Origin: SAR86 cluster bacterium AG-313-D11
GTDB taxonomy: Bacteria > Pseudomonadota > Gammaproteobacteria > Magnimaribacterales > D2472
Length of the DNA: 64,000 bases
Direction of reading: 5' to 3'
NCBI GenBank assembly: GCA_003284215.1
Contig: QBVW01000001.1
Location: 150,127 to 214,126 of the forward strand
Shown: positions 1-64,000 of the stretch, piece after piece
How the letters are laid out: each line of letters begins with the position of its first letter
How positions within the stretch are numbered: position 1 is the stretch's first letter
Program-made: the position numbers and the translations under genes
Notes under the pieces: model-generated
What the model was told of the DNA's origin: nothing
Databases searched by the model: none
Seen by the model: only the letters and a program-made list of their open reading frames with translations

Positions 1-330
<330 letters not shown>

Positions 331-398
331 GTAACCTTAAAAAAGGTTCCATTGTTCAGGAATAACATATTTGTAGTGAAAAGAATTACATACCAGTT

Positions 399-517
399 TG
401 CCTGATGACAATAGCAGTTTGGTACCACCTGATCCCATCTCGAACTCAGAAGTGAAACGAACTCACGCCAATGGTAGTGCAAGGTCTCCTTGTGTGAGAG
501 TAGGTAATCGTCAGGCT
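399..517 (+). rRNA. rrf: 5S rRNA
   Basis: TGCCTGATGACAATAGC...CTCGAACTCAGAAGTGAAACG...GAGAGTAGGTAATCGTCAGGC aligns end to end with gammaproteobacterial 5S. Terminal helix TGCCTGA/TCAGGC. Lies ~70 nt after the 23S end. Confidence 0.95.
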
Positions 518-528
518 TTTTTCTTTGA

Positions 529-563
529 AAGGCTCTCAGATTTTTCTGAGGGCCTTTTTTTTG
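529..563 (+). terminator. Rho-independent terminator of the rRNA operon
   Basis: Hairpin GGCTCTCAG-ATTTTT-CTGAGGGCC (one mismatch) followed by a T-run, directly after 5S. Confidence 0.7.
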
Positions 564-578
564 TATTAAAATAACTAA

Positions 579-1019
579 ATGGATATATATGAAATTTCAG
601 ATCGCATGGAACTTGAAAAACTTGTGACAGATTATGCCACCGCCGTAGATACTAAAAATTTTATGGAGTTTAATAATCTTTTTACAAAAGATGCTCATAT
701 TGATTACACAGCAGTAGGCGGAATATCAGGCAATCTCCAAGAAATTATTCATTACCTAGAAACAGCATTGGATCCTTTTCCTAATTATCAGCATTTAATT
801 TCAAATATTTCTCTTACTTTAGATGGTGATTCAGCCAGCGGTAAAGTCATGTGTTTTAATCCCATGCAAGCAAAAGATAATCAAGTCTTTTTTTTGGGCA
901 TGTGGTACAACGATACCTATCAAAAAATCAATAACCAATGGTTTATTACTTCACGAGTTGAGGAAAGCTCTTGGGCACATAATGTTCCAAGTTTTATAAA
1001 TACTAACCCCCAAAAATGA
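579..1019 (+). CDS. SnoaL-like / NTF2-fold domain protein (146 aa)
   Basis: Size and N-terminal pattern (E..I..L...Y..A.D..D...F..LFT.DA..DY) recall the SnoaL_4/NTF2 superfamily. 4-nt ATGA overlap with coaE. Family call is from memory only. Confidence 0.55.
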   Translation: MDIYEISDRMELEKLVTDYATAVDTKNFMEFNNLFTKDAHIDYTAVGGISGNLQEIIHYLETALDPFPNYQHLISNISLTLDGDSASGKVMCFNPMQAKDNQVFFLGMWYNDTYQKINNQWFITSRVEESSWAHNVPSFINTNPQK

Positions 1020-1609
1020 TTATTGGACTTACTGGTGGCATTGGATCTGGGAAATCAGCTGTAGCTAATTTTTTTCAAGATGAAGGGATCACTGTTATAG
1101 ATGCAGATGAATTAGCTAGAGAGGTCATTGATAAGAATTCACCCGGTTATAAAAGCATCGTGGACTACTTTGGCTCAAAAATTATTGATTCTAACGGATT
1201 GATTGATAGAGCGTTTTTGAGAAAAGAAGCTTTCGATGATAATAAGAAAAAAAAAGTTCTAGAATCTATCATTCACCCATTAGTCAAGGATTTGATGACA
1301 AAAAGGATAGCAACCTCAAACTCCGTCTATTCAATTATCATGGTGCCCTTAATTTTTGAGACGAACAGTATGAGTAACTATAATAGAATTCTTGTCATCG
1401 ATTGTGACCCAAAGATTCAATTGGAAAGGGCAACTTTACGAGATAATAATTCAAATGAACAAATTCAAAAAATCATAGATTCTCAATGCTCAAGAGAAGA
1501 AAGGTTAAGCATTGCTAATGATGTTATTCCGAATAATGATTCTTTAGAAAATTTAAAAGTTAGATCATTAGCAATGCATAAATTTTATTTAGGCTTATCT
1601 AAAAAGTGA
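1016..1609 (+). CDS. coaE: Dephospho-CoA kinase
   Basis: N-terminal P-loop IIGLTGGIGSGKS, ~200 aa, followed by yacG as in other Gammaproteobacteria. Confidence 0.9.
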   Translation: MIIGLTGGIGSGKSAVANFFQDEGITVIDADELAREVIDKNSPGYKSIVDYFGSKIIDSNGLIDRAFLRKEAFDDNKKKKVLESIIHPLVKDLMTKRIATSNSVYSIIMVPLIFETNSMSNYNRILVIDCDPKIQLERATLRDNNSNEQIQKIIDSQCSREERLSIANDVIPNNDSLENLKVRSLAMHKFYLGLSKK

Positions 1610-1773
1610 AGAAGGATTGCCCTCAATGCAAAAAAGACGCTGATCTGAGCCCAGCTAATATTTATCGCCCTTTTTGCTCAGAGAAATGTAAATTAATTGA
1701 TTTTGGAACTTGGACCAATGAAGAGAAGCTTATAAGCAGGCCAATTGAATCAGAAGATTTCTATCAAGAGTAA
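1606..1773 (+). CDS. yacG: DNA gyrase inhibitor YacG (zinc ribbon, 55 aa); not in the supplied ORF track
   Basis: GTG at 1606 overlaps the coaE stop. Translation VKKDCPQCKKDADLSPANIYRPFCSEKCKLIDFGTWTNEE... has C-x2-C ... C-x3-C plus the conserved IDFG.W tail. coaE-yacG linkage is conserved. Confidence 0.8.
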   Translation: MKKDCPQCKKDADLSPANIYRPFCSEKCKLIDFGTWTNEEKLISRPIESEDFYQE

Positions 1774-1780
1774 GCTCAAT

Positions 1781-4498
1781 TTAAATAATTTTCCACTCAC
1801 CTGTCTCTAGCATAGGTTTCGCCTTTTTGTACTTTAATTCCTTTGTATCTTTGCCATTAGTAATTTTTACTATTTCATTTCGTTGTAACTTTGGTTCATC
1901 TATTTTGACTGTTTCAACTTTGGTTAATTTTTCTGGCTCAGGATTTGAGTCGTTACCTATGACTGGTTTAATTTGTTCTTGTTGAAGGTTCATTTCTCTA
2001 TTTTGCTGAGCCTCTCGAGATCTTGCTTCTAACTCTTGAATTTCTTCTTCACTGGCAAGTTCAATTCGAAAGAGCACTTTGATTGCCTCGCTATTAATTT
2101 CATTCAACATCACTTCAAACATTTCAAAAGCTTCACGTTTGTATTCGTTTTTGGGATTTTTTTGTGCATAGGCTCTCAAACCAACGCTTTGTCTTAAATG
2201 ATCCATTTCAGATAGATGATCTTTCCAGTGAACGTCCAAGATTTGTAGCATTACTTGCTTTTCAAGTTGAGCAAGGTTGTCTTCAATCTTGACGTACTTC
2301 TCTTTGTATTTTTTTGCTGCACTTTCAGCAATAAGATTAGCAATTGAATCTGAGGCCAGCTTCTTATCACTCCTCACTTTTGTCGCTATGTTTTCTTCAA
2401 TGAAGTAATGATCAAAAAGATATTTATCTAACTCCTCAAGTCTCCATTGACTCTCAACAGAATCCAAAGGAACAAAATCATTTGAAACTGCATGCATCTC
2501 CTCATTAATAAGATCATTGATTGCTTCTGAAATATTGTCTTCATTGAGAAGTTGATTTCTTAGTGAATAAATTGCTTGTCGCTGATCATTCGCGACGTCG
2601 TCATATTCCAATAAATTTTTTCTGATATCAAAATTTCTACTTTCTATTCTTTTTTGTGCATTCTCTATGCCACGGGAAAGCATTTTATGCTCTATGTGAT
2701 CATCACCCATTCCAATTCTTTCAAAGAGGCCTCTGCGGCTGTCGGATATAAACAATCTTAATAAGTCATCTTCCAATGATAAAAAAAACTTTGAATACCC
2801 TGGATCTCCTTGCCTCCCTGATCGACCTCTTAATTGGTTATCAATTCTTCGAGACTCATGTCTCTCAGTTCCAAGAATATGAAGACCACCAGCCTCGAGA
2901 ACTACTTTATGTCTCTTTTCCCATTCACCATCACCAATATTTTCTTTGCCTCCCAAGACAATATCAGTTCCTCTTCCTGCCATATTTGTAGCTATAGTAA
3001 CTACTCCAGGACGCCCAGCATTTGCAATAACCTCTGCTTCTTTTTCATGCTGTTTTGCATTAAGCACTTGATGTGAAATATTTTTTTTACTCAATAAGGC
3101 AGATACTATTTCTGATGATTCAACAGAGGCTGTTCCAACCAGAATTGGCGCATCTTTTTTGCGCAAAAGCTCTATTTCTTCAATCAATGCTTTAAATTTT
3201 GCATCTTGAGTAAGAAAAACCAAGTCGTCATTATCATCTCTAGCCATTGGTTTATTAGTGGGGATGATCGAAACATTTAGTCCATATATCTCAGCAAATT
3301 CAGCTGCCTCAGTATCAGCAGTACCTGTCATCCCAGAAAGTTGTTTAAAGAGTCGAAAGAAATTTTGGTATGTTGTTGATGCAAGAGTTTGGGATTCTCT
3401 TTGAATAGGCGTGTTTTCTTTGCATTCAAGAGCTTGATGGATGCCTTCGCTCATTCTTCTTCCCGGCATTGTTCTGCCAGTATGCTCATCAATTAACAGA
3501 ACTTCTTGACCTCTAACCAAGTAGTGAATATTTTTCTTAAACAAAAATGCAGCTTTTAAAGTCGCATTTACATAACGCATAATCTTTAAATTGCTAACAG
3601 AATATAAGCTATCTTCAGATTGAAGCAATCCTAGATCTTCAAGATATCTTTCAACAACCATGTATCCATCGTCGGTGAGTTCTATTGATCTATTTTTTTC
3701 GTCAATAATATAGTGACCTTTTTCATCCTCGGTAAGTGGCTCATCTTCAGTTCCCTCTCTTAATTGCTGTTTAAGATTCGGTATAATTTTTTTAATTTGA
3801 ACATAATAGTCAGCACTCTCATTTGAGGGACCAGAAATAATTAAAGGTGTTCGGGCTTCATCAATAAGGATGGAATCCACTTCATCAACAATAGCAAAAT
3901 CAAGCGAGCATTGAACTTTATCTTCTGCACGCAGAGCCATATTATCTCTTAAATAGTCAAAACCCAGCTCTCCATTAGTTGCATAGATTACATCGCATTG
4001 GTATGCAGATTTCTTCTCTTCAATTGATTGGTTTGAATATATTACTCCAACACTCAAACCAAGGCATTCATATATTGGTCTCATCCAATCGGCATCCCTC
4101 TGAGCCAGATAATCATTCACTGTTACTAATACTACTTTATTATTTTTCACTGCATTAAGGTATACGGGGAGAGTAGCAACTAGAGTTTTTCCTTCCCCAG
4201 TTTTCATTTCAGCAATATTTCCTTCTGAAAGAGCAATACCACCGAGCATCTGAGCATCAAAATGCCTTAGACCAATCGTCCTAACACTTGCCTCTCGAGT
4301 CGCTGCAAAAGCATGAGTTAATAAATTGAAGTTTATATCTTGAGAAGATTCTTTTAGTTTAATTCTAAGATTCGCCAACTCATCATCGCTAAGTTGTTGA
4401 TAATCTGATTCCAGCTCATTGATTAGATCTACAGATGTTTGCATGCGCTTTAATGCACGTTGATTACTGCTTCCAAATATTTTGGTTAAAAATGACAT
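1781..4498 (-). CDS. secA: Preprotein translocase ATPase SecA (905 aa; C-terminal zinc finger absent)
   Basis: Motifs MKTGEGKT, DEVDSILIDEARTPLIIS, TNMAGRGTDI; full-length alignment pattern to SecA. Confidence 0.97.
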   Translation of the reverse strand: MSFLTKIFGSSNQRALKRMQTSVDLINELESDYQQLSDDELANLRIKLKESSQDINFNLLTHAFAATREASVRTIGLRHFDAQMLGGIALSEGNIAEMKTGEGKTLVATLPVYLNAVKNNKVVLVTVNDYLAQRDADWMRPIYECLGLSVGVIYSNQSIEEKKSAYQCDVIYATNGELGFDYLRDNMALRAEDKVQCSLDFAIVDEVDSILIDEARTPLIISGPSNESADYYVQIKKIIPNLKQQLREGTEDEPLTEDEKGHYIIDEKNRSIELTDDGYMVVERYLEDLGLLQSEDSLYSVSNLKIMRYVNATLKAAFLFKKNIHYLVRGQEVLLIDEHTGRTMPGRRMSEGIHQALECKENTPIQRESQTLASTTYQNFFRLFKQLSGMTGTADTEAAEFAEIYGLNVSIIPTNKPMARDDNDDLVFLTQDAKFKALIEEIELLRKKDAPILVGTASVESSEIVSALLSKKNISHQVLNAKQHEKEAEVIANAGRPGVVTIATNMAGRGTDIVLGGKENIGDGEWEKRHKVVLEAGGLHILGTERHESRRIDNQLRGRSGRQGDPGYSKFFLSLEDDLLRLFISDSRRGLFERIGMGDDHIEHKMLSRGIENAQKRIESRNFDIRKNLLEYDDVANDQRQAIYSLRNQLLNEDNISEAINDLINEEMHAVSNDFVPLDSVESQWRLEELDKYLFDHYFIEENIATKVRSDKKLASDSIANLIAESAAKKYKEKYVKIEDNLAQLEKQVMLQILDVHWKDHLSEMDHLRQSVGLRAYAQKNPKNEYKREAFEMFEVMLNEINSEAIKVLFRIELASEEEIQELEARSREAQQNREMNLQQEQIKPVIGNDSNPEPEKLTKVETVKIDEPKLQRNEIVKITNGKDTKELKYKKAKPMLETGEWKII

Positions 4499-4536
4499 GA
4501 ATTTAATCGTTAATAATTATTTTGTTGTACTCAGAG

Positions 4537-5454
4537 CTATACAGCGTCCCCAAAAGGAGCTCTTGCATATGATATGGGGGCAATCGAAGAATCTTCAAAT
4601 GTGACAACTTCCCAAGCATCTTCAGATGCCAAAATTTTTCTTAATAATTCATTATTGAGTGAGTGACCTGATTTGTAACCAGAAAATTGACCAATCAGAT
4701 TATGCCCAAGAAGATATAAATCACCTATAGCGTCAAGCATTTTATGTTTCACAAATTCGTCATCGAACCTAAGACCTTCTTCATTTAAAATACCATCTTC
4801 ACCAACAGCAATTGCATTAGCCACACTTGCCCCTAAAGCAAGTCCTTGAGACTGAAGAGAATCCATGTCTTTTACTGAACCAAAAGTTCTTGCTCTGCAA
4901 ACTTCTTTTACAAAAGAGGTAGAGGAGAAATCAATAGATGATTTTTGTGCATGCTTTTGGATCGTTGGATCATCAAAGTCAATTTCAAAAGAAACTTTAA
5001 AGCCATCAAATGGTTTAATCGCTGCATATGTATCTCCTCGCTCAACTCGAACTTCTTTTTTTACTTTAATAAATTTTTTTAATTTATCTTGTATTTCTAA
5101 CCCAGCCGATTGAATTAAAAATACAAATGGGCTTGCGCTGCCATCCATAATAGGAATTTCAGGACCATCAACTTTGATGATGCAATTATCAATCCCCAAA
5201 CCTGCAATTGCAGATAGCAGATGCTCAATTGTTCCAATTTTATAACCCTCTTTAAACAGTGCAGTTGAAAGGGTTGTATCTCCAACATACTCAAATATTG
5301 CCGGAATGCTGATTTCAGGATCTAGATCTGTTCTGATAAAAGTAATGCCTGCATCTATTGGTGCGGGCACAAGCTCCAATGTCATATCTTTCCCGCTATG
5401 TAGACCAACTCCTACAGCCTTGATGGGATTTTTTATAGTTCTTTGGTTAAGCAT
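4537..5454 (-). CDS. lpxC: UDP-3-O-acyl-N-acetylglucosamine deacetylase
   Basis: 305 aa; N-terminus [29 protein letters not shown] and [10 protein letters not shown] motifs; upstream of secA as in E. coli. Confidence 0.95.
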
Positions 5455-5500
5455 TCAAATTGTTCAAAGATTTTTTTAATTAAGCCATTGTAAATGAATT

Positions 5501-6226
5501 TTATACTAACTTCTGCCTCACAATTTCAAAAAGTATTACGCCAGTAGCAACCGATACATTTAAACTGTTAATTGATTTATTCCTTGATAAAGTACAAATT
5601 TGAGAACATTTATCTAATGTTTTTTCTCTTACGCCATCTTCTTCAGAGCCCATTATTACCAATGTAGGTTGATTAAGATCTAATTGAGTGTGCATTGTTT
5701 CAGCGTGCTCACTTGTGCCTAGAATAAGATATCCAAGCTTCTCAAAGTGTTTCATGGCATTGATTAAGTTAGTTACTGTAAAAATTTGAATTGCCTCTGC
5801 ACCACCAGCAGAAACTTGCCGAACCAATGGTGTGATTGGTGAGCAATGATGTTTGTTAATAATAACGCCAGCAACGTTGCTAGCAGCCGCAGATCTAATG
5901 CATGCTCCTAGATTACGAGGATCAATAACATTATCAATGACCAAAAATGTAGGATTATTGTGCTGAATGCTTTCCTCATATTTCTTAAGATCACTAAGCC
6001 CAAGATTAATTTCATTTTTTAGAATAGCTTCAGGGTGCTGAGTTAAACTTTTCTTTCTCTCTACTGAAACTTCAGCATTCTCAGCCATGACGATTAAATT
6101 TTGGACTCTTTTATCATTGCGATTAGCTGGCACAAATATTTTTTTGATATTTTCTGGCGAAATCTCTAGTAGAATTTCGATGCTATGAAAACCCACCCGA
6201 AGATTTGCAGAATTGTTATTCTCCAT
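5501..6226 (-). CDS. rlmB: 23S rRNA (guanosine-2'-O)-methyltransferase, SpoU/TrmH family
   Basis: 241 aa SpoU-type methylase (DNVIDPRNLGACIRSAAA, LVIMGSEEDGV). Immediately downstream of rnr with an 11-nt overlap, the conserved rnr-rlmB pair. Confidence 0.85.
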   Translation of the reverse strand: MENNNSANLRVGFHSIEILLEISPENIKKIFVPANRNDKRVQNLIVMAENAEVSVERKKSLTQHPEAILKNEINLGLSDLKKYEESIQHNNPTFLVIDNVIDPRNLGACIRSAAASNVAGVIINKHHCSPITPLVRQVSAGGAEAIQIFTVTNLINAMKHFEKLGYLILGTSEHAETMHTQLDLNQPTLVIMGSEEDGVREKTLDKCSQICTLSRNKSINSLNVSVATGVILFEIVRQKLV

Positions 6227-7691
6227 TGGAAATAACTAAATTTATTTTTCTTTCCAGCGGGAAGATAGCAGCAATTTTAACCTTAATTTTTTGCCCAAGC
6301 TTATAAATCCCTCCTCTTCTTTTTCCCTTCAGCGCATTACGATCTGATAAATAATAATATCTGTCATCAGGCAAATCAGAGACATGCAGTAGTCCCGAAA
6401 TAAAGTAAGGCTCTAAATTAATAAATAAACCAAAGTCTGTTACACCAGTGACGACCCCATTCATGGTTGATCCTATTTTTGTTTTTAGATAGGAGCAAAT
6501 CAACACTTGCTCTACTTGTCTAGATGCCTTTTCAGCTCGTCTTTCAAGCATGGAAGAGTTCTCACAATCATCTTGCAATTCATTTTGTCTAGTTTGAATT
6601 TTTTTATGTGCTAGAGATGAGTTAATCAATCTATGAACTAATAAGTCAGGATACCGTCTTATTGGTGATGTGAAATGCGAGTATTGCTTTAATTGCAATC
6701 CAAAATGCCCCAAATTATTTGTTGAATATTCTGCTCTTGCAAGAGTTTGAAGTACTAAGATTTGACCAGTATCGTCGTTATTTTTGTTAGCTTGTTTAAG
6801 ACACAAATTTATAACTTCTAGAGGGGATAGCTTTTTGACCGCTTTAGGTGGAATTTTAAAATGTTTCTTTAGTACTTCTAGCTTGCTTGCATCAGGATTT
6901 TCATGAATCCTATACACGCCAAGGTCTAGACGATCTTGCATAAATTCAGCAGCAGACTCATTAGCAAGAAGCATAGATTCTTCTACAATTTTGTGTGCAA
7001 AAAGAGATTTCTTTATGACTATATTTTTAACCTCTTTGTTTTTATTTAACTCTATGATTGCTTCTTTTGGATTAATTTCTAATGCGCTTCTTTGATTACG
7101 GAGTTTTAATCTAAGGTCGGTAAGATCTTTCAAGTGTTTTATGGAGTCACGAACACCAGCCTGCTTAAAATCGGATAACTTTTTAAGATGTTTTTCAACT
7201 TGCTTATACGTCAGCCTAGCCTTTGAATTAATAAGGCCTCCATAAAATTTATATTTATTTCTTTCACCATCTAAACCAATAGACATTTCGCATATCATTG
7301 CGCATCTATCCTCGTTAGGTCTGAGAGAGCATATCCCATTTGATAAATTCTCTGGAAGCATCGGGATAACTGTTTCTGGAAAGTAAATAGAAGTACCTCT
7401 CTTTTTAGCTTCTTTATCAATTTTTGAGCCCGGAGTTACATAGAAGGATACATCTGCAATAGCTACATAAAGTGTGAAACCATTGCTATTTTTTACACAG
7501 TAAACAGCATCATCAAAGTCTTTAGCATCCTCTCCATCAATGGTTGCAAAATTTAGCTTTCTTAAATCTTTTCTATGCTTAGCTTCCTTTTTTTTATTAG
7601 CAACAGTTTTTGCTTCATTTATAAGATCAGAATGCCATTTTGACGGAAGCTCATGCATTGAAATGGCATCTTGGATCGCTTCTTTATACAT
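6216..7691 (-). CDS. rnr: Ribonuclease R, short form (RNB + S1 only, 491 aa)
   Basis: RNB motifs FATIDGEDAKDFDDAVY, GTSIYFPETVIPMLPE, HFGL..YSHFTSPIRRYPDL; S1 domain GVVTGVTDFGLFINLE...GLLHVSDL. No cold-shock or HTH region upstream of the RNB domain. Confidence 0.85.
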   Translation of the reverse strand: MYKEAIQDAISMHELPSKWHSDLINEAKTVANKKKEAKHRKDLRKLNFATIDGEDAKDFDDAVYCVKNSNGFTLYVAIADVSFYVTPGSKIDKEAKKRGTSIYFPETVIPMLPENLSNGICSLRPNEDRCAMICEMSIGLDGERNKYKFYGGLINSKARLTYKQVEKHLKKLSDFKQAGVRDSIKHLKDLTDLRLKLRNQRSALEINPKEAIIELNKNKEVKNIVIKKSLFAHKIVEESMLLANESAAEFMQDRLDLGVYRIHENPDASKLEVLKKHFKIPPKAVKKLSPLEVINLCLKQANKNNDDTGQILVLQTLARAEYSTNNLGHFGLQLKQYSHFTSPIRRYPDLLVHRLINSSLAHKKIQTRQNELQDDCENSSMLERRAEKASRQVEQVLICSYLKTKIGSTMNGVVTGVTDFGLFINLEPYFISGLLHVSDLPDDRYYYLSDRNALKGKRRGGIYKLGQKIKVKIAAIFPLERKINLVISNGE

Positions 7692-7721
7692 TCAATTTTC
7701 GCTATTGTAATTTTTTTGTGA

Positions 7722-7730
7722 TGCTATAAT
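7722..7730 (+). promoter_or_regulatory. Possible extended -10 promoter (TGcTATAAT)
   Basis: TGCTATAAT at 7722-7730, only 8 nt before ATG 7739, implying a leaderless or near-leaderless transcript. No good -35. Confidence 0.3.
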
Positions 7731-7738
7731 ATCGCTTC

Positions 7739-8023
7739 ATGAATTTCGGACCTAAAAGCAAAAACATCTCATTTATTGGGTTATGTTTCCTTGCAAGTAT
7801 AGCACTCCATTCATTTGCACACATTGATGAGGCTCCCTTAACTGAGGGGCCTGAATTAGAGTGTCTCTCTTGCCACAATGAAGTTTCTTCAGATATAGAA
7901 GTTATTGTTTCTATTCCAAGCAAAATTTTTCCTAAACTTGTAGATGAAATTCTTCCCCTTAAAGTAAATCTACAAGAAAACAAACCTTTTAATTCTCAAG
8001 CACCGCCAAAAATTAATATTTAA
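7739..8023 (+). CDS. Small exported protein with a single CXXCH motif (94 aa)
   Basis: Sec-type signal peptide (MNFGPKSKN-ISFIGLCFLASIALHSFA/HIDE), CLSCH motif, A/T-rich third positions like neighbouring genes. 40 nt upstream of the His-rich TonB receptor. Competes with antisense ORF 7702-7983. Confidence 0.45.
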   Translation: MNFGPKSKNISFIGLCFLASIALHSFAHIDEAPLTEGPELECLSCHNEVSSDIEVIVSIPSKIFPKLVDEILPLKVNLQENKPFNSQAPPKINI

Positions 8024-8063
8024 ATCTTTTTTAAATTTTAATTTTTCTTTTTAGGAGGTTCTT

Positions 8064-10367
8064 ATGAAAATTAATAATTTTGCTTTTTTACTGTTAGCCA
8101 CTTTTTCAATCAACACCTTGTTCGCTGATGATATGGATGAAATTGTCGTAAGCTCGGCTTTCATTGATAAGCCTGCCAGCGAGTTGGCTGACCCAATTCA
8201 TATATTAAGCGGCGATGATATTGCAACTGAAGCCACCCAGAGTTTAGGCGAAAGCATAGATGATTTATTGGGCGTTTCTTCAGCAGATTATGGCTCCGCA
8301 GTCGGTCAGCCAATCATTAGAGGGATGTCAGGTACAAGAGTTAAAGTCCTGGACAATGGCATGGTTAATCGGGATGTTTCAGGCCTTGGTGCTGATCATC
8401 TTAATGACGTTGACATGAGTAATGTGCAGCAAATAGAGGTTGTTAGAGGGCCGTCATCTCTACTCTATACTAACGGAACAGTTGGCGGCATCGTCAATAT
8501 TGTTGATAACTCTATAGCCATGCAAGATGTAGAGCGATTATTTAAAGTTGGGGCTGAATCACAATCGGTTAATGATGGGGACAGCCAAAGCTTTTTTTAT
8601 CAAGATAATGTTGGCGGCAATATAAACGTTAGCCTTGCATATAAAAATACTTCTCTTGGAAATTTTGATGTGCCTAACGGAGCAATTATGCATGAAGAAG
8701 AAGAGCATCATGATGAAGATGAAGACCATGATGATCACGAAGAAGAGGAGCATGAGGAGCATGAAGAAAACTTAGGCTTCTTGGCAAATTCTGATTTTGA
8801 ATCAGAGTCATTTAAATTTGGTGCATCCACTACAGGTGACTGGGGTTATCTTGGAGTTTCATTGGCAAGCATTGAAAGCATGTATGGAATCCCATATCAC
8901 GGTGAAGGTCATGGTGGGCATGGTGATGAGCATGGTGATGAGCATGGTGATGAGCATGGTGAAGAAGAAGAGGGCCACGATGAGCATGAGGGCGAAAGAA
9001 TTTTTAGCAGTACCGATTCTGAGAAATTTGATATCAGAGGATCTTTCAATATTGCCGGTGATTTAGTAAAAAAAGTTGATTTTTTTATGCGAGATACTGA
9101 TTACTCATTCACTGAGCAACATGCTGAAGAAGCGCATGAAGAAGAAGAGGATCATGACGAGGATCATGACGAGGAGCATGACGAGCATGAAGGCCATTCC
9201 GAAGGACCAACCACCTTCACAAATGATGCGATAGAAGCAGGAGCTATCTTTGATTTATCAAATTCTTTAGTTTCTCAAAAATTTGCTATCAACTTTGTGA
9301 ATGAGGATACTTCCGTTATTGGAGCAGAGGCATTTATGACTCCTGCATCAAGAGACGAGCTTACATTTGGTTATTATTTGAGCCGAAGTTTTGATTCTTT
9401 CGATTTAGATTTTGGTGTGAGATATGACATGATTGATAACGAAGGGTCTATAGTATCAGAGCATCATGATGAAGAAGAGCATCACGATGAGGATGAAGAT
9501 CACGAGGAAGAAGATCATGATGAGCATGAGGAAAGTGAAGTCGCTTATTACGATCAATCTTTTAACAATTCTAGTATTGCCTTAAATATTGGAAGAGATC
9601 TTAATGATTTCCTCAGTGTTGATTTTGGGTTTTCTTCAGTAGAAAGAGCCCCTTCAACTACTGAAATGTTTATGAATGGAGCGCATTTAGCAACCGCTAG
9701 ATTTGAGGTTGGTAATGTAAATTTAGATTCAGAAACATCTAATAATATAGATTTCACTCTTAACATGAAAAATGGCAGCTTTTTTGCTAAAGCTTCTGTA
9801 TTTATGAATGATGTTGATAATTACATTTATCTTCAAGATGAAACTGAAGAAGAGCATGAAGAACATGATGAAGAGCATGAAGAAGGCCATGATGATCATG
9901 GAGGTTTAATTCTTGCGAATTATCTTCAACAAGATGCTGAATTAGATGGTTATGAGATTGAATTTGGCAACACCATGGACTTAGGTTCTGGCGAGTTAAC
10001 TCTATCATTTGGAAGAGATGAAGTTTCTGGAGAGTTTTCTAATGGTGGAAATATTCCTCGATTAAACCCAGCTCGAAATATTTTTAAACTGAAATATTCC
10101 CAAGATAATACAATTTTTGGATTGATGTTTAAGGATGTTGAAAAACAGAATGACATAGGGCTTGCTGAGACTAATACAGATGGCTATCAAATGTTGAATG
10201 CTAAATTATCTAGAAGTTTTGATTTTGGCGGCCAAGGAGACTTGACTGTTTCATTGTTTGGAAACAACTTGCTAGATGAGATTGCTAGGAATCATTCCTC
10301 ATATGTTAAAACTCAGGTGCCTTTACCTGGAAAAAATTACGGTATTAGGTTTAACCTAACATTCTAA
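8064..10367 (+). CDS. TonB-dependent outer-membrane receptor with five His/Asp/Glu-rich insertions (767 aa)
   Basis: AGGAGG SD; signal peptide ...NTLFA/DD; TonB-box-like DEIVVSS; plug (IEVVRGPSSLLYTNGTVGGIVNIV); ERAP...GNVNLDSE (FRAP/NPNL-type) region; C-terminal ...IRFNLTF. H/D/E tracts at aa 210-235, 279-311, 353-379, 466-491 and 593-613. Confidence 0.9.
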   Translation: MKINNFAFLLLATFSINTLFADDMDEIVVSSAFIDKPASELADPIHILSGDDIATEATQSLGESIDDLLGVSSADYGSAVGQPIIRGMSGTRVKVLDNGMVNRDVSGLGADHLNDVDMSNVQQIEVVRGPSSLLYTNGTVGGIVNIVDNSIAMQDVERLFKVGAESQSVNDGDSQSFFYQDNVGGNINVSLAYKNTSLGNFDVPNGAIMHEEEEHHDEDEDHDDHEEEEHEEHEENLGFLANSDFESESFKFGASTTGDWGYLGVSLASIESMYGIPYHGEGHGGHGDEHGDEHGDEHGEEEEGHDEHEGERIFSSTDSEKFDIRGSFNIAGDLVKKVDFFMRDTDYSFTEQHAEEAHEEEEDHDEDHDEEHDEHEGHSEGPTTFTNDAIEAGAIFDLSNSLVSQKFAINFVNEDTSVIGAEAFMTPASRDELTFGYYLSRSFDSFDLDFGVRYDMIDNEGSIVSEHHDEEEHHDEDEDHEEEDHDEHEESEVAYYDQSFNNSSIALNIGRDLNDFLSVDFGFSSVERAPSTTEMFMNGAHLATARFEVGNVNLDSETSNNIDFTLNMKNGSFFAKASVFMNDVDNYIYLQDETEEEHEEHDEEHEEGHDDHGGLILANYLQQDAELDGYEIEFGNTMDLGSGELTLSFGRDEVSGEFSNGGNIPRLNPARNIFKLKYSQDNTIFGLMFKDVEKQNDIGLAETNTDGYQMLNAKLSRSFDFGGQGDLTVSLFGNNLLDEIARNHSSYVKTQVPLPGKNYGIRFNLTF
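8901..8969 (+). repeat. 12-bp in-frame tandem repeat GGTGATGAGCAT (GDEH) inside the receptor gene
   Basis: Three perfect units at 8922-8957, flanked by degenerate units (GGTGAAGGTCAT, GGTGGGCAT, GGTGAAGAAGAA). Confidence 0.85.
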
Positions 10368-10390
10368 TTTCTTTAAAATAGGGTTTAAGA

Positions 10391-10428
10391 ACCGGAAACT
10401 GTTCACAAATGGTTTCCGGTTTTTTTAT
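10391..10428 (+). terminator. Rho-independent terminator after the first TonB receptor
   Basis: Perfect 10-bp stem AACCGGAAAC / GTTTCCGGTT followed by TTTTTTT. Confidence 0.8.
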
Positions 10429-10433
10429 TTTTA

Positions 10434-10467
10434 AAATACGTATAATCATTAAAAATTATTAATTATC
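10434..10467 (+). promoter_or_regulatory. Possible Fur-box-like AT-rich operator overlapping a TATAAT -10
   Basis: AATACGTATAATCATTAAA matches the 19-mer GATAATGATAATCATTATC at 13/19 by my count. TATAAT at 10441-10446, 28 nt before the receptor ATG. Background is AT-rich, so weak. Confidence 0.25.
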
Positions 10468-10473
10468 TGTTGC

Positions 10474-13065
10474 ATGAACTTGAGAATTTTACTTCCATTT
10501 TTTATTTTCACCTTTGCAAACAATTTGGTCTTAGCCCAAGACACCGAAGAAATTATTTCAGTTGCTTCATATATAGAATCTAGTGAATTTAATGCATCAC
10601 CTGTAGATATTATTTCAGGGGAAGACTTTAAAAATTTGAGAGTATCCTCTGTAGCTGAGCTAAGCAAGTACCTGAGCATTGCCTCAGGTTCTAACTTTCA
10701 AACCAATGCTTTGGATGGTGTAGATCAGGGCATGGCAAACATCACTTTGCGTGGAATGGATCACGCATCAACCCTTGTGTTAATTAATAAAAAACGTCAG
10801 ACACATTCTGGGACACCTTCTGACGAAGGTGAGGGCTATATCGATATAAATATTATTCCTGAAATAGCCCTTAACAGAATAGAGATTCTCAAAGATGGAG
10901 CCACTTCACTTTATGGCTCCGATGCTGTGGCAGGAGTGATCAATTTTCAAACCTATCAACAATTTACCGGAATGCGGCTTGCGCTTGGCAGTCAGAAAAC
11001 TAGTAACTATGATCAAAGAGACAATTCTTTAGGTGCGCTTTTTGGAGGCGAGGTTTTTGGAGGAAACTATGTATTTGCATTAAGCTCTTTAAATAAATCC
11101 CCTCTAAATGCTGCAAGAATTCCCAAATTTGCTGAATTGGGTCTAAGCGGTCTGGGGAATAGCTTTAAAGTTACTCAAGCAGATTCAGTAGCTTCTGGTA
11201 TATATGCCGGAAGTTATAACAAAAATCAAACAGTGCCTGATCCAAATTGTGTTGATAACGGAGGGGTGTTGGCTGGACCTAGATGTAAATTCTTATATGG
11301 CGAAAGGTTTAATATAGTTAATGATGAGGATCACTTGAAAGGATATCTTCATTTTACAAGATCTAATAAAAAGATTGATTATTCAGCCACTGTGCTAATA
11401 GCCAAAATTGATGTGAATGACAATCCACAATCCCCATCTTATCCAGCTCTGTCATATTTATCTAAGAAAATTTTGCCAGGGCAGGGAGGCAGTCCATTCA
11501 ATGTACCAGTGATTTGGTATGGCAGACCTTTAGGTTCTGCTTTCCCATCACCCAATTCACCCAAGGCTATCTTCCAATATCATTTCAGCAATAGATTAAT
11601 TTTTGATATTTCTCAAAATTTAGATTTTGAACTATCTCTAACTGCTAGTGAACATGAGAATAAGCACAATCGACCAGATACTATAGAATCAAGGTTTGAG
11701 GCTGCAATTTTGGGCGCAGGTGGTCCAAATAGAAATGAGCAGTGGAATATATTTTTACCTTTAGAAAATTCAGCAACTTTGATTGATTACATAAAGGGCT
11801 CTGAGACTTCAACTAAGACTGGCAGCCTTATATCCTTGGATGGAATTTTGAGAGGCAAGAAGAATGGAGCGAACTTTGCTTTAGGTTTTCAATTTAATTC
11901 TGAGGATTTGCGAATCGATTATTCTGAAATGAGTAGAGTGGCATTTGATTCTTTTGGAAAATTAACTAAAGGCGCAGATTTGTTATTTCTAGGGGGTGGG
12001 ACAAACGTTAGTACGAACAGAAAAAAACAAGCTATTTTCTTTGAAGCAAATAAAAATTTTGGCGATGCATTGGACTTAATTTTATCTGGTCGCTATGAAA
12101 AACAAGATAATGAATCATCATTTGACCCAAAATTTTCATTTAAGTATTCAGTCTCAAGAGCTTTTTTATTGAGGGGTTCTATCGGCACCTCTTTTACAGC
12201 TCCTTCGATGGCTCAAATGTTTTCCTCCGAGATTCGGCTTGGAAGTGTAAGAGATATAAATGATTCACCATTTGTTCGTTTAGCAGTTTTAGGAAATCCA
12301 GACTTAAAGCCGGCAACTTCAGAAAATATAACTTTGGGATTTGTATGGGATATTACAGATGAGCTTGATTTAACTTTAGGTTATTGGGCAATTAATTATA
12401 AAAATAGAATTGAAGCAGAGAGCGCTCAAGTTTTGTTAAACACCAATCCTTATGCAGCCAGCGTAACAAGAAATCAGTTTGGAGAACTGATAGCCGTTAG
12501 TACTTCATATTTCAATGAAGAAAAAACAGAAATCAATGGCATAGACGCAGAGATAAATTTTCTTAAAGTCACTAAATATGGAGACTTAAAGTATTCCATT
12601 CAGGCAACTCAATTTTCTGAATTTATAACTCCTGAGGATAATAATATTGGAGATCAGGAATTGCGCTCAATGATGGTCAATAGAGTGGGGAAGTTCAATT
12701 ATGACGCCCATACCCATTCACTACCTAAAATACGATTGAATACATTTTTAAGCTGGACAATAAATGATTTGTTATTAGGAATGAATACAAGATATGTCGA
12801 AGGATATTCAAATGATCGTCAGATACCTGCATCTGCTATCAGCCTTGGCTATACAAATTATGTAAAATCATTTTTAGTGCATGACTTTTCAGTGAAAAAA
12901 TCTTTTCAGCTTTCATTGGGTGAAATGAAGATAGGTCTTGGAATTATCAATGCTTTTGATAAGAAAGCTCCATTACTATATGACGCTCCTGACTTTAGTT
13001 TTGATACAAGAGTTCATGATCCAAGGGGACGTTTAATAAATATTACTGCAGAATTCAATCTTTAA
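10474..13065 (+). CDS. TonB-dependent outer-membrane receptor (863 aa)
   Basis: Signal peptide ...NNLVLA/QD; TonB box EEIISVASY; plug (IEILKDGATSLYGSDAVAGVINF); GNPDLKPATSEN motif; long beta-barrel-type sequence. Confidence 0.9.
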   Translation: MNLRILLPFFIFTFANNLVLAQDTEEIISVASYIESSEFNASPVDIISGEDFKNLRVSSVAELSKYLSIASGSNFQTNALDGVDQGMANITLRGMDHASTLVLINKKRQTHSGTPSDEGEGYIDINIIPEIALNRIEILKDGATSLYGSDAVAGVINFQTYQQFTGMRLALGSQKTSNYDQRDNSLGALFGGEVFGGNYVFALSSLNKSPLNAARIPKFAELGLSGLGNSFKVTQADSVASGIYAGSYNKNQTVPDPNCVDNGGVLAGPRCKFLYGERFNIVNDEDHLKGYLHFTRSNKKIDYSATVLIAKIDVNDNPQSPSYPALSYLSKKILPGQGGSPFNVPVIWYGRPLGSAFPSPNSPKAIFQYHFSNRLIFDISQNLDFELSLTASEHENKHNRPDTIESRFEAAILGAGGPNRNEQWNIFLPLENSATLIDYIKGSETSTKTGSLISLDGILRGKKNGANFALGFQFNSEDLRIDYSEMSRVAFDSFGKLTKGADLLFLGGGTNVSTNRKKQAIFFEANKNFGDALDLILSGRYEKQDNESSFDPKFSFKYSVSRAFLLRGSIGTSFTAPSMAQMFSSEIRLGSVRDINDSPFVRLAVLGNPDLKPATSENITLGFVWDITDELDLTLGYWAINYKNRIEAESAQVLLNTNPYAASVTRNQFGELIAVSTSYFNEEKTEINGIDAEINFLKVTKYGDLKYSIQATQFSEFITPEDNNIGDQELRSMMVNRVGKFNYDAHTHSLPKIRLNTFLSWTINDLLLGMNTRYVEGYSNDRQIPASAISLGYTNYVKSFLVHDFSVKKSFQLSLGEMKIGLGIINAFDKKAPLLYDAPDFSFDTRVHDPRGRLINITAEFNL

Positions 13066-13072
13066 AAAAACA

Positions 13073-13105
13073 TGAAGGGTCTATACAAGACCCTTCACCA
13101 TTTTT
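13073..13105 (+). terminator. Rho-independent terminator after the second TonB receptor
   Basis: Stem TGAAGGGTC / GACCCTTCA with 7-nt loop, then ...TTTTT. Confidence 0.7.
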
Positions 13106-13265
13106 AGGGGGAAAGTACGCTAAGCATTGGTATGAATATGTATTCAATTTCTTAGGGGGAAAGAATGAATACCTAGCGCACATAAATATAAATGCAATTT
13201 TTATGCCAAAAACATACTACTCAACTGAGCAAATATATTTTTTTAATCGAATGGAGCTAAGGAAA

Positions 13266-13319
13266 AATGGTGCCGGCACCAAGAGTTGAACTCGGGACCT
13301 GATGATTACAAATCAACTG
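13266..13319 (-). repeat. Orphan copy of the 3' half of tRNA-Thr(UGU) (attR-like or tRNA pseudogene fragment)
   Basis: 54/54 identity with 14262-14315 (tRNA positions ~25-76 plus 2 nt of flank). The 5' half of the tRNA is missing or degenerate. Confidence 0.9.
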
Positions 13320-13357
13320 TGTATACCTTTTAAGCCTTTAGATACAACGTTTATGCC

Positions 13358-13383
13358 TGACTACAGAAAAATATCTGTAGTCA
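13358..13383. promoter_or_regulatory. Perfect 9-bp inverted repeat TGACTACAG-N8-CTGTAGTCA (operator-like or hairpin)
   Basis: Read directly. A third half-site TGACTACAA lies at 13408-13416. All sit upstream of ORF 13443. Confidence 0.4.
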
Positions 13384-13442
13384 ATATTGGTTAATCTGAC
13401 TGCTATATGACTACAAAAGGTTAATTTTTATTACTTTTATTA

Positions 13443-13682
13443 ATGTATGATTTGAGTATGCCTAACATAAACTATTATGAAGAATCGGACACTTTATTTA
13501 ATGTAATTGTTAACACTGATTATGCTACCTATAATTTCTTAATTAATACTGACGATGTCCCTCTAATTCAAGACTGCCATGTTCTTGATAAGAGTGACGA
13601 TGAGCCTAAAAGTTATGAATTTAAATCACAGGCTCATGCCTGGATTCTTTTTAACAATAAAGTCAAAACCTATTCTCACTAG
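13443..13682 (+). CDS. Hypothetical small acidic protein (79 aa)
   Basis: Open frame in AT-rich DNA where stops are frequent; first of three packed ORFs. No SD and no recognisable motif. Confidence 0.45.
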   Translation: MYDLSMPNINYYEESDTLFNVIVNTDYATYNFLINTDDVPLIQDCHVLDKSDDEPKSYEFKSQAHAWILFNNKVKTYSH

Positions 13683-13691
13683 TTTCAGATA

Positions 13692-14099
13692 ATGAGTAAG
13701 GAAATTAATGTTGATGTATATTGCGCTAGTATTATTGGCGTTTTGCAGTATCTTTTAAAAGAAGGAGAGGAAAGTGCTAAATCTGTAGCAAAAGAATTTG
13801 CAGATGGTAAGGACCCTATTCTTGCTGAAGAGTTTCTTATGGGTGCAAAATCACTCGCTGAAAAATTATCTAAAACTAATCACACATCAGAAGAAATCCT
13901 TCCCTTAATTCCTTTGTATATAAAATTCTTAAGGAAATTCAACTCTGACTTTACGCCAAAATCATTTTTGAAGAAAACCTTTCGAGGCTCAATATTTAGC
14001 AAATCTCAAATTAATAATTTGCATGAGTCCGAAAAAAGAGTTTTGGCATTCCTCCTAAGATGCTTAAGTGGAATGGCAGACGAGGATTGGTTCAGATAA
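13692..14099 (+). CDS. Hypothetical, probably all-helical protein (135 aa)
   Basis: 135-codon open frame starting 9 nt after the previous stop; no family recognised. Confidence 0.6.
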   Translation: MSKEINVDVYCASIIGVLQYLLKEGEESAKSVAKEFADGKDPILAEEFLMGAKSLAEKLSKTNHTSEEILPLIPLYIKFLRKFNSDFTPKSFLKKTFRGSIFSKSQINNLHESEKRVLAFLLRCLSGMADEDWFR

Positions 14100-14101
14100 T
14101 T

Positions 14102-14251
14102 ATGCTGAAGACTTTTTTTGAAATTCTTTTAATACTGCCTGTAATTATTTTCATTCTACCCGGATACAACAATTGGAGTGAGGAAATTCCTAGACTAATT
14201 AATTGGTACGCTTGGATTGGAATTCCATATCTTATTTTTTTTATTTTTTAA
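14102..14251 (+). CDS. Small hydrophobic two-TM peptide (49 aa from ATG 14102; ORF track starts at 14060)
   Basis: MLKTFFEILLILPVIIFILPGYNNWSEEIPRLINWYAWIGIPYLIFFIF has two hydrophobic segments. ATG lies 2 nt after the upstream stop. Confidence 0.5.
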   Translation: MLKTFFEILLILPVIIFILPGYNNWSEEIPRLINWYAWIGIPYLIFFIF

Positions 14252-14263
14252 AAGATATTTGAA

Positions 14264-14339
<76 letters not shown>

Positions 14340-14456
14340 AAAGATCGAAATTTTACATCAATAAATTGAATGTTGGAAGTTGAATAATTTTTGCACTAAT
14401 TTAGTTTCAATATATGGGTATAATTTAATCATTATTAAATTACTAAGAGAAAACTT

Positions 14457-15191
14457 ATGAAAAAAATATTTTTATTATTTACTTTGGTACTAAGTTTTGG
14501 AGTATCAGCTGATGATCATTTGCCAGCTAATTATTCTATGTACCAAACAAATTTTTTGTTTAACTGTCCTGAGCCGGAGCAATGCTTTGCTGCTTTTGAT
14601 AAGTACATGTCAGCACCTGAGGTAGCAGCAGAGAATTTTGAAGTAGATTTTTTTGCCGTTCAACAAAATGGGTGGGACGATTCAACTCATGGCATTAGTT
14701 GGTACTTTCTTGATGAAGATCAATACGCCAAGTCTGGTCAAATCTATACAACATCTCAAGCTGGAAGAGATTTTAGAAAAATGATGAATGATATAGGTGC
14801 TGAAATTATCTCGGATACCTTAACTGTTCATTCAATCGGTGTAACTATTGCTGGAGACGCAGCTACAAATGTTGTAACTCTGCGTTGGAGTCATGAGATT
14901 ACTAATCCTACAAAGTTCGTTCCGCTTTGGAGCAAATTTGCAAAAAGTATTGAAGAATATGATTGGTCTGCAAATGCATATGGTTTGCAATCTCATTTAT
15001 TAGGCAATAATGGAAATGGAATCACTCATGAGATATGGGCATCATTTAGCTCACCACAGGACGCATTAAAATTTTTAAAAGGAATGTATGGATCTAAAGA
15101 GTTTGCAAAGTTTTCACCTGAAGCAAGCAAATATGGAACTTTTAAAAGATCTTACATGGAGGTAAGTCTTAAGCAATATAATCCTGATTAA
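14457..15191 (+). CDS. Secreted protein of unknown function, apparent two-domain internal repeat (244 aa)
   Basis: Signal peptide MKKIFLLFTLVLSFGVSA/DD. The two halves share G..THxI.W..F...Y...F.K pattern. Confidence 0.75.
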   Translation: MKKIFLLFTLVLSFGVSADDHLPANYSMYQTNFLFNCPEPEQCFAAFDKYMSAPEVAAENFEVDFFAVQQNGWDDSTHGISWYFLDEDQYAKSGQIYTTSQAGRDFRKMMNDIGAEIISDTLTVHSIGVTIAGDAATNVVTLRWSHEITNPTKFVPLWSKFAKSIEEYDWSANAYGLQSHLLGNNGNGITHEIWASFSSPQDALKFLKGMYGSKEFAKFSPEASKYGTFKRSYMEVSLKQYNPD

Positions 15192-15209
15192 TTGATCTAA
15201 GCAAAACAA

Positions 15210-15236
15210 ATGGCCTCATTGGAGGCCATTTTTTTA
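15210..15236. terminator. Bidirectional terminator between convergent genes
   Basis: Stem ATGGCCTC / GAGGCCAT with 4-nt loop, A-run upstream and T-run downstream. The T-run overlaps the msrA stop codon. Confidence 0.7.
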
Positions 15237-15788
15237 TGCTTGAAATTCGCAACCTGTACCACCTATACCGCAATAACCATTTGGATTCTTGTCTAAATAT
15301 TGTTGATGATATTCTTCGGCAAAGAAATATGGTTGATTGCTTTTTATTTCCGTTGTAATAACACCCAGACCCTTTTCTTGAAGAGCTTTTTGATATTGAT
15401 CCATGCTGGCTTTTACCGTCCCCAGAGAATCTTCATTATCGCAATAACAAACTGATCGATATTGACTTCCAACATCATTACCTTGCCTCATCCCTTGCGT
15501 TGGATCATGGCACTCCCAGAAAATTTTTAATAAATTTAATAATGGAATCTTTAGAGGGTCATAGTCAATTTTTATGACTTCTGCATGACCCGTGATTCCA
15601 GCACACACAAGCTCATAGGTAGGATCAGAATGATCCCCACCTGCATAGCCAACTGAAGTCATTATCACTCCCGGCAAGGACCAAAACTTTCTTTCTACCC
15701 CCCAAAAACAACCTGCACCAAATACTATAGAATCGATGGCAGGGGATTGATTGTGATTAATTTCTGTTTTAAAAATTGTATGAATCAT
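15234..15788 (-). CDS. msrA: Peptide methionine (S)-sulfoxide reductase
   Basis: Active-site motif GAGCFWGVE and conserved HDPTQ...QG.D.G.QYRS. Confidence 0.93.
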   Translation of the reverse strand: MIHTIFKTEINHNQSPAIDSIVFGAGCFWGVERKFWSLPGVIMTSVGYAGGDHSDPTYELVCAGITGHAEVIKIDYDPLKIPLLNLLKIFWECHDPTQGMRQGNDVGSQYRSVCYCDNEDSLGTVKASMDQYQKALQEKGLGVITTEIKSNQPYFFAEEYHQQYLDKNPNGYCGIGGTGCEFQA

Positions 15789-15792
15789 TGAT

Positions 15793-16539
15793 TTAATATA
15801 TACCTCTTATTGAGCATTCACCTGAACTAATTACTTTGAGCTCTTTTGTTGTTTGTAGCAGCATTTTACCTTCTTCATCAATTCCTTTGAAGATACCTAT
15901 CTCATTATCCTTTTGATTATTTGATACAGCCTCTAATTCAATACCTATGTGCATACATCTTTTTTCCCAAGCGTCTTGCCAGTTCTGATAACCATTCTCT
16001 AAATAATTAATAATTCCTTTCAAAATATTATTAATTAATTTTTCTCGGGGAAGGATATCTGACAGATCACCAATTTCTCCCCACCAAGATTCTTTTTCAG
16101 GCAGGGAATAATTAATTCCAATTCCAACTATGTATTCTACATCTTCTGCCTTAATTTCAGATTCAATTAAAATTCCACATATTTTCTTTTTACTGATCAA
16201 TAAATCATTTGGCCATTTTAGAGCTGCATTAATTTTTTGACCCGAGGCTGAATCCATAGCCTCTGAAATTAAAAGTCCAACGACGAGGCTAAGCGGGGCA
16301 GGGTTTGAGTCTCTAAATTTGACAGTCATATAAATATTTCCTGCATCAGGGCTATACCATTCTTTTCCCTGTCTTCCTCTTCCAGCAGTTTGTTGTTCTG
16401 AAATCACAACAAGGTAATCTTTGGCTAATAGTTTTTCTTTTGCATAAGTGTTAGTTGAATCAACAGTATCTAGGAGATAAGAATCTATTTTCTCCATATT
16501 TAAGCCTTTAAAAACTTCTTTTTGTGTTAATTTGTGCAA
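15793..16539 (-). CDS. birA: Biotin--[acetyl-CoA-carboxylase] ligase, catalytic-only form without N-terminal HTH (248 aa or slightly shorter)
   Basis: DSTNTYAKE, biotin-binding loop QTAGRGRQGKEWYSP, KWPNDL. Only ~20 aa precede the catalytic core. Confidence 0.85.
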   Translation of the reverse strand: MHKLTQKEVFKGLNMEKIDSYLLDTVDSTNTYAKEKLLAKDYLVVISEQQTAGRGRQGKEWYSPDAGNIYMTVKFRDSNPAPLSLVVGLLISEAMDSASGQKINAALKWPNDLLISKKKICGILIESEIKAEDVEYIVGIGINYSLPEKESWWGEIGDLSDILPREKLINNILKGIINYLENGYQNWQDAWEKRCMHIGIELEAVSNNQKDNEIGIFKGIDEEGKMLLQTTKELKVISSGECSIRGIY

Positions 16540-16598
16540 GTTATGAATAATCTAGTTGACTTCATCTCATTCTAGAACAAAAATAGCACCCTTGAAAT

Positions 16599-16683
16599 GG
16601 AGGAGTGGCCGAGTGGTTAAAGGCGGCAGACTGTAAATCTGTTCTCTACGAGTACGTTGGTTCGAATCCAGCCTCCTCCACCA
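16599..16683 (+). tRNA. tRNA-Tyr (anticodon GUA)
   Basis: GGAGGAGTGGCCGAGTGGTTAAAGGCGGCAGACTGTAAATCTGTT...GGTTCGAATCCAGCCTCCTCCACCA; long variable arm; anticodon loop CT-GTA-AA. Confidence 0.95.
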
Positions 16684-16714
16684 TTTTTTAAAAGAATATT
16701 TAGTGCAAAAAAGG

Positions 16715-16743
16715 TTGAGTTTATCAATTTTTAAGGGGATAAT
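16715..16743 (+). promoter_or_regulatory. Possible sigma70 promoter for tRNA-Thr(GGU)-tuf
   Basis: TTGAGT (16715-16720), 17-nt spacer, GATAAT (16738-16743). Confidence 0.4.
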
Positions 16744-16775
16744 ACGCCACCTTAAATTTGGATACTGTAATTCGG

Positions 16776-16850
16776 GCTCATATAGCTCAGCGGTAGAGCA
16801 CTTGCTTGGTAAGTAAGAGGTCACCGGTTCAAGTCCGGTTATGAGCTCCA
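16776..16850 (+). tRNA. tRNA-Thr (anticodon GGU)
   Basis: GCTCATATAGCTCAGCGGTAGAGCACTTGCTTGGTAAGTAAGAGGTCACCGGTTCAAGTCCGGTTATGAGCTCCA; anticodon loop TT-GGT-AA; sits upstream of tuf like E. coli thrT-tufB. Confidence 0.95.
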
Positions 16851-16898
16851 TTTTATAGGTAGATTTTAGAGTTAATTTCATAAAAAGAGAGGCAAGAA

Positions 16899-18089
<1,191 letters not shown>

Positions 18090-18108
18090 TTTAACAATTT
18101 TACAATTT

Positions 18109-18135
18109 TGCCGAGATTAACGCTCGGCATTTTTG
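18109..18135 (+). terminator. Terminator or attenuator after tuf
   Basis: Perfect stem TGCCGAG / CTCGGCA, 7-nt loop, TTTTT. Confidence 0.7.
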
Positions 18136-18156
18136 TCTCTTATAGGAGAAAAATTT

Positions 18157-18232
18157 AGGCCAGTAGCTCAACTGGTAGAGCGACGGTCTCCAAAACCGTA
18201 GGTTGGGGGTTCAAGTCCCTCCTGGCCTGCCA
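18157..18232 (+). tRNA. tRNA-Trp (anticodon CCA)
   Basis: AGGCCAGTAGCTCAACTGGTAGAGCGACGGTCTCCAAAACCGTAGGTTGGGGGTTCAAGTCCCTCCTGGCCTGCCA; anticodon loop CT-CCA-AA. Confidence 0.95.
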
Positions 18233-18256
18233 AGGAGCTGGTTTAAAGATAGAAAT

Positions 18257-18619
18257 ATGGCAAAAGGTAAAGCATCAAACATTGCCGACAAGATCAAATG
18301 GTTATTGTCCATTAGCATCTTTGCCACAGCTATTGTTGGAAATGGCTATTACACAGAAGTTGCATTTATATACAGAGTTTTAGTGGTTGTTGCTCTTTTC
18401 ATCATCGCCCTTATTATTCTTGCAACAACTGTTTTTGGCAAAGGAGCAGTATCATTAATGCGAGAGTCAAGAACTGAAATGAGAAGAGTTGTTTGGCCTA
18501 CAAGAATGGAAACAACTCAAACCTTCATGGTTGTTTTTGGATCTATTATAGTTCTTTGCTTATTTTTTTGGGCATTAGAATCTCTTTTAAGTTGGTTAAC
18601 AAAATTAATTTTAGGATAG
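18257..18619 (+). CDS. secE: Preprotein translocase subunit SecE (120 aa; start moved from 18203 to ATG 18257)
   Basis: Track ORF start overlaps tRNA-Trp; MAKGKASN... begins after it. Three hydrophobic segments; conserved position before nusG. Confidence 0.9.
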   Translation: MAKGKASNIADKIKWLLSISIFATAIVGNGYYTEVAFIYRVLVVVALFIIALIILATTVFGKGAVSLMRESRTEMRRVVWPTRMETTQTFMVVFGSIIVLCLFFWALESLLSWLTKLILG

Positions 18620-18626
18620 TAATACA

Positions 18627-19154
18627 GTGAATTGGTACGTAATCATGGCTTATTCGGGATATGAGCTTAAAGTAAAGGCTGCACTCGAAGAGCGTATTGA
18701 GCTAGCTGGCTTAAAAGATCAATTTGGCGAAATTTTAGTACCGACCGAGTCTGTTGTTGAATTAAAAAGTGGTGCCAAGAAAAAAACAGAGCGTAAATTT
18801 TTCCCTGGTTACATTTTAATTGAAATGGAAATGAACGATGATACCTGGCAGCTTGTCAAACATACTCCTAGAGTAAGTACATTTGTTGGTGGCAAAAAAG
18901 ATAAGCCTGCCCCTATTTCAAAGAGTGACGTAGATAATATTATTAATAGAATTGAAGTTGGCGAGGAAGCTCCAAGACCTAAAACTCTGTTTGAGCCAGG
19001 TGAGGTTATCAGAGTTTGCGATGGTCCATTCAATGATTTTAATGGGATTGTTGAGGAAGTTGACTATGAAAGAAGCAGTGTCAAAGTTTCAGTGCAAATT
19101 CTTGGAAGGTCCACTCCTGTTCAATTAGATTTCATTCAAATAGAGAAAACATAA
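18627..19154 (+). CDS. nusG: Transcription termination/antitermination factor NusG
   Basis: GTG start; W(Y)[17 protein letters not shown]-terminal KOW ([18 protein letters not shown]). Confidence 0.95.
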
Positions 19155-19579
19155 TGGCAAAGAAGGTAGCAACAATTTTAAAATTACAAATACCTGCAGG
19201 TGCAGCTAACCCGAGTCCTCCAGTCGGCCCGGCTCTTGGTCAAGCAGCAGTTAACATTATGGATTTCTGTAATGCATTTAATGCAGAAACTCAAAATATG
19301 GAAAAGGGCTTACCACTGCCTGTTGTAATTACTGTTTATGAAGATAAATCCTTTACTTTTGAAGTTAAATCAGCGCCAGCATCAGTTCTTATCAAGAAGG
19401 CTGCAGGAATCAGTAAGGGAAGTGGAGAGCCAAATAGAGAAAAAGTTGGCTCAATTACAAGAGCACAATTAGAAGAAATAGTCACAGCAAAACAAAAGGA
19501 TTTGAATGCAAATGATATGGATCAGGCGGTCAAAATTATTGCGGGCACTGCAAGAAGTATGGGAGTAGAGGTTAAATAA
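19154..19579 (+). CDS. rplK: 50S ribosomal protein L11
   Basis: 141 aa; [17 protein letters not shown] signature; conserved operon position. Confidence 0.97.
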
Positions 19580-20274
19580 TGACTAAGCTAACAAAAAAGA
19601 AAAAACAATTGTTAGAGCTTGTAAATCCAGAGAATACTTATTCATTGGAAGAAGCAATGAATATTTTTCAAACTGTTAAATCTAACAAATTTGATGAATC
19701 TGTAGATATCGCCCTCAGATTGGGTATTGATCCAGGTAAATCTGATCAGAATGTCAGAGGCGCTATTACTCTTCCTCATTCTCTAGGCAAGACAGTTACC
19801 GTGGCAGTTTTTGCAGATGGAGATCAAGCAAAAGAGGCTAATGATGCTGGTGCCGATTTTGTTGGAATGGAGGACTTAGCAGAGAAATTTAAAAAAGAAG
19901 AGATTGTTGTTGATGTCGTAATTTCCTCTCAAGCTGCTATGAAGATTGTTGGCCAACTGGGTCAGGTTTTAGGACCAAAAGGCCTCATGCCTAATCCTAA
20001 GACAGGTACAGTGACTGAAAAGGTTGGTGAAGCAATTAATAACGCTAAGTCAGGCCAAGTGAGATTTAGAACAGATAAAAACGGAATATTGCATGGGTGT
20101 ATCGGAAAAGTTTCATTTTCATCCAGTCAAATTCAAGAAAATGCAGCAGCTATGCTTGAAGAAGTAAGAAAGTTAAAGCCAGCTACTGCTAAAGGTGCAT
20201 ATATTCGAAGTGTTGCTTTGAGTAGCACGATGGGACCAGGTGTAAAAGTTACCCCTGCATCCTTAGTTGTATAA
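19579..20274 (+). CDS. rplA: 50S ribosomal protein L1
   Basis: 231 aa; L1 pattern (FDESVDIALRLGIDP...); follows rplK. Confidence 0.96.
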   Translation: MTKLTKKKKQLLELVNPENTYSLEEAMNIFQTVKSNKFDESVDIALRLGIDPGKSDQNVRGAITLPHSLGKTVTVAVFADGDQAKEANDAGADFVGMEDLAEKFKKEEIVVDVVISSQAAMKIVGQLGQVLGPKGLMPNPKTGTVTEKVGEAINNAKSGQVRFRTDKNGILHGCIGKVSFSSSQIQENAAAMLEEVRKLKPATAKGAYIRSVALSSTMGPGVKVTPASLVV

Positions 20275-20426
20275 GTTTTAGGGTCTTTTTTGACTCTAGA
20301 TTGTTGCGTTAATCGCAGCCGTCAAAGACCGTAGGTGCGAAAGCTTAATTTCCTACGTAGGTGGTGTTCAAATTGCGAAGGCGGTTTGTCACCGATTAGC
20401 CGAAAGGCATTAATAGGAGAATTGCT
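20275..20426 (+). promoter_or_regulatory. rplJ (L10) leader region, probable autoregulatory RNA
   Basis: 152-nt untranslated gap in an otherwise gapless operon. Hairpin CGTAGG (20330-20335) / CCTACG (20352-20357). The position equals the L10-leader of Gammaproteobacteria. Structure not modelled. Confidence 0.5.
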
Positions 20427-20957
20427 GTGGCGTTAGCTAGAGAAGATAAAGAGAGAATAGTTCAAGAAGTCAGGGAAGTTTCAGCTTCTGCTTCTTCGCT
20501 TGTTATTTCAGATGCCAGAGGCCTTAAGGTTTCTGAGTTAACTGAGATTAGGAAACAAGGAACAGAATCTGGAGTTCATATCCAGGTAATTAAAAACTCT
20601 CTTGCAAAATTGGCATTTGAAGGCACTGACTTTGGTTGCACCGATGAAGTGTTAACAGGTCCCTCACTTTTTGCTTTCTCATATGCTGAGCCAGGTGCAG
20701 CGGCGAAGATGTTAAAAACTTACGCAAAAAACTTTGAGGCTCTTGAGATCAAAGCTTTGGTTGTGGAAGGGCAACTTCTTGATGGATCACAGATTGATGT
20801 TCTTGCATCTCTGCCATCACGAGAAGAAGCATTAACGTTAATTGCTGCAGTGCTTCAAGCACCCATTGGTAAATTTGCAACACTTCTTAATGAAGTGCCA
20901 AGTAAATTGGCTAGGGTTCTTTCTGCAGTTCGAGACAACAAACAGGCTAACGCCTAA
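20427..20957 (+). CDS. rplJ: 50S ribosomal protein L10
   Basis: 176 aa, GTG start after AGGAG; precedes rplL. Confidence 0.95.
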   Translation: MALAREDKERIVQEVREVSASASSLVISDARGLKVSELTEIRKQGTESGVHIQVIKNSLAKLAFEGTDFGCTDEVLTGPSLFAFSYAEPGAAAKMLKTYAKNFEALEIKALVVEGQLLDGSQIDVLASLPSREEALTLIAAVLQAPIGKFATLLNEVPSKLARVLSAVRDNKQANA

Positions 20958-20972
20958 ATCTAGGAGAAAAAA

Positions 20973-21353
20973 ATGGCAATATCAAAAGACGATATTCTAA
21001 GTGCGATAGAAGAAATGTCCGTCATGGACTTGGTTGAACTTATTTCAGCTATTGAGGAGAAATTCGGTGTTACTGCAGCTGCCGCTGTAGCCGCTGCTCC
21101 TGCTGCAGCTGGTGGTGACGCTGGTGAAGCTGTTGAAGAGAAAGATGACTTTGATGTAGTTTTAACTGCAGCTGGTGATCAAAAAGTTCAAGTTATTAAA
21201 GCTGTCCGTGCTATTACTGGACTTGGATTGAAAGAGGCCAAAGATTTAGTAGATGGCGCTCCTAACACTTTAAAAGAAGCTGTTAAGAAAGCTGATGCTG
21301 AAGAAATGCTTAAGCAACTGACTGAGGCAGGAGCAACAGCAGAGCTTAAATAA
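20973..21353 (+). CDS. rplL: 50S ribosomal protein L7/L12
   Basis: 126 aa; Ala-rich hinge [14 protein letters not shown]; C-terminal [15 protein letters not shown]. Confidence 0.97.
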
Positions 21354-21385
21354 TCTTTCAATAAAACATTTTTAAAGGGCGACAT

Positions 21386-24300
21386 ATGTCATATAGCTAT
21401 ACAGAAAAAAGAAGAATAAGAAAAAACTTCGGAAGACTTCCAAAGGTTATGAAACTTCCGAAATTAATCGAGACTCAACTTGAATCTTACTCACAATTTC
21501 TTCAACAACATGTTGAAGTCAGTGCTCGAGAGAATAAGGGTCTTGAAGAGGTTTTCCAAACTCTTTTTCCTATCACGAGTGTGTCTGGCAATGCTGCCCT
21601 TGAATATGTTTCATATGAACTAGGAAGGCCTGGTTACACAGTTCAAGAATGCTTAATACAAGGCCTTAGTTATTCCGCCCCTCTTAGAATTGTAGTCCGT
21701 CTAGTAATATATGATCGAGACACTAACTTCCAAGAAGTGAAGGATGTAAAAGAAGGCGAAGTTTTCATGGGAGAGGTTCCATTAATGACTGAAAATGGGT
21801 CCTTTGTAATTAACGGTACAGAAAGAGTTGTTGTTAATCAGCTTCATAGATCTCCAGGTGTTTTCTTTGATCATGATAAGGGCAAAACTCACTCATCAGG
21901 TAAGGTCCTATATTCTGCTCGAATCATTCCATACAGAGGTTCATGGTTAGATTTTGAATTTGATCCAAAAGACAATCTATTTTGTCGAATTGACAGAAGA
22001 AGAAAAATACCAGCTACCATAATTTTAAAAGCCATGGATATGGGCACCGAGGAAATCCTTCAGAATTTTTATGAAGTTGATACCGTCCAAATAGAAAAAG
22101 CTGGAATAAGCATTGAATTAATTCCATCAAGATTACGAGGTCAAACATTACCAGTTGATTTAAAAATTAAATCAAAAGTTGTTGTTGAGGCCAATAAGAG
22201 AATTACTGCTAGGCATGTTCGTGAACTTGAGCAAGCAAAAATGACTTCACTAAAGGTTGAGGATGACTTTTTAATCAGTAAAGTCCTCGCGAAAGATCTT
22301 TTCAATCAAGAGACTGGAGAAGTGTTAGTTTCAGCAAATACTGAAATAGATCAATCAGTAATTGAGGCTATAAGGGAAGCAAATATTACTGAGCTTCATA
22401 CCTTGTATATTAATGAGCTTGATAAAGGTCCATATATATCAACAACTCTTAGAGCTGATCCAACTTCAAACAGGCTGGAAGCATTAGTTGAAATATACAG
22501 AATGATGAGGCCTGGTGAGCCGCCAACTAAGGATTCAGCTGAGCAATTGTTCCAAAATCTATTTTTTAATCATGAGCGCTATGATCTTTCTGAAGTTGGC
22601 AGAATGAAATTTAATCGTAGGTTAAAAATAGATACAACAAAAGAGACACCTGGCATTCTGGATCTTGATGACATCCTAGGAGTTATGCAAGGAATTGTGG
22701 CCATAAGAGATGGGCATGACACAGTTGATGATATTGATCACTTAGGCAACAGACGCGTCAGATCGGTTGGAGAAATGACTGCAAATCAATTTAGAGTTGG
22801 TTTAATAAGAGTTGAGAGAGCAGTAAGAGAAAGGCTCAGCATGGCTGAGGCAGACGAGCTTGGCCCACAGGATCTTATTAATGCTAAACCTGTTACCGCT
22901 GCTATCAAAGAATTTTTTGGCTCAAGCCAGCTATCTCAGTTCATGGATCAGAATAATCCTTTATCTGAAATTACTCATAAACGAAGAGTATCAGCGCTAG
23001 GCCCAGGCGGTCTAACAAGAGAACGCGCAGGTTTTGAAGTGAGAGATGTTCATCCAACTCATTATGGAAGATTGTGCCCAATTGAAACTCCTGAAGGACC
23101 TAACATTGGACTGATTAACTCATTTGCATGTTACTCAAGGACTAACGCATTTGGTTTTATCGAGAGTCCATACAGAAAAGTTATTAAAGGAAAAGTGACT
23201 AACGATATTATTTATCTTTCTGCAATTGATGAGGGAGAGCATATTATTGCTCAAGCAAATGCAGTACTTGATAAATCAGGAAAGTTTGCAGACGATCTTG
23301 TGCCAGTTCGACATAATGGTGATTCTGCTTTAATGAGTCCAGAAAGAATTGATTTAATGGATGTTGCTCCTCAGCAGGTTGTTTCAGTCGCGGCTTCATT
23401 AATTCCTTTCCTTGAGCATGATGATGCTAACAGGGCACTAATGGGCTCAAATATGATGCGCCAAGCTGTCCCAGTCCTAAAGCCTGAGAAACCTCTTGTA
23501 GGAACTGGCTTTGAAACAATTGTTGCAGGTGATTCTGGCGTCTGCGTTGTCGCCAAGAATAATGGCATTGTTGAAAATGTTGATGCTGCAAGAATCGTTG
23601 TTCGCGTTACTGATTCCAAGAACTCAAATAATGCTGTTGATATATATAACCTTACTAAGTACACAAGATCTAATCAAAATACTTGTATCAACCAGAGACC
23701 CCTGGTTTCAGTTGGAGATAAAGTTAAATTTGGAGATATCCTTGCTGACGGACCATCTGTAGATAACGGTGAGTTAGCATTAGGTCAAAACATTAGAATT
23801 GCTTTTATGCCATGGAATGGATATAACTTTGAAGATTCTATTTTGATGTCCGAAAAGGTTTCCAGAGAAGATAGATTCACCTCTATTCATATTCAAGAAT
23901 TAACCTGTATTTCAAGAGATACAAAACTCGGTTCTGAGGAGATAACAGCTGATATTCCAAATGTTGGAGAAGGATCCCTTGGAAAGCTTGACGAATGTGG
24001 AATGGTTTATGTAGGAGCTGAAGTTAAGGCTGGAGATATTTTAGTTGGTAAAATTACTCCAAAAGGTGAAACTCAATTATCTCCCGAAGAAAAACTTTTG
24101 CGAGCAATTTTTGGTGAAAAAGCTTCTGATGTAAAAGATACCTCATTGAGAGTGCCATCAAGCATTAACGGTACCGTCATTGGAGTCGAAGTTTTTACCA
24201 GAGATGGAATGGAGAAAGATGAAAGAACTCAATCGATAGAGCTCGATCATTTATCTGTTGCTAAAAAAGACGCTGATGATCAAATTAAAATTATTAACGA

Positions 24301-25456
24301 TGCAACGAGAATCCGTCTTGTAGACATTATTAAGGGCTCCAAGATTTCTAAGGGTCCAGGGCTCAAGAAAGGCTCTACTCCATCGGCTGATGATCTATCA
24401 GAGCTGAGTTTGGACGATCTATTATCAGTTAGAACAGCTGATGACTCCTCAAATACTAAAATCGAAGATGCTGAAAAGGCTTTAAAACAATACCTTAAAG
24501 ATATTCAAGAAAGCTTTGATGAGAAAAAACAAAAGATCACTAGAGGACATGATCTTGCTCCTGGCGTCATCAAAATTGTAAAGGTATATCTTGCAGTTAA
24601 AAGAAGAATTCAGCCCGGAGATAAGATGGCAGGTAGACATGGCAACAAAGGTGTTATCTCCGAGATTATGCCGATTGAGGATATGCCATATGATAATGAT
24701 GGAAACCCTGTCGATATCGTCTTGAATCCTCTTGGTGTTCCCTCTCGAATGAACGTTGGGCAAATTCTTGAGACTCATATGGGATCAGCAGCAAAAGGTA
24801 TAGGAGAAAAAATCAATAAAATGATTAAAGCTAAAGCTAAAGCTGATGAGCTCAAAAAATACCTAGATGTGCTTTACAACAAAAACGCGACAATCAAAGA
24901 AGATCTTAACTCGTTTAATAATGCTGAAATTCTATCTTTAGCAAGCAACTTAACAGAAGGTTTGCCAATTGCCACTCCTGTGTTTGATGGCGCCAAAGAA
25001 TCTGAGATTAAAGAATTATTAAAACTTGCTGATCTTCCTGAGTCCGGTCAATTGACTCTGTTTGACGGAAGGACTGGTAGACAGTTCGAGCGACCTGTAA
25101 CAGTTGGATATATGTATATGATTAAACTCAATCATTTAGTTGATGATAAAATGCATGCTCGTTCAACAGGATCATACAGTCTTGTTACTCAACAGCCTCT
25201 TGGTGGAAAAGCTCAGTTTGGTGGCCAAAGATTTGGTGAAATGGAAGTATGGGCTCTAGAAGCATATGGTGCCTCATATACTCTCCAGGAGATGCTCACA
25301 GTTAAATCTGACGATGTCCCAGGCCGAACTAAAATGTATAAAAATATTGTTGATGGAAACTACGAAATGGATGCAAATATCCCTGAGTCCTTCAACGTTC
25401 TGACAAAAGAAATTCGATCACTTGGAATCAACTTAGAACTTGATTCTGAAAATTAG
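21386..25456 (+). CDS. rpoB: DNA-directed RNA polymerase subunit beta
   Basis: 1356 aa; [16 protein letters not shown]..., [18 protein letters not shown]. Confidence 0.98.
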
Positions 25457-25465
25457 GAGAAATAA

Positions 25466-28400
25466 TTGAAAGATTTACTAAATTCATTAAAAGCAAAGCA
25501 AGAAGATTTTTCTTCAATTACAGCTGGGCTTGCTTCTCCACAGATGGTCAGATCTTGGTCATTTGGTGAAGTAAAGAAACCTGAAACTATTAACTATCGT
25601 ACTTTCAAACCAGAAAGAGATGGTCTTTTCTGTGCCAAAATTTTTGGTCCAGTAAAAGACTATGAGTGTGTTTGTGGTAAATACAAACGTATGAAGCATC
25701 GTGGTGTTGTTTGCGAGAAGTGTGGAGTAGAAGTTACATTAGCTAAAGTAAGAAGAGAGCGAATGGGGCACATAGAACTTGCTGCGCCTGTTGCTCATAT
25801 TTGGTTTTTGAAATCTCTTCCTTCAAGAATTGGATTACTGCTTGATATTACACTCAGAGAAATTGAAAGAGTTTTGTATTTTGAAAGTTATATTGTTACT
25901 GATCCTGGTTTAACAGAATTAGAAAAGTGTCAAATTTTAACGGAAGAAGAATTCGTTGAAGCATTTGATGAATATGGCGATGAATTTACAGCCTCTATGG
26001 GTGCAGAAGCCGTTCAAATGCTGTTACAAGAAATTGATTTAGAAGAGGAGATTAGAATCATTCGAGAGGAAGTTCCACAAACTAATTCAGAAACTAAGCT
26101 TAAGAAACTATCCAAAAGATTAAAACTACTTGAAGCATTCAATGAGTCTGGAAATAAACCAGAATGGATGATTATGAATGTGTTGCCAGTATTACCCCCT
26201 GATCTAAGGCCTTTGGTTCCTCTAGAGGGAGGTCGTTTTGCGACCTCAGATCTTAACGATCTTTACAGAAGGGTGATTAATAGAAATAACAGATTGAAGC
26301 GCCTATTAGAGTTAAGTGCTCCAGATATTATTGTCAGAAATGAAAAAAGAATGCTTCAAGAAAGCGTTGATGCCCTTCTTGACAATGGTAGAAGAGGTCG
26401 AGTAATAACTGGAACTAACAAGCGACCATTAAAATCTTTAGCAGATATGATCAAAGGGAAAGGCGGAAGATTTAGACAAAACCTACTTGGTAAGCGTGTT
26501 GATTATTCAGGCAGATCTGTAATTGTTGCAGGTCCTAACCTGAAATTACATCAGTGTGGACTGCCAAAAAAAATGGCACTTGAACTGTTCAAACCTTATG
26601 TTTACGGAAAGCTTGAGCAAAAAGAACTTGCTACTACAATTAAAGCAGCCAAAAAACTAGTTGAACGTGAAACTCCTGAGGTTTGGGAAATTTTAGAAGA
26701 GGTTATTAGAGAACATCCAATTCTACTTAATAGAGCTCCAACCCTTCATAGATTAGGAATTCAAGCGTTTGAACCTCTCCTTGTTGAAGGTAAGGCAATT
26801 CAGCTTCATCCATTGGTCTGTGTTGCTTTTAATGCTGACTTTGATGGAGATCAGATGGCTGTGCATGTTCCTCTCTCTATTGAGGCGCAACTTGAAGCTC
26901 GCGCTCTTATGATGTCAACAAATAATATCTTGTCCCCTGCAAACGGCGAGCCAATTATTAATCCCACACAAGACATTGTCTTGGGTCTTTATTATATGAC
27001 TCGAGATAAAGTTAATGTTAAAGGTGATGGAAGAGTATTTAGCAACCCCGATGAAGTTCTAAGAGCATATGAATCTGAAACCTTGGACATACATGCAAAT
27101 ATCAAAGTTAGAATTACTAATGCTGATAAAGGAACTTTTCTTGAAGATACGACTGTAGGTAGGGTTTTAGTTTGGAGAATCTCGCCAATTGAAGTTGGTT
27201 TCGACAATGTGAACAAAACTTTGGACAAGAAATCTGTTTCAAATCTAATAGATATTTCATACAGAAAAGCTGGGCTGAAGGACACTGTAATTTTTGCAGA
27301 TCAGCTGATGTATCTTGGATTTGAGCATTCAACACGTTCTGGATCTTCTATAGGTGTCGACGATTTTGTTATCCCAGAAGAGAAGCCATCTATTATTGAT
27401 GCAGCTGAAAAAGAAGTAAAAGCAATTGAATCACAGTATGAGTCTGGTCTTGTAACTCAAGGCGAAAGATATAATAAAGTAATCGATATTTGGTCTCGTG
27501 CAAATGAAAAAGTTGCAAAAGCAATGATGACAAAAATTAGCACTGATCAAGTACAAGATACTGAAGGTAAAGAGGTTGATCAAGCCTCATTTAACTCTGT
27601 CTTTATTTATGCAGACTCTGGCGCTAGGGGATCTCCGGCTCAGATAAGACAGCTCTCTGGAATGCGAGGCTTAATGTCTAAGCCAGACGGCTCAATTATT
27701 GAAACACCAATTACTGCAAATTTTAGAGAAGGTTTATCCGTCCTGCAGTACTTTATATCCACTCATGGAGCTCGTAAAGGTCTTGCTGATACAGCCCTTA
27801 AAACTGCTAATTCGGGATACTTAACTAGAAGGCTTTGTGATGTTGCAATGGACTCTGTTGTTGTTGAGGATGATTGTGGTACTGACCAATCAATCATTGT
27901 TTCTTCAATTGTAGAAGGCGGAGATATTATTCAGCCACTTACTGAAAGAATTCTAGGTCGGGTAATTGCTGAGCCAATTTTCAATGGAGATGAAGAAGAG
28001 GTCTATCCTATTGGACATCTTATTGATGAGGATTCAGTGAAGAAAATCGATGAGCTGAACATTTCATCTCTAAAAGTTAGATCGCCAATGACCTGTGAAG
28101 CAAGTTATGGTGTTTGTTCCAAGTGCTATGGAAGAGACTTAGCTAGAGGACACCTAGTTCATCGAGGTGAGGCTGTTGGAGTTGTGGCTGCTCAATCAAT
28201 TGGCGAGCCAGGAACGCAGTTAACCATGCGTACATTCCATATAGGTGGAGCTGCTTCAAGTTCCTCAGAAGATAATGCGATTGTTGTTAATAATGCTGGA
28301 ATGATTAATTTTTCTTCAGATATAAAAACAGTTACTAACAAAGATAAGCAAGAAGTTGTTGTTTCTAGAAATAGCCAGGTTACGTTGACCGATGAAAAGG

Positions 28401-29647
28401 GTAAATTAATAGAGCAACATAAGTTAATTTATGGAGCTACTTTATTTGTTAAAGATCAAACTAATGTTGAGCCAGGACTAAAAATCGCAGGTTGGGATCC
28501 ATATACTCGTCCAATTATCAGTGAAGTAGAAGGCATAGTTCAGTTTACAGATATTGATGATGGAGTAAGTGTCCGTTCAAAAACTGATGAGCTTACCGGG
28601 CTTAGTAGCATTGAAGTGATTGACGTTGCCGAGAGACCCTCTGCAGGAAAAGATAAAGTTCCAGCTATCGCTCTTGTTGATGCTAAAGGCAAACCGGTAC
28701 CGTTAGGCGAACATAAGACGCCAGCAAATTATTCGTTACCTGCAAAGGCATTGGTTAATTTAAAAGATGGTAAGAAATTACATGCTGGAGAAGTATTAGC
28801 CAGAATTCCTTTAGAAGGATCAAAAACTAAAGACATCACTGGTGGTCTTCCTCGGGTTGCTGATCTTTTTGAAGCAAGAAAACCAAAAGATGCAGCAGTA
28901 CTTGCTGAAGAAAGTGGAATTATTGCATTTGGAAAAGAAACTAAAGGTAAAGTTAGATTAGTTATTACTCCTGATGGCGCAACCAAGAAAACTCAAAATG
29001 TTGAAATGCTTATCCCTAAGCACAGAATACTTACAGTTTTTGAGGGTGAAAGAATAGAAAAAGGAGATATCATATCCGATGGTCCATTGAGTCCTCATGA
29101 TATCTTGCGTTTGCGAGGCATTCCTCAGTTAACTAATTTCATTGTGAATGAAATTCAAGACGTTTATAGGCTTCAAGGCGTTCTTATTAATGATAAGCAC
29201 ATTGAAACTATTTTGCGTCAAATGCTTAGAAAAGCATTAATCATTGATGGTGAAGATACTAAGTTCATTCAAGGTGATCAGGTTGAATACGCAGAATTAG
29301 TTGAAGAAAACGCTAAAGCGGTAGCAGCAAAAAAAGAACCTGCTCGCTTTGAACGAGTGCTGCTTGGTATTACCAAAGCTTCACTCACGACTAATTCATT
29401 TATTTCTGCTGCTTCTTTCCAAGAAACTACACGTGTTCTAACAGAGGCATCCGTAACGGGTAAGGTAGATTACTTAAGAGGCCTTAAGGAAAATGTTGTT
29501 GTTGGAAGATTGATACCGGCTGGAACAGGAATGGAGTTCCATGACCAAATGGCGGCTAAGAAAGCAAGCGATTCATCCGAATCAATGCTATCCGAAGATG
29601 ATATCGAAGCAGCATTGCGACAAGAATTACAAGAAACTGAGGAATAA
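25466..29647 (+). CDS. rpoC: DNA-directed RNA polymerase subunit beta'
   Basis: 1393 aa, TTG start; zinc motif CVCGKYK...CEKCG; catalytic NADFDGDQM. Confidence 0.98.
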
Positions 29648-29649
29648 TG

Positions 29650-29676
29650 TTGACCGTAGTGAATCATGTCTATAAA
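29650..29676 (+). promoter_or_regulatory. Possible str-operon promoter
   Basis: TTGACC (29650-29655), 15-nt spacer (short), TATAAA (29671-29676). Confidence 0.35.
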
Positions 29677-29697
29677 ATCGCGACCAACTATTAAAAT

Positions 29698-30542
<845 letters not shown>

Positions 30543-30567
30543 TTAGTAACATTTCATAGGTTTAAAT

Positions 30568-32661
30568 ATGGCTAGACAGACTGAACTTAGTAAGTACAGA
30601 AATATTGGTATTTGTGCTCATGTTGATGCAGGTAAAACTACAACTACAGAGCGAGTTCTTTTTTACACAGGTTTATCACATAAAATAGGTGAGGTTCATG
30701 ATGGTGCAGCTACCATGGATTGGATGGAGCAAGAGCAGGAAAGAGGAATCACGATAACCTCTGCTGCAACCACGTGTTTTTGGTCTGGGATGGAGCAACA
30801 ATTTCCTCAGCATAGAATTAATATTATTGATACTCCAGGTCACGTAGATTTTACTATTGAGGTTGAGAGATCTCTAAGAGTTTTAGATGGAGCTGTTGTA
30901 GTATTTTGTGGCACGTCTGGCGTTGAGCCACAATCAGAGACCGTTTGGCGACAAGCCGATAGATATGAGGTTCCTAGAATTGTTTTTGTAAACAAAATGG
31001 ACAGAGCTGGAGCGGATTTCTCCAGGGTAACTGATCAAATCAAGGATAGATTAAAGGCAAATGTTGTGCCGATGCAATACAACATTGGAGCTGAGGAAGA
31101 TTTTAAAGGCGTTGTTGATTTAGTCAAAATGAAAGCTATTTTCTGGAATGAGGATGATCAAGGTTTGACTTTTGAAGAGCAAGAAATTCCATCAGATATT
31201 CTGGACACATGCGAATCATTAAGAGAGTCTATGGTTGAAAGTGCAGCTGAAGCAAATGAAGAATTAATGAATGCGTATTTGGAAAACGGTGAATTAACCG
31301 CGGAACAGATTAAAGAAGGCATTAGAATTAGAACTCTTGCAAATGAAATTGTACCTGCTTTTTGTGGTTCAGCATTCAAAAATAAGGGTGTTCAGGCGGT
31401 TTTAGATGCAGCAATTGAATACTTGCCTGCTCCAAATGAAGTTAAGGCAATCAAAGGATCATTGCCAAATGATGAGGAGGTTGAAATAAGCAGGTCTTCT
31501 TCAGATGAAGAACCATTCTCAGCCCTAGCTTTTAAAATTGCTACTGATCCTTTTGTTGGAACTTTAACATTTATCAGAGTTTATTCAGGAGTACTTTCTG
31601 TAGGTGATGGCGTAATGAACTCAACCAAGACGAAGAAAGAAAGGGTTGGACGTATGGTTCAGATGCATTCGAATGACCGTAATGAAATTAAAGAGATACG
31701 TGCTGGGGATATCGCGGCATGTATCGGACTAAAAGATGTTACTACTGGGGACACTCTTTGTGATTTAGGCGATCAAGTTGTTCTTGAAAGAATGGATTTT
31801 CCTGAACCAGTTATATCAGTAGCTGTAGAGCCAAAAACAAAATCAGATCAAGAAAAAATGGGAGTTGCTCTAGGCAAACTTGCACAAGAGGATCCTTCAT
31901 TTAGGGTTCATACTGATGAGGAGTCCGCCCAGACTATTATTTCAGGAATGGGAGAGCTTCATTTAGACGTCCTAGTTGATAGAATGAGAAGAGAATTTGA
32001 TGTTGAAGCAAATATTGGAAAACCACAGGTTTCTTATCGTGAAACAATTAGAGAATCAGTTGATATAGAGGGTAAGTTTGTAAGACAAAGTGGTGGAAAG
32101 GGTCAATATGGTCACGTTTGGCTTAAATTAGAGCCTCTAGGACTAGATGATGAATACGAATTTGTTGATAAGATAGTTGGTGGTGTAGTCCCCAAAGAGT
32201 ACATTCCAGCTGTTGATAAGGGCATTCAAGAGCAGATGAAAAATGGTGTAATTGCTGGCTATCCGCTGCTTGCATTGCGAGCAACCTTATATGATGGATC
32301 TTTCCATGATGTTGATTCAAGTGAGATGGCTTTTAAGATAGCAGGGTCTATGGCACTAAAAGAAGGTTGTCTTAAAGCACGTCCAGTCCTTTTGGAGCCA
32401 ATGATGGCTGTTGAAGTTGTTACTCCAGAAGAGCATATGGGTGATGTTGTTGGCGACTTAAATAGAAGAAGAGGGATAATTTTAGGAATGGATGAAATCC
32501 CAACTGGAAAAACTGTGAGGTCAGAAGTTCCTTTATCGGAGATGTTTGGATATGCAACTGATTTAAGGTCTGCCACTCAAGGTAGAGCAAGTTTCTCCAT
32601 GGAATTTCTTAAATATGCTGAAGTTCCAAATAACATTGCTGAGCAGTTAAAAACTTCTTAA
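30568..32661 (+). CDS. fusA: Elongation factor G
   Basis: 697 aa; [30 protein letters not shown]. Confidence 0.98.
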
Positions 32662-32691
32662 AACAATACACTCATAAATACCCTAAATTTG

Positions 32692-32721
32692 TTGACATTA
32701 GGGGCTTTAGAGTCATAGAAT
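32692..32721 (+). promoter_or_regulatory. S10-operon sigma70 promoter
   Basis: Consensus TTGACA (32692-32697), 18-nt spacer, TAGAAT (32716-32721), 43 nt before the rpsJ start. Confidence 0.6.
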
Positions 32722-32764
32722 ACGCAACATTTTGCATAAAGCAGATATATAGGAATTAAATAAA

Positions 32765-33076
32765 TTGGACAATCAATCAATAAGAATCCGCTTAAAAGCT
32801 TTTGACTATAGATTGATTGATGCTTCAACAAAATTAATTGTTGAAACTGCAAAAAAAACTGGCGCGATTGTTAAAGGACCAATTCCTTTGCCAGTAAAGA
32901 AAGAAAGAACAACAATCTTAACATCTCCGCACAAAGATAAAGATGCAAGAGATCAGTATGAAATTAGAACATACAAAAGACTTATGGATATAGTAGAACC
33001 TACAGATAAAACTGTCGATGCTTTAATGAAGCTCGACTTATCATCTGGGGTTGATGTGCAAATTAGCTTGAGCTAA
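32765..33076 (+). CDS. rpsJ: 30S ribosomal protein S10
   Basis: 103 aa, TTG start; [11 protein letters not shown]... Confidence 0.97.
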
Positions 33077-33141
33077 TTTGTTACTTTTTTAACGCTTAGC
33101 GGCCATAGAGGGTTTTTAGCCCCGTATAAAAGGAGAGTAAA

Positions 33142-33768
33142 TTGAGCATTGGCTTAGTTGGAAAAAAATCAGGGATGTCGAGACTTTTTCAAGAAGATGG
33201 CACATCCGTTCCTGTAACAGTTATTTCAGTTGCAGCAAACTTTATTGCTGATATTAAGACGCATGAGAAGCATGGATATAGCGCGATTGTTGTGTCCAAG
33301 AATACCTCTAAAAATCTAACAAAATCATCTACAGAATTCTTTAAGAAACAGAATATCTCTAATGGAGAGTTATTTGAATTCAGAACTGAAGAAACCGATG
33401 AGCTAAAGATTGGTCATCATTTGACCGCTGATATTTTTGAAGTTGGAAAAATGGTTGATGTTACTGGAACTTCCAAAGGAAAGGGATATGCAGGCGTAAT
33501 TAAAAGACATAATTTTGCCATGCAGGATGCAACACATGGTAATTCCTTAGCGCATAGAGCTCATGGCTCAATTGGCCAGTGTCAAACTCCTGGAAGAGTT
33601 TGGAAAGGGAAGAAAATGTCTGGTCATATGGGGCACGAAACAAAAACTATTCAAAGTTTAAAATTAATGGGAGCAGATGTTCAGAATAATTTGCTTTATG
33701 TAAAAGGTGCAGTCCCTGGTTTTAATGGATCTACACTAAAAATTACCCCTGCGGTGAAACAAAAATGA
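33142..33768 (+). CDS. rplC: 50S ribosomal protein L3
   Basis: 208 aa, TTG start after AAGGAGAG; [14 protein letters not shown]... Confidence 0.96.
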
Positions 33769-34376
33769 AATTAGACTTATTAAATATCGATAACAAAAAA
33801 ACCGATGTTCAAATTTCTGATACAACTTTTGGTAAAGAATTTAATGAAACCCTAGTTCATCAAGCTGTAGTTACATATCTAGCTGGTTCTAGACAAGGCT
33901 CTCACAAACAAAAGACTAGATCGGAAGTAAGAGGCGGCGGTAAAAAACCATACCGACAAAAAGGAACTGGTAGAGCAAGAGCAGGAACAATTAGAAGTCC
34001 TATCTGGAGAGGTGGTGGAGTAACTTTTGCGGCAACACCAAGAGATTACTCCAAAAAAATTAATAAGAAAATGTATAGAGCTGCAATTAGCTCTATATTT
34101 TCTGAATTACATAGGCAGAATCGTTTGATAGCCATCGAGCAGCCTAAATTTGATGCACCTAAAACCAAAGACATGAACAGCTTCCTTCAGCAATTCAATC
34201 TTAATAATGTGCTTATCATTCTTGATGAGATGGATACAAATTTGTACCTTTCAGCTAGAAATATTCCTCATGTAGACGTAGTAACTGTTAAAGAAATTAA
34301 CCCTGTTATTTTATTAAGATCTGAAAAAGTTGCCGTTACTCCTGCTGCATTCAAGTTAATTGAGGCTTGGGTCTAA
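33765..34376 (+). CDS. rplD: 50S ribosomal protein L4
   Basis: 203 aa; ...[29 protein letters not shown]... Confidence 0.96.
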
Positions 34377-34669
34377 TGAATAAAGAAAAATTACTTACAT
34401 TAATTCATTCACCATATATTACTGAAAAGGCTACATCTATAGGAAGCTTAAACCAGGTTGTATTTAAAGTGGACTTATCTGCATCTAAATCAGAAATTAA
34501 AAAAGCTGTTGAAGATTTATTTGATGTTCAAGTTGAAAGTGTCACCACATCAACACAAAAAGGCAAAACAAAAAGAAACAGATTTGGAATATACAAAAGA
34601 TCAGATTACAAAAAAGCCTTTATTTCATTGAAAGAAGGTTCTGAGATTCAATTTGAGGGTATTAGTTAA
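34376..34669 (+). CDS. rplW: 50S ribosomal protein L23 (start taken at ATG 34376, TAATG overlap with rplD)
   Basis: [20 protein letters not shown]... parallels E. coli [21 protein letters not shown]. The track ORF begins 9 nt earlier at a TTG. Confidence 0.93.
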
Positions 34670-34671
34670 TC

Positions 34672-35499
34672 ATGGCAGTAATAAAAGCAAAACCAACTAG
34701 TCCAGGTAGAAGAGGTGTTATCTCAATCAAGTCTGATCTATATAAAGGTCGGCCTCATAAAGCTTTACTTGAAAAAAAATCAAAAAATGGCGGAAGAAAT
34801 AATAATGGCAGAATTACAGTCAGACACCAGGGTGGTGGGCATAAGCAGCATTACAGAGTAATAGATTTTAAAAGAGATAAGTTAGATGTGCCTGCTGTTG
34901 TAGAAAGAATTGAGTACGATCCGAATAGATCTGCGCACCTAGCCTTGCTTAAGTATGCTGATGGTGAAAGAAGATACATTATTGCTCCAAGTAAGATTAA
35001 GCTAGGTGATCCCGTGCTTTCAGCCGATCAAACAGAAATGAAAGCCGGTAACTGTATGAAATTAGCAAATATCCCTTTGGGAACAACAATTCATTGTGTA
35101 GAAATGAAGCCTGGTAAAGGAGCTCAAATTGCAAGAAGTGCTGGTACATCTGCAAGATTGGTTGCAAAAGAGGGCATATACGCAACATTAAGATTGCAAT
35201 CTGGGGAAATGAGAAAAATCTTATCAGCTTGTAAAGCAACCCTAGGAACTGTCTCAAATCAAGAAAATAACTTACGTTCATTAGGTAAGGCGGGAGCTAA
35301 AAGATGGAGAGGTGTGAGACCTACAGTCAGAGGTGTAGCTATGAATCCAGTTGATCATCCTCATGGAGGCGGAGAGGGAAGGACCTCTGGTGGAAGACAC
35401 CCATCGACACCTTGGGGTATACCGACTAAAGGCTATAAAACAAGAAAAAATCAACGAACAGACGATCTGATTGTTAGAAGAAGAGCTAAAAGGAAATAG
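34672..35499 (+). CDS. rplB: 50S ribosomal protein L2
   Basis: 275 aa; ...[14 protein letters not shown]... Confidence 0.98.
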
Positions 35500-35501
35500 T
35501 A

Positions 35502-35774
35502 ATGCCTAGATCACTTAAAAAAGGACCATTTATTGATTTATCACTGCAAAAGGCAGTTGATAAAGCTATTAGTGAAAATAGCAAGAGACCAATTAAAACT
35601 TGGTCAAGACGATCTATGATCAGTCCGGCCATGGTTGGCTTAACGATATCTGTACACAACGGAAGGCAGCATGTCCCTGTATACATTAATGAAGATATGG
35701 TTGGTCACAAACTAGGTGAATTTGCTATTACAAGAACTTTTAGAATGCATTCAGGTGATAGGAAGGCAAAATAA
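35502..35774 (+). CDS. rpsS: 30S ribosomal protein S19
   Basis: 90 aa; [12 protein letters not shown]..., GHKLGEFA. Confidence 0.97.
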
Positions 35775-36112
35775 TGGAAACAAGAGCTTATTTAAAAGGT
35801 ACTAGATTATCTGCTCAAAAAGCAGGTCTAGTTGCTGATGTTGTCAGAGGTAAATCAGTTCATGCCGCGATGGACTTTCTTACTTTTCATAAACAAAAAG
35901 CATCGGCTGTAATTAAAAAACTTTTAGAATCTGCAATTGCAAATGCTGAGCACAATGACAAGGCCGATATTGATTTATTGGTTGTGAAGTCAGTCATTGT
36001 AAATCAGGGCATGAGACTCAAAAGAATGAAGCCTCGTGCAAGAGGCAGGGCTGACAGAATAATTAAGCCTACTTGCCATATTGAAATCATATTATCGGAT
36101 CAGGAGAAGTAA
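35774..36112 (+). CDS. rplV: 50S ribosomal protein L22
   Basis: 112 aa; operon order and L22 pattern (...RAKGRADRI.K.T.HI). Confidence 0.96.
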
Positions 36113-36771
36113 TGGGTCAAAAAGTTCATCCAACTGGCTTTCGACTTGGTGTTATCAAGAAGCATAATGCTTTGTGGTATGCAAAAGGAAAATCTTTCAG
36201 AGAGAATCTTATTGAAGATCTCAAGGTAAGAAATCATATCAAGGACAGATTAAGATTTTCTTCAATAAGTAAAGTAGAGCTTGAAAGGTCTGCTCAAAAT
36301 TTTGTTGTAAACATTCATACATCAAGACCTGGCATTATTATTGGTAAAAAGGGTGAAGAGATTGAATCTTTGAAGGCTTCAGTGCAAAAGATTGTTACCT
36401 TGCCAGTTCAAGTCAACATAAAAGAAGTTAGAAAACCAGACCTTGATGCAACAATACTTGCTGAAGGAATTGCTCAACAATTAGAGCGAAGAGTTCAATT
36501 TAGAAGAGCTATGAAGCGAGCTGTACAAAGCGCTATGAGACAAGGTGCTAAAGGAATTAGAACAGAAGTTTCTGGTAGATTGGGTGGAGCAGAGATTGCC
36601 AGGGCCGAATGGTATAGAGAGGGCCAAGTGCCACTGCATACTTTAAGGGCAAACATAGACTATGGAGTTGCAGAAGCCGCAACTACATATGGATTAATTG
36701 GTGTGAAGGTTCATGTATATACAGGTGAAGTTTTAGGTGATCCTTTTAAAGATGAGGATCAAGGAAGTTAA
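36112..36771 (+). CDS. rpsC: 30S ribosomal protein S3
   Basis: 219 aa; [13 protein letters not shown]... Confidence 0.97.
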
Positions 36772-36773
36772 TC

Positions 36774-37184
36774 ATGTTACAGCCAAAACAAACAAAATTT
36801 AGAAAGATGCATAAGGGCCGAAATAGAGGCCTTGCTCAATCAGGAAATACCATTGCTTTCGGTGAGTATGCTTTAAAAGCTACGACTAGGGGTAGAATCA
36901 CAGCTCGCCAGATTGAGTCGGCAAGAAGAGCGATGACTCGGTCAATTAAACGTGGTGGTAATATTTGGATTCGTATATTTCCTGACAAACCCATCACCAA
37001 AAAGCCATTAGAAGTAAGAATGGGTAAAGGAAAAGGCAATGTTGAATATTGGGTAAGCCTTGTTCAACCTGGAACAGTTTTATATGAGATGGCTGGTGTA
37101 TCAGAAGAGGTAGCTAGAGAGGCTTTTAAGCTTGCAGCAGCTAAGTTACCAGTCAGAACTACATTTATTAAAAAGGCATTATAA
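36774..37184 (+). CDS. rplP: 50S ribosomal protein L16
   Basis: 136 aa; [19 protein letters not shown]... Confidence 0.97.
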
Positions 37185-37186
37185 AA

Positions 37187-37405
37187 ATGGCAAAGTTAAC
37201 AAGTGATCTTAAAGACCTTCGCAATAAAGATATTAAAGCTCTTGAGAGTTTAGTTTTAGAAATTAGAGAAAATCAATTTAAGAATAGGATGAAGCACAAA
37301 ACTGGCCAGCTTAATGAATCGCATTTGTTAACAGTTGATAGAAAAAAGATTGCTCAAATAAAAACTATTATTAACGAAAAAAAATCTGAGGAAGCACCTG
37401 CATGA
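37187..37405 (+). CDS. rpmC: 50S ribosomal protein L29
   Basis: 72 aa; position between rplP and rpsQ; L29-like helical sequence. Confidence 0.9.
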
Positions 37406-37683
37406 GTACTAATCCAAGACAGCTTACCGGCGTAGTTATTAGCGATAAAGCTGATAAAACAATAACTGTAAAAGTTGAGCGCAAAGTGAAGCATCCTACA
37501 TATAGTAAAATTATGAAGCGCTCTACAAAAGTTCATGCTCATGATGAAGGTAATACTGCCAAGATCGGTGATGTTGTTACAGTGCAAGAATGCAAACCTT
37601 ATTCTAAGTCTAAAACTTGGAAGCTTCTTTCTGAAGAACAAGCTATTGCTTCCGCAGAAGAGATTCAGGAGGTTCAGTCATGA
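37402..37683 (+). CDS. rpsQ: 30S ribosomal protein S17
   Basis: 93 aa; ...[20 protein letters not shown]...HPTYSK... Confidence 0.95.
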
Positions 37684-38048
37684 TCCAAATGCAATCTATA
37701 CTAACCATAGCTGATAACAGTGGGGCCAGAAGTGTTATGTGCATCAAGGTGCTTGGTGGCTCAAAGAGACGTTATGCAAATATCGGCGATGTTATAAAGG
37801 TAGCAATCAGAGAAGCGATACCAACTGGCAAAGTAAAAAAAGGTCAGGTTGTTGATGCATTAGTAGTGAGAACAAAAAAAGGCGTAAGGAGAAGAGATGG
37901 CTCCTTAATTAAATTCGACGAAAATGCAGCTGTTTTAATTGGTGGTAACAAAGCCCCAATTGGTACTAGGGTTTTTGGACCAGTGACTAGAGAACTCAGA
38001 GATGGCAAGCATATGAAAATTTTATCACTAGCCCCGGAAGTTTTGTAA
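37680..38048 (+). CDS. rplN: 50S ribosomal protein L14
   Basis: 122 aa; [17 protein letters not shown]... Confidence 0.98.
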
Positions 38049-38386
38049 TGAGAAAAAATATTGAAACAGTAACGAAATTAAGAACCGGTGACGAGGTTAT
38101 TGTTATTGCTGGAAAAGACTTAGGAAAAAAGGGCACTGTTCAAAAAATTTCTAAGTTTAATAATAAAGCAGTAATTACAGGCATTAATATGATGAAAAAA
38201 CATACTAAGCCTAATCCGCAGCTTGGAGAAACAGGTGGCATAGTTGAAAAAGAGGCTGCAATTAATCTTTCAAATGTCGCAATTTGGAATCCAAAGCAAA
38301 AAAAAGCAGACAGAATTTCATTTCAAATAGATGGAGATAAGAAATTAAGAGTTTACTCATCAGATAAAAAAGAAATCAAATCATGA
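38048..38386 (+). CDS. rplX: 50S ribosomal protein L24
   Basis: 112 aa; KOW motif [16 protein letters not shown]. Confidence 0.95.
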
Positions 38387-38919
38387 ATTTAAAAGAAACC
38401 TTCAATAAAGAATTACTGCCTCAGTTACAAGAGACATTGGGCATTGATAATATTATGGCTGTGCCAAAACTTACCAAAGTAGTTATCAACATGGGCGTTG
38501 GAGAAGCTTTAACTGATAAAAAACATCTGGAATCTGCAGTAAATGATTTAGAGTTAATAGCCGGTCAGAAAGCAGTTATAACAAAAGCAAAAAAATCAGT
38601 TGCAAGCTTTAAACTTCGTGAGGGATGGCCAGTTGGATGCAAGGTTACATTACGAGGTGACCGAATGTATGACTTTGTAGAGCGCTTGGTAAATATTGCA
38701 ATTCCAAGGGAGAGAGACTTTAGAGGGCTTAATCCTAAATCATTTGATGGTCAGGGCAACTACAGTATGGGTATTAAGGAGCAAATTATTTTTCCTGAAA
38801 TTAACTATGACAATATTGACAAGATCCGGGGAATGGACATTTGCATAAATACATCAGCTTCTAACAAAGAAGATGCTAAAGCATTATTAGAAGTATTAAA
38901 TTTCCCATTTAAAAAATAA
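38383..38919 (+). CDS. rplE: 50S ribosomal protein L5
   Basis: 178 aa; spc-operon position; L5 pattern. Confidence 0.96.
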
Positions 38920-38930
38920 GGTACAAGTAA

Positions 38931-39236
38931 ATGACAAGAAAATCAGTAATAGCTCGAGATATCAAAAGACAAAAAACGGTAGACCGTTTTGCGGTGAAAA
39001 GGGCGGCATTGAAAGATGCATTTTTAAATCCTGAAAATTCATATGAAGAAAAAATGGCAGCTTTTGAAAAATTACAAAAGCTCCCTAGAAATGCAAGCCC
39101 CTCAAGAGTTACAAGAAGATGCTCTTTGACTGGCAGACCTCATGCTGTATATAGAAAATTTGGACTTAGTAGAATTAAATTACGTGAAGCTGCAATGCGC
39201 GGTGACATTCCTGGATTGGTTAAATCAAGTTGGTAA
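38931..39236 (+). CDS. rpsN: 30S ribosomal protein S14
   Basis: 101 aa; ...[24 protein letters not shown]...KSSW. Confidence 0.96.
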
Positions 39237-39240
39237 TATT

Positions 39241-39636
39241 ATGAGTTTTCAAGACCCTACATCAGATTGTTTGACAAGAATTAGAAACGGCCTCATGCGT
39301 GGTAAAAAGGTTGTAAATGCGCCCTTTTCTAAATTCAAGCATGAGCTAGTATCTTTGCTTGTGAAGGAGGGGTATTTGGTTTCATGCGAAAAAATTTCAT
39401 TAGATGGCAAAGATTCATTAAGCATTTCTCTTAAATATATTAATGAGGCTCCTGCAATAAGAGAAATTAAAAGGGTTTCAAAACCTAGTTTAAGAAGATA
39501 TTCATCGTCCTCAGATCTTCCTGAGGTTAAAAATGGATTAGGTATGTATGTGCTCTCAACTAACAAAGGTTTGATGAGTGATAAAGATGCCAGGTCTCAA
39601 AATATTGGTGGCGAAGTTATTTGTGAGGTCTTTTAA
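39241..39636 (+). CDS. rpsH: 30S ribosomal protein S8 (start moved from 39142 to ATG 39241)
   Basis: MSFQDPTSDCLTRIRNG... is the canonical S8 N-terminus. The longer track ORF overlaps rpsN by 95 nt. Confidence 0.95.
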   Translation: MSFQDPTSDCLTRIRNGLMRGKKVVNAPFSKFKHELVSLLVKEGYLVSCEKISLDGKDSLSISLKYINEAPAIREIKRVSKPSLRRYSSSSDLPEVKNGLGMYVLSTNKGLMSDKDARSQNIGGEVICEVF

Positions 39637-39638
39637 TC

Positions 39639-40181
39639 ATGTCTAGAGTTGCTAAAAATCCAGTATCAATTCCATCAGGTGTAGAAGTTACCTTGAATGA
39701 GAGGACTATTTCATTATCAGGTCCTAAAGGCAAATCTGAATTTGCATTTCCAGATTCAGTATCAGCAAGTCACGCAGATGATTTGGTTACTATTTCTTAC
39801 GATGAATCTTCTACAGAATCAACCGCACTTGCAGGCACAGCTCGATCTTTAATTAATAATATGGCTATCGGTGTTTCCGAAGGTTTTCAAAAAACATTAT
39901 TGTTGGTAGGCGTTGGATACAGGGCTAAGGCTAACGGCAAGAAGTTAGAACTAACTTTAGGATTTTCTCACCCAGTTCATTATGAAATCCCTGAACAAGT
40001 TGATGTAGAAACACCATCTCAAACGGAAGTTATTCTAAAGAGTCATGACAAGCAAGTTTTAGGCCAGGTTGCTGCAGAAATTAGAGCATTTAGACCTCCA
40101 GAGCCCTATAAAGGTAAGGGTGTGAAATATGCAGATGAAAATATTAGAAGAAAAGAAGCTAAAAAAGCAGCAGGAGCATAA
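39639..40181 (+). CDS. rplF: 50S ribosomal protein L6
   Basis: 180 aa; MSRVAKNPVSIPSGVEV... Confidence 0.96.
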   Translation: MSRVAKNPVSIPSGVEVTLNERTISLSGPKGKSEFAFPDSVSASHADDLVTISYDESSTESTALAGTARSLINNMAIGVSEGFQKTLLLVGVGYRAKANGKKLELTLGFSHPVHYEIPEQVDVETPSQTEVILKSHDKQVLGQVAAEIRAFRPPEPYKGKGVKYADENIRRKEAKKAAGA

Positions 40182-40184
40182 TCA

Positions 40185-40532
40185 ATGAACTCTAAATCAG
40201 ACTCTAGAATAAGACGCGCAGCAAAAACTCGAATCAGAATCTCTCAGCAAGACAAGCCGAGATTATCTGTTTTTAAGTCATCTCAAAATTTATATGCTCA
40301 AGTTTTTGATTCCACTGGATCAACAGTTTTGGCATCAGCTTCAACAAATGAAAAGCAAGATAAGATTGCTGCAAATAATATAAGTTCAGCTAAAGCTATT
40401 GGGCAAAAAATAGCAGAAAGAGCAATTGAAGCAGGTATTAAAAAAGTAGTCTTTGATCGTTCAGGTTATAAATATCATGGCCGCATAAAAGCCATTGCAG
40501 AATCAGCTCGTGAAGCTGGATTGGAGTTTTAA
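40185..40532 (+). CDS. rplR: 50S ribosomal protein L18
   Basis: 115 aa; ...PRLSVFKSSQNLYAQV..., YHGRIKA.AESAREAGLEF. Confidence 0.96.
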   Translation: MNSKSDSRIRRAAKTRIRISQQDKPRLSVFKSSQNLYAQVFDSTGSTVLASASTNEKQDKIAANNISSAKAIGQKIAERAIEAGIKKVVFDRSGYKYHGRIKAIAESAREAGLEF

Positions 40533-40535
40533 AAA

Positions 40536-41042
40536 ATGAGTCAACAAAATAATAGCTTGCAACAACAAGATGCCCTTGAAGAAAAACTTGTTCAGGTAAA
40601 CAGAGTTGCAAAAGTTGTAAAGGGTGGTCGCATATTTGGGTTCACGGCTTTATGTGTTGTTGGTGATGGCAAGGGAAAAGTTGGGTTTGGAAGAGGCAAG
40701 GCAAAAGAGGTTCCAATTGCAATTCAGAAAGCTATGGAAAATGCTAGAAGAAATATGGTTGATGTGAGTTTAAACGCATCCACACTTTGGTATCCAGTGA
40801 AGGCAAAGCATGGTGCAGCTAAAGTTTATATGCAGCCTGCTGCAGAAGGAACCGGAATTATTGCTGGGGGAGCAATGAGAGCAGTATTAGAACTTGTTGG
40901 GGTTCAAAATGTTCTAGCTAAATGTTACGGATCAACGAATCCAGTGAACGTTGTAAGAGCCACGATCAATGCGTTGCGTTCAATGGAATCTCCCGAAGAA
41001 GTCGCTTTTAGAAGGGGCAAAAAGACAGCAGAAATATCATGA
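40536..41042 (+). CDS. rpsE: 30S ribosomal protein S5
   Basis: 168 aa; ...[35 protein letters not shown]... Confidence 0.97.
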
Positions 41043-41224
41043 GTAATAAAACAATAGATATCAAACTTATTAAAAGCAGCATTGGCAGGCTACCAAATCA
41101 TAAGAAATGTGTAAAAGGACTTGGTTTTAGAAAGTTACAGCAGACTGTAACTGTAGAAGATACACCAAGTAATCGAGGCATGATTAATAAAATTAGAGAT
41201 ATGTTGGAAGTTAAAGAGAGCTAA
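41039..41224 (+). CDS. rpmD: 50S ribosomal protein L30
   Basis: 61 aa; position and pattern (...[18 protein letters not shown]...). Confidence 0.93.
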
Positions 41225-41226
41225 TA

Positions 41227-41769
41227 ATGGAAAATTCAGAAACAAATAATTCTTTGGGATTAAATACTCTTACCAGCACTGGCACGACAAAAAATAGAAA
41301 GCGTGTAGGAAGAGGTATTGGGTCTGGAACAGGTAAGACAGCAGGTAGAGGTCACAAAGGTCAAAAATCTAGATCAGGCGGGTCTATTGCCAGAGGTTTT
41401 GAAGGTGGTCAAATGCCCTTACAGCAAAGAATCCCTAAGTTTGGTTTTTCTTCAAGAGTAAATAGAAGTTTAAAAGAGGTTAACCTCAAAAATATTGCTT
41501 CCATGTCTGAAGTTAATATTGATACTTTAAAAGCTAAAAGAATTATTTCTCAATCAACTAAAAAAGTAAAAATTTTTGGTATCTGTGAGATTGCTCAGCC
41601 GATGGTTGTTACTGGAATTCTTGTAACTAAAGGTGCTCAGAAATCTATAGAAAAAGCTGGCGGAACAGTTGCATCGATTGAAGCAAAGCCAATTAAAGAA
41701 AAATTTATTAAAACTTCAAAAAAAACAGATACAAAAACTTCTAAGGCTAAAGAGGATTCTGCTGAGTAA
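41227..41769 (+). CDS. rplO: 50S ribosomal protein L15 (180 aa as drawn; possible internal TTG start at 41254; Lys-rich C-terminal extension)
   Basis: ...RVGRGIGSGTGKTAGRGHKGQKSRSGG..., FEGGQMPL; ~30 extra K/T/S-rich residues at the C-terminus compared with E. coli L15. Confidence 0.93.
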   Translation: MENSETNNSLGLNTLTSTGTTKNRKRVGRGIGSGTGKTAGRGHKGQKSRSGGSIARGFEGGQMPLQQRIPKFGFSSRVNRSLKEVNLKNIASMSEVNIDTLKAKRIISQSTKKVKIFGICEIAQPMVVTGILVTKGAQKSIEKAGGTVASIEAKPIKEKFIKTSKKTDTKTSKAKEDSAE

Positions 41770-41774
41770 TTTAT

Positions 41775-43070
41775 ATGGCTGATCAAAATAAAGGAATGAG
41801 CGATTTATGGAGAAGGCTAAGGTTTGTCTTCATGGCCATTGTTGTTTATAGATTAGGGACTCATATTCCTATTCCAGGAATTGACCCTGCAAGACTAGCT
41901 GCTTTATTTGATCAAAATCAAGGAACCATTCTTGAGATGTTTAATTTGTTCTCAGGTGGCGCATTAGAAAGGATGAGTATATTCGCGCTAAATGTTGTTC
42001 CATATATCTCATCTGCAATTATTATGCAGTTATTTTCAAACTCCATCCCGTACTTACAAGAGCTAAAAAAAGATGGCCAAGCTGGTAGAAATCAAATTAC
42101 TCAATATACAAGGTATGGGACTGTTGTATTAGCCTTTATTCAAGCTTCAGCATTAGCAGTAACGCTTGGAGCAAGCGGTCTTGCATATGAGCCTGGAACC
42201 TCTTTTTTCATTTCGGCAGTCTTTAGTGTCGTTGCAGGAACAATTTTTTTAATGTGGCTTGGAGAACTAATTTCTGAACGTGGAATTGGAAATGGAATAT
42301 CAATCATTATTGCTACAAGTATTTTGACTGGAATTCCTGGGGCAATTGGTCAGGCATTAGAACAAGCTCGCCAAGGTGATCTAAATATATTATTGCTTAT
42401 TGGCATCGGTGTTATAGCAATGTTAGTTATAGCTGTCGTAGTATTTATTGAAAGAGGGCAAAGACGCATCACAGTTAATTATGCGCAAAGACAGCAAGGC
42501 AGAAAATTAATGCAAGCTCAAGCTAGTCACTTACCTTTTAAAGTTAATATGGCTGGTGTAATTCCAGCTATTTTTGCTAGCACATTTTTACTTTTTCCTG
42601 CTTCACTCTCTACATGGTTTGGGCAAGCTGAATCTTTTGGTTTTTTGCAAACAATCTCTTTAGCACTTAACCCAGGACAGCCTTTATATATACTTACTTT
42701 TTCAGCTCTTATTATTTCATTTTGTTTTATATGGCTTGCTTTAACTTTTGATACAAAAGAAGTAACAGATAATCTTAAAAAATCGGGAGGATTTGTTCCT
42801 GGAATCAGGCCGGGAGAGCAAACAGCTGCCTACGTTGACAGTGTTTTAGCAAGATTAACTGTATTTGGCAGTATATATTTGACGCTAATATGCTTGCTTC
42901 CTTTGGCTTTAATAAATTTTGCTGGAGTATCATTTTACTTAGGTGGAACTTCTGTATTAATTATTGTTGTTGTATTGATGGACTTTATGTCTCAAGTTCA
43001 GTCTCACATGATGTCAAATCAATACTCCTCTCTACTAAAAAAAGCTAATTTAAAAAACTATAAAAGATAA
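41775..43070 (+). CDS. secY: Preprotein translocase subunit SecY
   Basis: 431 aa, about ten hydrophobic segments; ...[10 protein letters not shown]...; conserved position after rplO. Confidence 0.97.
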
Positions 43071-43072
43071 TT

Positions 43073-43189
43073 ATGAAAGTAAGAGCATCAGTTAAAAAGA
43101 TTTGTAGAAATTGTAAAACAGTTAGGCGTAAAGGAGTTTTGTATGTGATTTGCAAAACTGATCCTAAACATAAACAAAAGCAAGGTTAA
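43073..43189 (+). CDS. rpmJ: 50S ribosomal protein L36 (38 aa); not in the supplied ORF track
   Basis: [38 protein letters not shown] translated by eye; zinc-ribbon C-x2-C...C...H; canonical site after secY. Confidence 0.95.
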
Positions 43190-43194
43190 AAAAT

Positions 43195-43551
43195 ATGGCT
43201 AGAATCGCAGGCGTAAACGTACCAGAAAATAAGCATCTTGAGATTGCTCTTACACACATATATGGAATTGGTAAGAAAACTGCTCAGGATATTTGTATCA
43301 GTGTGAAATTAGATTATTCGAAGAAGATTTCTGATCTCTCAGAAGAACAAGTTGAGAAAATTAGAACAGCAGTTGCAGAATATACTGTTGAGGGTGATCT
43401 TAGACGATCAGTCAGCACAAATATTAAAAGATTAATGGACCTAGGTTGTTATAGAGGAATAAGGCACAGACGAAAGCTTCCTGTCCATGGACAAAGAACA
43501 AAAACTAACGCAAGGACTCGCAAGGGCCCTAAAAAACCAATGAGGGCATAA
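43195..43551 (+). CDS. rpsM: 30S ribosomal protein S13
   Basis: 118 aa; [10 protein letters not shown]... Confidence 0.97.
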
Positions 43552-43554
43552 TCG

Positions 43555-43929
43555 ATGGCTACTGGAAAGAAAGTTAAAAAAGTAATTTCAGATGGCATTG
43601 CTCATATACATGCCTCTTTTAATAACACAATTATTACCATTACCGATAAGCAAGGTAATGCTGTTTGTTGGGCTACATCAGGCGGTTCTGGTTTTCGTGG
43701 CTCAAGAAAAAGTACTCCCTTTGCGGCTCAGATAGCAGCTGAAAAAGCAGGAAATGCAGCAAAAGAGTTTGGCATGATCAACTTAGATGTAAAAGTTCGA
43801 GGTCCAGGAGGCGGAAGAGAGTCTGCAATTAGATCATTGAATTCATGCGGTTTAAAAATTAAAAGTATTACGGATGTCACCCCATTGCCTCACAATGGAT
43901 GCCGTCCTTCTAAGAAACGTAGGGTATAG
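43555..43929 (+). CDS. rpsK: 30S ribosomal protein S11
   Basis: 124 aa; ...[20 protein letters not shown]...W.SGG..GF+GSRKSTP.AAQ... Confidence 0.97.
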
Positions 43930-43938
43930 GAGAGTTAA

Positions 43939-44559
43939 ATGGCAAGATATAGAGGTCCATCATTAAGATTATCAAGAAGAGAAGGCACAGACCTTTATCT
44001 GAAAAGTGGCGCAAGAGCCATTGAATCAAAATGTAATATGGAAACGGCACCAGGTGTTCATGGTCTCAGACGTGGCAGACTATCAGACTATGGTGTTCAG
44101 CTTCGTGAAAAGCAAAAGGTTAGAAGAATGTATGGTGTTCTAGAGAAGCAGTTTAGAAATTATTATAAAAAAGCTTCAAAATCAAAAGGTAATACAGGTG
44201 AGAATCTTTTAAGCTATCTTGAGCAAAGATTAGATAATGTTGTATATCGAATGGGGTTTGCATCAACCCGAGCAGAAGCTCGACAACTTGTATCTCATAA
44301 AGCTTTTCATTTAAATGGTGCCATGGTCAATATCCCTTCGTATCAAGTTCAACCCGGTGATGAGCTTGAGGTAAGAGAGAAATCTAAAACACAATTAAGA
44401 ATTAAGAGCGCATTAGATTTGTCCAATCAAAGAGAAGCCTGTGAGTGGCTTGAAGTAGATTCTAAAACTCTCAAGGGTGTATTCAAATCTGTTCCTGATA
44501 GAACTGATTTAAGTGCTGAAATTAATGAAAATCTCATTGTTGAGCTTTATTCAAAATAA
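43939..44559 (+). CDS. rpsD: 30S ribosomal protein S4
   Basis: 206 aa; [19 protein letters not shown]... Confidence 0.97.
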
Positions 44560-44590
44560 TTATTTATAAACATAAAAACGGAAGGAAATT

Positions 44591-45556
44591 ATGGAAACAT
44601 CAGTAATAGATCTTTTAGTCCCAACTGACATACAGGTTGACGATCAAGATAACAATACATCTAAAATTACTTTAGAGCCATTGGAGAGAGGTTTTGGTCA
44701 TACTCTGGGCAATGCATTAAGAAGAATACTTTTATCTTCTATGCCTGGTGCAGCTATAACAGATGTCACAATCGATGGCATTTCTCATGAATACTCTACA
44801 ATAGAAGGTGTAAGGGAAGATGTAATTGATATTCTATTGAATCTCAAAGACATGCCTATTAGCCTAATTGAGGGCACTAGTGCAGTAATTAAATTAGATG
44901 TTTCAGGTCCTTGTGAGGTGACTTCTAACTCATTTGAAGTTCCTGGTAATGTCGAGTTACCTGATGATGAACATCATGTGGCTTCATTGATAGATAAGGT
45001 TAGCTTATCTCTTTCAGCAACAGTAAAAACAGGAAGAGGGTATGAGCCAGCCGACGCAAGAAATGAAGAAGAAACCTCAGTCGGTGCGCTAAAAGTCGAT
45101 GCCTCTTTCAGTCCGGTGAGAAGAGTTGCTTATAATGTAGAAAATGCTCGTTTTGAAAAAAGAACTGATCTAGATAAGTTAATTGTTGAATTGGAAACAG
45201 ATGGCACGCTTGATCCCAAGAAGGCAATAGAACATGCTGCAACTATAATGCAGCAACAGCTAGCAGCGTTTGTAGACCTTGATGCAATAGCTGAACAAGA
45301 AGCGAAAAAAGATCAGAATGATTTCGATCCATTCTTGATGAGATCAATAGAAGAGCTAGAACTAACAGTTCGCTCTACTAACTGTCTTAAGGCTGAAAGC
45401 ATATTCTTAATCGGAGACCTTCTTCAAAGAACTGAATTTGATCTATTGAAAACTCCTAATTTAGGTAAAAAATCTTTAAATGAAATAAAGGATGTTCTTG
45501 CATCTAGAGGCTTTTCTCTTGGCACAACATTAGAAAATTGGCCACCAATGGGTTAA
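44591..45556 (+). CDS. rpoA: DNA-directed RNA polymerase subunit alpha
   Basis: 321 aa; ...[23 protein letters not shown]...; C-terminal domain [20 protein letters not shown]. Confidence 0.97.
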
Positions 45557-45560
45557 AAAA

Positions 45561-45977
45561 ATGAGACATAGAAAATCAGGTAGAAAATTAAATAGGAACT
45601 CATCTCATCGCAAAGCTTTGATGAAAAATCTTGCTATCGCATTTATCGAAAGAGAGCTTATAAAAACAACAGTTCCAAAAGCTAAGGAGTTAAGATCTTT
45701 TGTAGAGCCTTTGATAACAATGGCTAAAGACGACTCTGTGGCGAATCGAAGACGAGCATTTAATAAGCTAAGGTTAGATTCTGCTGTTAATAAACTCTTT
45801 ACTGAAATTGCTATTAAGTCAAAAGATAGGCCAGGTGGTTATTTAAGAATTATCAAGGCTGGTTTTAGGCCAGGAGATAAAGCTGATATGGCTTATGTTG
45901 AATGGGTTGACAGGGATTTAGATGGCACAACAGAAATAGCCGAGCCAGAGCTTAAAGAAGGCTCTTCTGCAGCTTAG
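45561..45977 (+). CDS. rplQ: 50S ribosomal protein L17
   Basis: 138 aa; [24 protein letters not shown]... Confidence 0.97.
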
Positions 45978-48796
45978 TTTTTTAAGACCTCTTTTAGGTA
46001 TTGACCCGTATAAGACTTTTTAGACTGTGCAACTTTGCTGGGAGGCCCTTCAGCTATAATCAATCCTCCATCACTTCCTCCTTCAGGACCAAGATCTATG
46101 ATCCAATCACTTGACTTGATTACATCTAAATTGTGCTCAATCACTACTACTGTATTACCCTGATCAGAAAGTCTTTTTAGAACACCCAGAAGCAATTCAA
46201 TATCATAGAAGTGAAGACCTGTCGTTGGTTCATCTAGAATAAATAACGTTTTACCAGTACTTCTTTTTGAAAGCTCTTTAGCAAGCTTAATTCTTTGTGC
46301 TTCTCCTCCAGACAATGTAGTGGCAGATTGTCCCAGCGTTATGTAAGTAAGGCCTACGTCTGCCAAAGTTTGAAGTTTGTTTTTAATTGCCGGAATTGCT
46401 TGGAAGAATTCAAGCGCTTCTTCAACAGTCATGCTTAAAACCTCAGCAATATTCTTTCCTTTATATTTAACCTCAAGAGTTTGCTCGTTATATCTCTTGC
46501 CTTGGCAATTATCACACTTGACATAGATATCTGCTAGAAAGTGCATCTCAACTTTTATCATTCCATCACCTTGGCATGCCTCACATCTTCCACCTTTAAC
46601 ATTAAAGCTAAATCGACCTGGTTTATAACCCCTGGTTCTTGCTTCTTCAGATTGAGAAAATAAATCTCTAATATGTGAGAAGAGCCCTGTATAGGTTGCT
46701 GGATTAGATCTTGGGGTACGACCGATAGGAGATTGATCTATACCAATCACCTTATCTAAATGCTCTAAACCTTTAATTTGTTTACATTTAATTTCTTTAT
46801 TGAGATTAGCTTTATTAAGTAAAAAACTACTCATTGGCATTAAGGTTTGATTTATCAACGACGATTTACCCGAACCTGAAACGCCAGTAATACAAGTAAA
46901 CACTCCTACAGGAATTTTTACAGTTACATGCTGTAAGTTATTCTCGTATGCTTCAACTATCTCAATAAATTGATCGGGCTTCTTCGCGCTTTTAGGAAAA
47001 TCAATTTTTCTTTTTCCAGAAAGATAGGCAGCAGTCATAGATTCTTTGCTTTCCAAGATATCTATTAGTTTTCCCTGAGCACAGATTTCTCCACCATGCT
47101 TTCCAGCACCAGGACCAATATCGATAATATGATCAGCACATCTAATTGCTTCCTCATCATGCTCAACCACTATGACTGTATTTCCAAGACTTTTTAGGTG
47201 GTAAAGAGTTTTAATAAGTCTCTCATTATCTCTTTGGTGCAGACCGATTGAAGGTTCATCAAGAACATAGGTTACACCTACTAGACCAGAGCCAATTTGA
47301 CTTGCCAATCTGATTCTTTGGGCTTCTCCACCAGAGAGAGTTCCCGCTCCTCTGTCTAAAGTTAAATAATTGAGACCAACATCTTCAAGAAATGTAAGAC
47401 GTTCTTTAATTTCTTTCAAAATCTTTTCAGCAATTGTTGCTTTAGCACCATCAAGTTGAATATTATGAAAGAAAGATAATGCATCTGATATTTTTTGATT
47501 TGTAATATTCTGAATAGGAGTTTCATTTATAAAAATATTTCTTGATTCTTTTTTCAGCCTAGAGCCTGTGCACGCGTCACAATGACTATCTGAAAGCATC
47601 TTTGCTAGCTCATTTCTAATAAACTCTGAATCTGTTTCTTTAAACCTTCTTTCAGTATTAGGAATGATCCCTTCAAAACGATGTTGCCGGACTATTTTGC
47701 TTCCACTCCTAAAACTCTTAGAGAAGTTAATTTTATCCTTTGATCCCCATAAGAGAATATTTTGGATTTCTTCAGAGTAGGATGTCCATGGCGTATCCAA
47801 ATCAAAATCATAATGTTTAGCCAAACACTTTAGTTGATGAAAATAAAATCTATTTCTTCTGTTCCACCCTTTTATGGCACCTTCATTAAGAGTTGCAGAA
47901 TCATCCGAGACTAATTTCTTTTGATCAAAGTACTGAATTACTCCCAATCCATCACATTTTTCACAGGCCCCAAAAGGATTATTAAAAGAGAACATTCTAG
48001 GCTCCAAATCACTCACTGAATAACCGCACTGAGAGCAAGAAAAATTTGAAGAAAAAAGGAGCACCTCTGATTCTTCATCAAGAACCTCTATTTGAATTAG
48101 ACCTTCAGATAAAGCGAGAGCAGTATCAATAGATTCAGATAATCTAGATCGGTTGTCATCATCTTTTTGTAATTTCAACCTATCAACAATAGCTGAAATG
48201 TCATGTTTTTGATTTTTATTTAATGCTGGAAATTCATCTAAGGGATAAACAACATCGTTAATTTTTACTCTGACGAACCCTTCAGCTTTAAGGTCTTCAT
48301 AAACACCAAGGTGCTCTCCCTTTTTTCCTCTTATAACAGGAGCCATAACCATAATTTTTTTATCATAACCAAGTGCATATATCTCATCACATATCTCACT
48401 AACTGTTTTGGCGGAGAGTTCCTCGTGATGATCTGGACAAATTGGAATTCCAATTCTTGCATACAACAACCTGAGATAATCATATATTTCTGTAACAGTC
48501 CCAACGGTTGATCGGGGATTATGAGAAGTAGATTTTTGTTCAATAGATATTGCAGGAGACAGCCCGTCAATTTGATCTACATCTGGCTTTTCCATCATAG
48601 ATAAAAATTGTCTTGCATATGCTGAAAGAGATTCTACATAGCGTCTTTGGCCTTCGGCATAAATAGTATCAAATGCTAAAGATGACTTTCCAGAGCCTGA
48701 TAATCCAGTGATAACTATTAATTCCCCTCGAGGTATATCTAAAGAGATATTTTTAAGATTATGCGTTCGGGCACCTTTTATAGAAATTTTTTCCAT
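45974..48796 (-). CDS. uvrA: Excinuclease ABC subunit A
   Basis: 940 aa; [44 protein letters not shown]..., second Walker [11 protein letters not shown], CxxC zinc modules. Confidence 0.98.
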
Positions 48797-48863
48797 TTAT
48801 TTGCAGAATTTTTATCCAGCTGATTTGTTTCGAGTTAAACTTAAGTAATTATAAGAGGTAATT

Positions 48864-49301
48864 ATGGCTAGAGGAGTAAATAAAGTAATTTTGGTAGGTA
48901 ATTTAGGGCAAAAACCTGAAATGCGATATACCCAAACAAACACAGCGGTCGCTACACTTTCAATTGCGACCTCAGAATCATGGAAAGATAAAGATTCTGG
49001 AGAGCAAAGAGAAAAAACAGAATGGCACAGAGTTGTCTTTTTTGGAAAACTTGCAGAAATTGCTGAACAATATCTTGATAAAGGTTCCCAACTTTATGTT
49101 GAAGGGAAGTTGCAAACTAGAAAATGGCAAGATAAAGAGGGGAATGATAAATACACGACAGAAATACTTGGCAATGAGATGAACATGCTAGGTGGTAGGC
49201 AATCTTCTGGTGATGGAGGTGCTTACGATCAATCACAACCAGCCTCTCAATCAGCCCCATCCCAAGCATCTCAAATCTCAGAGGAAGATATACCTTTCTA
49301 G
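48864..49301 (+). CDS. ssb: Single-stranded DNA-binding protein
   Basis: [20 protein letters not shown]; Gly/Gln/Ser-rich tail ending EEDIPF; divergent from uvrA as in E. coli. Confidence 0.96.
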
Positions 49302-49307
49302 ATTTCG

Positions 49308-50165
49308 GTGACTTTCAAAACAATTACAATAGAACAGCATGAAAATCTTGCTGTTCTTTTATTGAATCGACCAGAAAAATTAAACGCTTTTACATTTCTG
49401 ATGATGGAAGAGATGATAAGCGCCTTGGATACTATAGAAGCAGACGATAGTTTAAAAGCAGTAATTATTTCTGGAGCAGGCAGAGCTTTTTGTGCCGGTG
49501 CTGATCTCAGCAGTGGAAAAGATACATTCAATCCATCTTTTGATAATTTTGCAGTTAAAGAGGATGATTTTAGGCGAGATTCAGGCGGCATTCTTACCTT
49601 ACGAATGTATAAATTTTTAAAACCTATTATATTTGCTTGTAATGGTCCTGCTGTTGGCATTGGAGCATCCATGCAACTACCTGGCGATATTCGAATCGCA
49701 TCTGAAGATGCAAGGTTTGGATTTGTATTCAATAATAGAGGGATAGTCCCTGATGCATGTAGCAGTTGGTTTCTTCCAAAAATTGTGGGCATTTCTAAAG
49801 CTTTAGACTTAACATTTTCTGGAAGAATTATCGAATCTAAGGAAGCTTTGGAAATCTCATTAATCTCAAGTATTCACAAACCAGAAAATCTCATTGATGA
49901 CGCAATAAAAATTGCCCAAGAACTTATAGAAAAATCTGCACCGATCTCTATAGCCATCACTAGACAAATGCTTTGGAGGTCATTTGGTCAAAGTGATCCT
50001 TATGATGCCCATGTAATAGAGAGCAAGGCCATTGATTCTAGGGGAGCATCAGATGATGCTAAAGAGGGAGTAAATTCATTTTTGGAAAAGCGTCCAGCAA
50101 AATTTAAAAATTTGATATCGTCAGATATGCCTGACTTTTTTCCATGGTGGGACGATAAGGAATAA
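49308..50165 (+). CDS. Enoyl-CoA hydratase/isomerase (crotonase) family protein
   Basis: GTG start; VIISGAGRAFCAGADLS oxyanion-hole motif; 285 aa. Confidence 0.85.
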   Translation: MTFKTITIEQHENLAVLLLNRPEKLNAFTFLMMEEMISALDTIEADDSLKAVIISGAGRAFCAGADLSSGKDTFNPSFDNFAVKEDDFRRDSGGILTLRMYKFLKPIIFACNGPAVGIGASMQLPGDIRIASEDARFGFVFNNRGIVPDACSSWFLPKIVGISKALDLTFSGRIIESKEALEISLISSIHKPENLIDDAIKIAQELIEKSAPISIAITRQMLWRSFGQSDPYDAHVIESKAIDSRGASDDAKEGVNSFLEKRPAKFKNLISSDMPDFFPWWDDKE

Positions 50166-50167
50166 TA

Positions 50168-50506
50168 ATGGATGATTTAACTTGGAAGGAGTTTGAGAGA
50201 GTGGATATGCGTGTTGGGACTATTCTATATGCAGAAGAATTCAAAGAGGCAATCAAGCCTGCGATAAAAATGACTATAGATTTTGGAGAGGAGATAGGTA
50301 TTAAAAAATCATCTGCTCAAATTACTGATCATTATAATCCCCAGTCTTTAGTAGGCATGCAAGTTGCAGCAGTCATTAATTTTCCTAAAAAACAGATTGG
50401 GCCATTTATGTCAGAGTGTCTTGTAACGGGATTTACCCAATCTGATGGAAGTATTATTTTAGCTGTTCCCCAAAAAGGAGCTATTAATGGGTCTCGATTA
50501 GCTTAA
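50168..50506 (+). CDS. tRNA-binding (EMAP/CsaA-like) domain protein
   Basis: 112 aa; F..VD+RVG.I..AE.F.EA.KPA.K..IDFGEE.G.+.SSAQIT pattern of CsaA/YgjH. Confidence 0.8.
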   Translation: MDDLTWKEFERVDMRVGTILYAEEFKEAIKPAIKMTIDFGEEIGIKKSSAQITDHYNPQSLVGMQVAAVINFPKKQIGPFMSECLVTGFTQSDGSIILAVPQKGAINGSRLA

Positions 50507-50914
50507 GAAAAAGATAATTTCTTTTGTGATCATTAGGACCAAACACAATCCCGATGCTATAAAAACTATCGCTCTATATGAAACATTATTTGAAGTGATT
50601 TGAATAATTGAGTGAACGATGCGCAGAACAGCATAAGACCATGCAAGATATACATGCATAAGATCTATATGATTCATTAAAAAAATATAGGTAACCAAAG
50701 CATAAAAAAGCGTTGGCTGCTCAAATAAATGATTGTAATTATCTGTGATGTTTCTTCCAAGGTCTGGTAGATTGGGTCTTAAATCATCAGAATGCTTGGC
50801 AGCCTGTAAGTTTCCAAAATGTTTTAGAATAGAAGGCACTCTAGTACCAGCCATGATTAAAAATAGAACCCCTGAGAGTAAGATCACAACGAACATTGGG
50901 TATAAGATTTCCAT
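50498..50914 (-). CDS. MAPEG-family membrane protein (138 aa)
   Basis: Four hydrophobic segments and an R..N..E....F-type loop (RNITDNYNHLFEQPTLFY). Family call is from memory. Confidence 0.6.
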   Translation of the reverse strand: MEILYPMFVVILLSGVLFLIMAGTRVPSILKHFGNLQAAKHSDDLRPNLPDLGRNITDNYNHLFEQPTLFYALVTYIFLMNHIDLMHVYLAWSYAVLRIVHSIIQITSNNVSYRAIVFIASGLCLVLMITKEIIFFLS

Positions 50915-50926
50915 ATAGCTTCCTCT

Positions 50927-52135
50927 TTATGACTTGCTAAAAATTAAACTTGCATTGGTTCCACCAAAACCAAATGAATTACTCATTACAGCATTTAATT
51001 TTTGCTCTATGGTTGATTGACAAATATTCAACCCTTCTGCTTCCTCAACCAAGCTATCTATATTGATCGATGGAGCAATAAAATCATTTTGCATCATTAA
51101 GATAGAATAAATTGCCTCCTGGGCTCCAGTTGCTCCTAAGGAGTGGCCAGTCATTGATTTTGTAGATCCAATCACTGGAGCATTTTTACCAAACACTGCT
51201 TTTACTGCACTCAGTTCAGCAAGATCTCCAACAGGAGTACTTGTGCCATGAGCATTAATATAATCCACATCAGATCCATAAGCTTCAAGTGCTTCACTCA
51301 TGCATCTCACAGCACCTTCGCCTGATGGAGATACCATGTCATAGCCGTCAGAGTTTGCACAATAACCTTTTAGCCTTGCAATGATAGGTGCATTTCTTTT
51401 GATGGCATGTTCTTCTTCTTCAAGAATTAACATACCTGCACCACCAGCAATTACAAATCCATCTCTATCGATATCAAATGGCCTTGAGGCTTTTTCAGGC
51501 ATATCATTGTATTGAGAGGAAAGGGCACCCATAGCATCAAACATGGAAGATGAAGTCCAGTGTTCTTGTTCTGCGCCCCCTGCAATAATAATATCTTGTT
51601 TGCCTAATTGAATAAGTTCTGCTCCATGGCCGATGCAATGAGCGCTAGTTGAGCAAGCAGATGAAATAGAGTAATTCACTCCTTTCAGCTTAAGTGTAGT
51701 GCCCAAGATAGCTGAAACAGTACTACCCATTGTTTTTGTAACAGCGTAGGGCCCGATTCTTTTAGGCCCTCGCTCTCTTGCAGTATCTGATGCCTCTATT
51801 TGAGCTGCTGAAGATGCACCACCAGATCCCGCCACTATGCCAATTCTAGAGGTATCCATTTCCTCAAGTTCCAAGGATGCATTCAAAAGAGCTTCTTGAG
51901 CAGCAATATATCCAAATCCTGAAGCCTCACTCATAAAACGAAGAGTCTTTCTGTCAATTAATTCAGCTAAATCAAGGTTAATTGACCCAGAAACATGGCT
52001 TCTAAAACCCATATCTGAATATGTGGAGTTTTTCGAAATGCCTGACTTTCCTTTTTTAAGACTATTTAATACTTCTTGAGTATCTGAACCTATGCAAGAG
52101 ACAACACCTATGCCAGTTACAACCACATTTTTCAT
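50927..52135 (-). CDS. fabB: 3-oxoacyl-ACP synthase I
   Basis: 402 aa KAS with active-site ...[10 protein letters not shown]..., HGTSTP, GHSLGA; directly downstream of fabA. Confidence 0.9.
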
Positions 52136-52656
52136 CAGAATTCGCTTGTATCCTTAAATAGTCCTACTCTTAAACCATCTGCAGAATAAACGTGACGATC
52201 ATCTACAAACATATTCCCATCAGCAAAGCCAACCACTGCTCCTCTGTTAACCACTCGTTTTATATCAATTTCATACCTAACAATTTTTGCACTAGGGGTC
52301 ACTTGACCAAAAAACTTTACTTTATCTGAGCCTAATGCTCTTCCATAACCAGGTAATTCGAGCCAGCAAAGATAAAATCCCAATAATTGCCACATAGCAT
52401 CCAAGCCAAGACATCCTGGCATTACTGGATCAGATTTAAAATGTACTTTGAAAAACCATAAACTGTCTTCAATATTTAGATTGGCAATAATTTTTCCTTT
52501 GGAGTATTTACCTGAAGTTTTGTCAATTTGATCAATCGAGTCGAACATAAGCATTTCGTCAGCTGGTAATCGCCCATTACTTGGACCAAATAGATCACCA
52601 TTTCCGCATGCCACTAAATCATCTTTTGAGTAACTTGAGGCAGGTATAAATGTCAT
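52135..52656 (-). CDS. fabA: 3-hydroxydecanoyl-ACP dehydratase/isomerase
   Basis: 173 aa; ...[22 protein letters not shown]... FabA signature. Confidence 0.93.
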
Positions 52657-53621
52657 ATTTTCCTTATTTTGGAGAAGGTTATTAAGCCTAGTATCTCATT
52701 GTAGCAGGCATGATGCTTTAATTTGTTAAGATGTTTTAAGGTTTCTTTTGTATATTTTTCTAATAAAGCGTTAATTTCTTTTTGTGTTTTTTTATTTTGT
52801 ATTAATTGATAAATTTTATTTTGATCTTTTTTTGATATCTTTGATTTCCCTAATTGACCCATAATATAATTTTTATCATTTGTATCAGCATGCTGAAGAG
52901 CAAAATATAAAGGAAATGTAATTTTCCCCTCCTTGAAATCTTTCAAGGCCGGTTTTCCTGTATCTAGTTTTAGTGCTTCATAATCGAGAATATCGTCTTG
53001 AATCTGGAATGCAGTTCCCAAAGCCTTTCCCAGCAACCCGAATGTTTTAATTTCATCTTTAGGTCTACATGCAAGCATTGCCCCAGTTTTTGCAGATGCC
53101 TCAAAAAGCCTACCTGTTTTTAAGTAGCTCACTTTGAGTAAATCTTTAAGTTCAATCAGTTGTTTTTTTTCAAAGAGCTCTAACTGAATAATTTCGCCTC
53201 TAGCTATGTCATTGGTTGCTTTTGCTAATTCATCTAATACAGAAGGAATCCCAAGTTTTACCATTAAAATAAAGGCTTTGGAATATATAAAATCACCCAT
53301 CAAGACGCTGTATGAATTTGTCCAGACTTGATTCACAGATTTCGTTCCACGTCTTCGCTCTGACTCATCCACAACATCATCGTGAACTAATGTTGCTGTA
53401 TGCAAAAGTTCAATAATACTAGCTAAATTAATTCTGCTATTGGACTTTATGTCTTTCGATTTAGAGGCAAGCAAACATAACAAAGCTCTAGTTTTTTTGC
53501 CCTCTGAATTAAATATATATTCATAAATTTCTTGAATTATTTTTTCGCTAGCAAGCTCTTTTTTGATAGTGGATTGAACTCTTCCGAGTTCGGCTTTAGT
53601 GGTTTTTTTGAGTACGTACAT
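52653..53621 (-). CDS. ispB: Octaprenyl (polyprenyl) diphosphate synthase
   Basis: 322 aa; first Asp-rich motif LVHDDVVDESERRRG, second FQIQDDILD; divergent from rplU as in E. coli. Confidence 0.9.
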   Translation of the reverse strand: MYVLKKTTKAELGRVQSTIKKELASEKIIQEIYEYIFNSEGKKTRALLCLLASKSKDIKSNSRINLASIIELLHTATLVHDDVVDESERRRGTKSVNQVWTNSYSVLMGDFIYSKAFILMVKLGIPSVLDELAKATNDIARGEIIQLELFEKKQLIELKDLLKVSYLKTGRLFEASAKTGAMLACRPKDEIKTFGLLGKALGTAFQIQDDILDYEALKLDTGKPALKDFKEGKITFPLYFALQHADTNDKNYIMGQLGKSKISKKDQNKIYQLIQNKKTQKEINALLEKYTKETLKHLNKLKHHACYNEILGLITFSKIRKI

Positions 53622-53657
53622 CTTAAATAATTAGAAGCCTAAAATTATACATAAGTA

Positions 53658-53686
53658 TTGATAATTTCCTTCAGAAAGCGTATATT
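53658..53686 (+). promoter_or_regulatory. sigma70 promoter of rplU-rpmA-obg
   Basis: TTGATA (53658-53663), 17-nt spacer, TATATT (53681-53686). Confidence 0.55.
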
Positions 53687-53707
53687 TTGCCACCTTTAGA
53701 GATAACT

Positions 53708-54025
53708 ATGTATGCAGTAATAGAAGCAGGTGGAAAACAACATAAAGTTGAGCTAGGACAAGTCTTAGAAGTCGATCTTATGCAAGAAGAATCAGGGGTG
53801 GATCATGCTTTTGAAAATGTCATGCTTTATGTAGATGGTGATGATGTTCAGATAGGACAGCCATACATAGAAAATGCCAAAGTTGTAGCTGAGATAGTTG
53901 AAGAAGTGAAAGGTGAAAAGGTTTCTATCCTTAGGTTCCGTAGAAGAAAACATAGCATGAGAAAAATTGGACACAGACAGAGATATACTCAGATTAAAAT
54001 CAAAGAAATCAACGTAGGTAAATAG
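53708..54025 (+). CDS. rplU: 50S ribosomal protein L21 (start moved from 53687 to ATG 53708)
   Basis: [14 protein letters not shown]... is the canonical L21 N-terminus. Confidence 0.95.
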
Positions 54026-54027
54026 AA

Positions 54028-54285
54028 ATGGCACATAAGAAAGCAGGTGGTTCCAGTAAAAATGGAAGAGATTCTAATTCTAAGAGACTTGGTGTGAAGC
54101 GTTTTGGTGGTCAGATTGTCAAACCAGGTGAAATTATAATACGTCAACGTGGAACTAATACTCATCCTGGTGTAAATGTTGGTATGGGTAAAGATCATAC
54201 TTTATTCGCCACTTCAGCAGGTCAAGTGCAGTTCACTTACAAAGGCATTAAGCAAAAAAAGACAGTCAACGTCATTTCCCAGTAA
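54028..54285 (+). CDS. rpmA: 50S ribosomal protein L27
   Basis: 85 aa; [43 protein letters not shown]+DHTLFA. Confidence 0.97.
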
Positions 54286-55568
<1,283 letters not shown>

Positions 55569-55650
55569 ATCTTTAAATATAAGAAGCGCTAGTTTAATGA
55601 TGTTGGCTGTATCTGTCTACTTAATTAATCAAATATCTTAATAGACAAAA

Positions 55651-55678
55651 TGGTGAATGGTGAATGGTGAATGGTGGA
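55651..55678 (-). repeat. 7-nt tandem repeat abutting the tmRNA 3' end (minus strand: TCCACCA TTCACCA TTCACCA TTCACCA)
   Basis: Plus strand reads TGGTGAA x3 (55651-55671), then TGGTGGA, which is the tmRNA CCA end. Confidence 0.9.
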
Positions 55679-56021
55679 GGCGGCGGGAATTGAACCCGCG
55701 TCCGTTAGTTCTTCAACCTGACTTCTACATGCTTAGCTCATTCTTTATGTTTCACCTTAATGACCCGAAGAGCAGGGTATTAAAGGCTAGTCTAAATTAG
55801 GATTCGCATTACTGTGTTAAGACTCCACAGCAAAACTAGACTATGTATTTTGCCAATGCTTCAAACCATAGACAATTCTTGCATTGGTTAGCCAATTAAG
55901 CGGCTAAAGCGTAGTTGTCGTTTTCTGCAACTAATTTTTTTGTAGTATGTTTTACAAGAGTTACCACAATCTTGGCATGCGCTTTGGAATCCAATAAAAA
56001 CGTCGAACCCAATTCGCCCCC
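55672..56021 (-). ncRNA. ssrA: tmRNA (SsrA), ~350 nt
   Basis: Minus strand starts GGGGGCGAATTGGGTTCGACG and ends ...GGTTCAATTCCCGCCGCCTCCACCA. The acceptor stem has G3-U. Tag reading frame GCAGAAAACGACAACTACGCTTTAGCCGCTTAA = AENDNYALAA* (55896-55928). Adjacent to smpB. Confidence 0.93.
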
Positions 56022-56049
56022 AGGGGTGGATGATTATATATTAAAATGA

Positions 56050-56514
56050 CTAGCGATTTGAGTTTTTTAAAATTCTTTGTTTTTCTCTATTCCAATCTCT
56101 TTGCTTGACGTCTTCTCTTTGATCAAAAGTTTTCTTTCCTTTGCCTATAGCAATATCACATTTAATTTTATTTTCCTTCCAGTAGATAGACGTTAAAATA
56201 CATGTAAGGCCTTGTTGACTTACTGCCTCAAGGATATTGTTTATTTCCCTTTTGTTTAAAAGTAATTTTCTAGATCTTGTTGGGTCTATCTGATCATTTT
56301 TTAAAGATGCGGGTGGATCAATCTTAAGGCCTATCACCCATGCTTCATTATTTTTAAGAGTTACGTATGAATCTTTTACATCGACTTTTCCGTTCCTCAA
56401 ACCTTTAACCTCCCAGCCCTCTAAAACTAAGCCAGCTTGAAATTTATCACTCAAGTGATAATTTCTTGCGGCATTTTTATTCTTGACGATGATATTATTA
56501 TTTTTAGCATTCAT
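56050..56514 (-). CDS. smpB: SsrA-binding protein SmpB (start moved to ATG 56514, 154 aa)
   Basis: ...KNKNAARNYHLSDKFQAGLVLEGWEVKGLR...; C-terminal basic tail; next to ssrA. Confidence 0.93.
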   Translation of the reverse strand: MNAKNNNIIVKNKNAARNYHLSDKFQAGLVLEGWEVKGLRNGKVDVKDSYVTLKNNEAWVIGLKIDPPASLKNDQIDPTRSRKLLLNKREINNILEAVSQQGLTCILTSIYWKENKIKCDIAIGKGKKTFDQREDVKQRDWNREKQRILKNSNR

Positions 56515-56549
56515 AATGATTCTCACAATTATGAATCTGTTCAAACTAT

Positions 56550-57008
56550 TTGCAAATTTTGAGGGCACTTATGCAAAAAACTAAAGTAACTTTAATATAC
56601 TGGGGCTTATCCCTATTTATCTTTTTGGCTTTACTTCCATGGATTTTTAATCCGACAATAGCGCTTTATTCAATCCAGGCACTGGCTATTTATGGTGGAA
56701 TAATAGTTGCGTTTTTAGGAGGTATTATTTGGGGCTGGGAGGGACTTAATGCCTCATCAAAAAACCTTTGGCTTGCTATTGGGTTCTCTCTTTTGGGTCT
56801 TGGAGTATCTTTAGCAACATTTATCAATTTACCATCTAGCCTAATTTTGTTAATTTTGTCTCTGCAAGCCTTTCTAAGATTTGAGAAGAAAAATAGCACA
56901 TATTTTCAATCAAATATTAAATATGCAAATGCAAGAAATTTAATTACAAACTTAGTTACAATATGTTGCATAACCTCTTTGGCATTTTTGTATAATCCTT
57001 ACACATAA
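56550..57008 (+). CDS. Membrane protein, DUF3429-like (152 aa; alternative start 56571)
   Basis: Four or five hydrophobic segments; YGGIIVAFLGGIIWGW resembles the DUF3429 signature. Family call is from memory. Confidence 0.6.
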   Translation: MQILRALMQKTKVTLIYWGLSLFIFLALLPWIFNPTIALYSIQALAIYGGIIVAFLGGIIWGWEGLNASSKNLWLAIGFSLLGLGVSLATFINLPSSLILLILSLQAFLRFEKKNSTYFQSNIKYANARNLITNLVTICCITSLAFLYNPYT

Positions 57009-57013
57009 ATAAT

Positions 57014-58372
57014 ATGAGCGAAAATACTTTTTCAAAAATTAATGAAACTGTCTCCTGGGTAGGAAAATGGACATTTGTGCTCGCAGCAGCTGGCTCAGCG
57101 GTAGGCTTGGGAAATATTTGGGGTTTTCCATACAAAGCTGGAACAGAGGGAGGCGGAGCTTTTGTATTAATATACCTTCTCTGCATCCTTGCAGTTGGAC
57201 TACCAATCATGATGGCAGAAATAATGATTGGTAGGCGTGCTAGAAAAAGTCCGGTTAACGCTATGAAAACTGCTGCAATAGATTCTGAGCAATCAGGCAG
57301 ATGGCAGGCTGTAGGCTGGGGCGGCTTGATCTCAGGGATTTTAATTCTTTCTTTCTACAGCGTGATTGCTGGAATTTGTTTAAATTATATTATTATTGCT
57401 GCTTTTCCAACTCCTGATATTTCTTCACTTGAACAATTCAATATAGTTACTTCTTCCCCGTCTAGATTATTGTTCTGGCATTCAATATTTATAGTCTTAA
57501 ATATTATTATTATCTCAGCAGGCGTGATTGGAGGGATTGAGAGAATGGTTCGATTGTTAATGCCAATGTTATTTATTTTGATGATGGTAATGGTCATAAA
57601 CGCAATGATTAATGGTGATTTTGCCAGAGGTTTAAATTTTTTGTTTGCTCCAGATTTTTCAGAAGTAGATGCCACAACTTTTTTGAGAGCCATGGGTCAA
57701 GCATTCTTTAGTTTAAGTTTAGGCATGGGCTCCATCATGTGCTACGGATCCTATATGCCTCAGGAAGAAAATATATTTAAAACCTCACTCACGGTTGCAG
57801 GCTTGGATACTCTAATTGCTATATTAGCTGGCCTTGCAATTTTTCCTATTATATTTGCATATGGACTTGAACCAGGTGCGGGACCGGGTCTTGTATTTGT
57901 AAGCTTATTATCCGCCTTTGTTGACATGCCATTTGGCAATATTATTGGGCCAGCTTTCTTTGCATTATTATCAATCGCAGCATTAAGTAGTGCTATATCT
58001 TTGCTTGAACCAAGTGTGGCATATTTTGAGGAAGAAAAGATAGTTTCGCGTTTTTCTGCTGCTTTAACCCTCGGGCTATCTGCTTGGGTAATAGGTATAG
58101 GCAGCGTACTAAGTTTTAATGAATGGTCTGATATCTCTTTTATCGGTGATCTTAACTTTTTAGATTCAATCGACTATTTAGCTAATCAGTTTCTAATGCC
58201 TATTGGAGGCATGATGGTTGCAATTTTTGCTGGATGGTTTCTGAAGCCTAACCTTGCCCTAGATGAGTTCTCTGATATTGACCTTATGATATTCAAAACC
58301 TGGAGATTTTTTATCAAATTTATCTCTCCAGTTCTTGTTGCAGCAGTCTTCGTTTACCAGCTCGCAAGTTAA
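57014..58372 (+). CDS. Sodium-dependent transporter, neurotransmitter:sodium symporter (SNF/NSS) family
   Basis: 452 aa; N-terminal ...AAAGSAVGLGNIWGFPY... signature; about 11-12 TM segments. Confidence 0.9.
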   Translation: MSENTFSKINETVSWVGKWTFVLAAAGSAVGLGNIWGFPYKAGTEGGGAFVLIYLLCILAVGLPIMMAEIMIGRRARKSPVNAMKTAAIDSEQSGRWQAVGWGGLISGILILSFYSVIAGICLNYIIIAAFPTPDISSLEQFNIVTSSPSRLLFWHSIFIVLNIIIISAGVIGGIERMVRLLMPMLFILMMVMVINAMINGDFARGLNFLFAPDFSEVDATTFLRAMGQAFFSLSLGMGSIMCYGSYMPQEENIFKTSLTVAGLDTLIAILAGLAIFPIIFAYGLEPGAGPGLVFVSLLSAFVDMPFGNIIGPAFFALLSIAALSSAISLLEPSVAYFEEEKIVSRFSAALTLGLSAWVIGIGSVLSFNEWSDISFIGDLNFLDSIDYLANQFLMPIGGMMVAIFAGWFLKPNLALDEFSDIDLMIFKTWRFFIKFISPVLVAAVFVYQLAS

Positions 58373-58374
58373 CA

Positions 58375-58800
58375 ATGTCGAGTAGTTTTGAGGGTTCAGA
58401 AATATTTTCTGCACCCCCAGATAAAATACTTCTATTGATTAACAATTTTGAGTTATATAAAGAATTTTTACCAGGTTGCCTCGAATCTTCCCGTCTCTCT
58501 GATCTTGATGATGGCTTTGTTAGGGGCAGACTAGTATTTTCATTATTAAGTAAAATCTATTCATTTGAATCAAATAATAAAATTAGCGGTCATGAGGTTA
58601 GCATCACTCAATCTAAGGGCCCCTTTACAGATTTTCGGGCCCTTTGGACTCTTGAAGTGATAGATAAAAATCGAACAAGGGTAAAATTTAAAACTACATT
58701 TACCTTACCATTTATTCTCAAAATTCTTGCTCCTCAGTCCATGATAGACAAGGTTGGAAACAAGTTTATAAATGCTTTTGCAAGTCAGTTATTAAAATGA
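58375..58800 (+). CDS. ratA: SRPBCC-fold protein, RatA/Coq10-like
   Basis: 141 aa; ...Y.EFLPGC..S.......G.V.G.L...GPF..F...W.L pattern; followed by rnfH and bamE as in enterobacteria. Confidence 0.75.
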   Translation: MSSSFEGSEIFSAPPDKILLLINNFELYKEFLPGCLESSRLSDLDDGFVRGRLVFSLLSKIYSFESNNKISGHEVSITQSKGPFTDFRALWTLEVIDKNRTRVKFKTTFTLPFILKILAPQSMIDKVGNKFINAFASQLLK

Positions 58801-59093
58801 AAATTTATGTTTCCATTCAAAATGCAGATGCTTCTAGTTTTTTTGAGCTGGATGTTTCAGAAAGTATTACCGCAAAAGAAGTCCTAGAATTATCAGAAAT
58901 TCAAAAAATACATAAACAAGAAGTAAGTATGTTGAGAGTTGGTATAAATGGTGAGGAATTAGATGGAAAATTCAAGGCTAAGCCTCTGAATTATAGAATG
59001 TCGCAAGGGGAGAGGTTAGAAATTTACAAACCACTTTTTCAAGACCCTAAAGAAAGAAGAAAAAATAAGGCCAAGGTAAAGAAAAATTCTTAG
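58797..59093 (+). CDS. rnfH: RnfH (UPF0125/RatB) family protein
   Basis: 98 aa; ...VGINGE.....L..GERLEIYKPLFQDPKERRKNKA matches the RnfH C-terminal motif (DR.EIYRPL..DPKE.RR). Confidence 0.8.
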   Translation: MKIYVSIQNADASSFFELDVSESITAKEVLELSEIQKIHKQEVSMLRVGINGEELDGKFKAKPLNYRMSQGERLEIYKPLFQDPKERRKNKAKVKKNS

Positions 59094-59429
59094 CTATTCT
59101 ATGGAGGTTTCCTCAAGCACCCAATTATCTAACTTTTCACTATTATCAAATGATAGTGATAATTTTTTCTCACCAACCACTGTTTCACCCACTTTCACTG
59201 AATAGAAATAATCCCACCTATTTTGATGGATGGGGCTATTAAGCAGAGGAGTCCCCAAGAGATATTGCACCTGATCTTTGGTAAGGCCTTTCACAAGTTG
59301 CGCCACGTCTTCATCTTCAATAATGTTACCTTGTAAAACTGCTACCTTAAACGGCGCTAAAGAGGAGCAGCTTGATATCCCACCAAGAGATAAAATAATG
59401 ATTAAAAAGGCTTTTGTTAATTGCTTCAT
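59094..59429 (-). CDS. bamE: Outer-membrane protein assembly factor BamE (lipoprotein)
   Basis: Lipobox LGGISS-C; ...QGNIIEDEDVAQLVKGLTKDQVQYLLGTPLL......NRWDYFY. Confidence 0.88.
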   Translation of the reverse strand: MKQLTKAFLIIILSLGGISSCSSLAPFKVAVLQGNIIEDEDVAQLVKGLTKDQVQYLLGTPLLNSPIHQNRWDYFYSVKVGETVVGEKKLSLSFDNSEKLDNWVLEETSIE

Positions 59430-59474
59430 GGGTTGATTTGATTATACTTTGAAAGAGGATACATAGAAAAGTTC

Positions 59475-59882
59475 ATGAGTAAAGAAAATACTGAATTAAA
59501 AAAAGCTGGTCTAAAAGCAACCCTTCCTAGAATACGAATTTTAGAAGCTCTTGAATCCGATGATAATCGTCATTTGAGTGCTGAAGATATTTACAAGCAG
59601 CTAATTGCTTCTGGTGAGGATGTAGGTTTAGCAACTGTATATAGAGTGTTAACTCAGTTTGAATCAGCAGGTATTGTTACGCGGCATAATTTTGAAGAGG
59701 GTCATGCAGTTTATGAAATCACACCTGATGACCATCATGATCATATGGTATGTTTAGAAACTGGTAAGGTAGTTGAGTTTCACGATGAGCTAATCGAAAA
59801 ACGTCAGGAATCTATTGCAAATGAAATGGGCTATGAAATAGTTGATCACAGCATGGTTCTATACGTTAAACCTATTAAATAA
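59475..59882 (+). CDS. fur: Ferric uptake regulator
   Basis: 135 aa; LKKAGLKATLPRIRILE..., GLATVYRVLTQFE.AGIV.RHNFE.G.AVYE, HHDHMVC...G.V.EF. Confidence 0.93.
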   Translation: MSKENTELKKAGLKATLPRIRILEALESDDNRHLSAEDIYKQLIASGEDVGLATVYRVLTQFESAGIVTRHNFEEGHAVYEITPDDHHDHMVCLETGKVVEFHDELIEKRQESIANEMGYEIVDHSMVLYVKPIK

Positions 59883-59895
59883 ATTAACTTTTAAC

Positions 59896-59925
59896 CTTGA
59901 ACTAATCATGGGTCATCCCAATATA
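59896..59925 (+). promoter_or_regulatory. sigma32 (heat-shock) type promoter of grpE-dnaK-dnaJ
   Basis: CTTGAA (59896-59901), 15-nt spacer, CCCAATAT (59917-59924), versus consensus CTTGAAA-N13-15-CCCCATNT. Confidence 0.6.
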
Positions 59926-59945
59926 TCTATTAATCGGATATAAAG

Positions 59946-60515
59946 ATGGCAAAAAAACAAAAAGCAAAAGATAAAACTGATCTTAAAGATGAGTCTATAG
60001 ATAATGATATTGTTTTAGATGAGGAAGAATCGCCAGAACTAGATATAGATTCGTCTCTCGAAGAAGCCAATGAGATTCAGACTGCAGAGGATCAAATCAA
60101 GGATCTCGAAGAGGCATTATTAAGATCAAGAGCTGAGCTAGACAATGCTTTTAAAAGGAATACTTCTGATATTGAAAAAGCTCATAAATACGGGGTAGAG
60201 AGACTTCTTAATGAGCTATTACCTGTTGTAGATAATCTTGAGCATGCTCTGAACAATTTCTCTAAAGATTCAACAACAGAAGATAAAGAAGGTGTAGAGC
60301 TAACTTTGAAATCTTTTGAGTCTGCACTTGATAAATTTGGTATTAGACCCATCTATCCTGTTAATGAGCATTTTGATCCAATTAAGCATGAGGCTGTTAT
60401 GACCTCACAGGATCCAAAAAAAGAAAATAATGAAATTGAAAATATATTTCAAAGGGGTTGGGAACTTCATGACCGGGTTGTAAGACCTGCCAGAGTTTCC
60501 GTAATTAAAAATTAG
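59946..60515 (+). CDS. grpE: Nucleotide exchange factor GrpE
   Basis: 189 aa; ...LLRSRAELDN..KR..., FDP..HEA.....; precedes dnaK. Confidence 0.93.
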   Translation: MAKKQKAKDKTDLKDESIDNDIVLDEEESPELDIDSSLEEANEIQTAEDQIKDLEEALLRSRAELDNAFKRNTSDIEKAHKYGVERLLNELLPVVDNLEHALNNFSKDSTTEDKEGVELTLKSFESALDKFGIRPIYPVNEHFDPIKHEAVMTSQDPKKENNEIENIFQRGWELHDRVVRPARVSVIKN

Positions 60516-60524
60516 GAAAATATT

Positions 60525-62435
60525 ATGTCAAAGATTATAGGAATTGATTTAGGAACAACAAACAGTTGTTTAGCTGTTGTTGAGGGACAACAACCAAAAG
60601 TTATTGAAAATGCGGAGGGTGGAAGAACAACTCCATCAGTTATAGGTTATGCAGAAGATAATGAAGTTTTAGTAGGCGCTCCTGCAAAAAGACAAGCTGT
60701 AACAAATCCTGAGAAGACTTTATATGCAATCAAGAGGTTAATCGGAAGAAGATTCGATGACGATGTTGTAAAAAAAGATATGGACATGGTGCCATACGAA
60801 ATTATGAAGGCAGACAACGGTGATGCATGGGTAAAAGTTGATGATAAAAAATTAGCACCTCCTCAAATTTCAGCTGAAGTTTTAAAAAAATTAAAAAAAA
60901 CAGCAGAGGAGTATTTGGGCCATGAAGTGTCAGAGGCAGTAATTACTGTTCCAGCTTATTTTAATGATTCACAGAGGCAAGCAACAAAAGATGCAGGCAA
61001 GATAGCTGGCCTTGAAGTAAAAAGAATTATAAATGAGCCAACTGCTGCGGCATTAGCGTATGGTTTAGATAAACATACCGGCGATTCGGTTGTTGCTGTG
61101 TATGATCTTGGAGGCGGTACTTTTGATATCTCAATTATTGAGATCTCCGAGGTAGATGGCGAACATCAGTTTGAAGTATTGTCCACAAACGGTGACACAT
61201 TTTTGGGTGGAGAAGACTTCGACCTTAAATTAATTGATTATTTTGTTGATGAATTTAAAAAAGAATCTGGGTTTGATTTAAAGAGCGATCCAATGGCTCT
61301 CCAACGTTTAAAAGAAGCCGCAGAGAAAGCAAAAATTGAACTCTCTTCATCTGATCAAACTGAAATTAATCTGCCTTATATCACTGCTGATAGCTCAGGT
61401 CCCAAACATTTTGTTCATAAGATTACGCGAGCTAAACTTGAATCACTAGTTGAAGATTTGGTAGACAGAAGCTTGGCTCCACTAAAACTCGCATTAGAGG
61501 ATGCTAAGCTTTCGATCGGTGACATCAATGAGATTTTGCTTGTTGGAGGGCAAACTCGCATGCCTATGGTTCAGCAAAAGGTTAAAGATTTTTTTGGCAA
61601 AGAACCAAGAAAAGATCTTAATCCTGATGAAGCCGTTGCAGTTGGTGCTGCAATTCAGGGTTCAGTCCTGTCTGGTGATACCAAAGACGTGCTATTGCTT
61701 GATGTAACCCCTTTAACACTCGGTATTGAGACGCTAGGAGGAATCGCTACTCCATTAATTGAAAAAAATACAACCATACCAACACAAAAATCTCAGGTAT
61801 TCTCAACTGCTGAAGACAATCAATCTGCAGTGACGGTTCATGTAATTCAAGGCGAAAGAAAACAAGCAGCTCAAAATAAATCTCTGGGTCAATTCAATTT
61901 AACAGATATTCCTCCTGCTGCTAGAGGCACTCCTCAAATTGAAGTGTCTTTTGACCTAGATGCAAATGGTATTCTTAATGTAGGAGCCAAAGATAAAAAT
62001 ACTGGAAAAGAACAGTCGATTGTCATCAAGGCTTCCAGCGGACTTTCTGATGACGACATTGAGCAAATGGTAAAAGATGCTGAGGCTAATGCAGAGGATG
62101 ACAAAAAATTTGAAAGCTTGGTTCAAGCAAAAAATAATGCTGATATGCTTGTTCATGCAACTAGAAAGTCTATTTCTGAAGCTGGAGATAATCTGACCGA
62201 TGAGGAAAAAGACGGAGTAGAAGCATCTACTCTCAAACTAGAAGAAGCTATTAAGCAAGACAGTTTAGAAGCAATTGAAGAGGCTACAAAAAACCTTAAC
62301 GAGGTTCTAACCCCATTAACTCAGAAACTTTATCCTCAAGCTGAGGAAAGTGCCCCAGATGGAGCAGAAGAGACTTCTAGTGATGAGAATACAGTTGATG
62401 CTGAATTTGAAGAAGTTAAAGAAGAAGAAAAGTAA
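60525..62435 (+). CDS. dnaK: Chaperone DnaK (Hsp70)
   Basis: 636 aa; [20 protein letters not shown], acidic C-terminus. Confidence 0.98.
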
Positions 62436-62438
62436 ATA

Positions 62439-63548
62439 ATGTCACAGAGAGACTATTATGAGGTCTTGGGGGTCTCCCGAACTGCGTCAGATGCAGAATT
62501 AAAAAAAGCTTTTAAAAAATTAGCCATGAAATATCATCCAGATAGAAATCCAGATGATCCTGCTGCAAATGAGAAATTTAAAGAAGCTGCTGAGGCTTAT
62601 GAAGTCTTGTCTGATTCAGAAAAGAAATCAGCTTACGATCAATTTGGTCATGCAGGCGTTCAAGGTATGGGTGGAGGTCAAGGTGCCGGGTTCCAAGATT
62701 TTAATTTTGGAGATATTTTTGGAGATATTTTTGGTGATGTCTTCGGCGGTCGAAGCTCTGCAGGTAGGGCAGCAAGGGGCCAAGACTTGCAATATACTTT
62801 AGAACTATCTCTTAAAGATGCAATTCTTGGTGTCAAGAAAACAATAAAAATACCTGTAGATAAGTCATGTGATGTTTGTTCTGGATCTGGAGCTAAACCA
62901 GGCTCGTCTCCTGTTACCTGTAACCAGTGCAATGGTGTTGGCCAGGTCAGAATGCAACAAGGCTTTTTTTCAGTTCAACAACCCTGTAATGCATGTAGAG
63001 GTGAAGGAAGGATTATTCAGGATCACTGTAGTTCATGCAGGGGGGCTGGAGTTAAGCAAGAAACTAAATCCCTGTCTGTAAGTATTCCATCTGGCGTAGA
63101 TAATGGAGATAAAGTTAGACTAACTGGAGAAGGGGGTGCAGCAAGAGGAGGCCATACCGGCGATCTCTACGTTGCTATTCAAGTTGCACATAACGAAATT
63201 TTTGAGAGAGATGGCAGAGATTTATATTTTGAAGCCCCGATTCCATTTGAAATCGCCTTATTAGGCGGAACGATCAATGTTCCTGGTCTTGAATCAAAAA
63301 TTGCTCTAAAAATCCCTTCCTACACACAAACAGGTAAGATTTTTAGAATCAAAGGCAAAGGTGCTGCTTCAGTTCGAGATTCTCGAAGAGGTGACCTTTT
63401 ATGCAGGGTTAATGTCGAAACCCCAGTAAATCTTTCGAAGGCTCAACTCAAGATGTTTGAAGAATTTGCCAAATCAATTGCTGGCGAAGAACATCATCCA
63501 ATAAAGCAATCTTTCAAAAAAGCTTCCGACGAATTTCATAGCAAGTAG
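62439..63548 (+). CDS. dnaJ: Chaperone DnaJ
   Basis: 369 aa; J domain DYYEVLGV...KYHPDRNP; G/F region; four CxxCxGxG zinc repeats. Confidence 0.97.
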
Positions 63549-63552
63549 AAAA

Positions 63553-64000
63553 TTGCATATCTTAATAAATGGCTTCAACGGAAATATGGGCCAAGCAATC
63601 CAGGCTCAATGCATTCAGTCTGATGTGAAAGCCATGGACTTTCAATTACAAGCAAAAGATTTAAATGATATATCTGCTGTAATAGATTTTTCTTCTCCAG
63701 AGGGGTTTGTTGATTGTGTCAATGTTTGTATTGAGAATTCGATACCTTTAATCTCAGGAACTACAGGTCTCTCAGGCAAGGATTTAGAAATAGTCGATAG
63801 TGCAAAAAAATCTATTCCCATATTGCTTGCTTCTAATATGTCAGTTGGAATCGCTAATTTAAAGAGTTCAATAGAGCAGTATTTATCGTCAATTAGCATC
63901 CCCTCAAAGTGCACAATCATTGAGATTCACCACACAAACAAAAAAGATTCTCCTTCTGGAACGGCGATAGAAATTCAAAGTTTTTTAGAGAATTTGCCTG
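63553..64000 (+). CDS. dapB: 4-hydroxy-tetrahydrodipicolinate reductase, N-terminal part (runs off the window); not in the supplied ORF track
   Basis: Frame open from TTG 63553 to the window end. Contains LHILINGFNGNMGQ (GxxGxxG), IDFSSPEG, PLISGTTGL, ASNMSVG and EIHHTNKKDSPSGTA (DapB E.HH..K.DAPSGTA). Start codon is uncertain. Confidence 0.85.
   Translation, partial: MHILINGFNGNMGQAIQAQCIQSDVKAMDFQLQAKDLNDISAVIDFSSPEGFVDCVNVCIENSIPLISGTTGLSGKDLEIVDSAKKSIPILLASNMSVGIANLKSSIEQYLSSISIPSKCTIIEIHHTNKKDSPSGTAIEIQSFLENLP

Follow-up and report, generated by a model that had tools for sequence, protein, structure and literature searches.

The gene for a TonB-dependent receptor with five His/Asp/Glu-rich tracts, located in the 64-kb stretch of SAR86 DNA analysed here (hereafter the window), is preceded by a conserved upstream open reading frame (uORF) of 94 codons, which tells more about the locus than any other of its features and which the earlier note on this DNA had overlooked. 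Taken together, we consider it probable that the locus is a two-gene unit in which a ZnuD-family receptor imports a divalent transition metal, most likely Zn(II), and in which translation of the receptor is gated by the uORF. Judging from the likeness of the uORF to characterised arrest peptides, the switch is probably metal-responsive ribosome stalling. The features of the locus are listed in Table 1; computation shows the receptor fold and topology, the conservation of the ligands and of the uORF, the motif with its spacing, and the hairpin with its co-varying arms.

SAR86 bacteria and their neighbours are among the most abundant heterotrophs of the surface ocean, and their many TonB-dependent receptors are usually read as importers of iron or carbon. 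The present locus points instead to a dedicated receptor for a non-iron trace metal, probably zinc, that is widespread in marine lineages and unannotated, and it suggests that streamlined genomes control this receptor by a 94-codon sensor, instead of or alongside a transcription factor. The recently discovered CruR/CutF class would thereby be extended to another receptor family, to marine oligotrophs and possibly to another metal, in a very compact design where the stalling codons also serve as the anti-Shine-Dalgarno (anti-SD) strand.

Table 1. Features of the uORF-receptor locus (positions are those of the window)
Feature	Position	Strand	Remarks
Extended -10 element TGcTATAAT	7722..7730	+	Conserved in close SAR86 relatives; inferred TSS
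Imperfect palindrome TGCTATAATATCGCT, possible degenerate Zur operator over the -10 element	7722..7736	.	11/15 against Zur core TGTTATAWTATAACA
uORF, 94 codons, small exported peptide of CruR/CutF-like arrest-peptide architecture	7739..8023	+	Conserved
Putative metal-sensing segment of the uORF peptide	7808..7876	+	H24, H28, C42-L-S-C45-H46
mRNA hairpin	7993..8068	+	5' arm is the last uORF codons (QAPPKINI and stop)
Q87-A-P-P90 codons CAA GCA CCG CCA	7997..8008	+	RAPP arrest motif variant and anti-SD strand
Receptor Shine-Dalgarno AGGAGG	8053..8058	+	Pairs with the A-P-P codons in MFE and centroid structures
TonB-dependent receptor, ZnuD family	8064..10367	+	767 aa; signal peptide, TonB box DEIVVSS, plug, 22-strand barrel
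Asp111-His112, plug apex	8394..8399	+	Aligned with ZnuD Asp99-His100
Tract 1, aa 210-235, 7 His, loop L2 (strands 3-4)	8691..8768	+	pLDDT 46-51, unstructured
Tract 2, aa 279-311, 8 His, loop L3	8898..8996	+	Three 12-nt tandem repeats inside
Glu351, top of strand 7	9114..9116	+	Profile alignment with ZnuD Glu340
Tract 3, aa 353-381, 7 His, loop L4	9120..9206	+	
Tract 4, aa 466-490, 7 His, loop L6	9459..9533	+	
His541, loop L7, between ERAP and GNVNL motifs	9684..9686	+	Aligned with ZnuD His499
Tract 5, aa 595-614, 5 His, i/i+3/i+4 spacing, loop L8	9846..9905	+	
Intrinsic terminator hairpin	10387..10424	+	Closes the two-gene unit (uORF and receptor)

A receptor of the ZnuD family with a putative buried metal site

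The hallmarks by which the gene had been recognised as a TonB-dependent receptor were borne out, since the Pfam domains Plug (PF07715, aa 39-143) and TonB_dep_Rec_b-barrel (PF00593, aa 388-736) both scored above their cut-offs, and the signal peptide, TonB box and C-terminal Phe were evident on inspection of the translation. The AF2 model built on a 105-sequence alignment (pLDDT 85.8, pTM 0.87) comprises 22 strands joined on the periplasmic side by turns of 2-7 residues; it supersedes a model made from 24 close homologs, in which pLDDT was 49 and the plug was unmodelled. The relationship to ZnuD suspected in the earlier note gained support from both structure and sequence. When the model was searched with Foldseek, the closest solved protein was ZnuD (E 4e-45, TM 0.79-0.91, rmsd 2.5 A to 4rvw), compared with E 4e-30 for OprC, and the receptor family profile aligned with ZnuD end to end at E 2e-159, the next match being 7e-43. 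ZnuD was also the best among all NCBIfam models, with 204.5 bits, which is far under the NF038289 cut-off of 950, so that the receptor is not an ortholog of neisserial ZnuD.

The high-affinity zinc ligands of ZnuD are Asp99, His100, Glu340 and His499 (PMC4557270). Their counterparts in the alignment, D111, H112, E351 and H541, are invariant in 105/105 homologs with identity down to 27%, and we propose that they form a putative buried metal site between the plug apex and the barrel. With ZnuD of Neisseria meningitidis (PDB 4rdr, 4rdt, 4rvw) the receptor shares fold and family, as well as a flexible His/Asp-rich loop 3 (tract 2 lying between strands 5 and 6); Zur boxes are carried by relatives of the receptor. 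The two proteins differ in that they are only about 21% identical, and that ZnuD carries two His/Asp clusters, both on loop 3, whereas the receptor displays long tracts on the five loops L2, L3, L4, L6 and L8, in which Glu is dominant and the loop Cys pair is missing. Moreover, the receptor belongs to a free-living oligotroph and ZnuD to a pathogen, and the receptor gene, unlike that of ZnuD, is preceded by a uORF.

Membership in two copper receptor families was rejected: the OprC/NosA model (TIGR01778) gave 43.9 bits against a cut-off of 472, and assignment to CrtA/BfrG conflicts with the clustering of the receptor with ZnuD, the lack of a PepSY_TM gene and the terminator that follows the receptor. 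The CrtA sequence cluster has been reported as distinct from all clusters with known structure.

Import of heme, by a receptor of the FRAP/NPNL family type, appears very improbable to us. The ERAP...H541...GNVNL segment does resemble the FRAP/NPNL boxes with their His, TIGR01785/01786 match weakly, and among the PDB profile matches PhuR, ShuA and ChuA come next after ZnuD; yet ZnuD has the same ERAP/GNVNL-type motifs, does not bind heme and has too small a pocket, while the Asp and Glu ligands are invariant in the receptor homologs and the receptor scores far under the heme-family cut-offs.

Five His/Asp/Glu tracts on extracellular loops

Of the 38 His residues of the receptor, 34 fall inside the five H/D/E/G tracts as bounded in the earlier note, in agreement with its count of about 34, and stricter boundaries (aa 210-235, 279-311, 358-381, 466-490 and 595-614) retain 33. 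The expectation that the tracts lie on successive extracellular loops was likewise upheld in the model, where they occupy L2, L3, L4, L6 and L8, all in odd-to-even strand connections and not in periplasmic turns or the plug; apart from the signal peptide, they are its sole low-confidence segments. Tract 2, whose onset aligns with His/Asp cluster 1 of ZnuD (HSHEY), carries a 12-nt unit, CATGGTGATGAG (HGDE), as three identical copies in tandem at 8919-8954. Tract 4 is absent from one SAR86 subgroup, in which tract 5 is longer, and tract 5 itself, modelled in part as a helix, is almost unchanged across homologs with an identity of 70% or more. The 18-nt string AGAGCATCATGATGAAGA, which had been read as weak evidence of duplication between tracts 1 and 4, is indeed present at 8702-8719 and 9458-9475; it is, however, no evidence of duplication, because 135/500 trials (27%) in which codons were shuffled within each tract gave a common string of 17 nt or longer.

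The five tract positions are identical in 120 metagenomic homologs (65-98% identity), and most of 80 genome loci, taken from separate assemblies, have the tracts as well, which removes the concern that they could be an artefact of assembly or slippage. Genomes of SAR86, SAR92/Porticoccaceae, PS1, OCS116 and Woeseia harbor the five-tract architecture, and a relative of the receptor was identified in 260 species-level genomes. A survey of tract number, as suggested in the earlier note, revealed between 0 and 5 tracts in the wider relatives. The remark that tracts of such number and length go beyond what is known for described receptors needs qualification: the literature accessible to our search contained no description of a receptor with five such loops, nor anything on a multi-tract marine receptor or on zinc or copper in SAR86 or SAR92, but the architecture is the norm in a large marine clade and the end of a continuum from 0 to 5.

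We also weighed whether the tracts could be neutral low-complexity slippage expansions, or surface decoys, without a role in metal capture. In-frame indels do change tract lengths among close relatives, tract 2 holds a perfect threefold 12-nt repeat, and the shared 18-mer is attributable to chance. This explanation is nonetheless improbable, since both the H/D/E composition and the five locations persist across bacterial classes at about 50% identity, ten anchor His residues (H210, H279, H305, H308, H353, H375, H378, H467, H598 and H612) do not vary inside the clade, the tract 5 sequence hardly varies and the onset of tract 2 coincides with the metal-binding loop-3 cluster of ZnuD. If they capture metal, the loops may act as the 'high-capacity trap' that had been envisaged for them.

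A conserved uORF with an arrest-type motif

The uORF is found directly upstream of the receptor in 77/83 related loci of gamma- and alphaproteobacteria, and differences between relatives are enriched at its third codon position; the antisense ORF at 7702-7983 is not kept open in relatives. On inspection, the encoded peptide begins with an export signal, made up of N-terminal Lys, an 18-residue hydrophobic core and SFA|H. His-rich stretches precede the CxxC in all lineages, Cys42 is invariant and the complete CxxC is present in 64/77 relatives. Conservation is low across the central part of the peptide, and invariance is confined to the Cys and the APP motif. Among the 77 relatives the latter motif reads RAPP in 58, QAPP in 18 and RGPP in 1, written in 35 codon spellings, and is placed 1-5 residues ahead of the stop (4 residues from the end in the window). 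The distance from CxxC to xAPP is 40-42 residues in 64/64 relatives with CxxC, and 41 in the window.

At RAPP motifs, stalling takes place while the two Pro codons occupy the ribosomal P and A sites. Any stalling in the window may be weaker, because its motif is QAPP and the replacement of Arg by Ala abolishes stalling in ApdA, ApdP and CruR. The window peptide did not match Pfam DUF2946, and 2/34 relatives matched it weakly (E 0.004). The reading of the CxxC as a CXXCH cytochrome c motif was discarded, as the His is not conserved and the Paired_CXXCH match had an E-value of 0.079.

The export signal, the conserved His/Cys ligands and the protein-level conservation across classes might also be expected of a functional protein that resides in the periplasm or is anchored in the membrane, for instance a metallochaperone or a partner of the receptor, rather than of a cis regulator. 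We regard this as unlikely, given that conservation is low in the central part of the peptide, that a chaperone would hardly account for the fixed distance to a C-terminal motif of the arrest type or for the coincidence of this motif with the anti-SD strand, and that neither CruR nor CutF can be detected in cells, both working in cis only.

Predicted pairing of the putative arrest codons with the receptor Shine-Dalgarno sequence

The end of the uORF and the start of the receptor gene, separated by a 40-nt intergenic region, are predicted to fold into a hairpin whose 3' arm consists of the intergenic region, the receptor Shine-Dalgarno (SD) sequence and part of the receptor AUG. The hairpin has an MFE of -15.8 kcal/mol (z -3.39), and none of 200 shuffled sequences was as stable. 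As the Ala-Pro-Pro codons pair with the receptor SD, a stalled ribosome would free the receptor start site.

This pairing is a recurrent property of the related loci. Folding of each sequence showed the motif codons paired with the receptor SD in 56/75 loci, and in 44/78 loci duplex ranking placed the motif segment ahead of every other uORF segment as partner of the SD. In an arm-swap test, native pairs averaged -14.9 kcal/mol and swapped pairs -10.1 kcal/mol, and the native value was reached in 0/5000 permutations. The two arms co-vary in spelling, GCNCCUCC occurring with GGAGGU, GAGCUCC with GGAGUUC and CCACCUUUA with UAAAGGAGG. The motif:SD duplex of the window is weaker (-6.4 kcal/mol, rank 23 of 81) and includes an A.G mismatch, because the first Pro codon is CCG; the Porticoccaceae subgroup lacks both the CxxC and the SD pairing. 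RNAalifold, run on a MAFFT alignment of 58 uORF-end/intergenic regions, returned no consensus structure because pairing registers differ between subgroups, and a search of positions 7400-10600 for known RNA families gave nothing near gathering scores.

Relation to CruR, CutF and SecM and proposed mechanism

CruR of Bordetella pertussis (Bp2923, DUF2946) is a copper-responsive arrest-peptide uORF that heads the crtA/bfrG receptor operon. Like CruR, the window uORF encodes a small exported peptide, is the first gene ahead of a TonB-dependent receptor, and combines a CxxC with a C-terminal RAPP-type motif near its end at tightly fixed spacing. The CXXC-to-RAPP distance of CruR is 45 residues, within 1-2, that of the uORF and its relatives being equally tight and about 4 residues shorter. 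It differs from CruR in length (94 against 145 aa), in the motif and its position (QAPP, 4 residues from the end, against RAPP, about 3), in possessing an extra His-rich segment and in remaining below the DUF2946 threshold. In addition, its downstream receptor is ZnuD-type and not followed by a PepSY_TM gene, whereas that of CruR is CrtA-type, and the predicted SD-sequestering hairpin contrasts with the Rho termination demonstrated for CruR.

Control by Rho-dependent termination, in place of SD sequestration, has in its favor that it is the mechanism shown for CruR, the only member linked to a TonB-dependent receptor, and that the uORF end and the intergenic region are G-poor with C>G. We hold it to be rather unlikely at this locus, where the intergenic region measures 40 nt as against 162 nt in B. 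pertussis, and where a co-varying SD-sequestering hairpin fits the mode of CutF and SecM. Rho termination and SD sequestration are not mutually exclusive.

In Rhodobacter capsulatus, a ribosome stalled on CutF melts the stem-loop by which the next gene's ribosome-binding site is shielded, which resembles the arrangement predicted for the window. The features by which CutF-like proteins (Ozturk et al. 2023) have been operationally defined (PMC9973294) are all found here: a uORF of 94 aa with PP at residues 89-90 and an intergenic region of 40 nt. The mechanistic feature of CutF, a stem-loop over the downstream ribosome-binding site, is present as a predicted structure. CutF induces a detoxifying oxidase at high Cu, whereas the target of the window uORF is an uptake receptor, so that its logic should be inverted relative to CutF, as in CruR. 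Furthermore, the anti-SD of CutF resides in an intergenic stem-loop, and that of the window in the arrest codons themselves. The SecM-secA system is similar in that an exported arrest peptide (RAGP) stalls a ribosome that opens a helix sequestering the downstream SD, and differs in sensing secretion activity, not metal, and in its target.

By analogy with CruR, CutF and SecM, we infer that the ribosome stalls, that metal relieves the stalling, in which direction control runs and which metal is involved, and propose the following mechanism. The five disordered, acidic, His-rich loops (L2, L3, L4, L6 and L8) would provide probable weak collecting sites, comparable to the single 'fishing-net' loop 3 of ZnuD, from which the ion would be handed to the buried Asp111/His112/Glu351/His541 site and then released to the periplasm upon TonB-driven movement of the plug. 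The uORF would be translated from a nearly leaderless mRNA, with the ribosome pausing when the two Pro codons are in its P and A sites. For as long as it held the APP codons, the SD and AUG of the receptor would stay open; binding of metal by the nascent peptide would relieve the pause, leading to termination, re-formation of the hairpin and arrest of receptor synthesis.

Promoter, genomic context and the choice between zinc and copper

The -10 element ends 8 nt before the ATG of the uORF, so that its mRNA should be leaderless or nearly so, and no SD sequence precedes the uORF. The Zur-like palindrome overlying this element is not significant alone, the background probability of at least 11/15 being 0.025 per 75-nt window. 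At the equivalent position in relatives, the Zur core is matched at 15/15 (L057), 14/15 (L041) and 13/15 (L035), and in L014, which has no uORF, a 14/15 core stands in front of the receptor. Across 1.13 Mb of related sequence only 5 sites reached at least 13/15, and 4/5 are located at the promoter of the unit. Within the 64-kb window zur and znuA are absent, a Fur homolog is present, and no Fur box above background was detected upstream of the uORF.

Zinc is favoured as the metal of the receptor, on these motif grounds, because canonical Zur boxes occur at the promoter of the unit in two related lineages, with copper as a serious rival. A tentative extension is that the uORF is itself a zinc-sensing nascent peptide acting together with Zur, binding of Zn to H-x3-H...C-x2-C releasing the Pro-Pro pause. 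If true, the uORF would be the first zinc sensor to work by translational arrest, it would govern, jointly with Zur, the abundance of a five-loop zinc collector in SAR86 and in further dominant oligotrophs among ocean bacteria, and the arrest codons would be dual-coded as the anti-SD strand. In a variant reading, Zur would report zinc and the uORF would shut the gate upon a rise in periplasmic copper.

It is also possible, though not the reading we adopt, that the same architecture serves the import of copper, as Cu(II) or a weak Cu chelate destined for heme-copper oxidases, with the uORF being copper-responsive in the manner of CruR. CruR, CutF and CopL are all Cu-responsive, CxxC is a classic Cu motif, and every characterised uORF of the CruR/CutF type responds to copper and not to zinc. 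More than 40% of CrtA copper-receptor operons begin with a CruR-type uORF, and operons of this kind are also known to include Sco and PCuAC genes. In keeping with the Irving-Williams series, a site composed of Asp/His/Glu/His would bind Cu(II) at least as strongly as Zn(II). Against copper, the receptor is of neither the OprC type (43.9 bits, as given above) nor the CrtA type, a solved 732-aa receptor, possibly CrtA, matching at E 4e-18 over the plug only; the tracts are devoid of Cys and Met; and the canonical Zur boxes argue for zinc. Genomic context bears on the same question: in six related SAR86 loci the unit directly follows SURF1, CtaA, CtaB and SCO1 (a cytochrome-oxidase assembly cluster), and in 14 loci, with two gene orders, it adjoins a gene for a MerC-family membrane protein, neighbours that point to copper or another soft metal. 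In other lineages the unit is mostly flanked by unrelated housekeeping genes.

The receptor and its His-rich tracts

In this window (37% G+C, from a SAR86 genome), Pfam places a Plug domain at aa 39-143 of the receptor and also detects the barrel typical of TonB-dependent receptors. As the earlier note had described, five tracts consist nearly entirely of H, D, E and G (Table) and hold, with the boundaries drawn in that note, 34 of the 38 His residues. The exact 18-nt string said to be shared by tracts 1 and 4 (8702-8719 and 9458-9475) is present, but it carries no weight as a sign of duplication, as shared strings of at least 17 nt arose in 135 of 500 within-tract codon shuffles. Tract 2 contains a 12-nt unit three times in perfect tandem. 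The tract lengths of close relatives are separated by in-frame indels, indicating that slippage shapes the tracts.

Structure modelling from 24 close homologs gave a poor result; a second model, using 105 diverse homologs, was confident (mean pLDDT 85.8, pTM 0.87), the low-confidence parts being only the five tracts and the signal peptide. The modelled fold comprises a plug and 22 strands with periplasmic turns of 2-7 residues, and it places all five tracts on the outer side, in agreement with the extracellular location proposed for them. Tract 5 is partly helical in the model, with His at i/i+3/i+4.

Kinship and distribution of the receptor

The top NCBIfam model for the receptor was that of the zinc receptor ZnuD, but the score of 204 bits fell short of the 950-bit cut-off. 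ZnuD was also the top solved structure by fold (E 4e-45, TM 0.79-0.91, rmsd 2.5 Å to 4rvw), OprC coming next (E 4e-30), and the 105-sequence alignment profile matched it end to end (E 2e-159; PhuR second, 7e-43). The zinc ligands of ZnuD, Asp99, His100, Glu340 and His499 (PMC4557270), align with receptor residues D111, H112, E351 and H541, all four of which are among the only 18 columns invariant in the 105 homologs. In addition, the first His/Asp cluster of ZnuD loop 3, called a zinc 'fishing net' by the ZnuD authors, aligns with the start of tract 2. Fold, profile and ligand alignment thus agree on the suggested ZnuD relationship, in the sense of a broad ZnuD-like family; with ZnuD the best match but its model score so far below the cut-off, the receptor is a member of that family and not an ortholog of neisserial ZnuD. 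As for copper receptors, the CrtA/BfrG type has been described as a cluster separate from all solved receptors, and our receptor is not of that type; the OprC type was ruled out by the NCBIfam model scores.

More than 5900 database proteins matched the receptor at E<=1e-10, and the same five tracts occur in the best 120 of them (65-98% identity), which disposes of an artefactual origin. When one genome per species was scanned, relatives turned up in 260 genomes, the best 80 loci belonging to SAR86, SAR92/HTCC2207 and other Porticoccaceae, the alphaproteobacterial PS1 and OCS116, and Woeseia; the nearest receptors among these 80 are those of SAR86E and AG-313 single cells (about 90% identity). 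In most of the 80 loci the receptor bears four or five tracts, placed as in the window protein (22-60 His per protein). Since tract number ranges from 0 to 5 in representatives of the wider family (27-57% identity), the five-loop receptor is the extreme of a continuum and the norm within its marine clade.

A conserved upstream ORF

A 94-codon ORF (uORF) ends 40 nt 5' of the receptor gene. A 735-kb SAR86 contig of the same synteny has a gene annotated here, and 77 of 83 gamma- and alphaproteobacterial loci have an equivalent ORF immediately 5' of the receptor. The 77 peptides combine low overall identity with a constant architecture: from the N terminus, an export signal, a His-rich stretch, an invariant Cys (mostly in the context E-C-x-x-C-x-N), a variable middle, and a C-terminal motif, [S/A]-[R/Q]-A-P-P, with the stop 1-5 residues later. 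The motif reads RAPP in 58 loci, QAPP in 18 (the window included) and RGPP in one, is written in 35 distinct codon spellings, and stands 40-42 residues from CxxC in all 64 loci having CxxC. The differences among 13 SAR86 copies fall preferentially at third codon positions. The Pfam search of the uORF peptides returned no family at threshold, DUF2946 being weakly matched by 2 of 34 members. Because the uORF ATG lies 8 nt 3' of an extended -10 element and the uORF has no Shine-Dalgarno sequence (SD), its mRNA is probably leaderless; a terminator lies 3' of the receptor gene.

An antisense ORF overlapping the uORF is probably spurious; its open frame is not maintained in relatives. In one related locus (L072) a His-rich ORF (…HDHNDHSGD…HYDHAGHHEHAEHHDHGE…) replaces the short uORF, and in another (L024) the uORF ends in RASP, not RAPP, and the receptor has one tract only.

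Putative arrest motif and predicted RNA switch

To DUF2946 belongs CruR, encoded by the uORF at the head of the Bordetella pertussis bfrG/crtA receptor operon and defined by an export signal, a CXXC and RAPP three residues from its end (PMC9426467). When copper is lacking, ribosomes arrest at RAPP and the operon is on; with copper, sensing by CXXC lifts the stall and Rho ends transcription (PMC9426467). This arrest has been demonstrated in vitro, the P and A sites holding two Pro codons (PMC12992588), with which structures of other RAPP peptides are consistent (PMC10951233). The CruR-related CutF of Rhodobacter capsulatus acts at translation, and CutF-like proteins are operationally defined, some clusters being thought to sense non-copper metals (PMC9973294). 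The window uORF falls within that definition. In CruR the CXXC-to-RAPP spacing is 45 residues (PMC9426467), against the 40-42 of the 64 loci above.

The window mRNA is predicted to fold into a hairpin whose 5' arm consists of the Q-A-P-P codons plus the remaining uORF 3' end and whose 3' arm comprises the intergenic region, the receptor AGGAGG and part of its AUG (MFE -15.8 kcal/mol, z -3.39; 0 of 200 shuffles fold as well). The motif codons are paired with the SD in the MFE structures of 56 of 75 loci, and the motif window is the best SD duplex partner among all uORF windows in 44 of 78, the motif:SD duplex averaging -8.5 kcal/mol versus -3.4 for background. Moreover, arm spellings co-vary (GCNCCUCC with GGAGGU, GAGCUCC with GGAGUUC, CCACCUUUA with UAAAGGAGG): 5' arms placed on foreign 3' arms lose about 4.8 kcal/mol on average, and none of 5000 random re-pairings reached the native mean.

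By analogy with CruR, CutF and SecM, we infer that ribosomes stall at the motif, that metal lifts the stall, and in which direction control runs. If it paused with both Pro codons occupying the P and A sites, a ribosome would span the entire 5' arm and so leave the receptor start site free; upon uORF termination, the hairpin would re-form. SecM and CutF share this SD-freeing logic, but the window design would be more compact, the arrest codons themselves being the anti-SD. Several points call for caution here. The window motif is QAPP, and Arg was critical in every RAPP peptide tested (PMC12992588, PMC10951233); the first Pro codon of the window motif is CCG, not CCU, giving a weaker motif:SD duplex. 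The Porticoccaceae subgroup lacks both CxxC and motif:SD pairing.

One Logan assembly locus (L003, SRR1873745) shows at least 99% identity with the window from 7306 to about 8040, i.e. through the uORF end, beyond which the receptor differs (69% protein identity). The breakpoint falls inside the conserved intergenic hairpin, which makes the locus an assembly chimera or else a natural recombinant.

Candidate metals

We consider zinc to have about an even chance of being the metal. It is favoured by the ZnuD kinship with its conserved ligand set, by tracts of H/D/E without Cys or Met, and by the Zur core TGTTATAWTATAACA, which at 13/15 or better has only five sites in 1.13 Mb of related sequence, four of them at the promoter of the uORF-receptor unit (Table). 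The window site at the equivalent position, TGCTATAATATCGCT, matches 11/15, which alone is not significant. Copper is a possible but less probable choice: all characterised uORFs of the CruR/CutF class are copper-responsive, the unit directly follows SURF1, CtaA, CtaB and SCO1 in six SAR86 loci, and in 14 loci it adjoins the gene for a membrane protein of the MerC family that bears Cys/His motifs. In SAR86 this gene is found 3' of the receptor; in PS1/OCS116 it lies 5' of the unit and overlaps the uORF. Other or mixed metals take the remaining share.

The MerC-family protein, not found in the window, has 132 aa with CVLHC in its first helix and a C-terminal CKESDCTCHD, and is a candidate inner-membrane partner of the receptor. 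The SAR86 subclade with the cytochrome-oxidase assembly cluster is without motif:SD pairing. The Zur-box subclade encodes, just 5' of the Zur box, a conserved protein of about 124 aa that is rich in Gly/Ser and has no Pfam match. Neither a Zur nor a ZnuA homolog was found within the 64-kb window, where a Fur homolog is 61% identical to its E. coli counterpart across 130 residues.

Novelty and genomic surroundings

The searchable literature covers single-loop ZnuD receptors, CruR/CutF uORFs and CrtA copper receptors; in it we found no five-loop ZnuD-like receptor, no CruR/CutF-type uORFs in marine oligotrophs and no arrest codons doubling as anti-SD. SAR86 receptor inventories interpret TonB-dependent receptors as iron or carbon importers, and the present system offers a testable, potentially important hypothesis of trace-metal sensing in abundant ocean bacteria.

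After the terminator, a second TonB-dependent receptor, with weak CirA/FepA-like matches, has its own promoter region; the pair is syntenic in several SAR86 lineages. Two further ORFs (Table) have no Pfam match and are missing from the syntenic SAR86 contig L001, with which the order secA, lpxC, spoU, rnr, uORF, receptor, receptor 2, msrA, birA is kept.

Features of the window and of related loci from other assemblies (L handles)
Feature	Source	Position	Strand	Details
Extended -10 element	window	7722-7730		TGcTATAAT
Antisense ORF	window	7702-7983	-	93 aa
uORF	window	7739-8023	+	
Receptor	window	8064-10367	+	767 aa
Tract 1	window	aa 210-235		strands 3-4, loop L2 (model)
Tract 2	window	aa 279-311		strands 5-6, loop L3 (model)
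12-nt tandem repeat	window	8919-8954		tract 2
Tract 3	window	aa 353-381		strands 7-8, loop L4 (model)
Tract 4	window	aa 466-490		strands 11-12, loop L6 (model)
Tract 5	window	aa 595-614		strands 15-16, loop L8 (model)
Fur-box match	window	10435-10453		13/19, AATACGTATAATCATTAAA; second receptor
Second receptor	window	10474-13065	+	863 aa
ORF	window	13692-14099	+	135 aa
ORF	window	14457-15191	+	244 aa, signal peptide
Most of remainder	window	16899-45977		tuf-nusG-rplKAJL-rpoBC and S10/spc/alpha ribosomal-protein supercluster
Fur homolog	window	59475-59882	+	135 aa
Near-identical locus	L003	1-3458		
His-rich ORF	L072	5309-5866		185 aa
uORF ending RASP	L024	5675-5962		
Oxidase assembly cluster	L026	1893-5654		SURF1, unknown, CtaA, CtaB, SCO1; ends 22 nt before uORF; also L028, L036, L047, L063, L066
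MerC-family protein	L030	8271-8669		also 10 other SAR86 loci
MerC-family protein	L049	5203-5598		also L051, L080
Gly/Ser-rich protein	L041	5231-5605		
Gly/Ser-rich protein	L057	5225-5602		
Gly/Ser-rich protein	L035	2611-2973		
Zur-core match 15/15	L057	21 nt before uORF		one SAR86 subclade
Zur-core match 14/15	L041	21 nt before uORF		same subclade as L057
Zur-core match 13/15	L035	21 nt before uORF		same subclade as L057
Zur-core match 14/15	L014	between receptor -35 and -10		complete SAR86 genome without uORF

Follow-up and report, generated by a model that had tools for sequence, protein, structure and literature searches.

Small Integrase-Less Units at tRNA Genes

The described systems closest to the locus analyzed here are CIMEs, as defined in PMC5704250; additive islands, which have recurring tRNA-end repeats, range from 330 bp to 42 kb, and encode approximately 80% hypothetical proteins (PMC10872708); and the Prochlorococcus tycheposon remnants, which are flanked by partial tRNAs and for which a model of island growth has been put forward (bioRxiv 10.1101/2020.12.28.424599). 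In a 64,000-nt stretch of the genome of the SAR86 bacterium AG-313-D11 (referred to below as the window), we found a three-gene cassette at a tRNA-Thr gene that can be compared with each of them, as well as with integron cassettes.

Similar to a CIME, the SAR86 unit is flanked in a tRNA gene by two att copies (attL/attR-type repeats at both ends), contains no recombinase, integration or transfer genes, and occupies a site where other elements accrete. CIMEs, however, owe their definition to ICE/IME remnants of Firmicutes and usually measure several kb, whereas this unit is 1 kb long and resides in a streamlined marine gammaproteobacterium with no known conjugation context, where we infer its origin by decay. 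The locus likewise resembles the genomic island fGI-2 at tRNA-Lys in Ca. Methylopumilus (PMC10872708), in that a tRNA hot spot holds cassettes delimited by tRNA-end repeats, the content varies by strain, and the units can be very small (from 330 bp) and encode mostly hypothetical proteins. In the window and in two other SAR86 genomes (AG-313-P16 and AG-319-K08), tRNA-end repeats lie beside the intact tRNA, and gene content differs between SAR86 genomes with the flanking synteny kept. It differs from fGI-2 in lineage and in tRNA, in the length of the repeat (54 nt, from the anticodon stem to the 3' end, instead of 20 nt), and in a 96-nt arm common to different SAR86 cassettes.

The tycheposon remnants (bioRxiv 10.1101/2020.12.28.424599) share with the SAR86 unit the targeting of a tRNA, the flanking partial tRNA copies, the lack of an integrase, and the cargo left beside the tRNA; in both cases, modules with an integrase, an Xis-like protein, and a replication-type ATPase are found in related loci. 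Unlike a tycheposon, the unit in the window has neither a recombinase nor a replication or regulation module (primase/helicase-type, Xis), and its host is not a cyanobacterium. A recombinase was found only in a distantly linked contig (L041), and a replication/Xis module is present upstream of ORF1-ORF2 homologs in another (L018). Integron cassettes are similar in being approximately 1 kb long, consisting of cargo only without a recombinase, perhaps being movable in trans, and arraying different cargo at one site. In contrast to them, the SAR86 unit has a tRNA-derived direct repeat and a one-sided arm, no attC/attI, no integron integrase, and three genes instead of one; its only local hairpin (10 bp, 13358-13383) lies inside the arm, not at the 3' end of the cassette. 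The apparent absence of attC led us to reject an integron cassette, and the absence of structural, replication, and integrase genes a prophage or satellite.

A Cargo-Only Cassette Between Two Copies of a tRNA-Thr Fragment

The integration target is an intact tRNA-Thr(UGU) gene on the minus strand (14264-14339; called by ARAGORN, Rfam 65.9 bits), identical at 76/76 positions to the tRNA in 17 SAR86 genomes. Inside it lies the proximal att site, the second copy of a direct repeat (14262-14315, minus strand), and the first copy, the distal att site, lies at 13266-13319 on the same strand. The two copies are 100% identical over 54 nt (54/54) and are spaced 996 bp start to start. They match tRNA-Thr(UGU) from its anticodon stem through its 3' end, the distal copy being a displaced 3' fragment that runs to the CCA end plus 2 nt and in which ARAGORN calls no tRNA. 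The unit thus comprises a 942-bp insert and one 54-nt repeat. The insert has a GC content of 31.4%, vs. 37.1% for the window.

Adjoining the distal repeat is the conserved 96-nt arm (13320-13415), which contains a TGACTACA-type motif at 13359-13366 with an inverted copy at 13377-13384. Further copies of this type are a degenerate one at 13399-13406 and one without the first T at 13411-13417. The arm is a putative binding arm for a recombinase or an accessory factor.

Downstream of the arm, three ORFs are encoded on the plus strand: ORF1 (13443-13682), ORF2 (13692-14099), and ORF3 (14102-14251). The gaps between them are 9 nt (13683-13691) and 2 nt (14100-14101), and the stop codon of ORF3 lies 10 nt before the proximal repeat. 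The three genes, which take up 798 nt of the 942-nt insert, are probably co-transcribed. An earlier note on this DNA, made from the sequence alone, had placed the ORFs and the two gaps exactly here and had described them as the only cargo of a tRNA-flanked insert, both of which hold. What it overlooked is the informative feature of the locus, namely that this is an integrase-less cassette in a recurrent SAR86 integration hot spot. None of the three ORFs between the repeats showed a recombinase or relaxase signature in searches of Pfam, NCBIfam, and PHROGs, and within the window there is no recombinase near the site, nor any unexplained ORF of integrase size. The remainder of the window is core genome, e.g., tuf, rpoBC, and ribosomal operons. 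A candidate RNA on the minus strand, at 13063-13215, is represented by 17 SAR86 copies.

The Same tRNA Site in Other SAR86 Genomes

The synteny of a TonB receptor gene, tRNA-Thr, and a gene encoding a 244-aa protein is kept in the examined SAR86 loci, except for one that is apparently rearranged (L034). Between these conserved flanks, the site has either no insert or a cassette of 480, 996, or 1525 bp, the last figure holding if two assembly tiles are adjacent (see below); several SAR86 genomes have a 171-aa or 118-aa gene at the site. It is empty in SAR86E, LRMED-352, and AG-313-N18, and in SAR86E (L030) the homologous flank continues straight into the intact tRNA. On account of the empty sites, we reject an ancestral chromosomal operon. 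On contig CABXFU010000003.1 of the single-cell genome AG-313-P16, the same tRNA carries another integrase-less cassette with the same repeat and two lipoprotein genes. Its arm (L035, 6973-7068) is identical to the window arm at 95 of 96 positions; the cargo beyond it is unrelated, and the flanking genes of the two genomes are only approximately 87% identical (87% for the TonB-receptor gene). The AG-313-P16 cassette is probably about 1.5 kb long: its repeats are spaced 1525 bp apart provided that two 8-kb tiles (L035 and L022) are adjacent, as judged from the 8-kb tiling and from an uninterrupted 188-codon frame across the join. A third cassette, in AG-319-K08, measures 480 bp, has a 47-nt repeat, and carries a single gene encoding a 118-aa membrane protein. 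It has no arm, and the arm is absent from the 16 SAR86 loci other than those of the window and AG-313-P16.

These comparisons indicate that the cassette was horizontally acquired, since related SAR86 sites are empty and the arm is conserved at 95/96 between genomes whose flanks are approximately 87% identical. They also bear on the explanation that no mobile element was involved at all, i.e., that the 3' half of the tRNA was duplicated locally to give the repeat, and that the ORFs are chance frames or genes of the ancestral chromosome. The window has no integrase, and in AG-447-M16 (L023) a degenerate, near-full-length pseudo-copy of tRNA-Thr at the same locus makes a local duplication conceivable. 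Against this, several SAR86 genomes with conserved synteny are empty at the site, the arm is 99% identical in a genome carrying different cargo, and homologs of the ORFs occur in unrelated contexts, including beside Xis-like and AAA_25 genes. We therefore consider this explanation highly improbable, and its variant with chance frames is ruled out by the selection and shuffling results that follow.

Three Conserved Orphan Genes

ORF1 encodes a small, acidic protein of 79 aa (pI 4.39; 13 D+E vs. 5 K+R), as the earlier note had described it. Seven clusters of homologs were found, with 60-99% identity. Pairwise dN/dS is 0.12-0.34 for ORF1, and its profile had no match in a set of one genome per GTDB species. 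The AlphaFold2 model of ORF1 has low confidence (pLDDT 54), with beta strands followed by a C-terminal helix, and a fold search with it would be uninformative for that reason.

ORF2 (135 aa) belongs to a very small orphan family. The word-indexed search returned three clusters of homologs; pairwise dN/dS is 0.08-0.10 when one nearly identical pair with dN = 0 is left out. An exhaustive HMMER profile search of 1.84 billion representatives returned 10 matches, none of them annotated, and at least two of these (P0016 and P0018) resemble low-complexity repeats and not relatives. The conservation lies in the C-terminal half (IPLYIKF..F..DFT...K.F.G..F....C..G.A...WF). AlphaFold2 predicts a five-helix bundle (pLDDT 84, pTM 0.80), in agreement with the earlier description of an all-helical protein. 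Foldseek found no relative of this fold, the best E-values being 0.83 in PDB and 0.73 in BFVD with TM <0.4.

ORF3 encodes a 49-aa hydrophobic peptide for which gene callers have no record. Its start was previously placed at ATG 14102, and the conserved core of the homologs indeed begins there and not at ATG 14060. It has a GRAVY of 1.14 and two hydrophobic stretches with YNNWSEEIPRL between them; the earlier note had described it as a hydrophobic hairpin. With dN/dS of 0.04-0.25, ORF3 is the most conserved of the three, at 96% identity in L007-L009 compared to 81% for ORF1 and 85% for ORF2.

The earlier note had argued from length that the 79- and 135-codon frames are real. When the insert was shuffled 2000 times, a 135-codon ORF never appeared, and a 79-codon ORF appeared in 129 shuffles; the argument thus stands for ORF2 and is weak for ORF1 alone. 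It is conservation that settles the matter. The trio recurs together in independent marine metagenome contigs, with the gene order kept among the homologs in L007-L012, and all three genes are under purifying selection, with dN/dS well below 1 (0.04-0.34). Judged from these sequence comparisons, ORF1-ORF3 are real, conserved genes, forming three small orphan families that are restricted to marine metagenomes.

The genes do not always travel together. ORF1 occurs alone, without ORF2 or ORF3, in L013-L017, the ORF1-ORF2 pair occurs without ORF3 in L002, and L020 has a distant ORF2 but no ORF1. In one contig (L018), homologs of ORF1 and ORF2 lie directly downstream of an HTH_17 (excisionase-type) gene and an AAA_25 gene. 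A protein 77% identical to the AAA_25 protein of this contig is encoded in another (L041) beside genes for a tyrosine integrase and endonuclease VII, and this second contig abuts tRNA-Ser, not tRNA-Thr.

Origin of the Cassette

We consider it likely that the cassette is a CIME-like "additive island" unit, decayed or hitch-hiking, that was left by integrative elements targeting tRNA genes. A tRNA-like attP on an element of the tyrosine-recombinase type would have recombined with the tRNA gene, rebuilding the tRNA and displacing its old 3' part. The remainder would be either the remnant of a decayed element, or co-travelling material left when the active part excised. Such a unit would retain both att copies and one recombination arm without a recombinase, and would move again only with an integrase supplied by a related element. 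The mini-cassettes of the window and of AG-313-P16 both end within 10-30 nt of the tRNA-proximal repeat, which speaks against decay by random internal deletion; a site-specific process, e.g., hitch-hiking or integration in trans, fits better.

The same ends, almost exactly at the proximal repeat, would also fit an active miniature mobile unit, a 996-bp circle with its integrase supplied in trans, comparable to integron cassettes. Its 187-nt non-coding segment (10 nt, the 54-nt core, and 123 nt including the arm) would then be a one-armed attP. The perfect identity of the repeats fits this, as do the identical core and near-identical arm (95/96) common to two unrelated cargos between flanks of approximately 87% identity. 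A 995-nt Logan contig (the period minus 1) starts and ends within the repeat, and a close variant of ORF2 is found on six contigs, each of 1002 nt or less. Assembly of a repeat-bounded unit explains such lengths about as well as a circle: an assembler with k = 31 gives them from an integrated unit too (942 + 60 = 1002). Furthermore, neither a circular-junction read nor a cognate integrase turned up, the AG-319-K08 cassette has no arm, and remnants of one element family with a common distal end fit the same facts. An active unit is therefore unlikely in our view. Its generalization, which we find similarly doubtful, is a family of cargo-only SAR86 mini-cassettes of 0.5-1.5 kb, with 1-3 genes for small envelope proteins, that are exchanged as circles between diverged hosts by an integrase acting in trans; each of them may consist, besides its cargo, of an approximately 50-nt core derived from tRNA-Thr and a single conserved arm of approximately 100 nt.

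For the preferred origin from tRNA-targeting elements, we searched for a parent element. No full-length element at tRNA-Thr was found in the scanned IMG/VR viral contigs, and no integrase recognizing the tRNA-Thr site was found. Exact IMG/VR scans with the hairpin of the arm, the junction of repeat and arm, and the 44-nt core of the tRNA had no match. In the same database, the profiles of ORF1 and ORF2 and the AAA_25 protein of L018 were also without a match, and 50,697 phage genomes gave none to ORF1 or ORF2 in tblastn. What connects the cassette to elements with an integrase is a set of homologs with 73-77% identity, located on short contigs. In a 23-kb contig (L006), the trio is next to tRNA-Ser(GGA), and 39 nt of the 5' half of the tRNA are repeated 5.2 kb away. 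We set it aside as a full-length element, because frameshifts abound in this 4x long-read contig, and the second copy may be just another miscalled tRNA-Ser.

Possible Function of the Cargo

As the earlier note had reported, no family is recognizable for the three proteins. Pfam, NCBIfam, and PHROGs gave no significant match, Pfam and PHROGs gave nothing significant for any member of the ORF1 and ORF2 alignments (PHROGs had no match below E = 0.02, and reached that level only for single alignment members), and PDB sequence-profile searches were empty or noise, like the Foldseek search with the ORF2 model. PADLOC had no match to the three proteins at E ≤ 10. Across PADLOC, Pfam, NCBIfam, PHROGs, and Foldseek, no component thus matches a described defense, toxin-antitoxin, or superinfection-exclusion system.

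Tentatively, with low confidence, we suggest that the trio is a small accessory module associated with the envelope or membrane. ORF3 would be a putative membrane peptide and ORF2 its cytoplasmic helical partner. ORF1 is a separable small acidic protein that stands first in other cassettes as well.

A more specific guess had been made from the layout alone, namely that a small membrane peptide with small soluble partners in a tRNA-flanked cassette is a toxin/immunity, abortive-infection, or superinfection-exclusion module. In such a conflict module, which would fit either mobility model, ORF3 would be the membrane effector and ORF1 and ORF2 its soluble regulators. Two points of context agree with this: the trio lies at an integration hot spot, in flexible DNA that was acquired horizontally, and small membrane proteins and lipoproteins are encoded by the site's other cassettes as well; ORF3, moreover, is small and hydrophobic, and it is under the strongest constraint (96% identity, vs. 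81-85% for its neighbors). PADLOC, PHROGs, the tblastn search of phage genomes, and the ORF2 fold search, however, lent the guess no support. What PHROGs returned was noise, e.g., one alignment member with E = 0.27 to a superinfection-exclusion family, and there are no defense genes nearby. The layout argument is itself weak because the partners are separable (L002, L013-L017, and L020), unlike an obligate toxin-antidote pair. These negatives do not refute a conflict module, since they concern orphan proteins, and we regard it as a rather remote option. As a building block of genomic islands, the cassette is of an ordinary kind, and no toxin or defense system is recognizable in it.

Implications for Gene Gain in SAR86

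SAR86 is among the most abundant heterotrophic bacterial groups of the surface ocean. It was long known from uncultured cells only, and gene gain and loss in its streamlined genomes are poorly documented. This locus, where the empty site is precise, the 54-nt repeat is perfect, and a single tRNA has three alternative mini-cassettes, offers a clean, dated-looking case of gene gain. The gained units are very small and no integrase is resident, consistent with the models for Prochlorococcus and Methylophilaceae. The arm common to unrelated cargos is a substrate that could be used directly in recombination assays. If a family of circular mini-cassettes did exist, a streamlined ocean bacterium would have its own tRNA-based counterpart of integron cassettes; the ORF1-ORF3 trio would then belong to this family and form an uncharacterized membrane-associated module. 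For a trio otherwise without a functional handle, ORF2 provides a five-helix model of good confidence, for which no fold relative is known. A role of the trio as a conflict or envelope module, if one were demonstrated, would extend the known accessory repertoire of oligotrophic marine bacteria.

An insertion bounded by tRNA-Thr repeats

The window is core chromosome of about 37% GC, containing tuf, rpoBC, the ribosomal protein operons, and the tmRNA gene. Within it, a perfect 54-nt direct repeat (13266-13319 and 14262-14315, 996 bp from start to start, no third copy occurring in the window) encloses an insert of 942 bp. The proximal copy falls inside an intact tRNA-Thr(UGU) gene on the minus strand (14264-14339), and the repeat covers the anticodon-stem-to-CCA part of this gene and 2 nt more. 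Between the intact tRNA and the displaced 3' part copy, three small genes (ORF1-ORF3) fill 85% of the insert, whose GC content is 31.4% vs. 37.1% for the window. The tRNA-flanked cassette with orphan cargo described in the earlier note is borne out and sharpened to an acquired insert bounded by 54-nt tRNA repeats. An intact tRNA accompanied by a displaced 3' copy is the classical footprint of integration through a tyrosine recombinase with the tRNA 3' part in its attP. No recombinase gene is present between the repeats or nearby in the window.

A search with 44 nt of the tRNA, matched exactly, recovered 18 stretches in 17 genomes, all of them SAR86 single-cell genomes or MAGs, and in 17/17 the intact tRNA-Thr is identical to that of the window (76/76). 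The order TonB-dependent receptor, tRNA-Thr, 244-aa gene, msrA, birA, and tuf is conserved, except in one apparently rearranged SAR86 locus (L034). In SAR86E, the alignment runs unbroken from the receptor gene to window position 13319 and directly into the intact tRNA, so that the window carries a precise 996-bp insertion relative to SAR86E. The flank-to-tRNA interval of LRMED-352 and AG-313-N18 also has no insert.

Conservation of the three genes

The positions, shared plus strand, and gaps of 9 and 2 nt previously given for ORF1 (13443-13682, 79 aa), ORF2 (13692-14099, 135 aa), and ORF3 (14102-14251, 49 aa) were confirmed, as were their general characters: ORF1 is acidic (pI 4.39), ORF3 is strongly hydrophobic (GRAVY 1.14), and ORF2 is predicted to be helical, its AlphaFold2 model (from a 10-sequence alignment) being a five-helix bundle with pLDDT 84 and pTM 0.80. 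For ORF1, the model has low confidence (pLDDT 54). The argument that frames of such length are likely real holds for ORF2, as a 135-codon ORF arose in 0/2000 shuffles of the insert, and is weak for ORF1 taken alone, as a 79-codon ORF arose in 129/2000.

Homologs of ORF1 form seven clusters, and those of ORF2 form three clusters in a word-indexed search, with a handful more found by exhaustive profile search. The trio occurs in identical order on independent marine metagenome contigs (L007-L012), and comparison of homologs places the start of the conserved part of ORF3 at the 14102 ATG. The earlier note had proposed checking for purifying selection across homologs, which is indeed seen in all three genes (dN/dS 0.04-0.34): Nei-Gojobori dN/dS is 0.12-0.34 for ORF1, 0.08-0.10 for ORF2 (leaving out one near-identical pair with dN = 0), and 0.04-0.25 for ORF3. 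This conservation of homologs, order, and dN/dS establishes all three as real genes. ORF3 is the most constrained of the trio, with 96% identity against 81% for ORF1 and 85% for ORF2 in the same comparison (L007-L009).

ORF2 of the window shares 93% identity with the L011/L012 lineage and 85% with L007; ORF1 (81 vs. 75%) and ORF3 (96 vs. 83-85%) are nearer L007 than L011/L012. These apparently mosaic relationships suggest that cassette variants have recombined. L007, L008, and L009 each carry, 87 nt past ORF3, a SAM-I/IV riboswitch (82 bits, E = 1e-12; at 2669-2764, 1840-1935, and 979-1074, respectively). Beyond it come tiny ORFs (51 and 76 aa) and another, partial copy of the riboswitch 3' segment.

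Gene content of related loci and possible function

Besides the complete trio, its genes occur in other combinations. On contig L018, ORF1-ORF2 homologs (73 and 75% identity) lie downstream of genes encoding an HTH_17 excisionase-type protein and an AAA_25 ATPase, the latter belonging to a family that is large in marine metagenomes. An AAA_25 protein 77% identical to that of L018 is encoded on L041, beside HTH_17, endonuclease VII, and 372-aa tyrosine integrase genes. L002, like L018, has the ORF1-ORF2 pair, which is followed there by genes for a charged protein of 286 aa and for a lipoprotein, without ORF3, and in five loci (L013-L017) ORF1 occurs without ORF2, adjoining small secreted proteins. 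A distant ORF2 relative on L020 has no ORF1 upstream, and its contig terminates in a tRNA-3'-like fragment; the contig of another relative (L019) starts just upstream of the gene and is hence blind to any ORF1 partner. The ORF1 and ORF2 profiles had no match among IMG/VR contigs, neither protein had a match in phage genomes, and the ORF1 profile had none in the representative genome of each GTDB species.

Contig L041 is cut off at its start, where positions 1-49 correspond, in reverse complement, to the 5' half of a tRNA-Ser(UGA); the stop codon of the integrase gene is 73 nt away. On L006, whose 4x long-read sequence is noisy, the trio directly adjoins tRNA-Ser(GGA) at the tRNA's 5' end, and 39 nt of the tRNA 5' half recur at a distance of 5.2 kb (9735-9824 / 14990-15028). 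These relatives may duplicate the tRNA 5' half in place of the 3' half; this would be an unusual arrangement.

In agreement with the earlier failure to recognize a family, searches of Pfam, PHROGs, NCBIfam, and PADLOC with the trio gave nothing significant; the profile hits listed were few, with E >= 0.01, scores far under curated cut-offs, and a single protein or alignment member each. A PDB sequence search likewise gave no match, and Foldseek searches of PDB and BFVD gave no fold relative for the confident ORF2 model. Neighbors in related loci are nearly all hypothetical, with domain hits only to MORN_2, OGFr_N, and RNase_H_2. The one pointer to a possible toxin/immunity or abortive-infection module is the layout of the trio, and the separability of the genes in other loci argues against an obligate pair. 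We tentatively prefer a small membrane-associated accessory module; it fits the small membrane proteins and lipoproteins of other cassettes at the site.

Other cassettes at the tRNA-Thr site

AG-313-P16 has two copies of the repeat on one contig (L035 and L022, two 8-kb tiles). Its cassette (L035 6917-8000 plus L022 1-497) has the same 54-nt repeat, and the spacing is most likely 1525 bp, because a 188-codon frame is open across the tile join. The first copy, a 3' fragment, is followed by a 96-nt arm identical at 95/96 positions to window 13320-13415, which adjoins the distal repeat. As the neighboring receptor gene is 87% identical to that of the window, and the calculated binomial probability of >=95/96 matches at this background is ~2e-5, the two arms either derive from a recent common source or are under strong constraint. 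Past the arm, the cargo is unrelated to that of the window, consisting of two lipoproteins, one of them of 230 aa, with no integrase in the cassette. The arm holds TGACTACA-type motifs, direct and inverted, plus a 10-bp hairpin, which are putative binding sites for a recombinase or accessory factor.

In AG-319-K08 (L024, 2044-2599 in window orientation), a 47-nt fragment, a single 118-aa membrane-protein gene, and the intact tRNA form a 480-bp unit without the arm. The gene, bounded there by the 47-nt tRNA fragment, is also found upstream of the distal fragment in AG-313-P16, a placement that suggests stepwise accretion. In AG-447-M16, the site holds a pseudo-copy of the tRNA that is nearly full-length and degenerate. 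Together, these genomes mark the tRNA-Thr site as a hot spot of very small cassettes.

Candidate RNA beside the cassette

The segment 13063-13215 (minus strand) lies in the intergenic space that separates the stop codon of the TonB-receptor gene from the displaced tRNA fragment. Its conservation across 17 SAR86 loci is 76-88%, on a par with that of the coding flanks. The fold is a long stem (GUACGCUAAG / CUUAGCGUAC) with two flanking CUUUCCCCC boxes and a terminator hairpin at the end, and SAR86E has three compensatory pairs. The minus strand is favored, because several G-U pairs would become A-C mismatches on the plus strand; the alifold energies are -37.4 (minus strand) vs. -19.4 kcal/mol. 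This region, which includes two TTAGGGGGAAAG boxes (13101-13115 and 13149-13163, 48 nt apart) and has no Rfam match, is a candidate for a small RNA or for a 3' trailer following tRNA-Thr. The cassette stands between it and the tRNA in the window. Separately, a GC-rich hairpin at 15204-15235, in the gap where the 244-aa gene and msrA converge, has a weak Rfam score as "Histone3" and is most probably a bidirectional terminator.

Origin and relation to known elements

The window and AG-313-P16 cassettes both stop 10-30 nt from the proximal repeat, and one arm is common to their different cargos; for these reasons a site-specific origin fits better than random internal deletion. Given a site-specific origin, the cassette could have hitch-hiked with an element whose excision came afterwards, or a small circle could have been inserted in trans. 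Scans of IMG/VR viral contigs for a parent element (att core, arm, and junction) gave no match. We consider it unlikely that these are tRNA-att mini-cassettes mobilized in trans. A 995-nt contig (L001, Logan SRR7040837), one base short of the 996-bp period, is identical to the cassette from repeat position 26 to repeat position 24. For the integrated unit, the expected length of a k=31 unitig is 1002 nt; six contigs with a close variant of ORF2 measure <=1002 nt. Assembly with k=31 produces such short lengths from any repeat-bounded unit, and L001 may represent a circle, a tandem copy, or assembler behavior.

The unit is not itself a tycheposon, having no recombinase or replication module, nor, it appears, an integron cassette, its boundaries being tRNA-derived direct repeats with no attC. 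It does fit the island-growth model proposed for Prochlorococcus tycheposons, in which what remains after integration at a tRNA is degenerate elements and DNA transferred along with them, with partial tRNAs on the flanks (10.1101/2020.12.28.424599). It also matches the additive flexible genomic islands of Methylophilaceae, where tRNA-end repeats bound units of >=330 bp and ~80% of the proteins are hypothetical (PMC10872708). An integrative-element remnant that retains att sites and has lost integration and transfer genes is defined as a CIME (PMC5704250), and the window unit has att sites at both ends and no integration or transfer genes. The best reading of the unit is a CIME-like part of an additive island in SAR86, with three orphan families as its cargo.
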